Shown piece by piece: positions 1 to 44,265 of a stretch of 44,265 nucleotides of DNA. The stretch is from a virus. Its lineage: Duplodnaviria > Caudoviricetes. Position 1 is the first letter of the stretch. Every line of letters starts with the position of its first letter. The notes beneath the pieces are model-generated. The model saw only the letters and a program-made list of their open reading frames with translations, made no database searches and was not told the DNA's origin. The position numbers were made by a program, and so were the translations under genes. Location: positions 1 to 44,265 of the IMG/VR virus record IMGVR_UViG_3300020045_007806; one strand, given 5' to 3'.

Positions 1-1
1 T

Positions 2-1144
2 GATGTGATTGTAGAATTCCTCGATGGAACGAAGTTCCGAATTATTGCTAAAGGTGCAGAACAGAAACTTCGAGGTCTTCTTTGGGATGGGAAACGTCCT
101 GACATCGTCATTTGCGATGATCTAGAGAATGACGAGATTGTGATGAACAAGGATCGTCGAGATAAGTTTAAGAGATGGTTCTATGGAGCTCTTTTACCAT
201 GCCGTAGTCGTGAAGGCATCATTAGATATGTAGGAACGATTCTGCATCTTGACTCTATGCTTGAGAACTTCATGCCTAAAGAGAATGATAAGCAGACAGT
301 TCATGAGGGGCTTAAGATTACCACTACTCGCAAGGGTAGCTGGAAGAGCGTAAAATATAAAGCTCATAATCCTGATTTCTCTGAGATTCTTTGGCCTGAT
401 AAATGGACAGCAGAAGCTCTCAAAGAAGAAAGACAGAGCTACATTGATAGGGGTTTGGCAGACGTTTATTCTCAGGAATACTTGAATGTTCCTATCGATG
501 AATCCTCAACTTACTTTAAGAAGAATGACTTTCTCCCAATACGGGAAGAAGATAGGAAGAAGAAGTTAAACTATTACATTACTGTCGATCTAGCAATCTC
601 CCAAAAGGAAAGAAGCGATTGGAGTGTGTTTATAGTAGGGGGCGTAGATGAAGATAATTTTCTGCATATAAAGAATGTAATCCGTGCTCGAATGGATGGA
701 TTGGAAATTGCAGAAACGACTCTTGCATTACATAAGGTTTATGACCCTCTTGCAATCGGTATCGAGGAAGGACAAATTAGCAAGTCTATTGGTCCTTTCT
801 TGAATCAGCTTATGGTAAAGACAGGACAGTTCCCTACGATTGAAAAGCTCAAAACAATGGGACTGGATAAGGTTACTCGTGCAAAGAGCATCCAAGCTCG
901 AATGAGAGCTGGTGGAGTGAAGTTTGATAAGTCAGAAGATTGGTATCAAACTTTAGAGGATGAATGCATGACATTCCCTCGCTCTAAGCACGATGACCAA
1001 GTAGATGCATTAGCATACATGGGTAGGCTCTTAGATAAGATGATTGAGGCGCCTACAAAAGAGGAACAAGAGGATGAAGACTATCTGAGAGAACTTCAAG
1101 AATCTAATATCGATGAAGGTCGTTCGGAACATACAGGATACTAA
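2..1144 (+). CDS. terL: Terminase large subunit (5'-truncated)
   Basis: Frame is open from the window edge. Walker B region 'LRG..RPDIVICDDLE', 'YVGTILH' coupling motif, nuclease 'ITVDLA', C-terminal 'FPRSKHDDQVDALAY'. Confidence 0.95.
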   Translation, partial: DVIVEFLDGTKFRIIAKGAEQKLRGLLWDGKRPDIVICDDLENDEIVMNKDRRDKFKRWFYGALLPCRSREGIIRYVGTILHLDSMLENFMPKENDKQTVHEGLKITTTRKGSWKSVKYKAHNPDFSEILWPDKWTAEALKEERQSYIDRGLADVYSQEYLNVPIDESSTYFKKNDFLPIREEDRKKKLNYYITVDLAISQKERSDWSVFIVGGVDEDNFLHIKNVIRARMDGLEIAETTLALHKVYDPLAIGIEEGQISKSIGPFLNQLMVKTGQFPTIEKLKTMGLDKVTRAKSIQARMRAGGVKFDKSEDWYQTLEDECMTFPRSKHDDQVDALAYMGRLLDKMIEAPTKEEQEDEDYLRELQESNIDEGRSEHTGY

Positions 1145-3112
1145 ATGGATATAATTCAAAATATTTCAGCTATTAATATTGCTGATTCTCTCTCAGAAGA
1201 TCAATTGCAGAAGATTGGGAAGCAATGCTCACAAGGATATTGTGCGGATAAAAAGAGCCGTAGTGAGTGGGAAGAGAATCTTGAAAAATGGACTAAGATG
1301 GCTTTGCAGATTACTGAATCAAAGACTTATCCTTGGCCCAATGCAAGTAATGTAAAATTCCCCCTTCTTTCTACAGCAGCTATGCAATTTGCTGCTAGGG
1401 CATATCCTACACTTGTTCCTGCTGATGGACAAATTGTTAAATGTAGGGTAGTTGGGAGTGACCCACAAGGTCAAAAGGAAGCGAGAGCAATTCGAGTAAG
1501 CAAACACATGTCCTATCAGGTCATGGAAGAGATGGTTGAATGGGAAGAAGAGATGGACAGACTCCTAATCGCTCTTCCTATTGCTGGAACTGTGTTTAAA
1601 AAGACTTACTACCACCCAGACAAGGGGCGGAATTGCTCTACGCTGGTCTATCCTAAGAATTTAGTAGTGAATTATTGGGCTAAAAGCCTTGAGGATGCTG
1701 AACGGAAGACTGAAATTATCGAAATGTCTCCGAGAGCTCTAAAAGAACGGCAAAGAGTCGGGATTTATTTGGATATTGATCTGGGCGATCCCTCAATTAA
1801 TAAGATTGAAGTTAATAAATCGAATCCTAGTGGGACTAAACCATCTGAGGATGATGAAACGACTCCTTATATCATTCTTGAACAGCATACTTGGTATGAC
1901 TTGGATGATGATGGTTATCCTGAACCTTACATTGTTGTTTTTGAGGAAGCAACGGAGAAGGTATTACGGATTGTAGCGAGATTCAGGGAAGAAGATGTTG
2001 TAATGAATGACAAGGGGGAGATTGCAAAGATCACCCCTACTGAATATTACACTAAATTCTCTTTCTTTCCCAATCCAGATGGGGGATTTTATGATATCGG
2101 ATTCGGACGATTACTTGGAAGCATTAATGCAAGCGTCGATACTCTTATCAACCAACTTATCGATGCTGGAACGCTTTCAAACCTTCAATCTGGTTTCATT
2201 GGAAAAGGTCTTAGAATTAAACTTGGAGATGCTAAATTTACTCCGGGAGAATGGAAGGCAGTAAATGCTACAGGAGATGATATTAAGAAGCAGATTTTCC
2301 CGCTTCCTATAAACGAACCTAGTCTTGTTTTATTCCAATTGTTAAGCTTTTTACAACAAGCTTCTAAAGAACTCGCCTCTATTGCAGAAATCTTTACTGG
2401 TAAGATGCCGGGACAGAATACACCAGCTACGACTACTATGGCTAGTGTGCAAGAAGGAATGCGGCTTTTCACTGCTATCTATAAGCGAATCTATCGGTCT
2501 CTCACTGATGAATTCCGTAAGATATATAAGTTGAATGCTGACTATCTTGATCTATCTGAGATCGTAGACGTACTCGATGAGCCGTTGCAGGAAAGTGATT
2601 ATCAGGGAAACCCTAATGATATTATCCCCTCTGCTGATCCAACTGCTGCTTCGCAGGAGCTGAGGGCTCAGAAAGCAGAGCGATTGGCGCAACTTCTTCC
2701 GCTGGGTACAATCAATCCGATGGAAGTAACTCAGAGAATCCTTGTAGCATACGAAGAACCTGCAATTGAGAAATTGATTATGCAGCCCCAGCCGAAACCC
2801 GATCCTAAGACAGAAGCCTTAAAAGCTAAAGCACAGTTGGATCAAATGAAGGCACAGCATGATATGCAGATCGCTGAAATGAAGATGCAATTAGAGCAAG
2901 CTTCAGCAGAACAAGAAATGCAGATGAAAGCTCAAATGCAACAAATGGATTTGGTCTTTAAAGTTAAAGAAGCTGAATTGAAATTAAGAATGGCCCAAGC
3001 AGATCATATGATGGGACAGCAACAAACGGCTGAGAGTCATATGATGAAGATGGGGCAACAAGAGCAACAGCATCAACAGAAGATGAGGCAGCAACCTAAA
3101 AAAGGAGAGTAA
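1145..3112 (+). CDS. Portal protein
   Basis: 655 aa directly after TerL; podovirus portal-like core with a Q/M-rich coiled-coil C-terminus like the P22 barrel. Confidence 0.9.
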   Translation: MDIIQNISAINIADSLSEDQLQKIGKQCSQGYCADKKSRSEWEENLEKWTKMALQITESKTYPWPNASNVKFPLLSTAAMQFAARAYPTLVPADGQIVKCRVVGSDPQGQKEARAIRVSKHMSYQVMEEMVEWEEEMDRLLIALPIAGTVFKKTYYHPDKGRNCSTLVYPKNLVVNYWAKSLEDAERKTEIIEMSPRALKERQRVGIYLDIDLGDPSINKIEVNKSNPSGTKPSEDDETTPYIILEQHTWYDLDDDGYPEPYIVVFEEATEKVLRIVARFREEDVVMNDKGEIAKITPTEYYTKFSFFPNPDGGFYDIGFGRLLGSINASVDTLINQLIDAGTLSNLQSGFIGKGLRIKLGDAKFTPGEWKAVNATGDDIKKQIFPLPINEPSLVLFQLLSFLQQASKELASIAEIFTGKMPGQNTPATTTMASVQEGMRLFTAIYKRIYRSLTDEFRKIYKLNADYLDLSEIVDVLDEPLQESDYQGNPNDIIPSADPTAASQELRAQKAERLAQLLPLGTINPMEVTQRILVAYEEPAIEKLIMQPQPKPDPKTEALKAKAQLDQMKAQHDMQIAEMKMQLEQASAEQEMQMKAQMQQMDLVFKVKEAELKLRMAQADHMMGQQQTAESHMMKMGQQEQQHQQKMRQQPKKGE

Positions 3113-3322
3113 ATGATTAATAAGGAAGAGTTTATGGATTGGAAGTCTAATCCTGTAACTAAGGCTTTTTTCTCAGCAGCAGAGGAACGGATTTCAGATG
3201 CTAAAGACAGTTTAGCAGGGAGTGCGGGACTAGACCCAGATATGGATAATTTTCTTAGGGGATTTATTCATGCATACCGAGAGATACAACAATTTCGTAT
3301 AGAGGAATCAGATGAAAATTAA
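3113..3322 (+). CDS. Hypothetical head-module protein
   Basis: 69 aa, AGGAG SD, abuts portal. Confidence 0.75.
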   Translation: MINKEEFMDWKSNPVTKAFFSAAEERISDAKDSLAGSAGLDPDMDNFLRGFIHAYREIQQFRIEESDEN

Positions 3323-3632
3323 GCCAGTATTGCATCGTCTTATTGTTCTGCCTGATAAGGTAGAAGATGCAGATGATCTTATTAAGCGTGCAAAGGCCGC
3401 AGGACTTGAGATTGAACTTGATAAGCGAGAACAAAGAGCGATGACTACAGGAACAGTTGTCTCCATTGGTTCCACAGCCTATAAGCATCAATTTGGATCA
3501 AGTGCAGAAGAACAAGGGATTGCAGAAGGCAGTCATATCTTGTTTGAGAAATATGCAGGAGGTGCAGTTCCTAATACGGAATTTATCCTGCTTAATGACG
3601 AAGACGTTTTAGGAGTATTAGAAGATGAGTGA
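3312..3632 (+). CDS. groES: Co-chaperonin GroES-like protein
   Basis: 'IKPVLHRLIV', 'GTVVSIG', 'ILFEKYAG', 'ILLNDEDVLGVL' match the Cpn10 pattern. Confidence 0.9.
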   Translation: MKIKPVLHRLIVLPDKVEDADDLIKRAKAAGLEIELDKREQRAMTTGTVVSIGSTAYKHQFGSSAEEQGIAEGSHILFEKYAGGAVPNTEFILLNDEDVLGVLEDE

Positions 3633-4410
3633 AGAGAATAACCAAGAAGAAGGTCAAGAACAGCAACAAGAAAATCAAGAACAAGAATTTTCTCCTATTG
3701 AACAAAAAGCCATTGAAATGGGCTGGAGGAAAGACTTTGAAGGTGATCCTGATGATTTCATTGATGCTAAAGAGTTTGTAAGGCGCAAGCCTCTCTTTGA
3801 TAAGATTGAAGCACAAAATCGTAAAATCAAAGATATGGATAAGACAGTTGAGGCGCTAAAGACTCACTACAGTAAGGTAAAGGAAACTGAATATAAACGT
3901 GCACTTGAGGCTCTTAAGGCACAAAAGAAGCAAGCTCTTGTCGATGGTGATGCAGACCAACTCTTAGAAGTTGATGAAGCTATTGCTGAAGTGAGGGCAG
4001 CCCAACTTGAAGATGAGAGGAAACAACCTTCTCAACAGGAAATCCATCCTGACTTCACAGTTTGGGTAGATCGGAATAAGTGGTATCTACAAGATAGCGA
4101 AATGCGAGAGATGGCAGATGCCTTTGGGCATGCATATAAAAATAGCCATCCTGATGTAGAGCCAAATGAAATTCTGAAAGCAGTAGAACAGAGGGTTAAA
4201 AAGACTTTCCCTGAAAAGTTTTCAAACCCAAAGAGAGGCCAACCTTCAGCAGTTGAAGGTTCATCGAACACCTCTACTAGAAAACCAAGTAAAGATACTT
4301 TTGAACTTACTGATGAACAAAAGCAAGTTATGAATAAGTTTGTTCGTCAAGGGGTTATGACTAAAGAGCAATATATTGCTGATCTAAAAGCAGCAGAAGG
4401 GATTGCGTAA
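3625..4410 (+). CDS. Putative capsid scaffolding protein
   Basis: Acidic N-terminus, coiled coil, lies between portal and capsid genes. Confidence 0.7.
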   Translation: MSEENNQEEGQEQQQENQEQEFSPIEQKAIEMGWRKDFEGDPDDFIDAKEFVRRKPLFDKIEAQNRKIKDMDKTVEALKTHYSKVKETEYKRALEALKAQKKQALVDGDADQLLEVDEAIAEVRAAQLEDERKQPSQQEIHPDFTVWVDRNKWYLQDSEMREMADAFGHAYKNSHPDVEPNEILKAVEQRVKKTFPEKFSNPKRGQPSAVEGSSNTSTRKPSKDTFELTDEQKQVMNKFVRQGVMTKEQYIADLKAAEGIA

Positions 4411-4808
4411 TGACTATGAATGAATCGTTAGTTAAGCGGCGTAAGCGCCGTACTCCAGTAAACGGTACAAGGAATGTTCTTAATGTGCGGGGGAAAGACC
4501 CTGCTTTTGAATATCGTATTGTTAATGATACTGGGGATCGAATCGCTGCGTTTGAAGAGCAAGGGTGGGAAGTTGTCACAGACAATACTATCCAGATCGG
4601 AGAACGCAGGGTTAATAACCCTACAGCTAAAGGTTCTGTAGTATCAGCAAGTGTTGGGCAAGGTATGAAGGCAGTTCTCATGAAGATTCCAAAGGAATTC
4701 TATCAAGAGGATCAAGAAGCAAAAGCTGCTGCCATTGCCGAGACTGAAGCTGATATTAAGAATCGGGCTAGACAAGAAGGATTTTATGGGAAGTTGGAGA
4801 TTAAATAA
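4410..4808 (+). CDS. Conserved head-module hypothetical protein
   Basis: 132 aa, TAATG-coupled to the scaffold gene. Confidence 0.75.
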   Translation: MTMNESLVKRRKRRTPVNGTRNVLNVRGKDPAFEYRIVNDTGDRIAAFEEQGWEVVTDNTIQIGERRVNNPTAKGSVVSASVGQGMKAVLMKIPKEFYQEDQEAKAAAIAETEADIKNRARQEGFYGKLEIK

Positions 4809-4815
4809 ACCTCAT

Positions 4816-4849
4816 AAGCCTTCTTCAATAAAGAATTTTAAGGAGGCTT
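4816..4849 (+). promoter_or_regulatory. Hairpin sequestering the Shine-Dalgarno of the 4853 gene
   Basis: AAGCCTTCTT (4816-4825) pairs over 10 bp (one G-U) with AAGGAGGCTT (4840-4849), which contains the SD. Confidence 0.6.
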
Positions 4850-4852
4850 TAA

Positions 4853-5491
4853 ATGGCTAATGTTTCTCGTGTATTTGGTTTTCGTCCTGTAAAGCACACT
4901 TCTGGTGCGCCTTATAACGGACAAGCCAATTTGTATGAATTTGCAGTTGGTGAAACTGTTCCCCTTTTCGTTGGTGATGCAGTACTCCGTTCTACGGAAG
5001 CTTCTACTAGCGGTTTGGTGACTGTTAAGTCCCTTTCTGGGCATGCTACGGATGCGAATGATGTAACGTCTGGTGTTGTTATGGGTGTTGTGGTGGGTAT
5101 TGTGAATGCTAAGTTCGATCGTTTAACTGGCAAGATGACTGCTGGTTCGATTGCTCTTGATACCCCTCAATATGCACCTGAAGGTACTAAGGCGTTTGTT
5201 CTCGTAGCAGATGCTATTGATATTATTTATGAAATTCAATCTACAGCTTCTTATGCTCTTGCTGATATTGGTCTGAATGCAGACGTTGGTGTTCTTGCGA
5301 ATGCTACTGCTAAGACGACTGGTGTCTCTCCGATGTATGTGAATGCGACTTCTCCGACGGCTTCTGCCTCGCGTCCTGTCCATGTTATCGGTTATAGCTT
5401 ACGCATCGATAATGAAGCCCCTGCTGCCAATAATAAACTGCTTGTTCAGTTTACTACGCACGCTCAGGGTAACGCTATTGTTGGCGTATAA
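4853..5491 (+). CDS. Putative capsid decoration/cement protein
   Basis: Small-residue, beta-rich 212 aa immediately upstream of the capsid gene; strong SD. Confidence 0.6.
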   Translation: MANVSRVFGFRPVKHTSGAPYNGQANLYEFAVGETVPLFVGDAVLRSTEASTSGLVTVKSLSGHATDANDVTSGVVMGVVVGIVNAKFDRLTGKMTAGSIALDTPQYAPEGTKAFVLVADAIDIIYEIQSTASYALADIGLNADVGVLANATAKTTGVSPMYVNATSPTASASRPVHVIGYSLRIDNEAPAANNKLLVQFTTHAQGNAIVGV

Positions 5492-5511
5492 TAGTTAAAG
5501 GAGAATAAGAA

Positions 5512-6420
5512 ATGGCTGTCATCACTTCGTCTAGTTTTGCAAAGGCTCTTTGGCCCGGTGTAAATGCGTGGTATGGAAAGTCTTATAAAGATTATCCGGT
5601 TGAATGGGAAAGTCTGTTTGAGAAGAACACTTCGAGTAAGGCATTTGAAGAAGATGTCGGACTGAGTTCTTTCGGGCTTGCTGCTGTTAAATCTGAAGGT
5701 GGCCCTATTAGTTATGATACGGAAACTCAGGGTTTCACGAGTCGTTACAACCATGTGGTATATGCCCTTGGTTTTATCATCACTCGGGAAATCTTTGAAG
5801 ATGACCAGTATGATGTTGTGGGCAAGCGTAAGGCGAATGCCTTGGCTCGTTCGATGCGTCAAACCAAGGAAATCGTTGGGGCTAATATCTTCAATCGTTC
5901 GACTACTTCTGGTTATACTGGTGGCGATGGCATTGTTCTTTTGAGTGCCTCCCATGTGAATATCTCGGGTGGCACTTATAGCAACATCCTCGGCACTGCT
6001 TCGGATATTAGTGAGGCTGCTCTTGAGCAAGCTCATATTGATATCGCTGCTTTCCGTGATGATCGTGGTCTTCTGATTGCGGCTCGTCCTCGTAAGCTTA
6101 TTATCCATCCGGCTAATCAGTTTGAAGTGAGGCGTATTCTTGGTTCTGATGGTCGTGTCGGTACTGCTGATAATGATCTGAATGCGCTCAAGACTATGGG
6201 GATTATCCCTGAAGTCGTGGTTAATCACTATCTCACGGATTCGGATGCTTGGCATATCCTTACGGATGTTCCGGATGGTCTGAAGTATTTTGAGCGTCGG
6301 GCTGATGCTTTCGATATGGATAATGATTTTGATACTGAGAATGCTAAGTTCAAGGCTACTTGTCGTTATTCTTTCGGGTGGACTGATCCGCGCGGCATTT
6401 ACGGTTCGCCGGGTGCTTAA
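5512..6420 (+). CDS. Major capsid protein
   Basis: 302 aa; 'KSEGGPISYD', 'YALGFIITRE', C-terminal 'RYSFGWTDPRGIYGSPGA' typical of a widespread capsid family; followed by a terminator. Confidence 0.9.
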   Translation: MAVITSSSFAKALWPGVNAWYGKSYKDYPVEWESLFEKNTSSKAFEEDVGLSSFGLAAVKSEGGPISYDTETQGFTSRYNHVVYALGFIITREIFEDDQYDVVGKRKANALARSMRQTKEIVGANIFNRSTTSGYTGGDGIVLLSASHVNISGGTYSNILGTASDISEAALEQAHIDIAAFRDDRGLLIAARPRKLIIHPANQFEVRRILGSDGRVGTADNDLNALKTMGIIPEVVVNHYLTDSDAWHILTDVPDGLKYFERRADAFDMDNDFDTENAKFKATCRYSFGWTDPRGIYGSPGA

Positions 6421-6429
6421 TTGTAATAG

Positions 6430-6455
6430 GCAGGGGAGCAATCCCCTGCTTTCTT
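6430..6455 (+). terminator. Rho-independent terminator
   Basis: GCAGGGGA-GCAA-TCCCCTGC followed by TTTCTT. Confidence 0.85.
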
Positions 6456-6512
6456 CTAATATGGCGAAAGCTGATACTCTCTCTTAGTGATATTAGAATT
6501 TAAGGAGATATA

Positions 6513-7496
6513 ATGAGTACATTTGGTGATCAACTGTTTCAATTTGGGGGCAGTCCTGTTGGGCTCCCTATTACTTTCGGTACTGGTGCTGGTAAGGGTC
6601 CCGGTAAGGTTTTCTTTGTAAATCCTACTTCTGGTAGTGATGGCAATGTTGGTACGCGAATGGATAAGCCTTTCTCGACTATTGCTAAAGCTTATGAATC
6701 AGCAACGACTAATAATCATGATATGATTGTTCTCTCTGCTAATTCAGCTCATGCGGCTACGGATGAACTGACTGTAACGAAGAATCGAGTTCATTTCTGG
6801 GGACTGGATGCGGTGGGCCGTTATTATGGCCAGCGTTCTCGTTGGACTATGGGAGTTACTTCTGGCACTGCTATTGCTATTGTTCAGAATACGGGTGTTG
6901 GTAATTCTTGGTCTAATATCAAGTTTGACAGTTCTGATACCTTGTCCACTAGTAAATACGCATTTGCGGAAGGCGGTGAATATACCGTACTTGAAAACTG
7001 TGAGATATATAGTTCGGGGCAAGTCAGTGTAGCAACTGCTGCTCAACTGTTGATGAATGGGGACAGTGCCCTCGTTCGTAAATGTACTATTGGCTCACTT
7101 GCTACGGCAATGACAGCAGCCAATACGAATGTATTGCTTACTGGGGGGACAATCTCAGGCAAGAAGTGTCGTGACGTAACTTTTGAGGATTGCTTGTTTT
7201 GGCTTAAGAGTACGAGTGCAACAGCTAGTCATTTCCATGCAACTGTGGCTACTGACGTTGAACGGATGCTGCTTATTAAGAATTGTGCAATGATTGTGGC
7301 TAAACTTAGTACTGCTACTGTGGGTGATGCTATTATCGTTGACTCTGCTCAAACAGAAGGTCAAATTATAGTTATTAATACCCCCAATGTTAATTCCACT
7401 GCTCTTGGCACTACGGGTTCTGTAGGCATTCTGTACTATGGTCCTGAAATCGCTACGGCCGGTACTGCTGGTAATCCGGTGGCTGTTACGGATTAA
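6513..7496 (+). CDS. Virion protein with pectin lyase-like beta-helix
   Basis: 'FFVNPTSGSDGNVG..DKPFSTIAKA' beta-helix cap motif, then repeated 'LENCEI/VRKCTI/FEDCLF/IKNCAM' rungs. Confidence 0.7.
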   Translation: MSTFGDQLFQFGGSPVGLPITFGTGAGKGPGKVFFVNPTSGSDGNVGTRMDKPFSTIAKAYESATTNNHDMIVLSANSAHAATDELTVTKNRVHFWGLDAVGRYYGQRSRWTMGVTSGTAIAIVQNTGVGNSWSNIKFDSSDTLSTSKYAFAEGGEYTVLENCEIYSSGQVSVATAAQLLMNGDSALVRKCTIGSLATAMTAANTNVLLTGGTISGKKCRDVTFEDCLFWLKSTSATASHFHATVATDVERMLLIKNCAMIVAKLSTATVGDAIIVDSAQTEGQIIVINTPNVNSTALGTTGSVGILYYGPEIATAGTAGNPVAVTD

Positions 7497-7498
7497 TC

Positions 7499-7690
7499 AT
7501 GACAGGACTGCCTGACAAAATGACTGGTGAGGATCTTATCAAGCAAGAGAACTACGAATTTGGTTTAGAAAAACAATATGTAGATACTCTTGATCGAGTG
7601 GATCGTCGAGATAAACGAGGAGAGATTGTATCATTTGCAACATCTTCTAAATATCGAGTTGGTTATGATCGGATAGATTGGAATAAGTAA
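7499..7690 (+). CDS. Hypothetical protein
   Basis: Short ORF filling the gap before a terminator; start may be at 7520. Confidence 0.6.
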   Translation: MTGLPDKMTGEDLIKQENYEFGLEKQYVDTLDRVDRRDKRGEIVSFATSSKYRVGYDRIDWNK

Positions 7691-7696
7691 TATCCC

Positions 7697-7737
7697 AAGA
7701 GGGGAGGCTGTTAATCAGGTCTCTCCTCTTTTTTTTT
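7697..7737 (+). terminator. Rho-independent terminator
   Basis: AAGAGGGGAGGCTG-TTAAT-CAGGTCTCTCCTCTT with a T9 run. Confidence 0.85.
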
Positions 7738-7778
7738 GCATATAAATTCGTAGCAGGTACAATTTATAGGAGTTTGAA

Positions 7779-8183
7779 ATGGTTGATACTGTTGATACAT
7801 TAAATGTTTTTATAGGAACACGTAAGCGTGTTTATCGTTTTACTAATACTTCAGACTCCACGGGTGAATCTGCTGTTATCAAAATTGATCGTTCTGGATT
7901 AGTGGGACCTAATGGTAGCGTCCCTACATATATCGTTATTGAAGAAATCCAGTGGTCTATTCAAGGTTTTACAAGTGTCTCCCTTTTATGGGATGATGGA
8001 ACGGATGATGAAATTGTAACTCTTGCTGCTGGTACTGGAGTTGCAAGTTGGGTTGAATTCGGGGGATTAAAGCCTCCGCAAGTACCGGGTTCAGCAGGTG
8101 AAGGGGATGTTCTTTTAACAACTGCTGGAGCTGTTGCTGGAGCTACGTATACTATCACGATGGTAGTTAGGTTGAAGGATTAA
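7779..8183 (+). CDS. Putative virion structural protein
   Basis: AGGAG SD; beta-rich 134 aa. Confidence 0.7.
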   Translation: MVDTVDTLNVFIGTRKRVYRFTNTSDSTGESAVIKIDRSGLVGPNGSVPTYIVIEEIQWSIQGFTSVSLLWDDGTDDEIVTLAAGTGVASWVEFGGLKPPQVPGSAGEGDVLLTTAGAVAGATYTITMVVRLKD

Positions 8184-8185
8184 TT

Positions 8186-8881
8186 ATGTCTTTGTTGATG
8201 AAGACACGATTAGGAACCCCTTCCTTACAAGCTGCTCCTGTACCCCCGAGGAATATTGCTTCTTATCTCTCCCTTCCCGGAGTAAATAGTAACTTCGCGT
8301 CAACTCCTGATAGTGTTGCCAATTCGATTACCGGAGATATCGATCTTCGGATAAAACTTGCAATGACGGACTGGACCCCTTCCGCCAGCAAAATGCTGAT
8401 TTCAAAATTGGCCGGTGTGGGAGCGAGGTCGTATGACTTTTTTGTGGATACCATTGGACGATTGAATTTCCGTTCTTCCACAGACGGCACGACCATCAAT
8501 GTCCAGTCGGTGTCCGCCGCTCTTGGAATTGCGGACACAACTACAAAATGGGTGAGGGCCACCAGAAATGCCACGACAGGCGAAGTCAAATTTTATACAT
8601 CGGATGATGGGGTTTCGTGGTCGCTGGTAACAACTGTCGCGGATGTTGCCGGGGCGATGTTCAATTCAACAACTTCGCTCGTAGTGGGAGCACAGCCAAC
8701 AGGGGTACAACCTGTTCTTGGAAGTGTCTATCTAGCCAGAGTCTATAGCGGGATCGACGGAACTCTTGCCGCTGAGTTTGATCCATCAAGAGCCTTAAAA
8801 TACAATAGCTTTGTCGGGAGTTCTACAGGAGAACTCTGGACAATTAATAAATCTGGTGCTACACCAGCAGTTCTTTTGTGA
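8186..8881 (+). CDS. LamG/concanavalin A-like lectin domain protein
   Basis: 'LISK', 'WVRATRNATTGEVKFY', 'STTSLVVGA', 'GSVYLARVY' fit a LamG-type jelly-roll. Confidence 0.7.
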   Translation: MSLLMKTRLGTPSLQAAPVPPRNIASYLSLPGVNSNFASTPDSVANSITGDIDLRIKLAMTDWTPSASKMLISKLAGVGARSYDFFVDTIGRLNFRSSTDGTTINVQSVSAALGIADTTTKWVRATRNATTGEVKFYTSDDGVSWSLVTTVADVAGAMFNSTTSLVVGAQPTGVQPVLGSVYLARVYSGIDGTLAAEFDPSRALKYNSFVGSSTGELWTINKSGATPAVLL

Positions 8882-9066
8882 GAAAATTAATGACTATTGA
8901 ACAAAGTAAAATCGTATTAGATAGCCTTTCTATTGGAACTGTTTTAGGAACATTGATAGGAATCCTTCCAGCAATAGCTGCTTTCTTTACAATAATCTGG
9001 ACAATGATTAGGATATACGAGACTAAGACTATTCAGAGTTTCATAAAGAGGATAAGAAATGGCTAA
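8878..9066 (+). CDS. Small membrane protein (holin-like)
   Basis: Long hydrophobic stretch followed by a basic C-terminus. Confidence 0.55.
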   Translation: MRKLMTIEQSKIVLDSLSIGTVLGTLIGILPAIAAFFTIIWTMIRIYETKTIQSFIKRIRNG

Positions 9067-9397
9067 TGATTGGTCATATATTTCTGGGGATTGGAATATA
9101 ATTTGTGATGTATGTTCCAGAAAAATTAAAGCCAGTAAATCTAAGAAAAGATGGGATGGTTTTATTGTTTGTCCAGAATGTTATGAACCTCGCCATTCAT
9201 TAGATTTTATTAGAGCTAGGGCAGATAAGATTAGTGTTCCCTTTACAAGGCCCGCTGTCAACCCTAATGATGAAACTTTTATAGGACCTGCTTATATTTC
9301 AGTAGGTGCAGCTTGCACTCCTTCTGGAAGTCAGGCAATTCCTAATTTAGCAGTACCGGGGTGTATGATCCCCAATTATCAACTTACAGGATTATAA
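9059..9397 (+). CDS. Zn-finger hypothetical protein
   Basis: CDVC...CPEC motif, 'WDGFIVC..C.EPRH'. Confidence 0.7.
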   Translation: MANDWSYISGDWNIICDVCSRKIKASKSKKRWDGFIVCPECYEPRHSLDFIRARADKISVPFTRPAVNPNDETFIGPAYISVGAACTPSGSQAIPNLAVPGCMIPNYQLTGL

Positions 9398-11185
9398 ATG
9401 GCTGATACGACTTTTGTAGATAATACAACCCCGACAGTAAATGCTGCATGGCTTAATGAAATTAATGACCATGTGCATAATGATAGCCCAATCTCTCCAG
9501 CAACTACTGTACATGGTAGTGATGTAATTGAATATACCCCTACAGATTCAGGGGCAATTGCTACAACTGTAGAAACTCAATTAAGCAAGGTCCGATATGC
9601 TACTAATTATAGTTTATCAGATTTTTTTACTGGAGCTAGCGATAATTATAATTTCCTGCCGGGGGGCACATATACTTTAACCTCCCTTCTCGATTTATCA
9701 GCGAATCCTTTAAGTAATTGTACCTTTCAAGGAGTGCCGGGAAAGACTAAGATTACTGGAAGCTTTGGATATGCTCTTATTCTTCTTGGGGCGCTTTCAA
9801 ATGTAAATTTCATTGATATTATCTTTGAAACAACTTATACAAATGCGACTCTAAGTGCTAATACCGCAGTTGTGTATCAAGGTGCTTCTGATTGTATTGA
9901 CGTTCATTTTACTCGCTGTAAATTCACCGCCCCAAATGCCAACACACAGGGGCTGGTGTTCTTCAACCGCACTCAAGCGGGCGGTTCGGAAACCTGTGTG
10001 ATTGACGGCCTCTGGATCGAGGATTGTGATTTCGAAGAGATTGGACAAACCGGTTGCACGATCATGAACCGGCAGACCACTTCGGATAAGTATCTTGCTG
10101 CAAGGCATATCTACTTCAACCGGAATCGAGGCAAGAATCTCGGACTGAACACCGACTTTGGTTTTCTTGTCAGTTTCGATGGTTATGGTTCATCTTTTGA
10201 ATGTGACAGTAACGAGATCAAAAATCCTTATATTAATGGGATTGAAAATACCCAATGGATCAATGGTTCGATTTCCTACAACATGTTCTCTGACTTCCAG
10301 CGTAAATCCCGTGCCATCGCGGTATCCAATGGAACGGTTGTTGTGACTGGTCTGACAGTTATCGGTAACAAATGTTTGGAACCTGCATCATTCTTCTCTG
10401 TCGCCAATTTTCTGGAGGACAGTTATTTTGCCGGTAATGTGTGGGACTTCGACGATGACCTTACTTTAGTCGCTACTGCGGATGAACAAGCATTCAGATT
10501 CGCCGACTGCAACAACAACGTCGTCAACGGGGACCAGTACATTTCGACTGGTGCCTATGCTCTCAGATTCACCCACACCACCGGGACATGTACCGGAAAC
10601 AGGCTGCGGGATATTGTCGCTGACAACAGCGCCTCGGCCGCGAATACGGCTACCGTCAATTTTGACGGGGCTTCCACGACCAACAACATTGTCGAAGGCA
10701 GGTTCGCCAAGGGTACTGGAGGGTCTCTCTGGACGCAGACCACGACAGCGGCAACCAACACCATTGGCGCCGACAAGATTGGAGCTTTTACACCTTCCGT
10801 TACCTTTGCCACACCGGGGGATGTTAGTTTGGCTTCCGTCTCCGCTGCTGGGACTTATTCCAGAGAAGGGAATAGAGTTACTACATCATTTGAATATCAG
10901 GCCGTCATCACCCATACCACAGCTTCAGGGGCGCTTAGGATTACCGGATTCCCCTATGCCGCCCTTGGGGCGACTCCGCTTGATTACGGAGCTCTTGGAG
11001 GGTTTCAGGGGATTACTAAGGCGAGTTACACCCAATTTATCCTTCGTTCGACCAATACACAGACCTACATGAACGTTGTTGCTTCTGGTTCTGGGCAAAC
11101 GGCGGCAGCAATTTCAACCGGGGACATCCCAACTGGTGGGACGTTGATCCTGAACGGCACTATTACTTATCTCATTTCGGAGTAA
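9398..11185 (+). CDS. Tail spike/fibre with beta-helix (possible depolymerase)
   Basis: N-terminal virion-anchor motif 'ADTTFVD...AAWLNEIN', many N/C-ladder beta-helix rungs, C-terminal beta-sandwich. Confidence 0.8.
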   Translation: MADTTFVDNTTPTVNAAWLNEINDHVHNDSPISPATTVHGSDVIEYTPTDSGAIATTVETQLSKVRYATNYSLSDFFTGASDNYNFLPGGTYTLTSLLDLSANPLSNCTFQGVPGKTKITGSFGYALILLGALSNVNFIDIIFETTYTNATLSANTAVVYQGASDCIDVHFTRCKFTAPNANTQGLVFFNRTQAGGSETCVIDGLWIEDCDFEEIGQTGCTIMNRQTTSDKYLAARHIYFNRNRGKNLGLNTDFGFLVSFDGYGSSFECDSNEIKNPYINGIENTQWINGSISYNMFSDFQRKSRAIAVSNGTVVVTGLTVIGNKCLEPASFFSVANFLEDSYFAGNVWDFDDDLTLVATADEQAFRFADCNNNVVNGDQYISTGAYALRFTHTTGTCTGNRLRDIVADNSASAANTATVNFDGASTTNNIVEGRFAKGTGGSLWTQTTTAATNTIGADKIGAFTPSVTFATPGDVSLASVSAAGTYSREGNRVTTSFEYQAVITHTTASGALRITGFPYAALGATPLDYGALGGFQGITKASYTQFILRSTNTQTYMNVVASGSGQTAAAISTGDIPTGGTLILNGTITYLISE

Positions 11186-11187
11186 TT

Positions 11188-11901
11188 ATGGCAACAAGCG
11201 GGAGTACAAACTATGCAACAAATAGAGACAATCTCATTAAAGCTGCTTTAAGAGCAGTTGGTGCGATTGCTCAAGGAGAGTCTCCTACTTCTGACCAAAC
11301 ATCCGAAGCTGCTGAAGCTCTCAATTTTATAATTAAAAATCTACAAGCAGATGGAATGCCACTATGGGCAATTAAGCAATATAGTGTTACTTTAACTGCT
11401 ACTAATGATTTTAATATTGGTGAAGGGCAGACAGTTAATACTCCTAAACCATTAAAAGTCATCCAAGCCATTCTTGTAAATTCGAGCACAAATGTTCGTA
11501 TTCCTATGAGGATCATAACTCGGGATGAATATAATCGTTTGGGGAACATCACGATTACCGGGCAACCTATTCAGATTTGGTATGAGCCTCTAAATACATA
11601 TGGGGTACTCCATGTCTTTCCAAAACCGGATAGTGCATCTATCTCTAATACAACTATCCTTTTAGTTTATCAACGTCCTTTTGAGGATTTTGATGGAGCG
11701 ACAGATGAACCTGACTTTCCCTCAGAATGGTTTGAGCCTCTCAAATGGCTGTTGGCAGACTCCCTTGCTCCTGAGTATGGTGTGGATATCAATGAGAGAC
11801 AAGATATCCTTAGAAGGGCTGTACAAGCGAAACAACAAGCTCTTTCTTTCGGAACAGAAGAGGGGAGTTTCAGTTTCCAAGCTGATATAAGGAATTGGTA
11901 A
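11188..11901 (+). CDS. Head-tail adaptor (P22 gp4-like)
   Basis: 'LIKAALRAVGAIAQGESPT', 'W.LADSLAPEYG'; lies before a gp10-like gene. Confidence 0.75.
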   Translation: MATSGSTNYATNRDNLIKAALRAVGAIAQGESPTSDQTSEAAEALNFIIKNLQADGMPLWAIKQYSVTLTATNDFNIGEGQTVNTPKPLKVIQAILVNSSTNVRIPMRIITRDEYNRLGNITITGQPIQIWYEPLNTYGVLHVFPKPDSASISNTTILLVYQRPFEDFDGATDEPDFPSEWFEPLKWLLADSLAPEYGVDINERQDILRRAVQAKQQALSFGTEEGSFSFQADIRNW

Positions 11902-13553
11902 TGGCAGTAAAACAGAAACAACAAGCACAGAAAACTTTTAGATTGCCTTTAATTGGCAGCCTTCAGAATAGGACAAACTCTGGGAGTAAAGACCCACGCT
12001 TCGTTAATTTTTATGCGGAGTCCTATGCAGAATCTTCAGAGAGCCTCCTTACTAGGAGTAAAAAGGTATATTTAATAAAGCGTCCCGGTACATCTTTAAC
12101 CTCTACCCTCACGGCTGCTGAGGGTAGGGGGATGTTCTATTGGGATGGTAATAATTATACAGTAGTTGGAGCAAAACTATATAAAGGAACAAATCTTTTA
12201 ATCACTCTTGCTACAACAACTGGGCATGTAGGTTTCACAGAAGCTACAGACAGCACTGGAGCCGTTCTCTTTGTGCATGACGGTACGAATGGATATGTGA
12301 TTACTAAGGCAGGAGCTTATACTCTTCTCCCCATGACTCTTTCTGCATGGGCAACTGGGACTGTCTATACGACTTCTAGTATGCGGATTCCTACAGTTGA
12401 TAATGGTTTCTATTACCAGCCTACTGTTGCAGGAACTTCGCATGCAGCTACAGAACCAATATGGCCTACAACGATCGGAGAGACGATTGTAGATAATACT
12501 GTTACATGGGAGTGCAAGGGCTATTATGATCCTCTTGGGATGCCTTTAAATGCCCTTCCTTATCCTGTATATATGGATGGGATGGTATTTCTTATTGCAG
12601 AACGTACAGATGGAACAAATAGCAGCTCAATCTTCAATAGCGACATTGATAACCCTCTTTCATGGGGGAGTACTAATTTCGTAGATGCTGAAATCTATCC
12701 TGATGATCTAGTTGTATTGGCTCGTCAGAATAATATGATTGTAGCTCTTGGGGCTAATAGCGGTGAGTTTCTTTATAACGCTGAACTAGAAGTTGGGAGC
12801 CCTCTTATAAGAAATGAATCTCTCACGTTACAAGTGGGATGTTGTGCAGCTAATACTGTTGCCCAACAAGAAAGGTTCTGTGTATTTGTTGGGGTTAGTG
12901 AAGTAGGAGGAAGAGCAGTTTGGCTCTTAGATGGATTTGCTCCAAAGAAGATTTCTGATGAATATATTGAGAGGATAATTGATGCTGAAACCACTTCAAT
13001 TTCTTCTGCAACAGGTTATCTCTTAAGAACAAACGGCCACTTCTTTTATGTTCTGAATTTAACAAGCCAAGGAAGAACTCTTGTATATGATTTAGAAGAA
13101 GAGCTCTGGCACGAATGGAGTAGCAATAGCAGTAGTACCCATGCAATCTTTAATGGAATATATGCTTCTGCTCCTACTAATGGAAAGTCTCTTATTCTTG
13201 GCAGAACTGATGGGAAAGTTTATACACTTGATCCGGGGGTTTATCAGGATAATAGCGTAGCAATTCTAGCAGAAGCTATTACAACTAAGTATGACTTTGA
13301 GACGATGAATCGTAAGTTTATGTCCAATCTTAATATTGTTGGAGACCTCCTTTCTGGGGAATCTGTAACAGTGCGGTGGACGGATGATGATTACGCTACA
13401 TGGTCTAATTGGAAAACTCTTTCACTCACTTCTTTGCCGGGATTCAATAGGCTAGGGGCTTTTAGACGCAGAGCATTTGATATTCTCTATACAGGTAATT
13501 TTGCTTACCGAATGGAAGCGATTGAAGTGGATGTAACTCTAGGAACACACTAA
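11901..13553 (+). CDS. Tail hub / packaged-DNA stabilization protein (P22 gp10-like)
   Basis: Beta-propeller-like; 'KRPG', 'AEIYPDDLV', 'TLVYDL..LWHEW', 'RLGAFRRRAF'; ATG at 11901 coupled via TAATG. Confidence 0.8.
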   Translation: MAVKQKQQAQKTFRLPLIGSLQNRTNSGSKDPRFVNFYAESYAESSESLLTRSKKVYLIKRPGTSLTSTLTAAEGRGMFYWDGNNYTVVGAKLYKGTNLLITLATTTGHVGFTEATDSTGAVLFVHDGTNGYVITKAGAYTLLPMTLSAWATGTVYTTSSMRIPTVDNGFYYQPTVAGTSHAATEPIWPTTIGETIVDNTVTWECKGYYDPLGMPLNALPYPVYMDGMVFLIAERTDGTNSSSIFNSDIDNPLSWGSTNFVDAEIYPDDLVVLARQNNMIVALGANSGEFLYNAELEVGSPLIRNESLTLQVGCCAANTVAQQERFCVFVGVSEVGGRAVWLLDGFAPKKISDEYIERIIDAETTSISSATGYLLRTNGHFFYVLNLTSQGRTLVYDLEEELWHEWSSNSSSTHAIFNGIYASAPTNGKSLILGRTDGKVYTLDPGVYQDNSVAILAEAITTKYDFETMNRKFMSNLNIVGDLLSGESVTVRWTDDDYATWSNWKTLSLTSLPGFNRLGAFRRRAFDILYTGNFAYRMEAIEVDVTLGTH

Positions 13554-13912
13554 TGGCGATTAATCTTCCTCCCCCTCCTCTTCCGAATAAGGATATGAAT
13601 ACGTATCCTTGGAGGGATTGGTTCAGAAAAGTAAGAGATATGCTGCATCAAACAGGGAGTATTGCTTGGAGTTTATTAGATTTTACTGGATCGAATCTTA
13701 CTGATATTGAGACACGAAATCATAACGACTTACAGAGTAAGCAAGGTGGGACTACAAATGAATTCTACCATCTAACCTCTAGTGAATATTCTGTACTTGC
13801 ACCTGAAAGTGCAAGCAGAAACATAGCAACAAGAGTGTTTAATAAGCCCCCTGTTATGGTTCATCTAGGGAATAGCCAGTCAATTCTGGAAAATAAAATA
13901 TTTGGTGATTAA
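13553..13912 (+). CDS. Tail-associated protein
   Basis: 'LPPPP..W.DWF' N-terminus and 'HNDLQSKQGG...YHLT' motif; position after the gp10-like gene. Confidence 0.6.
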   Translation: MAINLPPPPLPNKDMNTYPWRDWFRKVRDMLHQTGSIAWSLLDFTGSNLTDIETRNHNDLQSKQGGTTNEFYHLTSSEYSVLAPESASRNIATRVFNKPPVMVHLGNSQSILENKIFGD

Positions 13913-14269
13913 ATGGCAACTTACTCTCGCATCCTTCTTTCAGGCTCTACTAATGGAAGGGCCATTCCAGTAGCAGCTACGGCAACTCCGGGGACAGCTA
14001 TACATACGGCTGTCTCTGGAACGAGCTCTTTTGATGAAGTGTATCTTTGGGCTTCAAATGTAACTACTGCCACTGCAACCCTTACTATTGAATGGGGTGG
14101 TGTAACTGATCCGGGGGATCATGGTGTAAAAGCTATTTCGATTCCTGCTAATTCTCCTCCTATCCCGATTATGACTGGGCAGGTATTGAATAATGGACTT
14201 CTTGTAAAAGCATTCAGTGGTACTGCTAGTGCAATCAATATTACTGGCTACGTTAATAGGATAGTTTAA
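13913..14269 (+). CDS. Putative virion protein
   Basis: Beta-rich 118 aa, tightly packed in the operon. Confidence 0.7.
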   Translation: MATYSRILLSGSTNGRAIPVAATATPGTAIHTAVSGTSSFDEVYLWASNVTTATATLTIEWGGVTDPGDHGVKAISIPANSPPIPIMTGQVLNNGLLVKAFSGTASAINITGYVNRIV

Positions 14270-14949
14270 TGCACATACTCCCTACAATTCTCCCTTTTCT
14301 TAGGGTGATAAAAAATCTCTTTGTTGGAGATAATCTTGTTCTCCCTAAGACAAGTGGGAAGGGGATACAAGTAGATGTAGATGCTCCTACATTTGGCTGG
14401 CGTGATCTTGAAGGAAGAATTGTCTATCGTGATGTTGGTGTAGGATCGCCCACTTTAGCGACGTTCCAAGGGAATATTCGAGGTCTTAATTTTGCAGCCG
14501 GTGATGATTATGATTTATATTATCATATTCCACATGATTTTTTACCCAATAGCGATATGTTTATCCATTTACATTGGGCGCATAACGGGACGGATATTTC
14601 AGGAAGTCTTGTAGTTAATTACTATGTAACATATGCTAAAGGGCACTATCAAGCTGTATATCCGGCTGAAAAGAATATTACACAAACTGTTGGCAGTTTA
14701 GCAATTGGGAGCCATGCTCAATATGGGCATTTTCTTGATGAAGTACAGCTCTCCACATCAGGAGGTAGTGCAACGCTTCTTGATTCAACTTTGATTGAGC
14801 CTGATGGGTTGATAAAAATACATTTTGATGTAACAACCATTCCGACAATAACAGGTGGGTCTACAAAGCCATTTATTGATTATGTGGATATCCACATACA
14901 ATCCACAGGAATTGGAACAAAACAAAAAGCTCCTAGCTTCTACACTTAA
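14269..14949 (+). CDS. Putative virion protein
   Basis: 226 aa, TAATG-coupled. Confidence 0.7.
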   Translation: MHILPTILPFLRVIKNLFVGDNLVLPKTSGKGIQVDVDAPTFGWRDLEGRIVYRDVGVGSPTLATFQGNIRGLNFAAGDDYDLYYHIPHDFLPNSDMFIHLHWAHNGTDISGSLVVNYYVTYAKGHYQAVYPAEKNITQTVGSLAIGSHAQYGHFLDEVQLSTSGGSATLLDSTLIEPDGLIKIHFDVTTIPTITGGSTKPFIDYVDIHIQSTGIGTKQKAPSFYT

Positions 14950-14957
14950 GGAAAATT

Positions 14958-16433
14958 ATGGCAACTTTTAATAGTCAAGATGCTATCCGCAATTGGGTGA
15001 ATCTTACAGCAGAGCCGGGGCAAGCAGATTGGTTCAATACACAGGATTTTGCAAATCCTAGCCCTACCTCATTAGGGCAAATAGCTTTTGGCCCTGCTGC
15101 TACAAGGGACAGCGGGATTGGGAGCATGGCTTTAAATTCAACTCTCAGGGATTTAGCTGGTAATCAAGCTGGATATAATAGAGTTGCTACTCCGTCTCCT
15201 TATAATCCAAATGGGAGTTGGCAGACCCAAAGCCAAAATGCTGGTGAGTATATGGATGTTCTCAACAGTATGACGGGGTTGCTTGGTCCCAGTGGTGGAG
15301 CAATTACACCGGGGACCCTGTCCCCTTCTTCTACAAACCTCTGGGTGCCGAAAGAACAATATGGGAGACTCCCTAATTTAATCCCAGTTGAAGAGCCTAA
15401 GTCGCCTAGTGGATTTGTAGGATTTAGGGATTTCTTGGAATCAGTTGGAGTTATGGGAGGTAATTTTCTCCTCCCCGGTTCTAGTCTTTTAACTAGTAAT
15501 CTTGTTAGTCAAGGTGCTCAAGAGAATCTTGCTGATCCTCTTTTTGGAGCAGCTAATCTGATGGCAGGGGGTGCTGGGGGATTAGCAAAAAATATCTCTA
15601 ACTATGGAAAACTCGCTAACCTTTTCCCCGGTGGCAGTTCTTTAACTGAAGGTATTAATAACCTGACTAGCGGGATTAGCGATGCTGCAAAGAATATATT
15701 TGGGGGAACCAATGCTCTAGCTGAAGCTGGCTCTTTAGGAGAAACTGCTTCTGAACTGCCTTCAAATGCTTTCTATGGACCTGATGGAGAAATACTATAT
15801 GATGCTGCAACTAACACTTCTGGAGGACTTGGATCAACTATGAATTCTGCGGATTGGTTTAATAGTCCTGTTGGGATTGCTGCGAATAGCACAAATGCAG
15901 CTAGAGAGGGGATGACTGCTGGAGCTGGAGGACTCTCTCAATTATTTAGTAATCCTACATTAACACAAGCGGGACAGCTTATTGGGGGGTTGTACGGAGC
16001 TAGCCAGAATAGGGATATAGCAGATCAACTCCAGCAACAAGGAGAGGCAATGGACCCTTTTAGGTCTCAACGCCCTCAATATCAAAATTTGCTTTCTCAA
16101 AGTTATTCTGATCCTTTTAGTGCTCCTGAATTTAGCAAACTTGCAGCTCTTTATACCCAGCAAATAATGAGGAAGATGGCTGGTAAAGGACTTCGTGGGA
16201 ATCCGATGCAAATCTATGCAGGTCTTCAAGATCAGATGACGGGACACCTCGATAAATATCGGGAGAGTCTAATGGCCCCTTCTGGAGCCAATCTCGGAGC
16301 AGGAGCAGGAGCTAATCTTTTTGGTGAAGCCGCTAATCGAAGAAGCAATTCTAATCTTGATTTGATGTATGGCCTCTCTACAATCTTCCAACCCGGAGGA
16401 GTTCTTTCTTCTCTCGGTTCTCTTTTTGGATAA
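14958..16433 (+). CDS. Putative DNA ejection/pilot protein
   Basis: G/A/S-rich; 'DPFRSQRPQYQNLL' resembles pilot proteins; syntenic position. Confidence 0.6.
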   Translation: MATFNSQDAIRNWVNLTAEPGQADWFNTQDFANPSPTSLGQIAFGPAATRDSGIGSMALNSTLRDLAGNQAGYNRVATPSPYNPNGSWQTQSQNAGEYMDVLNSMTGLLGPSGGAITPGTLSPSSTNLWVPKEQYGRLPNLIPVEEPKSPSGFVGFRDFLESVGVMGGNFLLPGSSLLTSNLVSQGAQENLADPLFGAANLMAGGAGGLAKNISNYGKLANLFPGGSSLTEGINNLTSGISDAAKNIFGGTNALAEAGSLGETASELPSNAFYGPDGEILYDAATNTSGGLGSTMNSADWFNSPVGIAANSTNAAREGMTAGAGGLSQLFSNPTLTQAGQLIGGLYGASQNRDIADQLQQQGEAMDPFRSQRPQYQNLLSQSYSDPFSAPEFSKLAALYTQQIMRKMAGKGLRGNPMQIYAGLQDQMTGHLDKYRESLMAPSGANLGAGAGANLFGEAANRRSNSNLDLMYGLSTIFQPGGVLSSLGSLFG

Positions 16434-16439
16434 AATAAT

Positions 16440-17324
16440 ATGCCTAATTTCATGAATTATCCCGGCACTCAGAATCCACAACTTACTGGGGGACTTGCGG
16501 GAATGATGATGGGCTTGCAGCGGCCTCAAGTAGATGCTGCTAATCAATTGCAGAATGAATTAGCGAGAGCTCAGATGGAGCAGGCTATTGCACAAACTGA
16601 GAATTATAGGGCATTAGCTGCTAATCAACCTACAGGACAAGAGCGTTTTGCTGAGAAGATTGCTAAAGCTAAGGATTTAGAAACCCGTCAAAAAGGACGA
16701 GAAGAAGTAGATATTCTTACTGGGCTCTCCCAGATTGCAGGGAAGCAAAATATAGCCCCTATAATAGATAATCTTATTGCTGCTAAAAAACTCTCTCCTA
16801 GAACACTTTCTATTTTAAACCCTGCTCCTAATATTCCTAATTACACTGTTGATGCTTTAAATGCAGCAAGAGAAAGTTTAATAGCAACTGATCCAGAATA
16901 TAATAAAGTTTTAACTACTGGTATGAAGACTGCCTCCCAAGAGAAAATTGCTACAGGAAAGAATACTGCGAGGGCTGAAGCATTTAAGATGTTAGGGCAA
17001 AATAGGATTGATGTTCAAAAGCTTAAGAATGGAATAGCTGGTATTCTAAGAACTAATCCTGCTAATATAGCTATTCATAAGGCTGCACAGATTACGGCTG
17101 TTAATAATACTACTACTCGTGCGTTAATGAAAGCTAATGAACTTGGAGATGAAGAGGAACGTGCTGCTCTGATAAAAGAAATATTAGCAGAAGCTGAGAA
17201 GAAGAAACAAGAAATTAATAGTATTTATGGAGCTCTCTCTTCTCAAGGAGGTGCTCCTGCTACTCCTGCTCCTGCTCCAGCACCTTCTAAACCTTCCCTC
17301 CCTAAAGGATGGACAATTAAATAA
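16440..17324 (+). CDS. Putative ejection/internal virion protein
   Basis: Helical, A/Q-rich, PAPAP linker and 'LPKGWTIK' end. Confidence 0.6.
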   Translation: MPNFMNYPGTQNPQLTGGLAGMMMGLQRPQVDAANQLQNELARAQMEQAIAQTENYRALAANQPTGQERFAEKIAKAKDLETRQKGREEVDILTGLSQIAGKQNIAPIIDNLIAAKKLSPRTLSILNPAPNIPNYTVDALNAARESLIATDPEYNKVLTTGMKTASQEKIATGKNTARAEAFKMLGQNRIDVQKLKNGIAGILRTNPANIAIHKAAQITAVNNTTTRALMKANELGDEEERAALIKEILAEAEKKKQEINSIYGALSSQGGAPATPAPAPAPSKPSLPKGWTIK

Positions 17325-20300
17325 TGGCAACTTATTCGTATAACGGTTATGATTTTGATGTAGATCATGATCCTACCCCGGAAGAATTTCAGCAAATGTC
17401 TGCTTATGTGGATTCTCTTCCTCCGAAAGAAGGGAATGATATAGACGAGAAATTCTCCCAAATCGGAGAGGGTATTGTACAAGCTGGAAAGAATGCCTTT
17501 GGTGGCATCGAGTCTGCTGCCCGTATGATTCCTAATATGATTGGGCAAGCTCCGGGTATTGCGGATATGGTTGCTAAAGCTTATATCTCTTTAGCTGGTG
17601 GGAGCCCTCAAGTTCAAGAAGAAGCTCAAAGAGAACTCGCTGCAACCCCTACCCCTACAGCCCATATTCCTCCGCTCACTGAAGCAGGGGGAGTTGCTGA
17701 TGAAATGGTGGGACAGGGCTTCTCCCTTGCTGGGAGAACTCCGGGTGCTCTTTTTGATGCGTTGAGAGATTCCCCTACTTTAGCTACTTATAAAAAGAAA
17801 GTACAAGAACAGGTTGATAATCCTAATGCGGCTGGTGCTAATACAACTGAAGCTCTTCTTGCACTCGCAACATTAAAAGCCGCAACTCGTGCTCTCCCTA
17901 AACAAGCAGCTAGCATTGGGCAGTTTGCTAAAAACCCTTTAGGAAGGAAAGCTGTAGCAAATCAAGAGGCTGCTGAATATGCTCAAGTTAAAGCTGCTAA
18001 GGCTGCTGAAGCCACGAGAGTTGCTGAAGCTACTAAGAATGCTAATTTAAATGATCCAAATGCTCAAAGGGGCTTCTTTGACGAAGGGGAACAACTCTCC
18101 CAAGCTAGGATTGAGCAGAGTATAAGGGAACAGCAACAACAAGCTAGAAGCGAGTATGAGGGGGCAATAGCAGATCAGACTCCAAGAGAACAAGCTAGTC
18201 TTTTTGGACAACCAAAAGATGTAGCTCCTGAAAGCCCTTATGCACCCTTGTTAGATACAGAGGGTGGGGCCTCTGTTCGTAATCGTTTTGAGGCCCCCAT
18301 AGGAGAGCAAGGAATTGATTTCTATAGGAATCTGGATCAAACAGAAATCCCCTTTCAAGGGGAACAGCCAGTTTTTGACCCTTCTACTACTAAAACAGAG
18401 CCCATTTCTTCTCCGAATGCAGAAGCAGTTAGAGATTTTAGAAGAAACTTATATAGGGAAAAGGGAATTGAGTATGCCCCTGAAGAGCCGAAAGGTCAAT
18501 TGGGTTTTGATTTCTCAGGTTCTAAACTAGGAGGTGTAGGGAAGAAGCAAGGGGGAGCAATAGATTTTAATTTTAGAAAACTCCCTTCTCCTAAAGATTA
18601 CGATACAATATCAGATAAATATCTTGAAGAGGCAAAAATATTTGGGGAAACAAGAACGAATGCAACCCCTACACATCAAGAATCATTAGATGCAGCAAAA
18701 CGGTTTTCTAAAACCCCTCTATTTGGTAAATCCCAAAAGGGCTCTATAGGCTTTAATAAGAAGCCTCCTTCTTTTGAGGAATACTCCAAGAACCTTGAAA
18801 AAGCAATTGGAGAGGTTCCTGATCCTGAAATTGCTAGAGAGATGTATCTAAAAAAGCATGGAGCAGCCCTTACAGATGCTAAAGTTGATGAACAAGCTAA
18901 AACTAAAGCTATAGGAGCAATACCGGGATTACAGCAATTTAAGGAGCATAAATATACTCCCCCTAATCAAGCTGAAATCTTTGGAACTCCTATTGCAACA
19001 AGGGCTTATGATGTTCATCCTCAATTTGGACAAGCCCTCCAAGGGCTAGAACAAGGAATTCGTAAACTTGTTTATAAGAGAATCTCTGGTTCAGAAGATT
19101 TCCTTCTAGGGGTGAGCAGGTCTGATAAGCCTATTAAAGCACAGTTAACAGATAACCTTCTCGATAATGATTATGCAGCAATAGATAAAGTTATAGCCAA
19201 TGCTCCTAAGATGAAAGCTTCTTGGGAGAGATTCAAGAAGGATGTGAAAGAAGTGGGGGATCAATTAGTAGAAGTTGGCCTTCTTGAGCCGGGGCAATTA
19301 AGAAAGAACTATATCCCCTTGATTGTAAAAGATCATAAGGGGCTTCTTGATGCCATTGGTGTTGAAAAGAAAGCAGCTCTTACCAAACTCCTTGAAGATG
19401 CAGCTATTGATGCAAAACGTCGTGGAGAGGCTTTCACCAATGTAGAAGCTAGTGAAGTTATCAATAAATTTCTTAGAGGGAGACCACAAGGAAGCAAACC
19501 GGGATTTACTAAGCAGCGAGTATTTAAAGAGATACCTGAAGAACTAAAGAAATTCTATGCATCCCCTACAGAAACGATTCATACTTATTTTGAAAGGGCT
19601 ACTGAGAAGATTGAAACAGCCAAGTTCTTTGGAAAAAATCTTGTTAAAGATGCTGAAACTGGTAAGATTGATGTTAATAAGTCTATCGGTGCTAAGAGTG
19701 CTGAATTAATTGCAGATGGAAAGATTGATCCTTTAGCTTATGACGAGATGCATGCTATTCTTAGAGCTAGATTTGAAGGGGGGAATAGGGCAAGTATGTC
19801 TGGGCTTCAAACCCTCAGAGACCTTACTCACTTAACAGTTCTCACTGACATAGCTAATACTGTTACACAGTTTGGTGATATAAAAGCTCCTCTTCTTCTT
19901 GCAGGTCCTCTCCCTACTCTTCAAGCAATCTATATGGTAGCAAGGGGAAAGAATGTAGGGAAACACATTTCTGCAAAGGAACTTGGGCTTTTAAACCATA
20001 TCTCTGAAGACTTTGCTGGACAGAAAGGAACTACAAGAGCTGTTCGTGCATCATTCAAAGCTAATTTCCTCTCCCATGTCGATGCTGGTGTGAAGAATAT
20101 TAATCTTGTAGCAAATAGGATTAAAAGGGAAGCTGAAATAGGAGATGTAAATAGCCGACTTTATAAAGTTTATGGGCCTAGGTTTGGAGATAGATTTCCT
20201 CAATTATTGGAGGATTTGAAAAAGGAAGAACCTACTCCTTTAACTGATGAACTTCTTTGGTCTGAGTTGAGAGAGAGCCAACCTATTAGTAAATCAGAAT

Positions 20301-20911
20301 CCCCTTCCCCTATATTGAATAATCCTAATACTTTAAGACCCGTCGGGACTTTAAAGAGTTTTCTGATTAAAGATATAGATTTTCTTGTTAATAATGCTTT
20401 TAAGGAAATCAAAAGAGGAAATGTAAAGAAGGGTCTCACTTTCTTAGCAGGATTCACTGCTTTAACTGGGGGGATCAATGCAGTGACACAAGATTTAAAG
20501 GATTGGATGACTAATAAACCTCTCACCTATACAGGAAAGAGGTGGTCAGAAGTTCCTTATGCTATTATGCAGTCCTTCGGTGTTAATAAGTATTTCACCA
20601 ATGAATTTATCAGGAGCCCTACAGAAGCGATATTTAGTTTCTTTGCTCCTGCTACCCCCGGAGTTCTTCCAATTTGGAATGATCTGAAAGTGGGAGCAGA
20701 TAGGGCTGAAGATTTAATTCGAGGAAGGGATGTAGGAGGGGATAACAAGAAGAAACCTTTCAAGTTTGAATCTCGTAAAGTTCTTCCTGTATTGGGGGAT
20801 GAAGCTTTTGGATGGAGCGGAGCTGGAAGGGAGAGAAGGAAGGAGCTAGAGAAGAAGGAGAGAGCTTTGACAGCTAAGGAAAGAAAGAAATCTTCAGGAG
20901 ACCTTTTCTAA
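17324..20911 (+). CDS. Large internal virion/ejection protein
   Basis: 1195 aa, helical, last gene of the podovirus tail/ejection block. Confidence 0.7.
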   Translation: MATYSYNGYDFDVDHDPTPEEFQQMSAYVDSLPPKEGNDIDEKFSQIGEGIVQAGKNAFGGIESAARMIPNMIGQAPGIADMVAKAYISLAGGSPQVQEEAQRELAATPTPTAHIPPLTEAGGVADEMVGQGFSLAGRTPGALFDALRDSPTLATYKKKVQEQVDNPNAAGANTTEALLALATLKAATRALPKQAASIGQFAKNPLGRKAVANQEAAEYAQVKAAKAAEATRVAEATKNANLNDPNAQRGFFDEGEQLSQARIEQSIREQQQQARSEYEGAIADQTPREQASLFGQPKDVAPESPYAPLLDTEGGASVRNRFEAPIGEQGIDFYRNLDQTEIPFQGEQPVFDPSTTKTEPISSPNAEAVRDFRRNLYREKGIEYAPEEPKGQLGFDFSGSKLGGVGKKQGGAIDFNFRKLPSPKDYDTISDKYLEEAKIFGETRTNATPTHQESLDAAKRFSKTPLFGKSQKGSIGFNKKPPSFEEYSKNLEKAIGEVPDPEIAREMYLKKHGAALTDAKVDEQAKTKAIGAIPGLQQFKEHKYTPPNQAEIFGTPIATRAYDVHPQFGQALQGLEQGIRKLVYKRISGSEDFLLGVSRSDKPIKAQLTDNLLDNDYAAIDKVIANAPKMKASWERFKKDVKEVGDQLVEVGLLEPGQLRKNYIPLIVKDHKGLLDAIGVEKKAALTKLLEDAAIDAKRRGEAFTNVEASEVINKFLRGRPQGSKPGFTKQRVFKEIPEELKKFYASPTETIHTYFERATEKIETAKFFGKNLVKDAETGKIDVNKSIGAKSAELIADGKIDPLAYDEMHAILRARFEGGNRASMSGLQTLRDLTHLTVLTDIANTVTQFGDIKAPLLLAGPLPTLQAIYMVARGKNVGKHISAKELGLLNHISEDFAGQKGTTRAVRASFKANFLSHVDAGVKNINLVANRIKREAEIGDVNSRLYKVYGPRFGDRFPQLLEDLKKEEPTPLTDELLWSELRESQPISKSESPSPILNNPNTLRPVGTLKSFLIKDIDFLVNNAFKEIKRGNVKKGLTFLAGFTALTGGINAVTQDLKDWMTNKPLTYTGKRWSEVPYAIMQSFGVNKYFTNEFIRSPTEAIFSFFAPATPGVLPIWNDLKVGADRAEDLIRGRDVGGDNKKKPFKFESRKVLPVLGDEAFGWSGAGRERRKELEKKERALTAKERKKSSGDLF

Positions 20912-21334
20912 ATGAAACTTCTACTAAAGCGATTCAAATTCGGAGACACTTATACAGCAGGTAAGCTGTATATTGATGACAAAGAATTCTGCTACACCAT
21001 GGAAGACCTTTTAAGGCCCACAGGGGCGATGAAAATCTTTGGGGAGACCTGCATACCAGCAGGCTCCTACAAAGTCATTATAGACGCTTCTAGACGGTTT
21101 AAAAGGGATATGCCACACATCCTTGATGTCCCTAATTTTGATGGGATAAGAATTCATTGGGGGAATGTAGCAAAGGATACAGAAGGTTGTATCCTTTTAG
21201 GGAAAACTTGGTATTCTAGGATGCCTCATTTTGTAGGGCAAAGCATTAAAGCATTTGGGGAGTTCTTTCCCATTTTACAGAATGCCCTTAAGCAAGGTGA
21301 GGTTGTATTAGAAATAGTAAATTGTATTGAGTAA
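20912..21334 (+). CDS. Putative endolysin (DUF5675-like)
   Basis: 'T.GKLYID..FCYTMED', 'GETCIPAGSY', 'GIRIHWGN..DTEGCILLG'. Confidence 0.8.
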   Translation: MKLLLKRFKFGDTYTAGKLYIDDKEFCYTMEDLLRPTGAMKIFGETCIPAGSYKVIIDASRRFKRDMPHILDVPNFDGIRIHWGNVAKDTEGCILLGKTWYSRMPHFVGQSIKAFGEFFPILQNALKQGEVVLEIVNCIE

Positions 21335-21337
21335 TAG

Positions 21338-21381
21338 AAAAAGGGCTACCCTCGATATTTTGAGAGTAGCCCTTTTGTTTT
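21338..21381. terminator. Bidirectional rho-independent terminator
   Basis: AAAAGGGCTAC-CCTC...GAGA-GTAGCCCTTTT with A and T tracts on either side, at the convergence of the two gene blocks. Confidence 0.85.
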
Positions 21382-21446
21382 ATACAAACATTTTAATTAA
21401 TGTTCCTAAGAAGAAGCAAGTGGCTCCAATTAGAAACAGCCATTGG

Positions 21447-21647
21447 CTAATTAAATCCCACATATTTTTCTCTATATTCCTTTTCAACCAGCTCCCATTT
21501 ATCAATAACCTCTTGAGAGCATTGTTTTAATGTTGGCTTAATATCCCCTAAAAGATAAGGGAGCCTCTCACTCCATGGGATTGACCAGCCATACTCGTCA
21601 TACTCCACAACTTCCCCCTTTCCCTGTATAATTACAAATTTGTTCAC
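21447..21647 (-). CDS. Hypothetical protein (start uncertain, probably a GTG near 21608)
   Basis: Fills the gap before the terminator and overlaps the end of the HNH gene. Confidence 0.5.
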   Translation of the reverse strand: MNKFVIIQGKGEVVEYDEYGWSIPWSERLPYLLGDIKPTLKQCSQEVIDKWELVEKEYREKYVGFN

Positions 21648-22155
21648 ACCATTCTAAAAACTCTGCTTCTGACATATCGTTTTTCATAGTATTAATCCGT
21701 TTATGGACCCATTGAATATTCCCAATTTCATACCCTTTAGAGCTATTAATACGATCAATTGATGCAGTTGATTTTGACCAAGCAGAGTCTTTTGAAACTA
21801 ATTTTAAAGGAATTCCTGAGTAACGACAAAACCCTTTTTGATTCTCCCACTGATCTACCAAGTCTTGTAGTGTTATAGATACACTCTTATTTCTAAAATA
21901 AAGTTTAGTGAGATACTGTTTAGAAATCCCTTCTATACCTTCCCAGAAAGAATATTTTTCTCGTTCTTTTGAGTTACAACTTTGGCATCCACTACTTCTT
22001 CCTAGCACAAGTTGACCAGCTCTCCTAATATACTCTTTGTTACAAGATGTACAAAGAACATTCCAATAATGCTCATTGATATAATGACTGTAAGAGATGA
22101 CTTTCCACTTCCCAAAGAGTTTTCCAATAGGAGCTTCTAAGTATTTATGTTTCAT
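21598..22155 (-). CDS. Free-standing HNH-type homing endonuclease
   Basis: N-terminal 'GKLFGKWKV..WNVLCTSC..GRSSGCQSC' Zn module and 'ASIDRINSSKGY..GNIQWV...N.MK' beta-beta-alpha-Me motif; ATG overlaps the RNR stop (TAATG). Confidence 0.8.
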   Translation of the reverse strand: MKHKYLEAPIGKLFGKWKVISYSHYINEHYWNVLCTSCNKEYIRRAGQLVLGRSSGCQSCNSKEREKYSFWEGIEGISKQYLTKLYFRNKSVSITLQDLVDQWENQKGFCRYSGIPLKLVSKDSAWSKSTASIDRINSSKGYEIGNIQWVHKRINTMKNDMSEAEFLEWCEQICNYTGKGGSCGV

Positions 22156-24708
22156 TATGCCCCGCAAGTTCCTCCCTTGTTCGTAATATCACAAATATCA
22201 TTCTCCTCAAAAATAACCCCTTTATGATGGAGAGCTTCTTCGTAGCTCACTTCTGTAAGGGGCTGACCTCCTCGACTTCCGTCAGGATAACAGGTGAACC
22301 CACGAAGCCTTGGAGCGTATTTGGCAAGAGTAGTTGCAAAACTCTGCACCAACCCTTTATGATTTCCTTTACTTTCCCAAGGGGGTAAATTGATTGTAGA
22401 TGAAATTGACATGTCAACGTAATCTTGTATGTCTGCTTGAAATTTGATTCTTCGTTCATAGTCATGACTTAGTTTATATGCTGTATCAATGTTTTCTGGA
22501 TTAAGCCCATATTCTTTAATTAAGGTGTCTGCTGTGGAGTCGACAACATATTCATATTTCCATCTTGTTCCATCTGTGAGATAACGGCGTTTATATGCGA
22601 CAGCGAATAGGGGCTCAATGCCAGTAGTTGTACTAGCCAAAATTCCAATTGTACCCGTGGGAGCGATCGCACGGTACGCAATAGGTTTACTGATGTATAG
22701 GTGTTCGCAGTGTTCATTTGCTGCTCGTTCGGATTCATCTTTATATACCTTTAGCCATTCATGTAATTCCTCAGTTACTTCATATTTTTGTCCTCGTTTA
22801 AGAAGCCATTCGTGGATTCCCATGAGACCCAAACCAAGCCGCCTATTTTTCTCTCTAACTTTATAGACCTTCTCATAGGGTAAGTCGGCCCGGAGAGTTC
22901 CACAAACAAGGAATTTAATTCCTAAATTAATTATATCTTTGAATTCTTCTTTAGAATTTATATTCCCTAAATTAATAGAGCCTAAGCAGCATAAATCACT
23001 ATCATCTTCACTTGTAATCTCTGTACCTGTTTTGTTACAGCTTTCGCTGGATTAGTCATCTCTGCTAATCTCCTCAAATTCCTTTGAGGCACAGACTATA
23101 TCATCATCCACAATTGTGGAGCTTCCCGTTCGGCTAAGTAGCTTGTATTGAAAGGAAGGTAGAACATAGGGAGACACATATTCCATAAACCTAGCAACGT
23201 CCTTACAACGAAGTCGAAGGAAGTAGTAATTATAGTGTCTGATAATATTCCACTCTAAATCTAGAGAATCTTTTAAAGCTTTCTTTAAGAGAAGTTGATC
23301 TCCATAAGAAAGACGTTTTAAATTCAACGTAACATTATATGAAGGATTCTTTAGTTGTTTCTTTTCATTTGGTTGCTCAATATATAAACTACCATCACAC
23401 ATATATAGAATAGCTAAAGCTTCCCAATCAAGAAGCTTCAATGCGTGGGGATCAATTCCTTTATAATGAGCCGTATAAATGCGATGGCGTAAAGTTGTAA
23501 AGAGTGGATTAGTCTTCGTTGTAATATTCAAGAGAGGTTTCCGTCCTTGTCGTTCGTCATTAACTAAACGAATAGGAGCCTCTGTAATTTCACTACAAAC
23601 ATCACTTACCCACTGAACATAGTCAGAGTTTTTCTCTAACATATTCATTACAAATCTACAATTATTGCCACTAAAATATACACCACCATCCCCCATAGTC
23701 ATGTATGAGAGAAGTTTTACAAGTTGTTTCTTATCCATAGTCGTTACACACCTCATATCGAGTTAGCACGGTATTGGCGGTTCTCGCTGTTCACCGTTTT
23801 TAGGAAAGTTATTCGAGTAGCTTTGCAGCTACAAGGCTCAATGTTACTTAAGCGTTTCGTAATGTTTCATTCTCTTTATCTCCAAAGTTAAAGCTAAACC
23901 CCGGCTCCCCAGTCATCATTGCTTGTCTACAATTCTCTAAGAAGATGGGATTTTTATCCAAAATATTAACATCCTGCATAAATCTATTTTTTGCTATTTT
24001 ACTTAACTCGGGAGAGTTTCCAACAGGATAAGATTTATAATGATGCCCCTCACCTAAAAGAGCAGCATCATCATAGTTCACTGAGATATTAGTCATATCC
24101 AAATAAGCAGGGAAATTAAAATCTTTAGCTTTAATCTCTTTCACTTGCTCTGACCAATTCTTAGAATTCATGAATAGGGGGATATCCTCATGCTTCCAAT
24201 TGAGAGAGGCATAAATAGCAGAGCGTCTGCTACCTCCCTGCATGACCGACCTCCCCACTTCATTGATAGCAGACATCAATGGGAGAGGCCCACTAGACTT
24301 GCCCCCTGTCCTTGAGAGAGCCCTTCCTGCTGGCCTCAGTATTGAATAGTCAATCCCAATCCCACCCCCTGTAGTGAGGCAATTCATTGCTCTCCATGTT
24401 ACATTTGCCCACTCTTCCCTCGAATCAAACTCTGCTTTTAGCAAAAAACAGTTGTTATAGAACTTTGCAGCCCTTCCTGCATAATAAAGATAGCGGCCTC
24501 CGGGGATGAACTGCATCTTTTTAATATACTCTACAAGCTGCTGCCTATCGCTGAGACTCAGTAATGCTCGGCTAGCTCCCCTTTCTTCTCCGCAGATATC
24601 TTCCACAACCCGTTCTGATAGAGCATCCCATGTATCGCTATTTCCTTGGGCATATTTGTTATAAAATGTCCTTTCTGCAAATGTCGTTTTAAACCTCTTG
24701 TGTTCTAT
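22155..24708 (-). CDS. nrdJ: Ribonucleotide reductase, class II (NrdJ-like), spliced: exon 1 24708-23850, exon 2 23026-22155, 576 aa
   Basis: 'PGGRYL', 'NNCFLL', 'QGGSRRSA', 'GEPGF', spliced 'NACTE', 'LGLGLMG', 'IAPTGT', 'GIEP', 'SISSTINLP'. No beta-subunit gene in the window. Confidence 0.88.
23027..23849 (-). mobile_element. Group I self-splicing intron (823 nt, probably subgroup IA)
   Basis: Exon ends in U and intron ends in G; P1 GCUU/GAGC with U-G at the splice site; P AAAACGGUGAA, Q AAUACCGUGCUAA, R GUAACGACUA, S GAUAUAGUCU; P3 CUUUCC/GGGAAG; P8, P9, P9.1 and P9.2 hairpins; splicing restores the frame. Confidence 0.93.
23052..23738 (-). CDS. Intron-encoded LAGLIDADG homing endonuclease
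   Basis: Two motifs, 'LLSYMTMGDGGV' and 'LAILYMCDGSL'; ATG at 23738 has GAGGTG upstream. Confidence 0.9.
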   Translation of the reverse strand: MDKKQLVKLLSYMTMGDGGVYFSGNNCRFVMNMLEKNSDYVQWVSDVCSEITEAPIRLVNDERQGRKPLLNITTKTNPLFTTLRHRIYTAHYKGIDPHALKLLDWEALAILYMCDGSLYIEQPNEKKQLKNPSYNVTLNLKRLSYGDQLLLKKALKDSLDLEWNIIRHYNYYFLRLRCKDVARFMEYVSPYVLPSFQYKLLSRTGSSTIVDDDIVCASKEFEEISRDD

Positions 24709-24844
24709 GATGCTGCTCCTTTAGTAATTTCTCTAATTCCTTTTCAGCTTCTTCCTCAGCCAGTTTCCTTTTCCTATAAGAAATCTTTCCATGGATTTTT
24801 TCTGACTCTTGTTCCCGATAATTCTTTTGATTCTTCTTATCCAT
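24689..24844 (-). CDS. Small charged protein (51 aa) overlapping the RNR start
   Basis: MDKKNQKNYREQESEKIHGKISYRKRKLAEEEAEKELEKLLKEQHHRTQEV; TAATG-coupled to the holin; below the ORF-track cutoff. Confidence 0.65.
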   Translation of the reverse strand: MDKKNQKNYREQESEKIHGKISYRKRKLAEEEAEKELEKLLKEQHHRTQEV

Positions 24845-25248
24845 TACTTTGCTGCAACCCCTTTTATCTTCTCTGTTGTTCTCAAGGACCCAAGACCGAG
24901 GAGACCACCAAGTACAGTAATAAGGACAGAAAGGTCAAGAGCAGGAGGCCCGGCATAGTGCCAGATAGAGCTACCCCAAGCAAGAAGAGGCTGACCAAGA
25001 AAAGCATACATGAGGCCCATTCCACAGACCCAACCGCACCAAGGACGCCAACCAGATACAAAAAGATTCGGATTGGCCGCTTCGACTTTATTAATTTCCA
25101 ATTGTCCTGCAATTTCACTAAGTTCTCCTGATTGTTGTAATTTGAAGAGCTCAAACTTAGCACTAGCTGCTTGCGCTGGGTCAGGCCAAATCCTGTCAAT
25201 AAGCTTCCCCCCTACATCTAGGAGGACTGTTACAGGATCAAGTGCCAT
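24844..25248 (-). CDS. Holin, 3-TM (GTA-holin-like) family
   Basis: 'GKLIDRIWPDP', 'INKVEAA..LFVSGWRPWCGWVC', 'GLLGLGSLRTTEK.KGVA'. Confidence 0.85.
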   Translation of the reverse strand: MALDPVTVLLDVGGKLIDRIWPDPAQAASAKFELFKLQQSGELSEIAGQLEINKVEAANPNLFVSGWRPWCGWVCGMGLMYAFLGQPLLAWGSSIWHYAGPPALDLSVLITVLGGLLGLGSLRTTEKIKGVAAK

Positions 25249-25477
25249 GAATCTCTACCCTCGATTTACAAGCTCGTAACTCTTTATCTAGTTGCTTAGA
25301 AAGCTGATAAAGCTTCTCATTCTCAGTATAAAGTTCTTGTATCCTTTCTTGTGTTGCAGTAGCTTCTTCCTTGCTTAATGTCACTCCTCCATTCTTATGG
25401 ACAGTAAAAGCAAATACGGAGAAAGCAACAAAACTAAGCAGCAGCAATACAATTCTGTTTTTCAATTTTCTCTCCAT
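25238..25477 (-). CDS. Signal/TM plus coiled-coil protein (possible spanin-like)
   Basis: N-terminal hydrophobic helix then coiled coil; adjacent to the holin. Confidence 0.5.
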   Translation of the reverse strand: MERKLKNRIVLLLLSFVAFSVFAFTVHKNGGVTLSKEEATATQERIQELYTENEKLYQLSKQLDKELRACKSRVEIHGT

Positions 25478-25664
25478 GCATTCTAGATTCTTCAGCAGCA
25501 ATAAGACGATCTAAACAATCCTTAGCTTTACGCAAGTCTTTTAAACCGTCTTTCTTTCTCCATCGATAAACATATTTAATTATGCACCCCTCAACAAAAG
25601 GGACATCGTCCCTCATGAGGATATTGAAGAGTGCATAATCTACATAATGAGAACTGTTACTCAT
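25434..25664 (-). CDS. DUF3310-like protein
   Basis: 'SHY', 'F.EG.IIKYVYRWRKKDGLKDLRKA..LDRLI'. Confidence 0.8.
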   Translation of the reverse strand: MSNSSHYVDYALFNILMRDDVPFVEGCIIKYVYRWRKKDGLKDLRKAKDCLDRLIAAEESRMHGEKIEKQNCIAAA

Positions 25665-26413
25665 GACGAGATAGCAGCAAACCTTTCTCCAAGTTTGGGC
25701 CCTTGATTCTTAATCCCTCGGAACCATCTCCCGCAATTGACAGCTTGACACTGGTATCGTTGATAAATGCCTGCATTCGTATGATATTCTCCCCTCTTCT
25801 GATAATGCCCTCCTCCACAAGTGGGACAAACTAGAGCATCTTCTTTATACAATCCAACATTGGGGTGATTGGGAATCCAAGCCTTAATTTTTTCATAAAG
25901 CCCTTCGAGAAGGAGAACATCCTGAACATTATACTCCATCATAAGCTCCCAAGCTTTTGGGTCCTTATTCATACAATCTATCCAAAGCTTAAAATCCGTA
26001 TCATGCTTCTTACCGAGTCCAAGTCTTTGGCAAACATGATCTAGCTTATTAGAAATAAATTTAAACTTCCTACGAACAGTATTGCATAGATCAATAGATT
26101 TGTAAGGGGCAGGGGGAGGGAGCCCATGAAGTAGAAATTCCCTATTAAGAATAGGAAGGTCAAATCTACTGCCATAATAATGGACCACAATATCAGCTTC
26201 ATCTAGTAGCTCTCGTACTTTCTGAATCATAGATTCTGAAGAGTTTAGCATTATAGAGTTAAAGAATACAGGAGGTTCCCCGTACCACTTAGCAGCCCAA
26301 CATAAGACTTGAGAGTTATCAATAAGCCTAGCTAATGGGATGTTTTCTTTCCACAGCCCCCACACATAAGCTGTGGAGGGGCTTGTTTCAATATCCAACA
26401 GTAAGATTTTAAT
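25661..26413 (-). CDS. RNase H-like (DnaQ-type) exonuclease with C-terminal Zn ribbon; probable ATT start
   Basis: 'LLDIETSP', 'YGSRFDLP', 'NKLDHV', 'YNVQDV', CPTC...CQAVNC; GAGGAG lies 7 nt before ATT. Confidence 0.85.
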   Translation of the reverse strand: MKILLLDIETSPSTAYVWGLWKENIPLARLIDNSQVLCWAAKWYGEPPVFFNSIMLNSSESMIQKVRELLDEADIVVHYYGSRFDLPILNREFLLHGLPPPAPYKSIDLCNTVRRKFKFISNKLDHVCQRLGLGKKHDTDFKLWIDCMNKDPKAWELMMEYNVQDVLLLEGLYEKIKAWIPNHPNVGLYKEDALVCPTCGGGHYQKRGEYHTNAGIYQRYQCQAVNCGRWFRGIKNQGPKLGERFAAISS

Positions 26414-26449
26414 CTGAATTCTCCTCTTCAACGAACCACATTCTTGTCA

Positions 26450-26704
26450 TTATTTAATAAATCCTCGCTGCTTCATATGGATAGTGAACTCTTTCAATAC
26501 TGCTTTCTTATCGTGAGCAGGGATTTCCCGCATATACCCGATAATCATCCCTGCCCCTTTGGGGCTAATCTTCTTTTCCTTAATATTGAATTCTGCGATG
26601 TTGGTCATTACAACTCCTCGATTACGATTCCGCAACGCTGCATCTTCAATATCATTGAAGAGGGTGTATCCAAGGTATTCATTTCGTTGTTGTACATTTT
26701 GCAT
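26450..26704 (-). CDS. Hypothetical protein
   Basis: 84 aa with an AAGGA SD. Confidence 0.7.
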   Translation of the reverse strand: MQNVQQRNEYLGYTLFNDIEDAALRNRNRGVVMTNIAEFNIKEKKISPKGAGMIIGYMREIPAHDKKAVLKEFTIHMKQRGFIK

Positions 26705-27077
26705 TCTGTTTCCTTTCTTTTGCTGTCAGCCTCTCGGCTGTCGTTTTCTTTTTATGGCACATCTTGCAAAGGGCTTGATAACCGTCTGCTTCGCAGAACA
26801 TCCTTTTTATAACCCTATCCCAAGATATAAAACCGACAACAGGATCAATAACTGGAGAAATATGGTCAATTTGAATGCCACTCGCAGGGAATTCGCAATG
26901 GCATAAAGAGCACTCATAATGTTCTGCAATTCTTCCAGTATCTTTGTTAATTCTTTTTCCTCTCTTCGCGCTAGAGAGGGCAATATATTTCTGAGGCCAT
27001 CGTTGGGAAGCTGCTCTAAGGGCACTCTTGATAAAGCTTGCGAATCTTGCTTCTGTCCATTTTCCTCCATTATACAT
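26679..27077 (-). CDS. HNH endonuclease
   Basis: 'CSLC....IQIDHISP...QALCKMCHKKKT'. Confidence 0.85.
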   Translation of the reverse strand: MYNGGKWTEARFASFIKSALRAASQRWPQKYIALSSAKRGKRINKDTGRIAEHYECSLCHCEFPASGIQIDHISPVIDPVVGFISWDRVIKRMFCEADGYQALCKMCHKKKTTAERLTAKERKQNAKCTTTK

Positions 27078-27408
27078 AAATAAATACAGGTTTTAATTTC
27101 TTTTGCATAATATCAATCATGTGTTTTGTCCCTTTTGATTTGCCATCCCATACTGCAATGAGTGCATCCGCGTATTCTGCCATTTGTAAATTCCTTTTAT
27201 AACCAGCAGATTTCCCATGCTTTTCCCATTCAGCAGGGAACACTTTTAATGGAATTTTATTAATTTCAGAATATCTTTTTCCGAGATTATCAACTCCTGC
27301 TGCTAATCCACAAACAATTTCAGTTATTTCGTGTTTATGTTTTTCTAAAATTTTTACTATTCGCGGATAGTCATTAATCGATCGGCTTCCTGCTATTATC
27401 ATCTTCAT
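27070..27408 (-). CDS. SLOG/YspA-like (DUF2493) protein
   Basis: 'IIAGSR', 'IVCGLAAGVD', 'AGYKRNLQMAEYADALIAVWDGKSKGTKHMI'. Confidence 0.85.
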   Translation of the reverse strand: MKMIIAGSRSINDYPRIVKILEKHKHEITEIVCGLAAGVDNLGKRYSEINKIPLKVFPAEWEKHGKSAGYKRNLQMAEYADALIAVWDGKSKGTKHMIDIMQKKLKPVFIYV

Positions 27409-28237
27409 TTTTCATCTTCCACATAATAGGCTTCCCTTCTTCATCTAATTCCCTCACCATATAAAGGAGCTGTCCTTGCTCTAACATCTCTTCCCTCCAA
27501 GAATCCCCATAGAAGCCTCTATAAGCCTCTGCAACGGCTTCTTCTGCTTCTAGTGAGGTCTGGGTATCAACCAGTAGTTCATAAGCCCCTACAGCCCCCA
27601 TTCCGGGGACTCCGGGGACATTGTCCACTACATCCCCAGTGAGCATTTGAGAATAGAAGAATTTCTCCCCGTGTCCTACAATCTTCTTTCGGTCTTTAGC
27701 TAATTCAATTTCTCCAAATCCTGATACAAAGAAAGGACCCCATTCTGGTTGCTTATTAAGCTCCCAAGAATATTGCCATCCGGGGCATTGTTTTAAATCC
27801 TTGTCTCTAGAACAGATGATTGTATGATTGTGATGGGGGAAAGGCATAAAACCTTTCATCTGCTCAATACACATTGCATCGTCTGCTTCCATCCCATCTA
27901 CAACAATACATTCATATCGAGTTTGCAAATAAGCTTTGATATTGGCATAATGAAAGGGCTTAACAACATCAGCCCTATTCTCCTTATACCCCTTTTTCTT
28001 AGCAATTTGTTCTCTGAAATTATCTTTCCCTGAAATAAATATTGTAGGAGGAGATGAGGCAAAAACCTTTCCACAGATGTCTGCTATCTTATTATCAAGC
28101 AATTCAGCAACATAGTCGAAAGGAGGGGGATCAAGGGGCTCATCCCCCTTGACCCACCCCTTAACAGCTTTCCAACCTGTTTCTGCCCCCCAACCTACTT
28201 CATAGAGAAAAATATCTCCGTCAATGAGAGGCTTCAT
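27374..28237 (-). CDS. 5'-3' exonuclease (T7 gp6/FEN-like)
   Basis: 'LIDGD', 'NFR...YKENR', 'EADD', 'SRDKDL', 'GDVVDNVPG'. Confidence 0.9.
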   Translation of the reverse strand: MKPLIDGDIFLYEVGWGAETGWKAVKGWVKGDEPLDPPPFDYVAELLDNKIADICGKVFASSPPTIFISGKDNFREQIAKKKGYKENRADVVKPFHYANIKAYLQTRYECIVVDGMEADDAMCIEQMKGFMPFPHHNHTIICSRDKDLKQCPGWQYSWELNKQPEWGPFFVSGFGEIELAKDRKKIVGHGEKFFYSQMLTGDVVDNVPGVPGMGAVGAYELLVDTQTSLEAEEAVAEAYRGFYGDSWREEMLEQGQLLYMVRELDEEGKPIMWKMKNEDDNSRKPID

Positions 28238-28538
28238 ATTTCTCTACAAGTTCTAAAATATCTTCATTTAGAAGACCCTTTTCAGTACGATGTTTGATTT
28301 CTTCAAGAGAGACTTCTTCAGGGTCCCATTGACCTTCAAGCCCATAGCAAGAACAGTGATAACCATTAACTTCATAAAGTTTTTTATTCTTGCTAAAAAT
28401 TACTGTGGCGTCTCCTTCATAATCCCCATAGGTATAATCAGCAAAAATAATCTCCACACCATCAAGATCACTATCTTCAAGATCAAACTCTCGAATTAAA
28501 TCTTCTTTACCATAAAAGTTATTTACGTAGATATTCAT
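28221..28538 (-). CDS. Hypothetical phage protein
   Basis: 'YEGDA...LYEVNG.HCSCYGLEGQWDPEE' motif. Confidence 0.75.
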   Translation of the reverse strand: MNIYVNNFYGKEDLIREFDLEDSDLDGVEIIFADYTYGDYEGDATVIFSKNKKLYEVNGYHCSCYGLEGQWDPEEVSLEEIKHRTEKGLLNEDILELVEKYEASH

Positions 28539-28750
28539 AGATCGTTAGGGTTATATCCATTTGATTTTAAAAAATCATCAATTAACTTATGTGCATCTTC
28601 CTCAAGAAGAACAGGAACTTGCCTTTCAACATAAGTTGTTGGAACAGAAGGTTCTTCAAATTTACCCATCTTTTTTAAAGAACCATCAAAAGGGCCTGTT
28701 TTTCCTTCTTGTTTAATTTCAGCTAAACCGAAATCAGAATCAATAGTCAT
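28535..28750 (-). CDS. Hypothetical protein
   Basis: Coupled to both neighbours. Confidence 0.65.
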   Translation of the reverse strand: MTIDSDFGLAEIKQEGKTGPFDGSLKKMGKFEEPSVPTTYVERQVPVLLEEDAHKLIDDFLKSNGYNPNDL

Positions 28751-29007
28751 TATACTTTACCAACCTTCTCAAAATATTCATCCATCGTTTTCTGCCAAGA
28801 AGCATTCAGTTCATCAAGAGTATCTGCTAACTCCCTTAAAAGAGGGGCAGGCCAACAACCTCTTATATTGGAAGATTCGGGCCACCAATCATAAAATCCA
28901 TCTTCTTTTGCTACAATATCCCCTAAATAAAAATAGTCTTTATTAAACACCTCATAACCGATTCCATTATGCCTTATGTTTAAAAGCTTAGTCCCAAGGC
29001 TTGTCAT
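28750..29007 (-). CDS. Hypothetical protein
   Basis: 'DGFYDWWP...GCW...LRELADTLDELN..W'; likely ATG at 29007. Confidence 0.65.
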   Translation of the reverse strand: MTSLGTKLLNIRHNGIGYEVFNKDYFYLGDIVAKEDGFYDWWPESSNIRGCWPAPLLRELADTLDELNASWQKTMDEYFEKVGKV

Positions 29008-29662
29008 CAGAAATAGCTTCCTTATCATTTGCAGGAATTGGCTTCTTTTCTTCAAACTCTTCTGCTTCGATTCCTAATGCAGCTTGAAGCTTACTTCCAT
29101 TGAAATTAAGATTTTTCTTAATCTTCTCTTGCATCCATTCAGGTAGCTTCCTAAATACTTCTAGATTAGGTTCATCCAGATCGAATACTTTTGGAAGATT
29201 CACAAGTTTAGGACACTTATCTGCATCCCTTGGACGCATAGCAGAGATACTCGCCACATTAACCCAAAGCTTCTCTCCTTGCTTATTATGCACAACAGAA
29301 ACATTAACGGGAGTTTCGATAAGCTTACTAAAATCCCCATTAAAATTGTTATTCGGATCAGCAGCCTTATATCGCTGTGTGCTCTTAGCCTTATCAGCCT
29401 TTAGATTAAAAAGGGGGATAATTTCACTCAACCAACGTGGCTTAGTAACATCTTCTTTGCCATCCTTATCAACCATGAATGTATCCACAAGTTCATAAGT
29501 GAGGCCAATCTCATTGGCTGGGGGTTTATCTTGCCCCAGATAAGGACGCTGTGGCTGCAAACCAAAGTCGATGATCTGAACAATCCTAGAAGGATATACA
29601 CCGGGATCGACTACTTGCTGATCTACACCACCACCCTTAATCTTATTACTATTCAATGCCAT
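28988..29662 (-). CDS. Putative single-stranded DNA-binding protein
   Basis: Lies between polymerase and exonuclease; acidic tail ending 'DDKPWD'; strong SD. Confidence 0.65.
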   Translation of the reverse strand: MALNSNKIKGGGVDQQVVDPGVYPSRIVQIIDFGLQPQRPYLGQDKPPANEIGLTYELVDTFMVDKDGKEDVTKPRWLSEIIPLFNLKADKAKSTQRYKAADPNNNFNGDFSKLIETPVNVSVVHNKQGEKLWVNVASISAMRPRDADKCPKLVNLPKVFDLDEPNLEVFRKLPEWMQEKIKKNLNFNGSKLQAALGIEAEEFEEKKPIPANDKEAISDDKPWD

Positions 29663-29675
29663 TACTTAGCTCCTC

Positions 29676-29759
29676 TTAATTAAAAAAGAAAAATATCAAT
29701 AATACAAAACTCGTAATAGTAAATCCCGCACAAAAAGCTAAAAAATACTCTATTAGCAT
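29676..29759 (-). CDS. Small membrane peptide (27 aa)
   Basis: MLIEYFLAFCAGFTITSFVLLIFFFFN with an AAGGA SD; fills the intergenic gap. Confidence 0.5.
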   Translation of the reverse strand: MLIEYFLAFCAGFTITSFVLLIFFFFN

Positions 29760-29771
29760 TATTCGGATTCC

Positions 29772-29936
29772 TTAATTAAAATTAAACTGCAATTGTGTAT
29801 CGAGTTGCTTCCGTTTCATGCTGATCTTCTCAGCAATCTTTGCTTCTTTCTCTTCTAGCTTATCCATTTGATTCCGTAGTTTTACACTTTCTGATTGTAA
29901 CTCATCGATCTCCTCCTCTAGTTTAATGGATGGCAT
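29772..29936 (-). CDS. Small coiled-coil protein (54 aa)
   Basis: MPSIKLEEEIDELQ...QLQFNFN; overlaps the polymerase stop. Confidence 0.55.
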   Translation of the reverse strand: MPSIKLEEEIDELQSESVKLRNQMDKLEEKEAKIAEKISMKRKQLDTQLQFNFN

Positions 29937-31821
29937 ACCAGTCTTTACCAATCTTTGCTTGTCCAACATGCGGACAAGGGATTTTAAAGAACTCCCCTGC
30001 CCAAGCGATACTGAATTCAGACAATTGTGCAACTCTAGGAGAGATGGACTCTCTACATTCGATGGTGAATTCATCATGATACCAACAGACTGTTCCGTAA
30101 TCTTCTCCATAAATATATCCTTCTTTTTCAAGCAGTTGATGAACCTTACAATAAGCAACTTGCATCATGACAGCTTCGTCTGATTGCAAGAGATATACTA
30201 AAATCTGATGTTCATATGGAACATATATTGGCCTACCATCAAGCCCTTCTATCCATCCATCGTAGTATTCCACCCTATTCCATTTAGAATTATACCTCTT
30301 TTTAGCATGAGATTTCCACTCTAATGTAATTTTTTCTACTAATTCCCCTAATCCATCGAGTCCCCTATAGAGCTTATCCCGAAGCTCTGCTCCAGAACCG
30401 ACAGGCTTTTTAGCAGTCTTAGCAAGTTTTGCATCTCCTCCTCCGAAGAGCAAACAATACATAACGTTCTTTGCAATGTCTCTCGATTCAAGAGCTCCGA
30501 TTTTAGCTGTAAGGCTGTGGTTATCAGTTCCAAGTTTCTTATCTCCATTGCAAATAGCTTCTATATATTCTTGACTCCCCATTCTACCAGCAAGCATTCT
30601 TAACTGACAAGCATCAGAGTCTGTACCTACTAATACAAATCCTTCTTTGCTAGTAAATATCTTTCGCATCTGTTTGCCATAGAAGCTTGTAGCTTTAGGA
30701 ATATTTACGATTCCTCTATGAGTTGCCCTAGCTGTTGTAGCGAGGTTGTTAATGATTGATGCAATTCTCCCATCAGGCCGTATAAGATTAAGTAGCCCTT
30801 CGACGATTGATTTACGCTGTCTGCATTGTACCCTTTTGGCAACGAGGCGACCAACTCCTCCATTAATGCCCTCAAATGGGTCATCCTTGCTAAGCTTGGG
30901 ACTGGTACGTTCTCCCGCATCATTTGTATTCCATTCTAAAGGTTCCCATCCTTCTTTAATAAGAAATTCTTTTGTTTCTTCATTTGAATTTAAATCAACT
31001 TTTCTAATATTGATTCTGCTAAAACAACCACCAACCAAATGAGACCCAAGACTAAAGCCGTTTTGAACAAACCAACTACTAACGCTTTCTGAATACTCGC
31101 CACTTTTGAGAAAAGGCTTTTTGACATAATTATATTCTCCTTTTACTTTCGTTTCAAGAACATCTACCACCATCGGTAAATGCTTATCTAGTGCTCGATC
31201 TATTCTTGCTATCCAATGATCGAGCTGATGAATGCATTTCTGCATGTGCTCTTTATCAACTAACCAACCATACTGCTCTTGCTTCTGAAGATATTCAAAC
31301 AACTTAAATGAAAGTTTAAAAGCATTCTTCCAATTTTTTCCGGTATATTCCTTCTCAAGTGCTTGAAAGATAAGATGTTGTATCTCTACATCCTCTGTAC
31401 AACGATGCAGCATTTCTGGGGAATATTTCTCCCAATCCTTATGCTCTGGCTTCCCCCTTCCTACTCTCCATCCCCATGCTTCAACGCTATGAGGCCCCAC
31501 ATTTCTATTAGGGCAATTGAGAGGAACATTGCGTTTTGGATTGAGAAGGCGAGACATTGTGAGAGTATCAATTCGTTGCCCTTTGTACTTGTATCCATAG
31601 AGTTTCTCCAGTAAAGGCCAATCATATCCGATTCCATTATGCATTATTAATACATCTACAGTATTTAAGAAGTCAAGAAGCTGCTTGATATAATCAGCCC
31701 CCTCCCAAGGCCAGAATTTATAGATTCTTCCAGTTGTAATATCCTTAAATACCGCACAATGAAGTTTAGTAGCTGTATCTAATAGGCCATTTGCTTCAAT
31801 ATCCCCGATACAAATTTTCAT
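29923..31821 (-). CDS. DNA polymerase, family A, with 3'-5' exonuclease
   Basis: Exo 'DIEANGL', 'HNGIGYD', 'CTEDV'; motif A 'DSDACQLR', motif B 'RDIAKNVMYCLLFG', motif C 'HDE'. Confidence 0.95.
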   Translation of the reverse strand: MKICIGDIEANGLLDTATKLHCAVFKDITTGRIYKFWPWEGADYIKQLLDFLNTVDVLIMHNGIGYDWPLLEKLYGYKYKGQRIDTLTMSRLLNPKRNVPLNCPNRNVGPHSVEAWGWRVGRGKPEHKDWEKYSPEMLHRCTEDVEIQHLIFQALEKEYTGKNWKNAFKLSFKLFEYLQKQEQYGWLVDKEHMQKCIHQLDHWIARIDRALDKHLPMVVDVLETKVKGEYNYVKKPFLKSGEYSESVSSWFVQNGFSLGSHLVGGCFSRINIRKVDLNSNEETKEFLIKEGWEPLEWNTNDAGERTSPKLSKDDPFEGINGGVGRLVAKRVQCRQRKSIVEGLLNLIRPDGRIASIINNLATTARATHRGIVNIPKATSFYGKQMRKIFTSKEGFVLVGTDSDACQLRMLAGRMGSQEYIEAICNGDKKLGTDNHSLTAKIGALESRDIAKNVMYCLLFGGGDAKLAKTAKKPVGSGAELRDKLYRGLDGLGELVEKITLEWKSHAKKRYNSKWNRVEYYDGWIEGLDGRPIYVPYEHQILVYLLQSDEAVMMQVAYCKVHQLLEKEGYIYGEDYGTVCWYHDEFTIECRESISPRVAQLSEFSIAWAGEFFKIPCPHVGQAKIGKDWYAIH

Positions 31822-32293
31822 TTAGATTTTGAGCTTTCTTTTTAAATCTTTTTACAATTCGAGTAATAGAGGTATAAGAGTTATTAGTTATTTGAGAGAC
31901 TTCCTTTTTAGAGAATCCTTCTTTAAAATAAAGAATTAAAATCTCCTTGTCTCCCTCTTCTTCATTCTCTACATGTTGAAAAACATCTTTAACTTTTTCC
32001 ATTCGTGAAAGAGACTCAAGAGAAAATCCGGGGGATTCTTCATCTAATTCCTCCATATCTGGATGATGGTATTTTTCTATCTTCCAATTTTTATAGGAAT
32101 TCCAGAGAATTCTATTGAACCAATTTTTTAAAGAACCATTCTTATCGAAACTCCCTTTATATTTCAATGCCCTAGTAAAAGCTTCTTGCACAATATCTTC
32201 TGCATCTTCTTTTATCCCAAAGCATTTGAACATCAGGCTTTTTACAAGCTTGTTATAATTAATCCGATAATATACCTCAATTATTTTATCCAT
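31796..32293 (-). CDS. ECF-like sigma-70 factor
   Basis: Region 2 'DAEDIVQEAFTRA...F...SLKNWFNRILWN'; region 4 HTH 'LYFKEGFSKKEVS'. Confidence 0.88.
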   Translation of the reverse strand: MDKIIEVYYRINYNKLVKSLMFKCFGIKEDAEDIVQEAFTRALKYKGSFDKNGSLKNWFNRILWNSYKNWKIEKYHHPDMEELDEESPGFSLESLSRMEKVKDVFQHVENEEEGDKEILILYFKEGFSKKEVSQITNNSYTSITRIVKRFKKKAQNLNENLYRGY

Positions 32294-32535
32294 TAAGGAT
32301 ATCTCCCTTCATTTACGACTCTAGAAACTCTTTTGAGCAAAAGTAAAGAATTGATTTCTTCTTTTACAGCGAAAAGGGCTTCTTCATAAGAGGGGAAATG
32401 GGTTTCATAACTTATGGTACAATCATATCCACAAAAAGAGTTTTTCAAAGTTTTCCAGAATATGAAAGATTTATATTGAGCAATATAATAGCCCTCTTTT
32501 GTAGAGTTGGGCATCCAAATGATTCTGTATTTCAT
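32293..32535 (-). CDS. Hypothetical protein
   Basis: 80 aa, coupled to the sigma gene. Confidence 0.65.
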   Translation of the reverse strand: MKYRIIWMPNSTKEGYYIAQYKSFIFWKTLKNSFCGYDCTISYETHFPSYEEALFAVKEEINSLLLLKRVSRVVNEGRYP

Positions 32536-32537
32536 CC

Positions 32538-34202
32538 TTATTCTCCAATCTCATTAAATAATCCTGTTACAGAATCCCAATATAAAGGGAATCTCCCAGT
32601 TTCCCCATATTCCCGATCTTCAAGCAAGACTAAAGTTCGGATGTTCTTTTGTTCTTTTGGGAGATTGGGGTCTCGATTCCCTTCAATACCAAGCATAAGA
32701 TTACAAGATCGAGCCATTGCCCTGCTACCAGCGAATTGAGAAGAGAGAACTTCTCCTCCTCGTTCATGGGGAGGACCAGCATCAGGGTTTCTGAGATGGC
32801 AGAATATAAAGATAACCACATGAAGATCAAGGGCCATCGAGGAGAGTTCTTGGGCAATTTCTTGTAGTTTTGTATTAGCATCTGCTGAATTCACTCCATT
32901 AATAAGATTTGTAATTGGATCAATAAAAATTGCTTTACATCCTTCTTGAGCTGCTTCTCTGATATCTGCTTTTAATGTTTCCCATCCTACATGCTGATAG
33001 AGATTTAAGAGAAGAAGCTTTCCTTCCATCTCTTTAATAGCCTCAAGATATGCCAGCTCATCGAAAGCAACATCAGGATCATGAAATATCCTACCAGCAA
33101 GTTTCCCCGCAACCATTTTAACAGTCTTGACATTTGCCTCCTCTGGCTTTGCTAAAAGAACCCTCCAATTTAACCCCCTAATAAAATGAGCAGCTAAAGT
33201 ATTAACAACTTCACTCTTTCCCTGCTTTTGACCAGCTCCGATGTAAATAGTTTCACCTAAACGAATGCCTCGGGTAACTTTATTCAAATGTTTCCAAGGC
33301 CAAGGGAACCCATGTTCGGGAGCTTTCTTAGCAGCTTCAAAGAGTTCATCAGCGAGGATAAGCCTTGTATTCTTAGGCTTCTTCGCATTAAACACACAAG
33401 CATTAAAACAAGCCTTACTTCTTCCTTCGGCTAAACATTGCCCAGCATCCTTAGCTGGTAGTGCAGCTACGATAGCTTCAGGAAAGGCTACCATTACCTG
33501 CTCTACGGCTAATTGTCCCGGCTCGTCCATATCAAAAACTAATACCACTTCTTTGAAATACTGACGAATCTCTTTAGCAAACTTGCTGACCGACCTTACT
33601 GCTGAACTGCTCCCATTAATTAAGCTTACTACAGCAGGCTTAATCTCCTTGTATTCGGCTTTCGTGCCCTCGTCAATGATCTGGTATAAAGCCATGGCAT
33701 CAATCTCACCTTCAGTGATATAGAGGCGTTTGCTGCCAGTTTGTATAGCCTTTTCCCACCCAAAGAAGTCTGCATCCTTTACATTGCCAATACCCCAGAA
33801 CTTCTTTGTTTCAATCAACCTACATTTATATCCAGTTAATTCAGCCCCCCTTTTATAAGGGTAATAGTGGGCAACAGGGGTTTCCCCATCTTGTTCTGAA
33901 ACAGACACTCTTACACCGAAATACTCTAATGTTGATTGCTTGAGCTTCCTATCTTTAAGCTCAAAGGATTTGAATTGATTTATTGCCCTAAGTTCTTGTT
34001 GAATTTCTTCTGGGGTCTTTTTAAATCCTACCGGAGGGAGATACCCTTTAGGTTTATCTTCATAAGGATTAGGCACATAAGTCTTACATGCGAAACAAAA
34101 GCCACTGTATGTTCCGTCATCATTAGAGAAGATATTTAATCCTTTACGAGAATGGCATGTATCTGTTTCGTGTGCCATTCGATCTACTACACTTCCTGAC
34201 AT
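32538..34202 (-). CDS. Primase-helicase (T7 gp4-like)
   Basis: Zn-finger 'GFCFAC', TOPRIM 'ITEGEIDAMA' and 'FDMDEPG', Walker A 'GAGQKQGKS', 'FIDPI', 'CHLR', 'FAGSRA'. Confidence 0.95.
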   Translation of the reverse strand: MSGSVVDRMAHETDTCHSRKGLNIFSNDDGTYSGFCFACKTYVPNPYEDKPKGYLPPVGFKKTPEEIQQELRAINQFKSFELKDRKLKQSTLEYFGVRVSVSEQDGETPVAHYYPYKRGAELTGYKCRLIETKKFWGIGNVKDADFFGWEKAIQTGSKRLYITEGEIDAMALYQIIDEGTKAEYKEIKPAVVSLINGSSSAVRSVSKFAKEIRQYFKEVVLVFDMDEPGQLAVEQVMVAFPEAIVAALPAKDAGQCLAEGRSKACFNACVFNAKKPKNTRLILADELFEAAKKAPEHGFPWPWKHLNKVTRGIRLGETIYIGAGQKQGKSEVVNTLAAHFIRGLNWRVLLAKPEEANVKTVKMVAGKLAGRIFHDPDVAFDELAYLEAIKEMEGKLLLLNLYQHVGWETLKADIREAAQEGCKAIFIDPITNLINGVNSADANTKLQEIAQELSSMALDLHVVIFIFCHLRNPDAGPPHERGGEVLSSQFAGSRAMARSCNLMLGIEGNRDPNLPKEQKNIRTLVLLEDREYGETGRFPLYWDSVTGLFNEIGE

Positions 34203-34232
34203 ATTTCTCCTTTTCCTCTAATACGTACTAAT

Positions 34233-34427
34233 TCACCTTCTACTATTTGTATATTTATCTAACCATGCTTGTTGGTTAGCATTTTTTCTTCGCTGAAGAT
34301 CAACGATATCATTTGTTCTGCGTTCATCACGCAAATCCCGTATACGGGCATCTTCTATCTCTTGGAGTAAACGGGTTTGCCTATTAATGGCATCCAGAAG
34401 TTCTTTACTCTTATCGCATTCACACAT
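34233..34427 (-). CDS. Hypothetical protein
   Basis: AAGGAG SD; 64 aa. Confidence 0.7.
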   Translation of the reverse strand: MCECDKSKELLDAINRQTRLLQEIEDARIRDLRDERRTNDIVDLQRRKNANQQAWLDKYTNSRR

Positions 34428-34439
34428 TATATATCTCCT

Positions 34440-34637
34440 TTATTCCAATTTATCCATAACTGCTGCCCAGCCATGTCGTTTTGTAAGATCAACTTTACAT
34501 AACTCATACATACGGACAAGTGTGGCTGTATCTATTAATAGCGTAGCACCGTCTTTATCCGTAAAAGATGAAAAGTCGATTCCGGGGGAAGCCCCTTGGT
34601 AATTTTCAAAGAATATACCAAATTTAGTTATTTTCAT
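34440..34637 (-). CDS. Hypothetical protein
   Basis: GAGGA SD; 65 aa. Confidence 0.7.
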   Translation of the reverse strand: MKITKFGIFFENYQGASPGIDFSSFTDKDGATLLIDTATLVRMYELCKVDLTKRHGWAAVMDKLE

Positions 34638-34648
34638 TCATATCCTCA

Positions 34649-35185
34649 TCACTTAAAATATTCATTTACTTTCTCAAAATCAATTGGGGTATAGTTAATT
34701 TGCTCACAGGATACATTCATATATCTCTTATCAGGAGAGATAGGATCGTCCAGCCAGTTTCTTAACATAACACTATTTGCATGCGTATGCCCATGGACTT
34801 GCCCCCTCCATCGGTCTAAGCAATCAGGATGGATAGGGATATGTGCTAGGAATATATTATTCAGTTGGTGATATGCTCTTACATCTTTAAATATTTGAGT
34901 ATATTGAGAAAGTTTATGAACATCATGATTACCCTTTATAAGAACTTTTGTCCCATTCAAACTTTGTAAAACCATTATAATGTATGTAGCATTTTTAAAT
35001 CCCACATCCCCAAGATGATATACTTTATCACAAGGCTGAACAACCTTATTCCAATTCTCAATTAAAGCTTGGTCATGATCTAGTATGTTCCTCCAAGGAC
35101 GGAGGAAAGTCCCATCTTTTCTTGTAAATTTAACTATATTGGAATGCCCAAAATGGGTATCCCCGATTAGAAATGTTTTAGCCAT
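34649..35185 (-). CDS. Calcineurin-like metallophosphoesterase
   Basis: 'GDTHFGH', 'HLGDV', 'GNHD', 'HGHTH'. Confidence 0.92.
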   Translation of the reverse strand: MAKTFLIGDTHFGHSNIVKFTRKDGTFLRPWRNILDHDQALIENWNKVVQPCDKVYHLGDVGFKNATYIIMVLQSLNGTKVLIKGNHDVHKLSQYTQIFKDVRAYHQLNNIFLAHIPIHPDCLDRWRGQVHGHTHANSVMLRNWLDDPISPDKRYMNVSCEQINYTPIDFEKVNEYFK

Positions 35186-35186
35186 A

Positions 35187-35561
35187 TTAGCAATCTACAA
35201 CACAACTGCCTTTCCATCGATTATAATATTCTTGAAGTGCCCCATCATGGTCCACCCCCTTGCAATGACTCAACTCATGTTCTGAAGCCCCTCCAAAGAT
35301 TGTATAGATATCACAAGTATTCTCTGGGAGATTTGCTACAGTACATTGATAGACAACACTCCCTAAAGCTTTCCTATACCAAGGGAGGAATCCCCAGCAT
35401 TTCTCCTGTACTTTCCAGAATCCAGCATTCTCATGTACAGTAATTTTCATATCTTGAGGCCACCCTTCCACTTGTTTTTCAGCTACAGTATAGAGAGGAT
35501 TAGAGGCACATCCAGAGAGTAAGACTAGAGATAGTAGAAATAGTTTCATTTTATTCTTCAA
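35187..35561 (-). CDS. Putative lipoprotein with HExxH
   Basis: Lipobox 'LLSGC'; 'EHELSHCKG'. Confidence 0.75.
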   Translation of the reverse strand: MKNKMKLFLLSLVLLSGCASNPLYTVAEKQVEGWPQDMKITVHENAGFWKVQEKCWGFLPWYRKALGSVVYQCTVANLPENTCDIYTIFGGASEHELSHCKGVDHDGALQEYYNRWKGSCVVDC

Positions 35562-35745
35562 TTTTCATTAAGTTTTCTTTCTTTATCCATGCTTTTACAT
35601 ATTTTTCTGCGAATTTTTGTGACTGATCCAAATCAAAACCATAAGATCGATAATAATGCTCAATAATATATTTTAATGAGGGCTCATCACCATAACCTCT
35701 GCCCCTGCATAGTCTTGGATTAATTCTTGTAAATCTTTTATCCAT
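35551..35745 (-). CDS. Hypothetical protein
   Basis: Overlap-coupled with its neighbours. Confidence 0.6.
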   Translation of the reverse strand: MDKRFTRINPRLCRGRGYGDEPSLKYIIEHYYRSYGFDLDQSQKFAEKYVKAWIKKENLMKIEE

Positions 35746-36007
35746 TTTTAATCTTTACCCGTTCTGCTGCGGCTCCGGCAGAATAGCCCCACTTTGCATA
35801 GTCCCATAAATTTTTATGAGAAAGAGAAATTGGCTCTGCCCCGAATACTTCATGAAATCCCTTTTCAAGTTCCTCAAATACCTCTTGCCGGATAGCTTTG
35901 CGGTTAAGCTCCACAGCCTCAATAGCATAAGTTCGTAATCGCTCTGCCAATAGCTGCCCATATAAGGATGTTGGTATGATTTGAGTTGGCGGTAGTTTAA
36001 TTTCCAT
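35738..36007 (-). CDS. Hypothetical protein
   Basis: Likely start MEIKLPP at 36007, right after the upstream stop. Confidence 0.65.
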   Translation of the reverse strand: MEIKLPPTQIIPTSLYGQLLAERLRTYAIEAVELNRKAIRQEVFEELEKGFHEVFGAEPISLSHKNLWDYAKWGYSAGAAAERVKIKNG

Positions 36008-36008
36008 T

Positions 36009-36215
36009 TTAAAGTTCCATTGAACGTATAGCATGGGCCATACGAGCCTTGAATGTTGGATCAACGTCTTGCCCTTCAATGATTTGAGCAGCTCGCTCTC
36101 TTGTTTTTTCTTTGGCAATCATTACTGCATCGATAGCACAATCTCTACAAGCACGAATTACCCATGCTGGCTGTGTAAGGAGAGAGCCAGGAATCACAGG
36201 AAGATTTATTTCCAT
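36009..36215 (-). CDS. Hypothetical protein
   Basis: Likely start MEINLPV at 36215. Confidence 0.65.
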   Translation of the reverse strand: MEINLPVIPGSLLTQPAWVIRACRDCAIDAVMIAKEKTRERAAQIIEGQDVDPTFKARMAHAIRSMEL

Positions 36216-36216
36216 A

Positions 36217-37296
36217 TTACATCCCAATCTTCAAATAAGGAATCTCAATCAACCTACAATGAGCTTCTTCAATATCCTTTACTAAATCAGGATAATTGAA
36301 TTTAGAAAAATGCTCCCCAAAGATATATTGAGCAACTTCAACAGACCCTCTTTTTATTCCTTCTGAAATTTCTTTTAAAGAAAGCTCTTTACTCTTATCT
36401 CGTAAAGAAATAAGAACATCAAGCCAAGGGAATAACACTTCTTCATCTAGAGTACCCCGCATAGAGCGGAATTCAATACTACCATAATTTGCAATTGAAG
36501 CAAGATTAATTGCAGTATATTTAGAGAGACCCTCATTAAAAGGTTTTATAGGAGGGGCAGTAATGAAGCTCTTTAATTGAAAAAATTTATCTTCAGCATC
36601 TTTCGTTCTAAGGCAGAAACGATTCCCTGTTCTTTCTTCCCCTGAATAATTAACAAGAGCATCTTCTAGGATATGAGAAAGATAGAGAAAGGAAACTAAT
36701 TCTTCTTTTGTCAACTCTAAAATATTAACATGCACATGAATAGAAGTCCTAAAAGAGAAAGAGATAATTGCTTTATTTTTTCGTAATTCTTCTTTTAAGG
36801 AATGGATTACTTCTTTACTCTCTTGTAGGGAAAGGGGATGATGGAGTATAAATTCAACTCCCCCTCTTAAAGACCCATCATTTTTAGCTAACCAAAAAGG
36901 ATTCTTTACTAAAAGATTCTCTCCTTCAATTTCCACTTCAACCCCTAAATCCCCCTTCTTATTAAAACCTAGAAATTGTCGAATAGTAGGGGGATTTTGA
37001 GGAGCTGCTTCTTGTTTCTTTTCAAGGGCTTTTCTTTTTTCCTTTTTAGGGACTTCTTCACCAAAAAGTCCCATAAGCTTTATAGGATGAAAGAGAGGAT
37101 CAGGAAATTTCTCTGCCATATCATCAACTGCCTGCATGAATTCCCCAAGGAGTTCCTTAGGAGGAGGGGGGTTTTCTAATCCAAAACCGTACATATGGAT
37201 GGGGAGCCCTTGAACCCTTGGGGCAGGAGGTATTACAGCACGCACATGTCTTTCTTCGAGAGGGATATGGAATTCTACTAGTTCAATCTCGGGCAT
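36217..37296 (-). CDS. Putative amidoligase (GS-fold COOH-NH2 ligase)
   Basis: 'GVEVEIE', 'DGSLRGGVEF', 'SIHVHVN', 'Y.AINL', 'GSIEFR'. Confidence 0.85.
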   Translation of the reverse strand: MPEIELVEFHIPLEERHVRAVIPPAPRVQGLPIHMYGFGLENPPPPKELLGEFMQAVDDMAEKFPDPLFHPIKLMGLFGEEVPKKEKRKALEKKQEAAPQNPPTIRQFLGFNKKGDLGVEVEIEGENLLVKNPFWLAKNDGSLRGGVEFILHHPLSLQESKEVIHSLKEELRKNKAIISFSFRTSIHVHVNILELTKEELVSFLYLSHILEDALVNYSGEERTGNRFCLRTKDAEDKFFQLKSFITAPPIKPFNEGLSKYTAINLASIANYGSIEFRSMRGTLDEEVLFPWLDVLISLRDKSKELSLKEISEGIKRGSVEVAQYIFGEHFSKFNYPDLVKDIEEAHCRLIEIPYLKIGM

Positions 37297-37864
37297 TTAG
37301 AAGCTCCTTAAGATATTTCTTACTGCTAAGATAGATAGGGCGATTCGCATCAACATCATACATTCCCACCTTATCCTGTTTAAAATAAAGATTCATTTCT
37401 TTATCCAAAGCAAATTCTCTTGAGAATGCCATACTTACTACGTTTTCTTCTCTTTGAAGAACATCTATAGTTTTTTCAAGAGTTTCATACTCCCCTAAAA
37501 TACACGAAGCCAATCCTTTTGCTTTTAGCTTTGCGATTTCAGCCTTTGCAACTCCTTTATTGCTTTGACTAAAATCAGTTATCCTCAAAGTCTTTTCGCT
37601 TAGCCCTTGACACCATTGCCTTGCTGGAACCCTGCAAAGATAAAAAGCAGCACCTCCATGATTACACATGCCAAGTTTTACTGGAGTGAAATTTAGAAGA
37701 GGATCATTTAAGGGAACGGATTTGCCTTTCTCTCTTGAAAAGAATTTTAAGTCTAAGACCTTATCATAATTAATATCAGAGACATAAACCGGTTTATCTG
37801 CATAAAGGATAACCGATTTTGACAAGAGAATATTCAAATCATCATAGCTAATATCTTCATACAT
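37283..37864 (-). CDS. Hypothetical protein within the amidoligase cluster
   Basis: Likely ATG at 37864; 'LGMCN', 'RVPARQWCQGL', 'AFSREFA'. Confidence 0.75.
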   Translation of the reverse strand: MYEDISYDDLNILLSKSVILYADKPVYVSDINYDKVLDLKFFSREKGKSVPLNDPLLNFTPVKLGMCNHGGAAFYLCRVPARQWCQGLSEKTLRITDFSQSNKGVAKAEIAKLKAKGLASCILGEYETLEKTIDVLQREENVVSMAFSREFALDKEMNLYFKQDKVGMYDVDANRPIYLSSKKYLKELLNARD

Positions 37865-38651
37865 TTGGAACCTCAATACTCTCAGCATCAATAATCTTTT
37901 TGGCAGACTCCCAATCGGAAGTATTGATAATTTGCTGGATATCCCCATATTTCTCAGCGAGGAGATGACCGTCCATCAAAGTAGCCATACCTATCTGCAC
38001 ATTATTAAAAATCCATTCCATGATTTTCTGGGAAGTTAGCCAAACATTAGACAGAGTTCGATACTCCCCGCCATAAGGCTTAGGGCGAAAACACCCTGCT
38101 TTTCCATAAAGCTCCCGCCTACGATTATCTTTATCATAAGCTATGGAAGGGAGCCCTAAATAGAAATCCATTTGCTTAGCCATATGGCAACATCGATTAA
38201 AATGTTGAGGGTCTTGAACGTTTTCATTCTCAGTCCATCCGATATGGATATGCCCTGCTGCTGTGCGGAAAGGCCGATTCCCTTTCGGACTTGGATTTGC
38301 TCCCCCTTTCCACCCATTGAAATCAGGATCACAACCAAGTTCAAGAGCTTCTTTAGGTTGAGCCTTCATATAAGCAACATCAAAATCAGCCACAGGAGAA
38401 GCTACCACTTCATAATCAGGAACCATCTTACAAAGTGTATCATATACTTCCTGAACATTAAGGATAAACTCCTCTGAAGAACTAGCAGGATTGATATTAA
38501 ACTCAAGAGCCATCCCATCAACTTGAACAGCCCCTTTACTAACGGGATAAGGGTCTTTCTTACTTCCCCGAATTAATCCATGAGCAGATTTGAATACCCC
38601 ATTTTGTCTTACAAACACTTCTGGATCACAACCTACTAAAACAGTCATCAC
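37857..38651 (-). CDS. phiEco32-like COOH-NH2 ligase type 2
   Basis: 'GCDPEVF', 'QVDG.ALEFN..PA', 'GCDPDFN', 'RTAAGHIH.G', 'RRELYGKAG.FRPKPYG.EYRTLSN'. Confidence 0.92.
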   Translation of the reverse strand: MMTVLVGCDPEVFVRQNGVFKSAHGLIRGSKKDPYPVSKGAVQVDGMALEFNINPASSSEEFILNVQEVYDTLCKMVPDYEVVASPVADFDVAYMKAQPKEALELGCDPDFNGWKGGANPSPKGNRPFRTAAGHIHIGWTENENVQDPQHFNRCCHMAKQMDFYLGLPSIAYDKDNRRRELYGKAGCFRPKPYGGEYRTLSNVWLTSQKIMEWIFNNVQIGMATLMDGHLLAEKYGDIQQIINTSDWESAKKIIDAESIEVPNV

Positions 38652-38872
38652 TTCCTCCTTTCTTTCCTAGCTTTCCTATCAGGATTACGATAGGTATGTG
38701 TTTTGAGAAATACTTTCGATTCCCCGGTTTTAGGATCAACCACTTCATGATAAGTTGTAGAAACAAATAAATACTTCTTTTCTTTTTTGCTCTCTTTCTT
38801 ATTCCTTTCATTGTTTGGGATAACAGCTTTAGGAATACGAGAAAGCAGTTTAAAAATTAAGAGCGGATTCAT
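38648..38872 (-). CDS. Small basic hypothetical protein
   Basis: GAGGA SD; ATGA-coupled to the ligase gene. Confidence 0.6.
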   Translation of the reverse strand: MNPLLIFKLLSRIPKAVIPNNERNKKESKKEKKYLFVSTTYHEVVDPKTGESKVFLKTHTYRNPDRKARKERRK

Positions 38873-38875
38873 AAA

Positions 38876-40162
38876 TTATCCTCTAAAGAGATTAGGGAGA
38901 TACTGTTTAACTTCAACATCATCAGCACATTCAGCACATAAACAATCTTTTTCTGATACTATACGAAACTCCTCGCTAAAATATACAGGGGAAGAACACC
39001 AGCAACAATCTTTATAAGACTCATAAAACATTGATGCTGAAATTTCTTCTCCTTTAAACCCCTTCTTCTTTTGAAGAAAGGTGCTTATATTACTTGCTCC
39101 CTTCATTCTGAATGAGTTGTAATCAAGCTTATAGAAAGCTCCAATTACTTTAGAGTATTCGGCCCCTTTAATAGCAGCTTCCCAATTATTATGCTTGATA
39201 ATCTTTTCAGATTCCGCATCGGTCTTTGTAAAAACTCTAAAGAAATGATTAGGATATTTGCTACAGGATAGTTGAACAAACTTTGCTCCATGCTCATTCA
39301 TTCCATTAGAGCAAACTGTAAAGTTTAAAATATCCTTATCAAGATTAGGGAGTTCAGCTAAAGATTTACGAGTTCCAGTAATGGGGGTGACGTTATTCTT
39401 TTTCCGATCAATCCAGCGACCACCCCCAGCCGCTTGAAAAAAATTTATCCCTCCTCCTTTTTGCTTTTGTTCAATCTTTTGTAATCGCCCTTTATCAAAA
39501 ATATCCTCCCTAAAAGGGAGTTTATAGCAATAATGATAATCCTCTACAACAGAAATAGGTTTTTCAATCTCAATCCCATTTCTTCCTAAGATGCCATAAA
39601 GCATCCATTCTTCTGATGCCCAAAAGAGTTTCTTTTTATCCTTTGAAAAAACAATGAATAAAGAACGCTCTTTATTTCTTAGAAAATTAATTGAGTCTTC
39701 TTCTTTATCGTACCAAACAAGAGCATATGCTCCATTAACCATTTCGATAGTGGGCTTTAAACCTTGTTCTTCGATATTGTGATAAAGGGCTTCACTATCT
39801 GTATCGAATCTCTGATGATTATTTAGCTCCCACTTATTTGTGAGTGTCCCATTATGAGCTCCAATAAGAGTATTGAATTCAAAGGGATGGGAATTGTTCC
39901 TATTTACTTTCCCTGTAGTAGCGTACCTATTGTGCCCGATTATGCATTTAGTAAGCCCTACGAATGCTTGTTTAAACTTGGGATACTCCATAAGAGTATA
40001 AGGATCACCCACTTGTTTAACAAGATTTATATCGTTCTTAAAATTAATAACAGCAATTCCTGTGCTGTCACTCCCTCGAATTGCATCGATTGCTAATAGT
40101 TGTTTAGCGCAATTCTCGTCTTTAATATCTAGATTCCCTGCTGCTCCTACAAGTCCGCACAT
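38876..40162 (-). CDS. Class II (Ntn) glutamine amidotransferase with C-terminal Zn finger
   Basis: 'MCGLVG', 'RGSDSTG', 'GHNRYAT', 'HPF', 'HNGTL', 'TDSE'; CCWC...CAEC tail. Confidence 0.92.
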   Translation of the reverse strand: MCGLVGAAGNLDIKDENCAKQLLAIDAIRGSDSTGIAVINFKNDINLVKQVGDPYTLMEYPKFKQAFVGLTKCIIGHNRYATTGKVNRNNSHPFEFNTLIGAHNGTLTNKWELNNHQRFDTDSEALYHNIEEQGLKPTIEMVNGAYALVWYDKEEDSINFLRNKERSLFIVFSKDKKKLFWASEEWMLYGILGRNGIEIEKPISVVEDYHYCYKLPFREDIFDKGRLQKIEQKQKGGGINFFQAAGGGRWIDRKKNNVTPITGTRKSLAELPNLDKDILNFTVCSNGMNEHGAKFVQLSCSKYPNHFFRVFTKTDAESEKIIKHNNWEAAIKGAEYSKVIGAFYKLDYNSFRMKGASNISTFLQKKKGFKGEEISASMFYESYKDCCWCSSPVYFSEEFRIVSEKDCLCAECADDVEVKQYLPNLFRG

Positions 40163-40171
40163 ATCAATTTC

Positions 40172-40801
40172 CTACTTAGTTAAAAGAAGACTATTTACAA
40201 GAGAGAAGAAATATTCAGTCATTTCTTTATATCCCGGAAATTCTGGATGGGGTTGGAAACAAAGACATTTCGTATTTGGGTAATACACAACTTCTGTATC
40301 AGGCTCATGATGCAAATATGGGATTGGTGCATGCTCTTCATCAAGAATTTTTGGCATATACTCTTTATTGCCCCATTCATTTGCGATGCCTATGACCGTC
40401 CCTAATTCCCCTGCCCGCATCATTTGATGATGGGTAGAAGAAACCTTTATAGCTTGCCCTGTATCTACGTCCCTAAGAATATGATTACCTCCATGATTGG
40501 TTACATGTTGAAACATTCTCCCCCCATTCATTACATTAAGGAATTGCCCCCCTCTACAAATACCTACCATTGGAATGGAGAGAGAAAGAGCTTTCTCAAA
40601 TAATTGCTTCTCTGCCCTATCTCTTGCAGGAGAATTTCCTGTATATGGATGGACCTTTTCCCCATATAGTTCGGGGGTTACATCTTCTCCACCAGTAAAA
40701 CATACTAGATCAGCCTCTTCAATACGAAAAACTAAATTGTGCCCTACATTAACAAACATTGTAATGTATTGGGAATTTGGGGATATGATATGTACTTTCA
40801 T
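40172..40801 (-). CDS. Class I glutamine amidotransferase-like / peptidase C26
   Basis: 'FTGGEDV.P..YGE', 'GICRGGQFLNV..GG', 'SSTHHQ', 'FQPHPE'; ATG at 40801. Confidence 0.9.
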   Translation of the reverse strand: MKVHIISPNSQYITMFVNVGHNLVFRIEEADLVCFTGGEDVTPELYGEKVHPYTGNSPARDRAEKQLFEKALSLSIPMVGICRGGQFLNVMNGGRMFQHVTNHGGNHILRDVDTGQAIKVSSTHHQMMRAGELGTVIGIANEWGNKEYMPKILDEEHAPIPYLHHEPDTEVVYYPNTKCLCFQPHPEFPGYKEMTEYFFSLVNSLLLTK

Positions 40802-41271
40802 AGCAACCCCTCCGGCACATCCACTTCGTCCCCGAGCTTGCTCGCGACATAGCAACGCATTGCTGCTATAAGCGGAGTAGGGCCAGCGAATTCTTTTGTA
40901 CTTCCCATACATTGAGCATACCACCAGTAACCTTCGCTGTGTGGTGAAGAACTCAATTGGATTTCTTCTTTCTCAATAATTGGCCCGCCTTGCGCCCAGT
41001 CGGTTGAGTATGGTTCCGCAGTCGTTGCAGTAATGGGGCAGGAATCATGGATTCCGTAATGCACGCCAACAGCTGCACCCCATCCTTCCATTAAAGTCCA
41101 CCCACCCCCGGCTGGGTGGGTGCAGAAGTTGTCATCATCTTCGTTGGTACTTCGTACCTCAAGATGTTTACATTCAAAGCAACATTGTGGCTTTTGCCCC
41201 ACTGTGCCTTCACACACCGCCACCGCCCAATTTAACGGCTTGCGGATGAGTTCTGCGGTTTTGATTTTCAT
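40798..41271 (-). CDS. DUF2591/NinX-like protein with Cys-rich insert
   Basis: 'IKTAEL...LNWAVA..EG', 'YSTDWAQGGPIIEKE.I', 'GPTPLIAAMRCYVASKLGDEVDVP'. Confidence 0.85.
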   Translation of the reverse strand: MKIKTAELIRKPLNWAVAVCEGTVGQKPQCCFECKHLEVRSTNEDDDNFCTHPAGGGWTLMEGWGAAVGVHYGIHDSCPITATTAEPYSTDWAQGGPIIEKEEIQLSSSPHSEGYWWYAQCMGSTKEFAGPTPLIAAMRCYVASKLGDEVDVPEGLL

Positions 41272-42074
41272 TTATCCCACTCCTTTAAAGCTTCAATAAA
41301 TTCAGGATTGTTAAAATCATATTTTGAATAACTATCCCATCCAGCCTTCCTTTGTACTTGAAACTCTTTAAATGCCGTGCTAAAGAAAGGAGACTCTCCA
41401 GTTTTAAACAAAGTAAAAGTTCCTCGATAAACCCTAGCATTCTTATTCATAGGGACATCGTTCCCAATAAAGGACATATAACAATTCTTGAAATTTGTCA
41501 CCATTTCTTTCTGAAGAGAATTATATTCAAATGTAGCATGGTTTGTATTGGGGCAAGAGACATGTCCATCTTTATTAAACATATTAGAGAGAATAAAAGA
41601 GAATTCAGGAGAGAATTTCTTTCTCTTGAAAAAATAAAAAGAATCAAGAAAATTCTCAAACTCCCATCCATGCCTCATAGCGCACATGGCTGCTACTACA
41701 TATCTGCTATTCTTTTCTGTATTCATGTAGAAGCCATTTTTTAATTGAGAAGCAACATCTTTCTGATTAAAAAAAGCATGTCTCCAAGGAGATTTCTTGA
41801 TCACCCAATTAAAATACGCTAAAAGCTTTCTCTTTTGAGGGGATACTTCATGTTGATTCACATAGAGAATGAGGGTCTCGATAAGGGGAGCAGTACAATT
41901 AGCAAAACAAACAGTATTAAAATTTGAATGAATCCCCTTCCCATCGAAAAACATATAATGATTTGCAGCTTCTGTACTTGTTGGTCTTTCTTTTCGTTTT
42001 AAAAATGCAGCTTCAATACTCTCACAATCTTTTTCTATTTCGGTTCTATATTTATCATATACAGGATAACCCAT
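41268..42074 (-). CDS. Hypothetical protein
   Basis: 268 aa, aromatic-rich, inside the ligase cluster. Confidence 0.75.
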   Translation of the reverse strand: MGYPVYDKYRTEIEKDCESIEAAFLKRKERPTSTEAANHYMFFDGKGIHSNFNTVCFANCTAPLIETLILYVNQHEVSPQKRKLLAYFNWVIKKSPWRHAFFNQKDVASQLKNGFYMNTEKNSRYVVAAMCAMRHGWEFENFLDSFYFFKRKKFSPEFSFILSNMFNKDGHVSCPNTNHATFEYNSLQKEMVTNFKNCYMSFIGNDVPMNKNARVYRGTFTLFKTGESPFFSTAFKEFQVQRKAGWDSYSKYDFNNPEFIEALKEWDK

Positions 42075-42083
42075 TTTACTTTC

Positions 42084-42769
42084 CTATAAAATAATTTTCT
42101 TAAATGCATCAATTACTTCATCAGTAATGATAGGGCCAGAATTGGCTTCAAGAATAACAAATTCATTATTCTCATTCATAAGAACATCGAACCCCACGTA
42201 GTTTATCTCAAGAGCTTTAGAAGCTTCATAACAAGCTTTCCCTACAGGGTCGAGGTATTTATAGTTCCTCCAAATGAAATGCCATTCATCCCCTTTAAGA
42301 ACCTTTTCATAGCAGAAGATGAATTCAAATAGAATGACAATACGAAACTCCTTCATATGATCGAAGTATTCCGTGTATAAGGGAAGAATAGGAGCATCTT
42401 TTCGCTTATTCCTGTGCAAATAGTCCAGCCCACTATTTGCAGCTCCTTCCCCTCTTTACGAAGGACAATATATTTCCAATGCTTAGGGATATTTTCTTTT
42501 TCTGTTACCCATTCGACAGTGGGAATATCATGTTCATTAAAGACTTTAAATGTCTTTACCTTATCGACACATTTTGCTACAGCTTGATATCTATTTATCA
42601 CCCTATTAACTGCAATCTTTCGATTGCATCCGTAGTTAATTACCAAATCATATTCAGTAAAATCCCTTTCTCCAATATCAAATGGATTTACAGCCTCACA
42701 TTTGAGAGCTTTAGCCAGCTTCAAAGCAGATTCGCTAGAGCATTTTGGATAAAGAACAATTGCATTCAT
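42084..42769 (-). pseudogene. ATP-grasp (RimK-like) ligase split by a frameshift near 42450
   Basis: N-half 'VINYG..VIN...AV..CVDKVKTF..IPTVEW' and C-half 'EFRI', 'YVGFDV', 'VILEANSGP' lie in different frames; one added G in GGGG (42449-42452) joins them. Confidence 0.75.
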
Positions 42770-42795
42770 TGGTTAATCCTTTAAGTTAAAAAAAT

Positions 42796-42879
42796 TGGTG
42801 CGAGAGACGGGAATCGAACCCGTATGCCATAAGCGAGGGATTTTAAGTCCCTTGTGTCTGCCAATTCCACCACTCTCGC
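42796..42879 (-). tRNA. tRNA-Leu (anticodon UAA)
   Basis: GCGAGAG/CTCTCGC acceptor stem, A discriminator, encoded CCA, anticodon arm AGGGA-CTTAAAA-TCCCT, variable arm, T-loop TTCGATT. Confidence 0.97.
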
Positions 42880-42880
42880 A

Positions 42881-43030
42881 ATGACAGGATATGCAATCTT
42901 GAAGTGCTACTGCCTGTTGGAATTTTCATCTGAGGATTACTTACCAATCTACAGAATGACTCTTGCTCTTGCATTATCTATAGACTATACCCCTGTCAGT
43001 ATAGTAGCAATCCCGCTATATAACATAGCG
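42881..43030 (-). ncRNA. Putative structured ncRNA upstream of tRNA-Leu
   Basis: No credible ORF; several perfect 6-7 bp complementarities, including a pairing between a hairpin loop and the 3' end. Confidence 0.35.
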
Positions 43031-43048
43031 TAAGATACAGCAGAATTC

Positions 43049-43177
43049 AGGAGGGTAAGGGGAGAATCCAACTCCCTATGATATCTGTCACTGCTAGAGG
43101 CTCAGTACATGGGATATCATGCCATTAAATTGTCAAAAGTAGGAGCTTAATGCGCAATGCCTTACTGCGGCTTACCC
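43049..43177 (-). ncRNA. Enlarged tRNA-like RNA
   Basis: 7-bp acceptor stem GGGTAAG/CTTACCC stacked on T-arm GGGAG-TTGGATT-CTCCC, plus D-like, anticodon-like and very long variable arms. Confidence 0.65.
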
Positions 43178-43183
43178 ATATTC

Positions 43184-43336
43184 TTAAACCAAGAGAGTAT
43201 TCAATATCCTGCTCTTATATTTTGGGAAGCTGTGACCGACCCTCTCTATCACATGCCCCTCACATTCTTCCCATCCTTTCTTATATCCTTGAAGATATAA
43301 TGTAGGAAATAGAATCTTACCAAGATTGTTCCACAT
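43184..43336 (-). CDS. Small protein (50 aa)
   Basis: MWNNLGKILFPTLYLQGYKKGWEECEGHVIERVGHSFPKYKSRILNTLLV with a GGAG SD. Confidence 0.65.
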   Translation of the reverse strand: MWNNLGKILFPTLYLQGYKKGWEECEGHVIERVGHSFPKYKSRILNTLLV

Positions 43337-43356
43337 AACATTCTCCAATATTCATT

Positions 43357-43509
43357 TCATGCAAGAAGATTCTCGAACATCTCCTCATATTGCATTGGAT
43401 AATTCTTTTTAATTTTATAATTTACCATATCTTCACAAAGAAGATATCCTTCACTTATCCCTTTACGATACACAGAAGGAAATAAGAATCTACCAATTCA
43501 ATTCCACAT
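43357..43509 (-). pseudogene. Paralog of the 43184-43336 gene with in-frame TGA at codon 4
   Basis: MWN*IGRFLFPSVYRKGISEGYLLCEDMV...; same 153-nt length; AAGGA SD. Confidence 0.55.
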
Positions 43510-43825
43510 TATCATATTCCTTTTTCGGGATTTGAAAAAAGTACAGACGAGTATTTCTTCCATTATGTATCCAGTTCTTCATAAGAGGCCCCGGCTTCCA
43601 TTTATATTTACGTAGAAAAGAGATTAGATATTTCTCAGAAGTATTAACTGAAACAACAGCAACAGACCCTTCTCTTTTCGCAACTGTTTTAATAATATCC
43701 TTTTGCCATCTATTATAATATTCTCTATCACATTTTAAATGAGGAGGATGATAAAGAATCTCTCTTCCTTCTCGAAGAGAAACTTTTATTCCTGCACACC
43801 AACCCTGGATTTCATAAGTGCGCAT
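43490..43825 (-). CDS. Hypothetical protein
   Basis: Likely ATG at 43825 (MRTYEIQ). Confidence 0.65.
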   Translation of the reverse strand: MRTYEIQGWCAGIKVSLREGREILYHPPHLKCDREYYNRWQKDIIKTVAKREGSVAVVSVNTSEKYLISFLRKYKWKPGPLMKNWIHNGRNTRLYFFQIPKKEYDNVELNW

Positions 43826-43829
43826 ATCT

Positions 43830-44024
43830 TTAACACCAAGTAATATCATGATAAAAGATTGTCTTAAAGCTCTTTGTTACCCCATTAGAATCTTTGGTAA
43901 CTGAACAATACCAATGAAGAGCTCCATCAAGAATATAAGTATGCTTCCTTTTCTTCTCTTCTTCTTGCTTTATCTGAACCGGATAGCAATCTTTACAGTG
44001 CCCTGCTCCAATGCAATTACACAT
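43830..44024 (-). CDS. Small Cys-rich hypothetical protein
   Basis: MCNCIGAGHCKDCYP..., AAGGAG SD before the ATG at 44024. Confidence 0.65.
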   Translation of the reverse strand: MCNCIGAGHCKDCYPVQIKQEEEKKRKHTYILDGALHWYCSVTKDSNGVTKSFKTIFYHDITWC

Positions 44025-44265
44025 TTTGATTCTCCTTCGTTTGGATAATCCCCTTTGAATACCAAGATTCACGTTTAAGATATTGAGCCATAGCCTTCCC
44101 TTTCTGTTCATTTGTAGCAGACTCTGATACCTTAATCCTATCTTGTTTATCCCGATAGATGGTAATAAGCTGCTTACCATCCATGAATTGCATACCAATC
44201 TTTCCTGCTGCTGTCTGAAAAGCATTATCGAAATGCATTATAGCAGGTCCCAAAGTTGTTTCATA
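44017..44265 (-). CDS. Hypothetical protein (5'-truncated)
   Basis: Frame is open to the window edge. Confidence 0.6.
   Translation of the reverse strand, partial: YETTLGPAIMHFDNAFQTAAGKIGMQFMDGKQLITIYRDKQDRIKVSESATNEQKGKAMAQYLKRESWYSKGIIQTKENQNV

Follow-up and report, generated by a model that had tools for sequence, protein, structure and literature searches.

The window, the whole stretch of 44,265 nt analysed here, carries a small, predicted free-standing nuclease gene at the 3' end of a phage RNR gene. The nuclease gene lies about nine codons short of the end of the RNR gene; a diverged copy of that end precedes it and the ordinary copy follows. We consider it probably a homing element, which would cut empty RNR alleles and, on insertion, bring along an RNR end of its own that is likely resistant.

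Layout of the RNR locus

The window RNR was encoded on the minus strand in two exons (Table 1) and terminated in ICDITNKGGTCGA (in a longer view, ...NDICDITNKGGTCGA). The closest annotated record to exon 2 was the adenosylcobalamin-dependent reductase of Roseobacter phage CRP-3, with 66% identity. The group I intron between the exons, with its LAGLIDADG ORF, is an element separate from the nuclease at the RNR end. The nuclease itself terminated in ICNYTGKGGSCGV (in a longer view, ...EQICNYTGKGGSCGV). For the 53-aa ORF downstream of it, no homologue was found in the viral contigs, and the protein collection returned only the ORF itself.

Table 1. Features of the window at the RNR locus (positions in the window)
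Feature	Position	Strand	Remarks
RNR exon 1	23850..24708	-	probable start codon ATA, 7 nt downstream of AAGGAG
Group I intron in RNR gene, 823 nt	23027..23849	-	contains LAGLIDADG ORF 23756-23052
RNR exon 2, class II type	22155..23026	-	keeps terminal C-x8-C pair; RNR stop codon ends at 22155
Replacement RNR 3' end, TNKGGTCGA(stop)	22155..22184	-	upstream boundary by analogy with related pairs
Free-standing nuclease ORF, 185 aa	21598..22155	-	ATG in TAATG overlap with RNR stop
'IC' (I173, C174) of nuclease	21634..21639	-	in predicted terminal helix 163-177
Displaced ordinary RNR end, TGKGGSCGV(stop)	21598..21627	-	in frame as the nuclease's last residues; supplies nuclease stop codon
Core of displaced tail, GGSCGV(stop)	21618-21598	-	common to most relatives
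53-aa ORF	21447..21608	-	GTG start inside displaced tail (TGT GG), 11 nt before end of nuclease stop

Ordinary and replacement RNR ends

The tail of the nuclease is the ordinary RNR end, and the RNR's own end is the diverged copy. Over their last 30 nt the two copies were identical at 19 positions. An ordinary end (C-x3-G-x-GG[ST]CG) was present in the RNRs of 156 of 166 nuclease-free relatives, and each of the nuclease's last nine residues was the commonest or second-commonest residue at its position among 161 nuclease-free RNR ends. Scored against a profile of these 161 ends, the nuclease tail reached 35.2 bits, compared with 24.4 bits for the window's own RNR end. The displaced tail was also nearer to the empty alleles than the replacement end was in 138 of the 166 comparisons, and the reverse was true in 11. 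The first-pass annotation had proposed a C-terminal tail common to RNR and nuclease, and an in-frame fusion of the nuclease to the displaced original RNR end; the profile score, together with the same motif in 23 of 30 close homologues, places this likeness beyond chance. The duplicated stretch comprises TGKGGSCGV(stop) at most, approximately, and GGSCGV(stop) in most relatives. The duplication had initially been read as extending to an IC-x8-CG spacing. The TGKGGSCGV(stop) copy is real, but the 'IC' consists of nuclease-family columns (I or V in 30 of 31 members, Cys in 1 of 31), and the two nuclease residues between IC and TG scored negative against RNR ends.

The proposal of a diverged replacement end in front of the nuclease also held. 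All five distinct RNR ends preceding a member of the nuclease family departed from C-x3-G-x-GG[STH]CG, as did 10 of the 166 ends without a nuclease (Fisher p 2.6e-6); in a set not chosen by tail pattern, 3 of 60 nuclease-free ends did so (p 6.8e-6). Thr preceded the last Cys in 5/5 occupied RNR ends and in 30 of 161 nuclease-free ones (p 3e-4). The independent occupied loci with DNA number five, and kinship among loci inflates these Fisher tests. The replacement end was identical in loci L014, L019 and L045, while the codons upstream of it differed among the three, and judging from these sequences it is likely carried by the element.

Empty and occupied loci

The insertion point was located with a near-identical pair of loci, occupied L014 and empty L022. 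Identity between the two loci was 22–30 of 30 nt in each upstream bin and fell to 14 of 30 in the final one. The L014 displaced tail then matched the end of the L022 RNR at 25 of 27 nt, followed by the same terminator-like sequence, and read GGTCGG, as in L022. This alignment places the insertion about nine codons before the RNR stop, in agreement with the original suggestion that the nuclease had invaded the last RNR codons, and provides, with L084 against L042, the empty-site alleles expected among relatives. Downstream of the displaced tail, four of the five family loci (all but the window) resumed with DNA or a gene that in empty loci comes directly after RNR (L001 and L087 with L288, L014 with L022, L042 with L084). 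An empty allele carrying a homologue of the window's 53-aa ORF was found neither in the viral contigs nor in the protein collection, so the window's own junctions were mapped by analogy. Endonuclease-free relatives had been expected to end in a GKGGSCGV-like tail followed directly by a homologue of this ORF; the tail was mostly as expected, and no such homologue was found.

We also considered an ordinary intergenic T4-type free-standing endonuclease with a C-terminus that resembles RNR by chance. The matching stretch is short and glycine-rich, and most of the distant relatives, 71 of 86, had no captured tail. However, a terminal GG[ST]CGx occurred in 23 of 30 close nuclease homologues and in only 1 of 33 distant ones, and across the wider family the nuclease end matched the end of the upstream gene in 12 of 86 cases, with 1.0 expected from shuffled pairs (15 of 86 when any frame was allowed, 1.5 expected). 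The match extends, at the DNA level, to empty alleles and their downstream sequence, and the L014/L022 alignment, with its insertion about nine codons inside the gene rather than behind an unchanged end, effectively refutes chance likeness. We therefore regard this explanation as extremely unlikely.

Proposed homing mechanism

If the nuclease gene is a homing element, the nuclease would cut empty RNR alleles within their last codons, and the element would then be copied into them along with its RNR end, which is likely resistant. The roughly 27–30 nt of displaced end plus stop would form the homology arm on the downstream side, by analogy with WHO elements. The predicted target spans D-I-[TS]-G-[KH]-G-G, because D-I-T is retained in the replacement end with G-K altered, and D-I is missing from the displaced copy, which retains G-K. 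The nuclease may read into the displaced end because this supplies its stop codon and probably keeps the start of the next gene in place; the captured residues would likely be passengers. The frame that starts 11 nt before the end of the stop was open for 40 codons in 42 of 98 empty loci with the GTG and in 12 of 63 without it (p 0.002). This comparison among empty loci was added because the first control for the GTG start, which gave no excess (42/98 against 41% off-frame openness), had measured frames inside RNR.

Distribution on the RNR tree

Occupied RNRs were scattered over the RNR tree. A single clade for the seven occupied or remnant RNRs was rejected by the AU test among 33 rows, picked after the first tree was viewed (p 1.7e-10), and well-supported branches forced at least three occupancy changes. 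The larger tree contained 89 rows and was built with a quick method. Repeated loss also gives such a scattered pattern. Alternatively, a single illegitimate event at the RNR end, either an insertion or a duplication, could have been inherited vertically and often lost, with no active homing today. In its favour, L019 and L045 are deletion remnants in which both tails are still present, and four nuclease-free RNR ends read N-[RKH]-GG-S-CGV, as expected from a pop-out between the two tails. Occupancy was low as well, with three family loci (L014 and L042 among them) and the two remnants in 80 RNR loci, a set obtained by a different search than L001. Against a one-off insertion, occupied RNRs were non-monophyletic, the active-site residues were invariant in 31 members at 40–77% identity, the displaced tails followed the local host (as in L014 and L022), and unrelated nucleases reached the same junction. 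A one-off event is unlikely on this evidence.

Fold and relatives of the nuclease

The N-terminal part of the nuclease is predicted to be a beta domain with CxxC...CxxC, and the C-terminal part a beta-beta-alpha-metal (His-Me finger) domain (D134-R135...Y142...N155) without the catalytic His. D134, R135, Y142 and N155 were invariant in all 31 aligned family members. Across 63 homologues the DR...Y pattern was present in every one, and the DH variant in none. The ORF had been called HNH-type, a label backed by matches to endonuclease and HNH families in PHROG (best E 1.8e-21) and a weak fold match; there was no match in the Pfam search, and none in the PDB sequence search. A wide fold search placed PacI first among 48,161 chains with a weak Z of 5.8, tied with unrelated rows; the superposition had an rmsd of 6.4 Å over 98 residues at 16–17% identity. 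Foldseek returned PacI at E 0.011, among HNH matches, and nothing at E ≤ 0.001. In lacking the catalytic His and having an invariant Tyr, the nuclease looks PacI-like, with Y142 taken as the counterpart of the PacI Tyr by pattern rather than by residue-by-residue alignment. The active site lacks the usual His, which counts against homing, and catalytic activity is predicted by analogy with PacI, to which the fold match is weak.

PacI-like His-Me finger nucleases form group 20 (PMC5714182; PDB 3m7k, 3ldy). PacI shares with the window nuclease the absence of the catalytic His and an invariant loop Tyr (in the window nuclease, D134-R135...G141-Y142...N155), but differs from it in the N-terminal domain. 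It acts as a restriction enzyme, and a homing role is not described in the accessible part of PMC5714182. Close members of the nuclease family were absent from the metagenome and genome scans; an N-terminal alignment scan recovered three close loci, already known, and three weak matches, and GenBank phages contained relatives only below 60% identity.

Comparison with known homing elements

The window layout, a nuclease between an intact RNR and a second copy of the RNR 3' end, resembles that of WHO homing elements at yeast FBA1 (PMC7282813; bioRxiv 10.64898/2026.08.13.744650), which a description from 2026 sets apart as a third category of homing element, and a rare one. In both, an intact host gene whose 3' end has been exchanged is followed by the endonuclease gene and then by a fragment of the former 3' end, this fragment is proposed as the downstream homology arm, there is no splicing, and the differences in the target region are nonsynonymous. 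WHO elements, however, are eukaryotic, encode LAGLIDADG proteins related to HO, occur in clusters, replace the 3' half of the gene and leave the fragment untranslated; their allele-specific cleavage has been shown. The window element occurs at a phage RNR locus, encodes a predicted His-Me finger nuclease matching PHROG endonuclease and HNH families, replaces about nine codons and has the displaced end fused in frame.

Fungal mitochondrial mORFs that form gene hybrids (Allomyces atp6; Glomus atp6, atp9, cox2 and nad3; PMC3630166) likewise have an endonuclease ORF flanked by a C-terminal duplication, with a downstream copy that matches relatives and a diverged upstream copy. The window shares this arrangement, its downstream copy being the ordinary allele and its upstream copy diverged and going with the nuclease, so the likeness to 3'-end-duplicating homing in fungal mitochondria noted at first reading is sound. 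The mORFs are organellar, encode LAGLIDADG or GIY-YIG proteins and duplicate tens to hundreds of nt, whereas about 30 nt are duplicated in the window, with amino-acid changes beside the cysteine-pair tail.

In phages, the free-standing seg and mob endonucleases of T4 home without introns (PMC2988022), and HEGs are known from ICP1 (PMC10448857). Like the window nuclease, their promoter-less genes adjoin essential genes such as RNR, outside an intron or intein. They are reported to lie between genes and to cut at sites that are hundreds to thousands of bp distant, in contrast to the window insertion inside the last codons, which duplicates them; in the T4 review (PMC2988022) 'duplicat' occurs 0 times. 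Literature searches, for which most subscription papers were beyond reach, returned no phage description of a gene-end-swapping nuclease.

Other nucleases and other gene ends

Two unrelated nucleases, L062 and L073, had the same layout at the same RNR site and captured the RNR tail from D-I-T onward. The same tail on homologues at unrelated loci had been named as an observation that would count against the original reading; relatives of the window nuclease at other loci do not have the RNR tail but carry the end of whichever gene precedes them, including ThyA, RNA ligase and RNA polymerase genes. For seven nucleases directly after this RNR, four distant relatives (L104, L108, L170, L222) and three unrelated ones (L006, L061, L297), a displaced tail was not found. 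Two further ones, L267 and L335, were truncated at the edge of the fetched flank. None of 186 junctions (flanks of 0.3–3 kb) contained two nucleases with two displaced tails.

Phages may harbour a widespread, undescribed counterpart of WHO elements, a broader proposal to which we give about even chances. Such elements would encode small homing nucleases with a variety of folds, in many cases tyrosine nucleases of the PacI type, and would insert into the final codons of essential genes (RNRs, ThyA, RNA ligase, RNA polymerase) with a homology arm of only about 30 nt; an arms race with the target would underlie the diversity of the RNR redox tail (N-[RK] and C-x7-C alleles), and resistant scar alleles would remain after pop-outs. 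A phage version that has a target of 10 codons, empty/occupied pairs in nature and nucleases of three folds at a single junction would extend the WHO category to phages. It would also explain how free-standing nucleases move between phages with differing downstream genes, suggest that the sequence of an electron-shuttle tail in an enzyme is shaped by selfish nucleases, and assign a homing role to tyrosine nucleases of the PacI type. Enzyme-like C-termini of phage nucleases should then be annotated as footprints and not as domains.

The captured cysteine tail

A C-terminal cysteine pair serves as the redoxin acceptor in class I RNRs and in monomeric class II RNRs (PMC5704485). The first-pass annotation suggested that both cysteines survive in the fused copy, which could act in trans on RNR or make the nuclease redox-sensitive. 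In the window nuclease, C174-x8-C183 falls exactly into the RNR register, and both end copies are preceded by the same codons, ATT TGT; C183 was kept in 24 of 31 aligned family members and could form a pair with C170, a residue of the family itself (29 of 31). However, C174 is private to the window protein (1 of 31 members) and lies within a predicted helix, the low-confidence residues of the predicted structure being only 180–185, so the nuclease lacks two conserved cysteines on a flexible tail. A terminal C-x8-C was present in 2 of 30 close homologues, the second instance using the nuclease's own helix Cys, and the C170–C183 spacing varied widely across homologues. The matching pair is likely a coincidence and not a second redox switch, and a redox role, highly unlikely in our view, fails on the private, helical C174, the decay of the tail and the kinds of gene end captured. 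In 7 of 30 close homologues the tail was missing or mutated, and in L001 it reads GGSCEV; the captures by L062 and L073 begin just past the first Cys, and cysteine-free ends (ThyA, RNA ligase) were captured alike, as were out-of-frame ends (L109, L144 and L214).

Nuclease insertion at the end of the RNR gene

In the window, the RNR gene ended in NDICDITNKGGTCGA, and the TAATG overlap at its stop supplied the ATG of the nuclease ORF, which itself ended in EQICNYTGKGGSCGV. These two copies of the RNR end were identical at 19 of the last 30 nt. Related loci (L numbers) are termed occupied or empty, depending on whether a nuclease lies at the end of the RNR gene. RNR ends were collected from 80 loci found by protein, 120 found by tail pattern and the loci from the nuclease searches. 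The RNR stop was reached in 216 loci, giving 186 distinct junctions, which were classified with a motif scan and tblastn searches seeded by 11 ORFs. They comprised five junctions with the window's nuclease family (window, L001, L014, L042 and L087), two remnants with the nuclease mostly deleted, four with distant relatives, eight bearing either a different nuclease or a further tail-carrying ORF, one left out because its RNR is of another type (L099) and 166 in which no nuclease was found (nuclease-free), 161 of them with at least 250 nt downstream (many approximately 290 nt).

The canonical end C-x3-G-x-GG[STH]CG was present in 156 of 166 nuclease-free RNRs and in none of the five occupied ones (p 2.6e-6, optimistic because related loci were counted as independent). 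Since the tail-pattern search was blind to shorter C-x7-C ends, the test was rerun on the 80-locus protein-found set alone, in which 3 of 60 nuclease-free ends were non-canonical (p 6.8e-6 versus occupied, optimistic for the same reason). Thr preceded the last Cys in all five occupied RNR ends versus 30 of 161 nuclease-free ones. At the DNA level, the empty ends resembled the window's nuclease tail more closely than its RNR end in 138 of 166 comparisons, with the reverse in 11.

Over the final 600 nt of the RNR gene, the occupied locus L014 and the empty locus L022 shared 22–30 of 30 nt in each bin but the last (14/30). The break came immediately upstream of G-K-G-G, with nine codons left, stop included. 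The last 27 nt of the L014 nuclease matched the L022 RNR end at 25 positions, followed by the same terminator-like sequence. The replacement ends of L014, L019 and L045 were letter-identical while the codons upstream differed; L019 and L045 had mostly lost the nuclease and kept both tails. In L001, L014, L042 and L087, the displaced tail was followed by the sequence that directly trails the RNR in empty loci. The window's own junctions can be placed by analogy, because no empty-allele partner for its downstream sequence was found among the related loci and proteins searched. Replacement of the 3′ end of this phage RNR gene by a nuclease insertion is real and well supported, and the anatomy proposed in the first-pass annotation agreed with the L014/L022 pair, the canonical ends of empty RNRs and the displaced ordinary tail. 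In L006 versus L010, identity fell from 29/30 to 16/30 in the last 30 nt; a different HNH gene lay behind the L006 RNR, with no displaced tail left behind it.

When the N-terminal extensions of 18 homologues were back-read in the overlapping frame, eight with long extensions yielded an RNR-like end (all or the last part of C...C-x-x-stop, mostly off consensus); judged from the protein sequences, these eight probably overlap an RNR-like gene end. Four nuclease-free RNRs (L252, L303, L359 and L363) ended in N-[RKH]-GG-S-CGV, an element-type front joined to an ordinary back; these alleles may be pop-out scars from recombination between both tails. A much shorter tail, ENID..C..GVCG[IL] (C-x4-C), occurred in L072, L081, L082 and L167, scattered over the RNR tree and with no nuclease behind it. 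L009, the window's nearest RNR in quick trees (weak support), carried a 50-codon ORF without nuclease likeness 154 nt after the RNR stop, between tails ending in GKGGSCGV and GGGSCGV.

Spread and proposed mechanism

A quick tree built from 89 RNRs with tails removed placed occupied loci next to empty ones in several positions. An AU test on 33 rows picked from this tree rejected a single clade (p 1.7e-10) for the seven RNRs classed as occupied or remnant, and the well-supported branches of the 33-row tree forced at least three changes of occupancy. Repeated loss of the nuclease could also produce such scattered occupied RNRs. We infer homing by nuclease insertion. The nuclease likely cuts the empty allele within the last dozen codons, at a predicted target spanning D-I-[TS]-G-[KH]-G-G, because the two copies in the occupied window retain one half each. 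Repair would likely proceed via the RNR gene upstream and the approximately 30-nt displaced tail downstream. The recipient would then likely acquire the element's end and the nuclease, its own end turning into the new displaced tail.

Outside the window's nuclease family, 8 of 12 captured ends were fused in frame (p 0.02 versus one third), an excess that may reflect longer persistence of fused copies. The start of the next gene often lay inside the last codons of the RNR. Of the empty loci with a GTG located 11 nt before the stop's final base, 42 of 98 had an open frame of 40 codons from that point, versus 12 of 63 lacking the GTG; a cruder control for the GTG start gave no excess of open frames. 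The window's displaced copy holds this GTG, and the 53-aa downstream ORF began there. A nuclease stopping at the host's old stop would preserve coupling to the next gene's start.

Predicted fold and the tail cysteines

A Pfam search of the nuclease ORF gave no match, and PHROG endonuclease and HNH families were matched with a best E of 1.8e-21. The AlphaFold model (mean pLDDT 86.6) had a terminal helix at 163–177 and low confidence at 180–185 only. Fold searches returned HNH-type chains; PacI ranked third in Foldseek (E 0.011) and first in a wide search (Z 5.8, rmsd 6.4 over 98 residues), where unrelated rows tied. The D-H of HNH enzymes is D-R in this family, which also has an invariant Tyr; D134, R135, Y142 and N155 were kept in 31 of 31 aligned members. 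Such an exchange of His for Tyr is described for PacI and its mostly viral group 20 (PMC5714182), and by analogy the ORF probably encodes an active PacI-like nuclease.

The first-pass annotation regarded C-terminal cysteine pairs as the redox shuttle of RNRs, which is right for class I and monomeric class II enzymes, where pairs on a flexible tail are redoxin acceptors (PMC5704485). Its extension, that the tail captured by the nuclease could carry a functional C-x8-C pair, does not hold. Among 31 aligned sequences, column 174 was Cys in the window nuclease only (elsewhere V 11, A 7, S 5, T 4), and column 173 was I or V in 30. The closest nuclease homologue, P0003, read WCEQVTNYVDKGGTCGV in the same register; together with the alignment columns, this places the IC-NY stretch in the nuclease helix. 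Two points speak for a functional pair: the codons ATT TGT were the same in both window copies, which a longer conversion tract in the window lineage alone could explain, and the family's own C170 was close to the captured C183, with variable spacing. Of 30 close homologues, 23 kept the tail motif whole; the other 7 had lost or altered it. L062 and L073 carried unrelated nucleases at this position of the RNR gene (from their motifs presumably HNH-AP2 and Endo VII types, respectively), which ended in DITG[KH]GGSCGV, with the first Cys absent.

Gene ends captured by other nucleases

From 160 nuclease loci, 86 non-redundant nucleases preceded by an ORF of 100 codons or more were retained; those left out were duplicates or lacked an upstream ORF, motif or stop. 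The nuclease end matched the end of the upstream protein in 12 of 86, versus 1.0 expected from swapped pairs: one tandem nuclease-like pair (L192), three members of the window's family and eight others, which followed ThyA, RNA ligase, four other RNRs and two proteins without Pfam match. A dUTPase case (L134) scored below the cut-off. In any frame, 15 of 86 matched versus 1.5 expected, adding four unfused copies behind two RNRs, an RNA polymerase subunit and DUF5662; a captured end was absent in 71 of 86. Relatives thus carry the end of the preceding gene, whether or not it has cysteines and whatever the frame. The same tail at unrelated loci, named in the first-pass annotation as evidence against its reading, was not what these matches showed.

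Distant relatives duplicating gene ends were found in L207, L160, L134, L144, L214 and L092; the genes with duplicated ends were ThyA, RNA ligase, dUTPase, an RNA polymerase subunit, DUF5662 and one unknown gene. The RNR 3′ junction looks like a nuclease hotspot. In nine loci (L006, L061, L104, L108, L170, L222, L267, L297 and L335), the ORF directly behind the RNR was nuclease-like and belonged to one of at least four additional kinds; no displaced tail was found in these nine, and four of their RNR ends were non-canonical.

The window insertion is a phage variant of 3′-end-replacing nuclease elements already known. In yeast, WHO elements replace the FBA1 3′ end; their cleavage was shown to be allele-specific, and their downstream fragment was proposed as a homology arm (PMC7282813); a 2026 preprint (bioRxiv 10.64898/2026.08.13.744650) describes them as a third, rarer category, and its available text mentions bacteriophages once. 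Fungal mitochondrial mORFs have the same layout as the window's RNR end (PMC3630166). Free-standing T4 nucleases are described as intergenic with distant cut sites (PMC2988022), and the available part of an ICP1 study (PMC10448857) uses 'duplication' twice, neither time for gene-end duplication by a nuclease. No description of a phage gene-end-replacing nuclease was found in the literature searched, from which subscription papers were mostly absent.

The phage contig and its RNR gene

The window (G000) is a single phage contig, a virus record 90% complete, with terminase, SU10-type portal, PolA and primase-helicase genes. Its RNR, on the minus strand, was of class II type; the closest annotated record was the adenosylcobalamin-dependent reductase of Roseobacter phage CRP-3 (66% identity). 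The gene was interrupted by an 823-nt group I intron, an element separate from the gene-end nuclease.

Coordinates of features in the window
Feature	Position	Strand	Remarks
Nuclease ORF	21598–22155	−	185 aa
Inverted repeat	21338–21376		By eye; flanking A and T runs, between converging transcription units; resembles a two-way terminator
Group I intron with LAGLIDADG ORF	23027–23849	−	RF00028, E 2.4e-4, below gathering score
Candidate ATA start of RNR	24706–24708	−	7 nt after AAGGAG
Class II glutamine amidotransferase gene	38876–40162	−	
tRNA gene (one)	42799–42879	−	

The intron split the RNR in the codon following ETLRNA, and the spliced product would read ETLRNAC-TEITSEDD; related introns were present in L009 and L025. 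Before 24606, the RNR had no ATG, GTG or TTG start, and the ATA start would yield a 576-aa protein, in line with the starts of relatives. The gene 3′ of the RNR seemingly started with ATA in L020, L046 and L063, and with ATG in L073 and L080.
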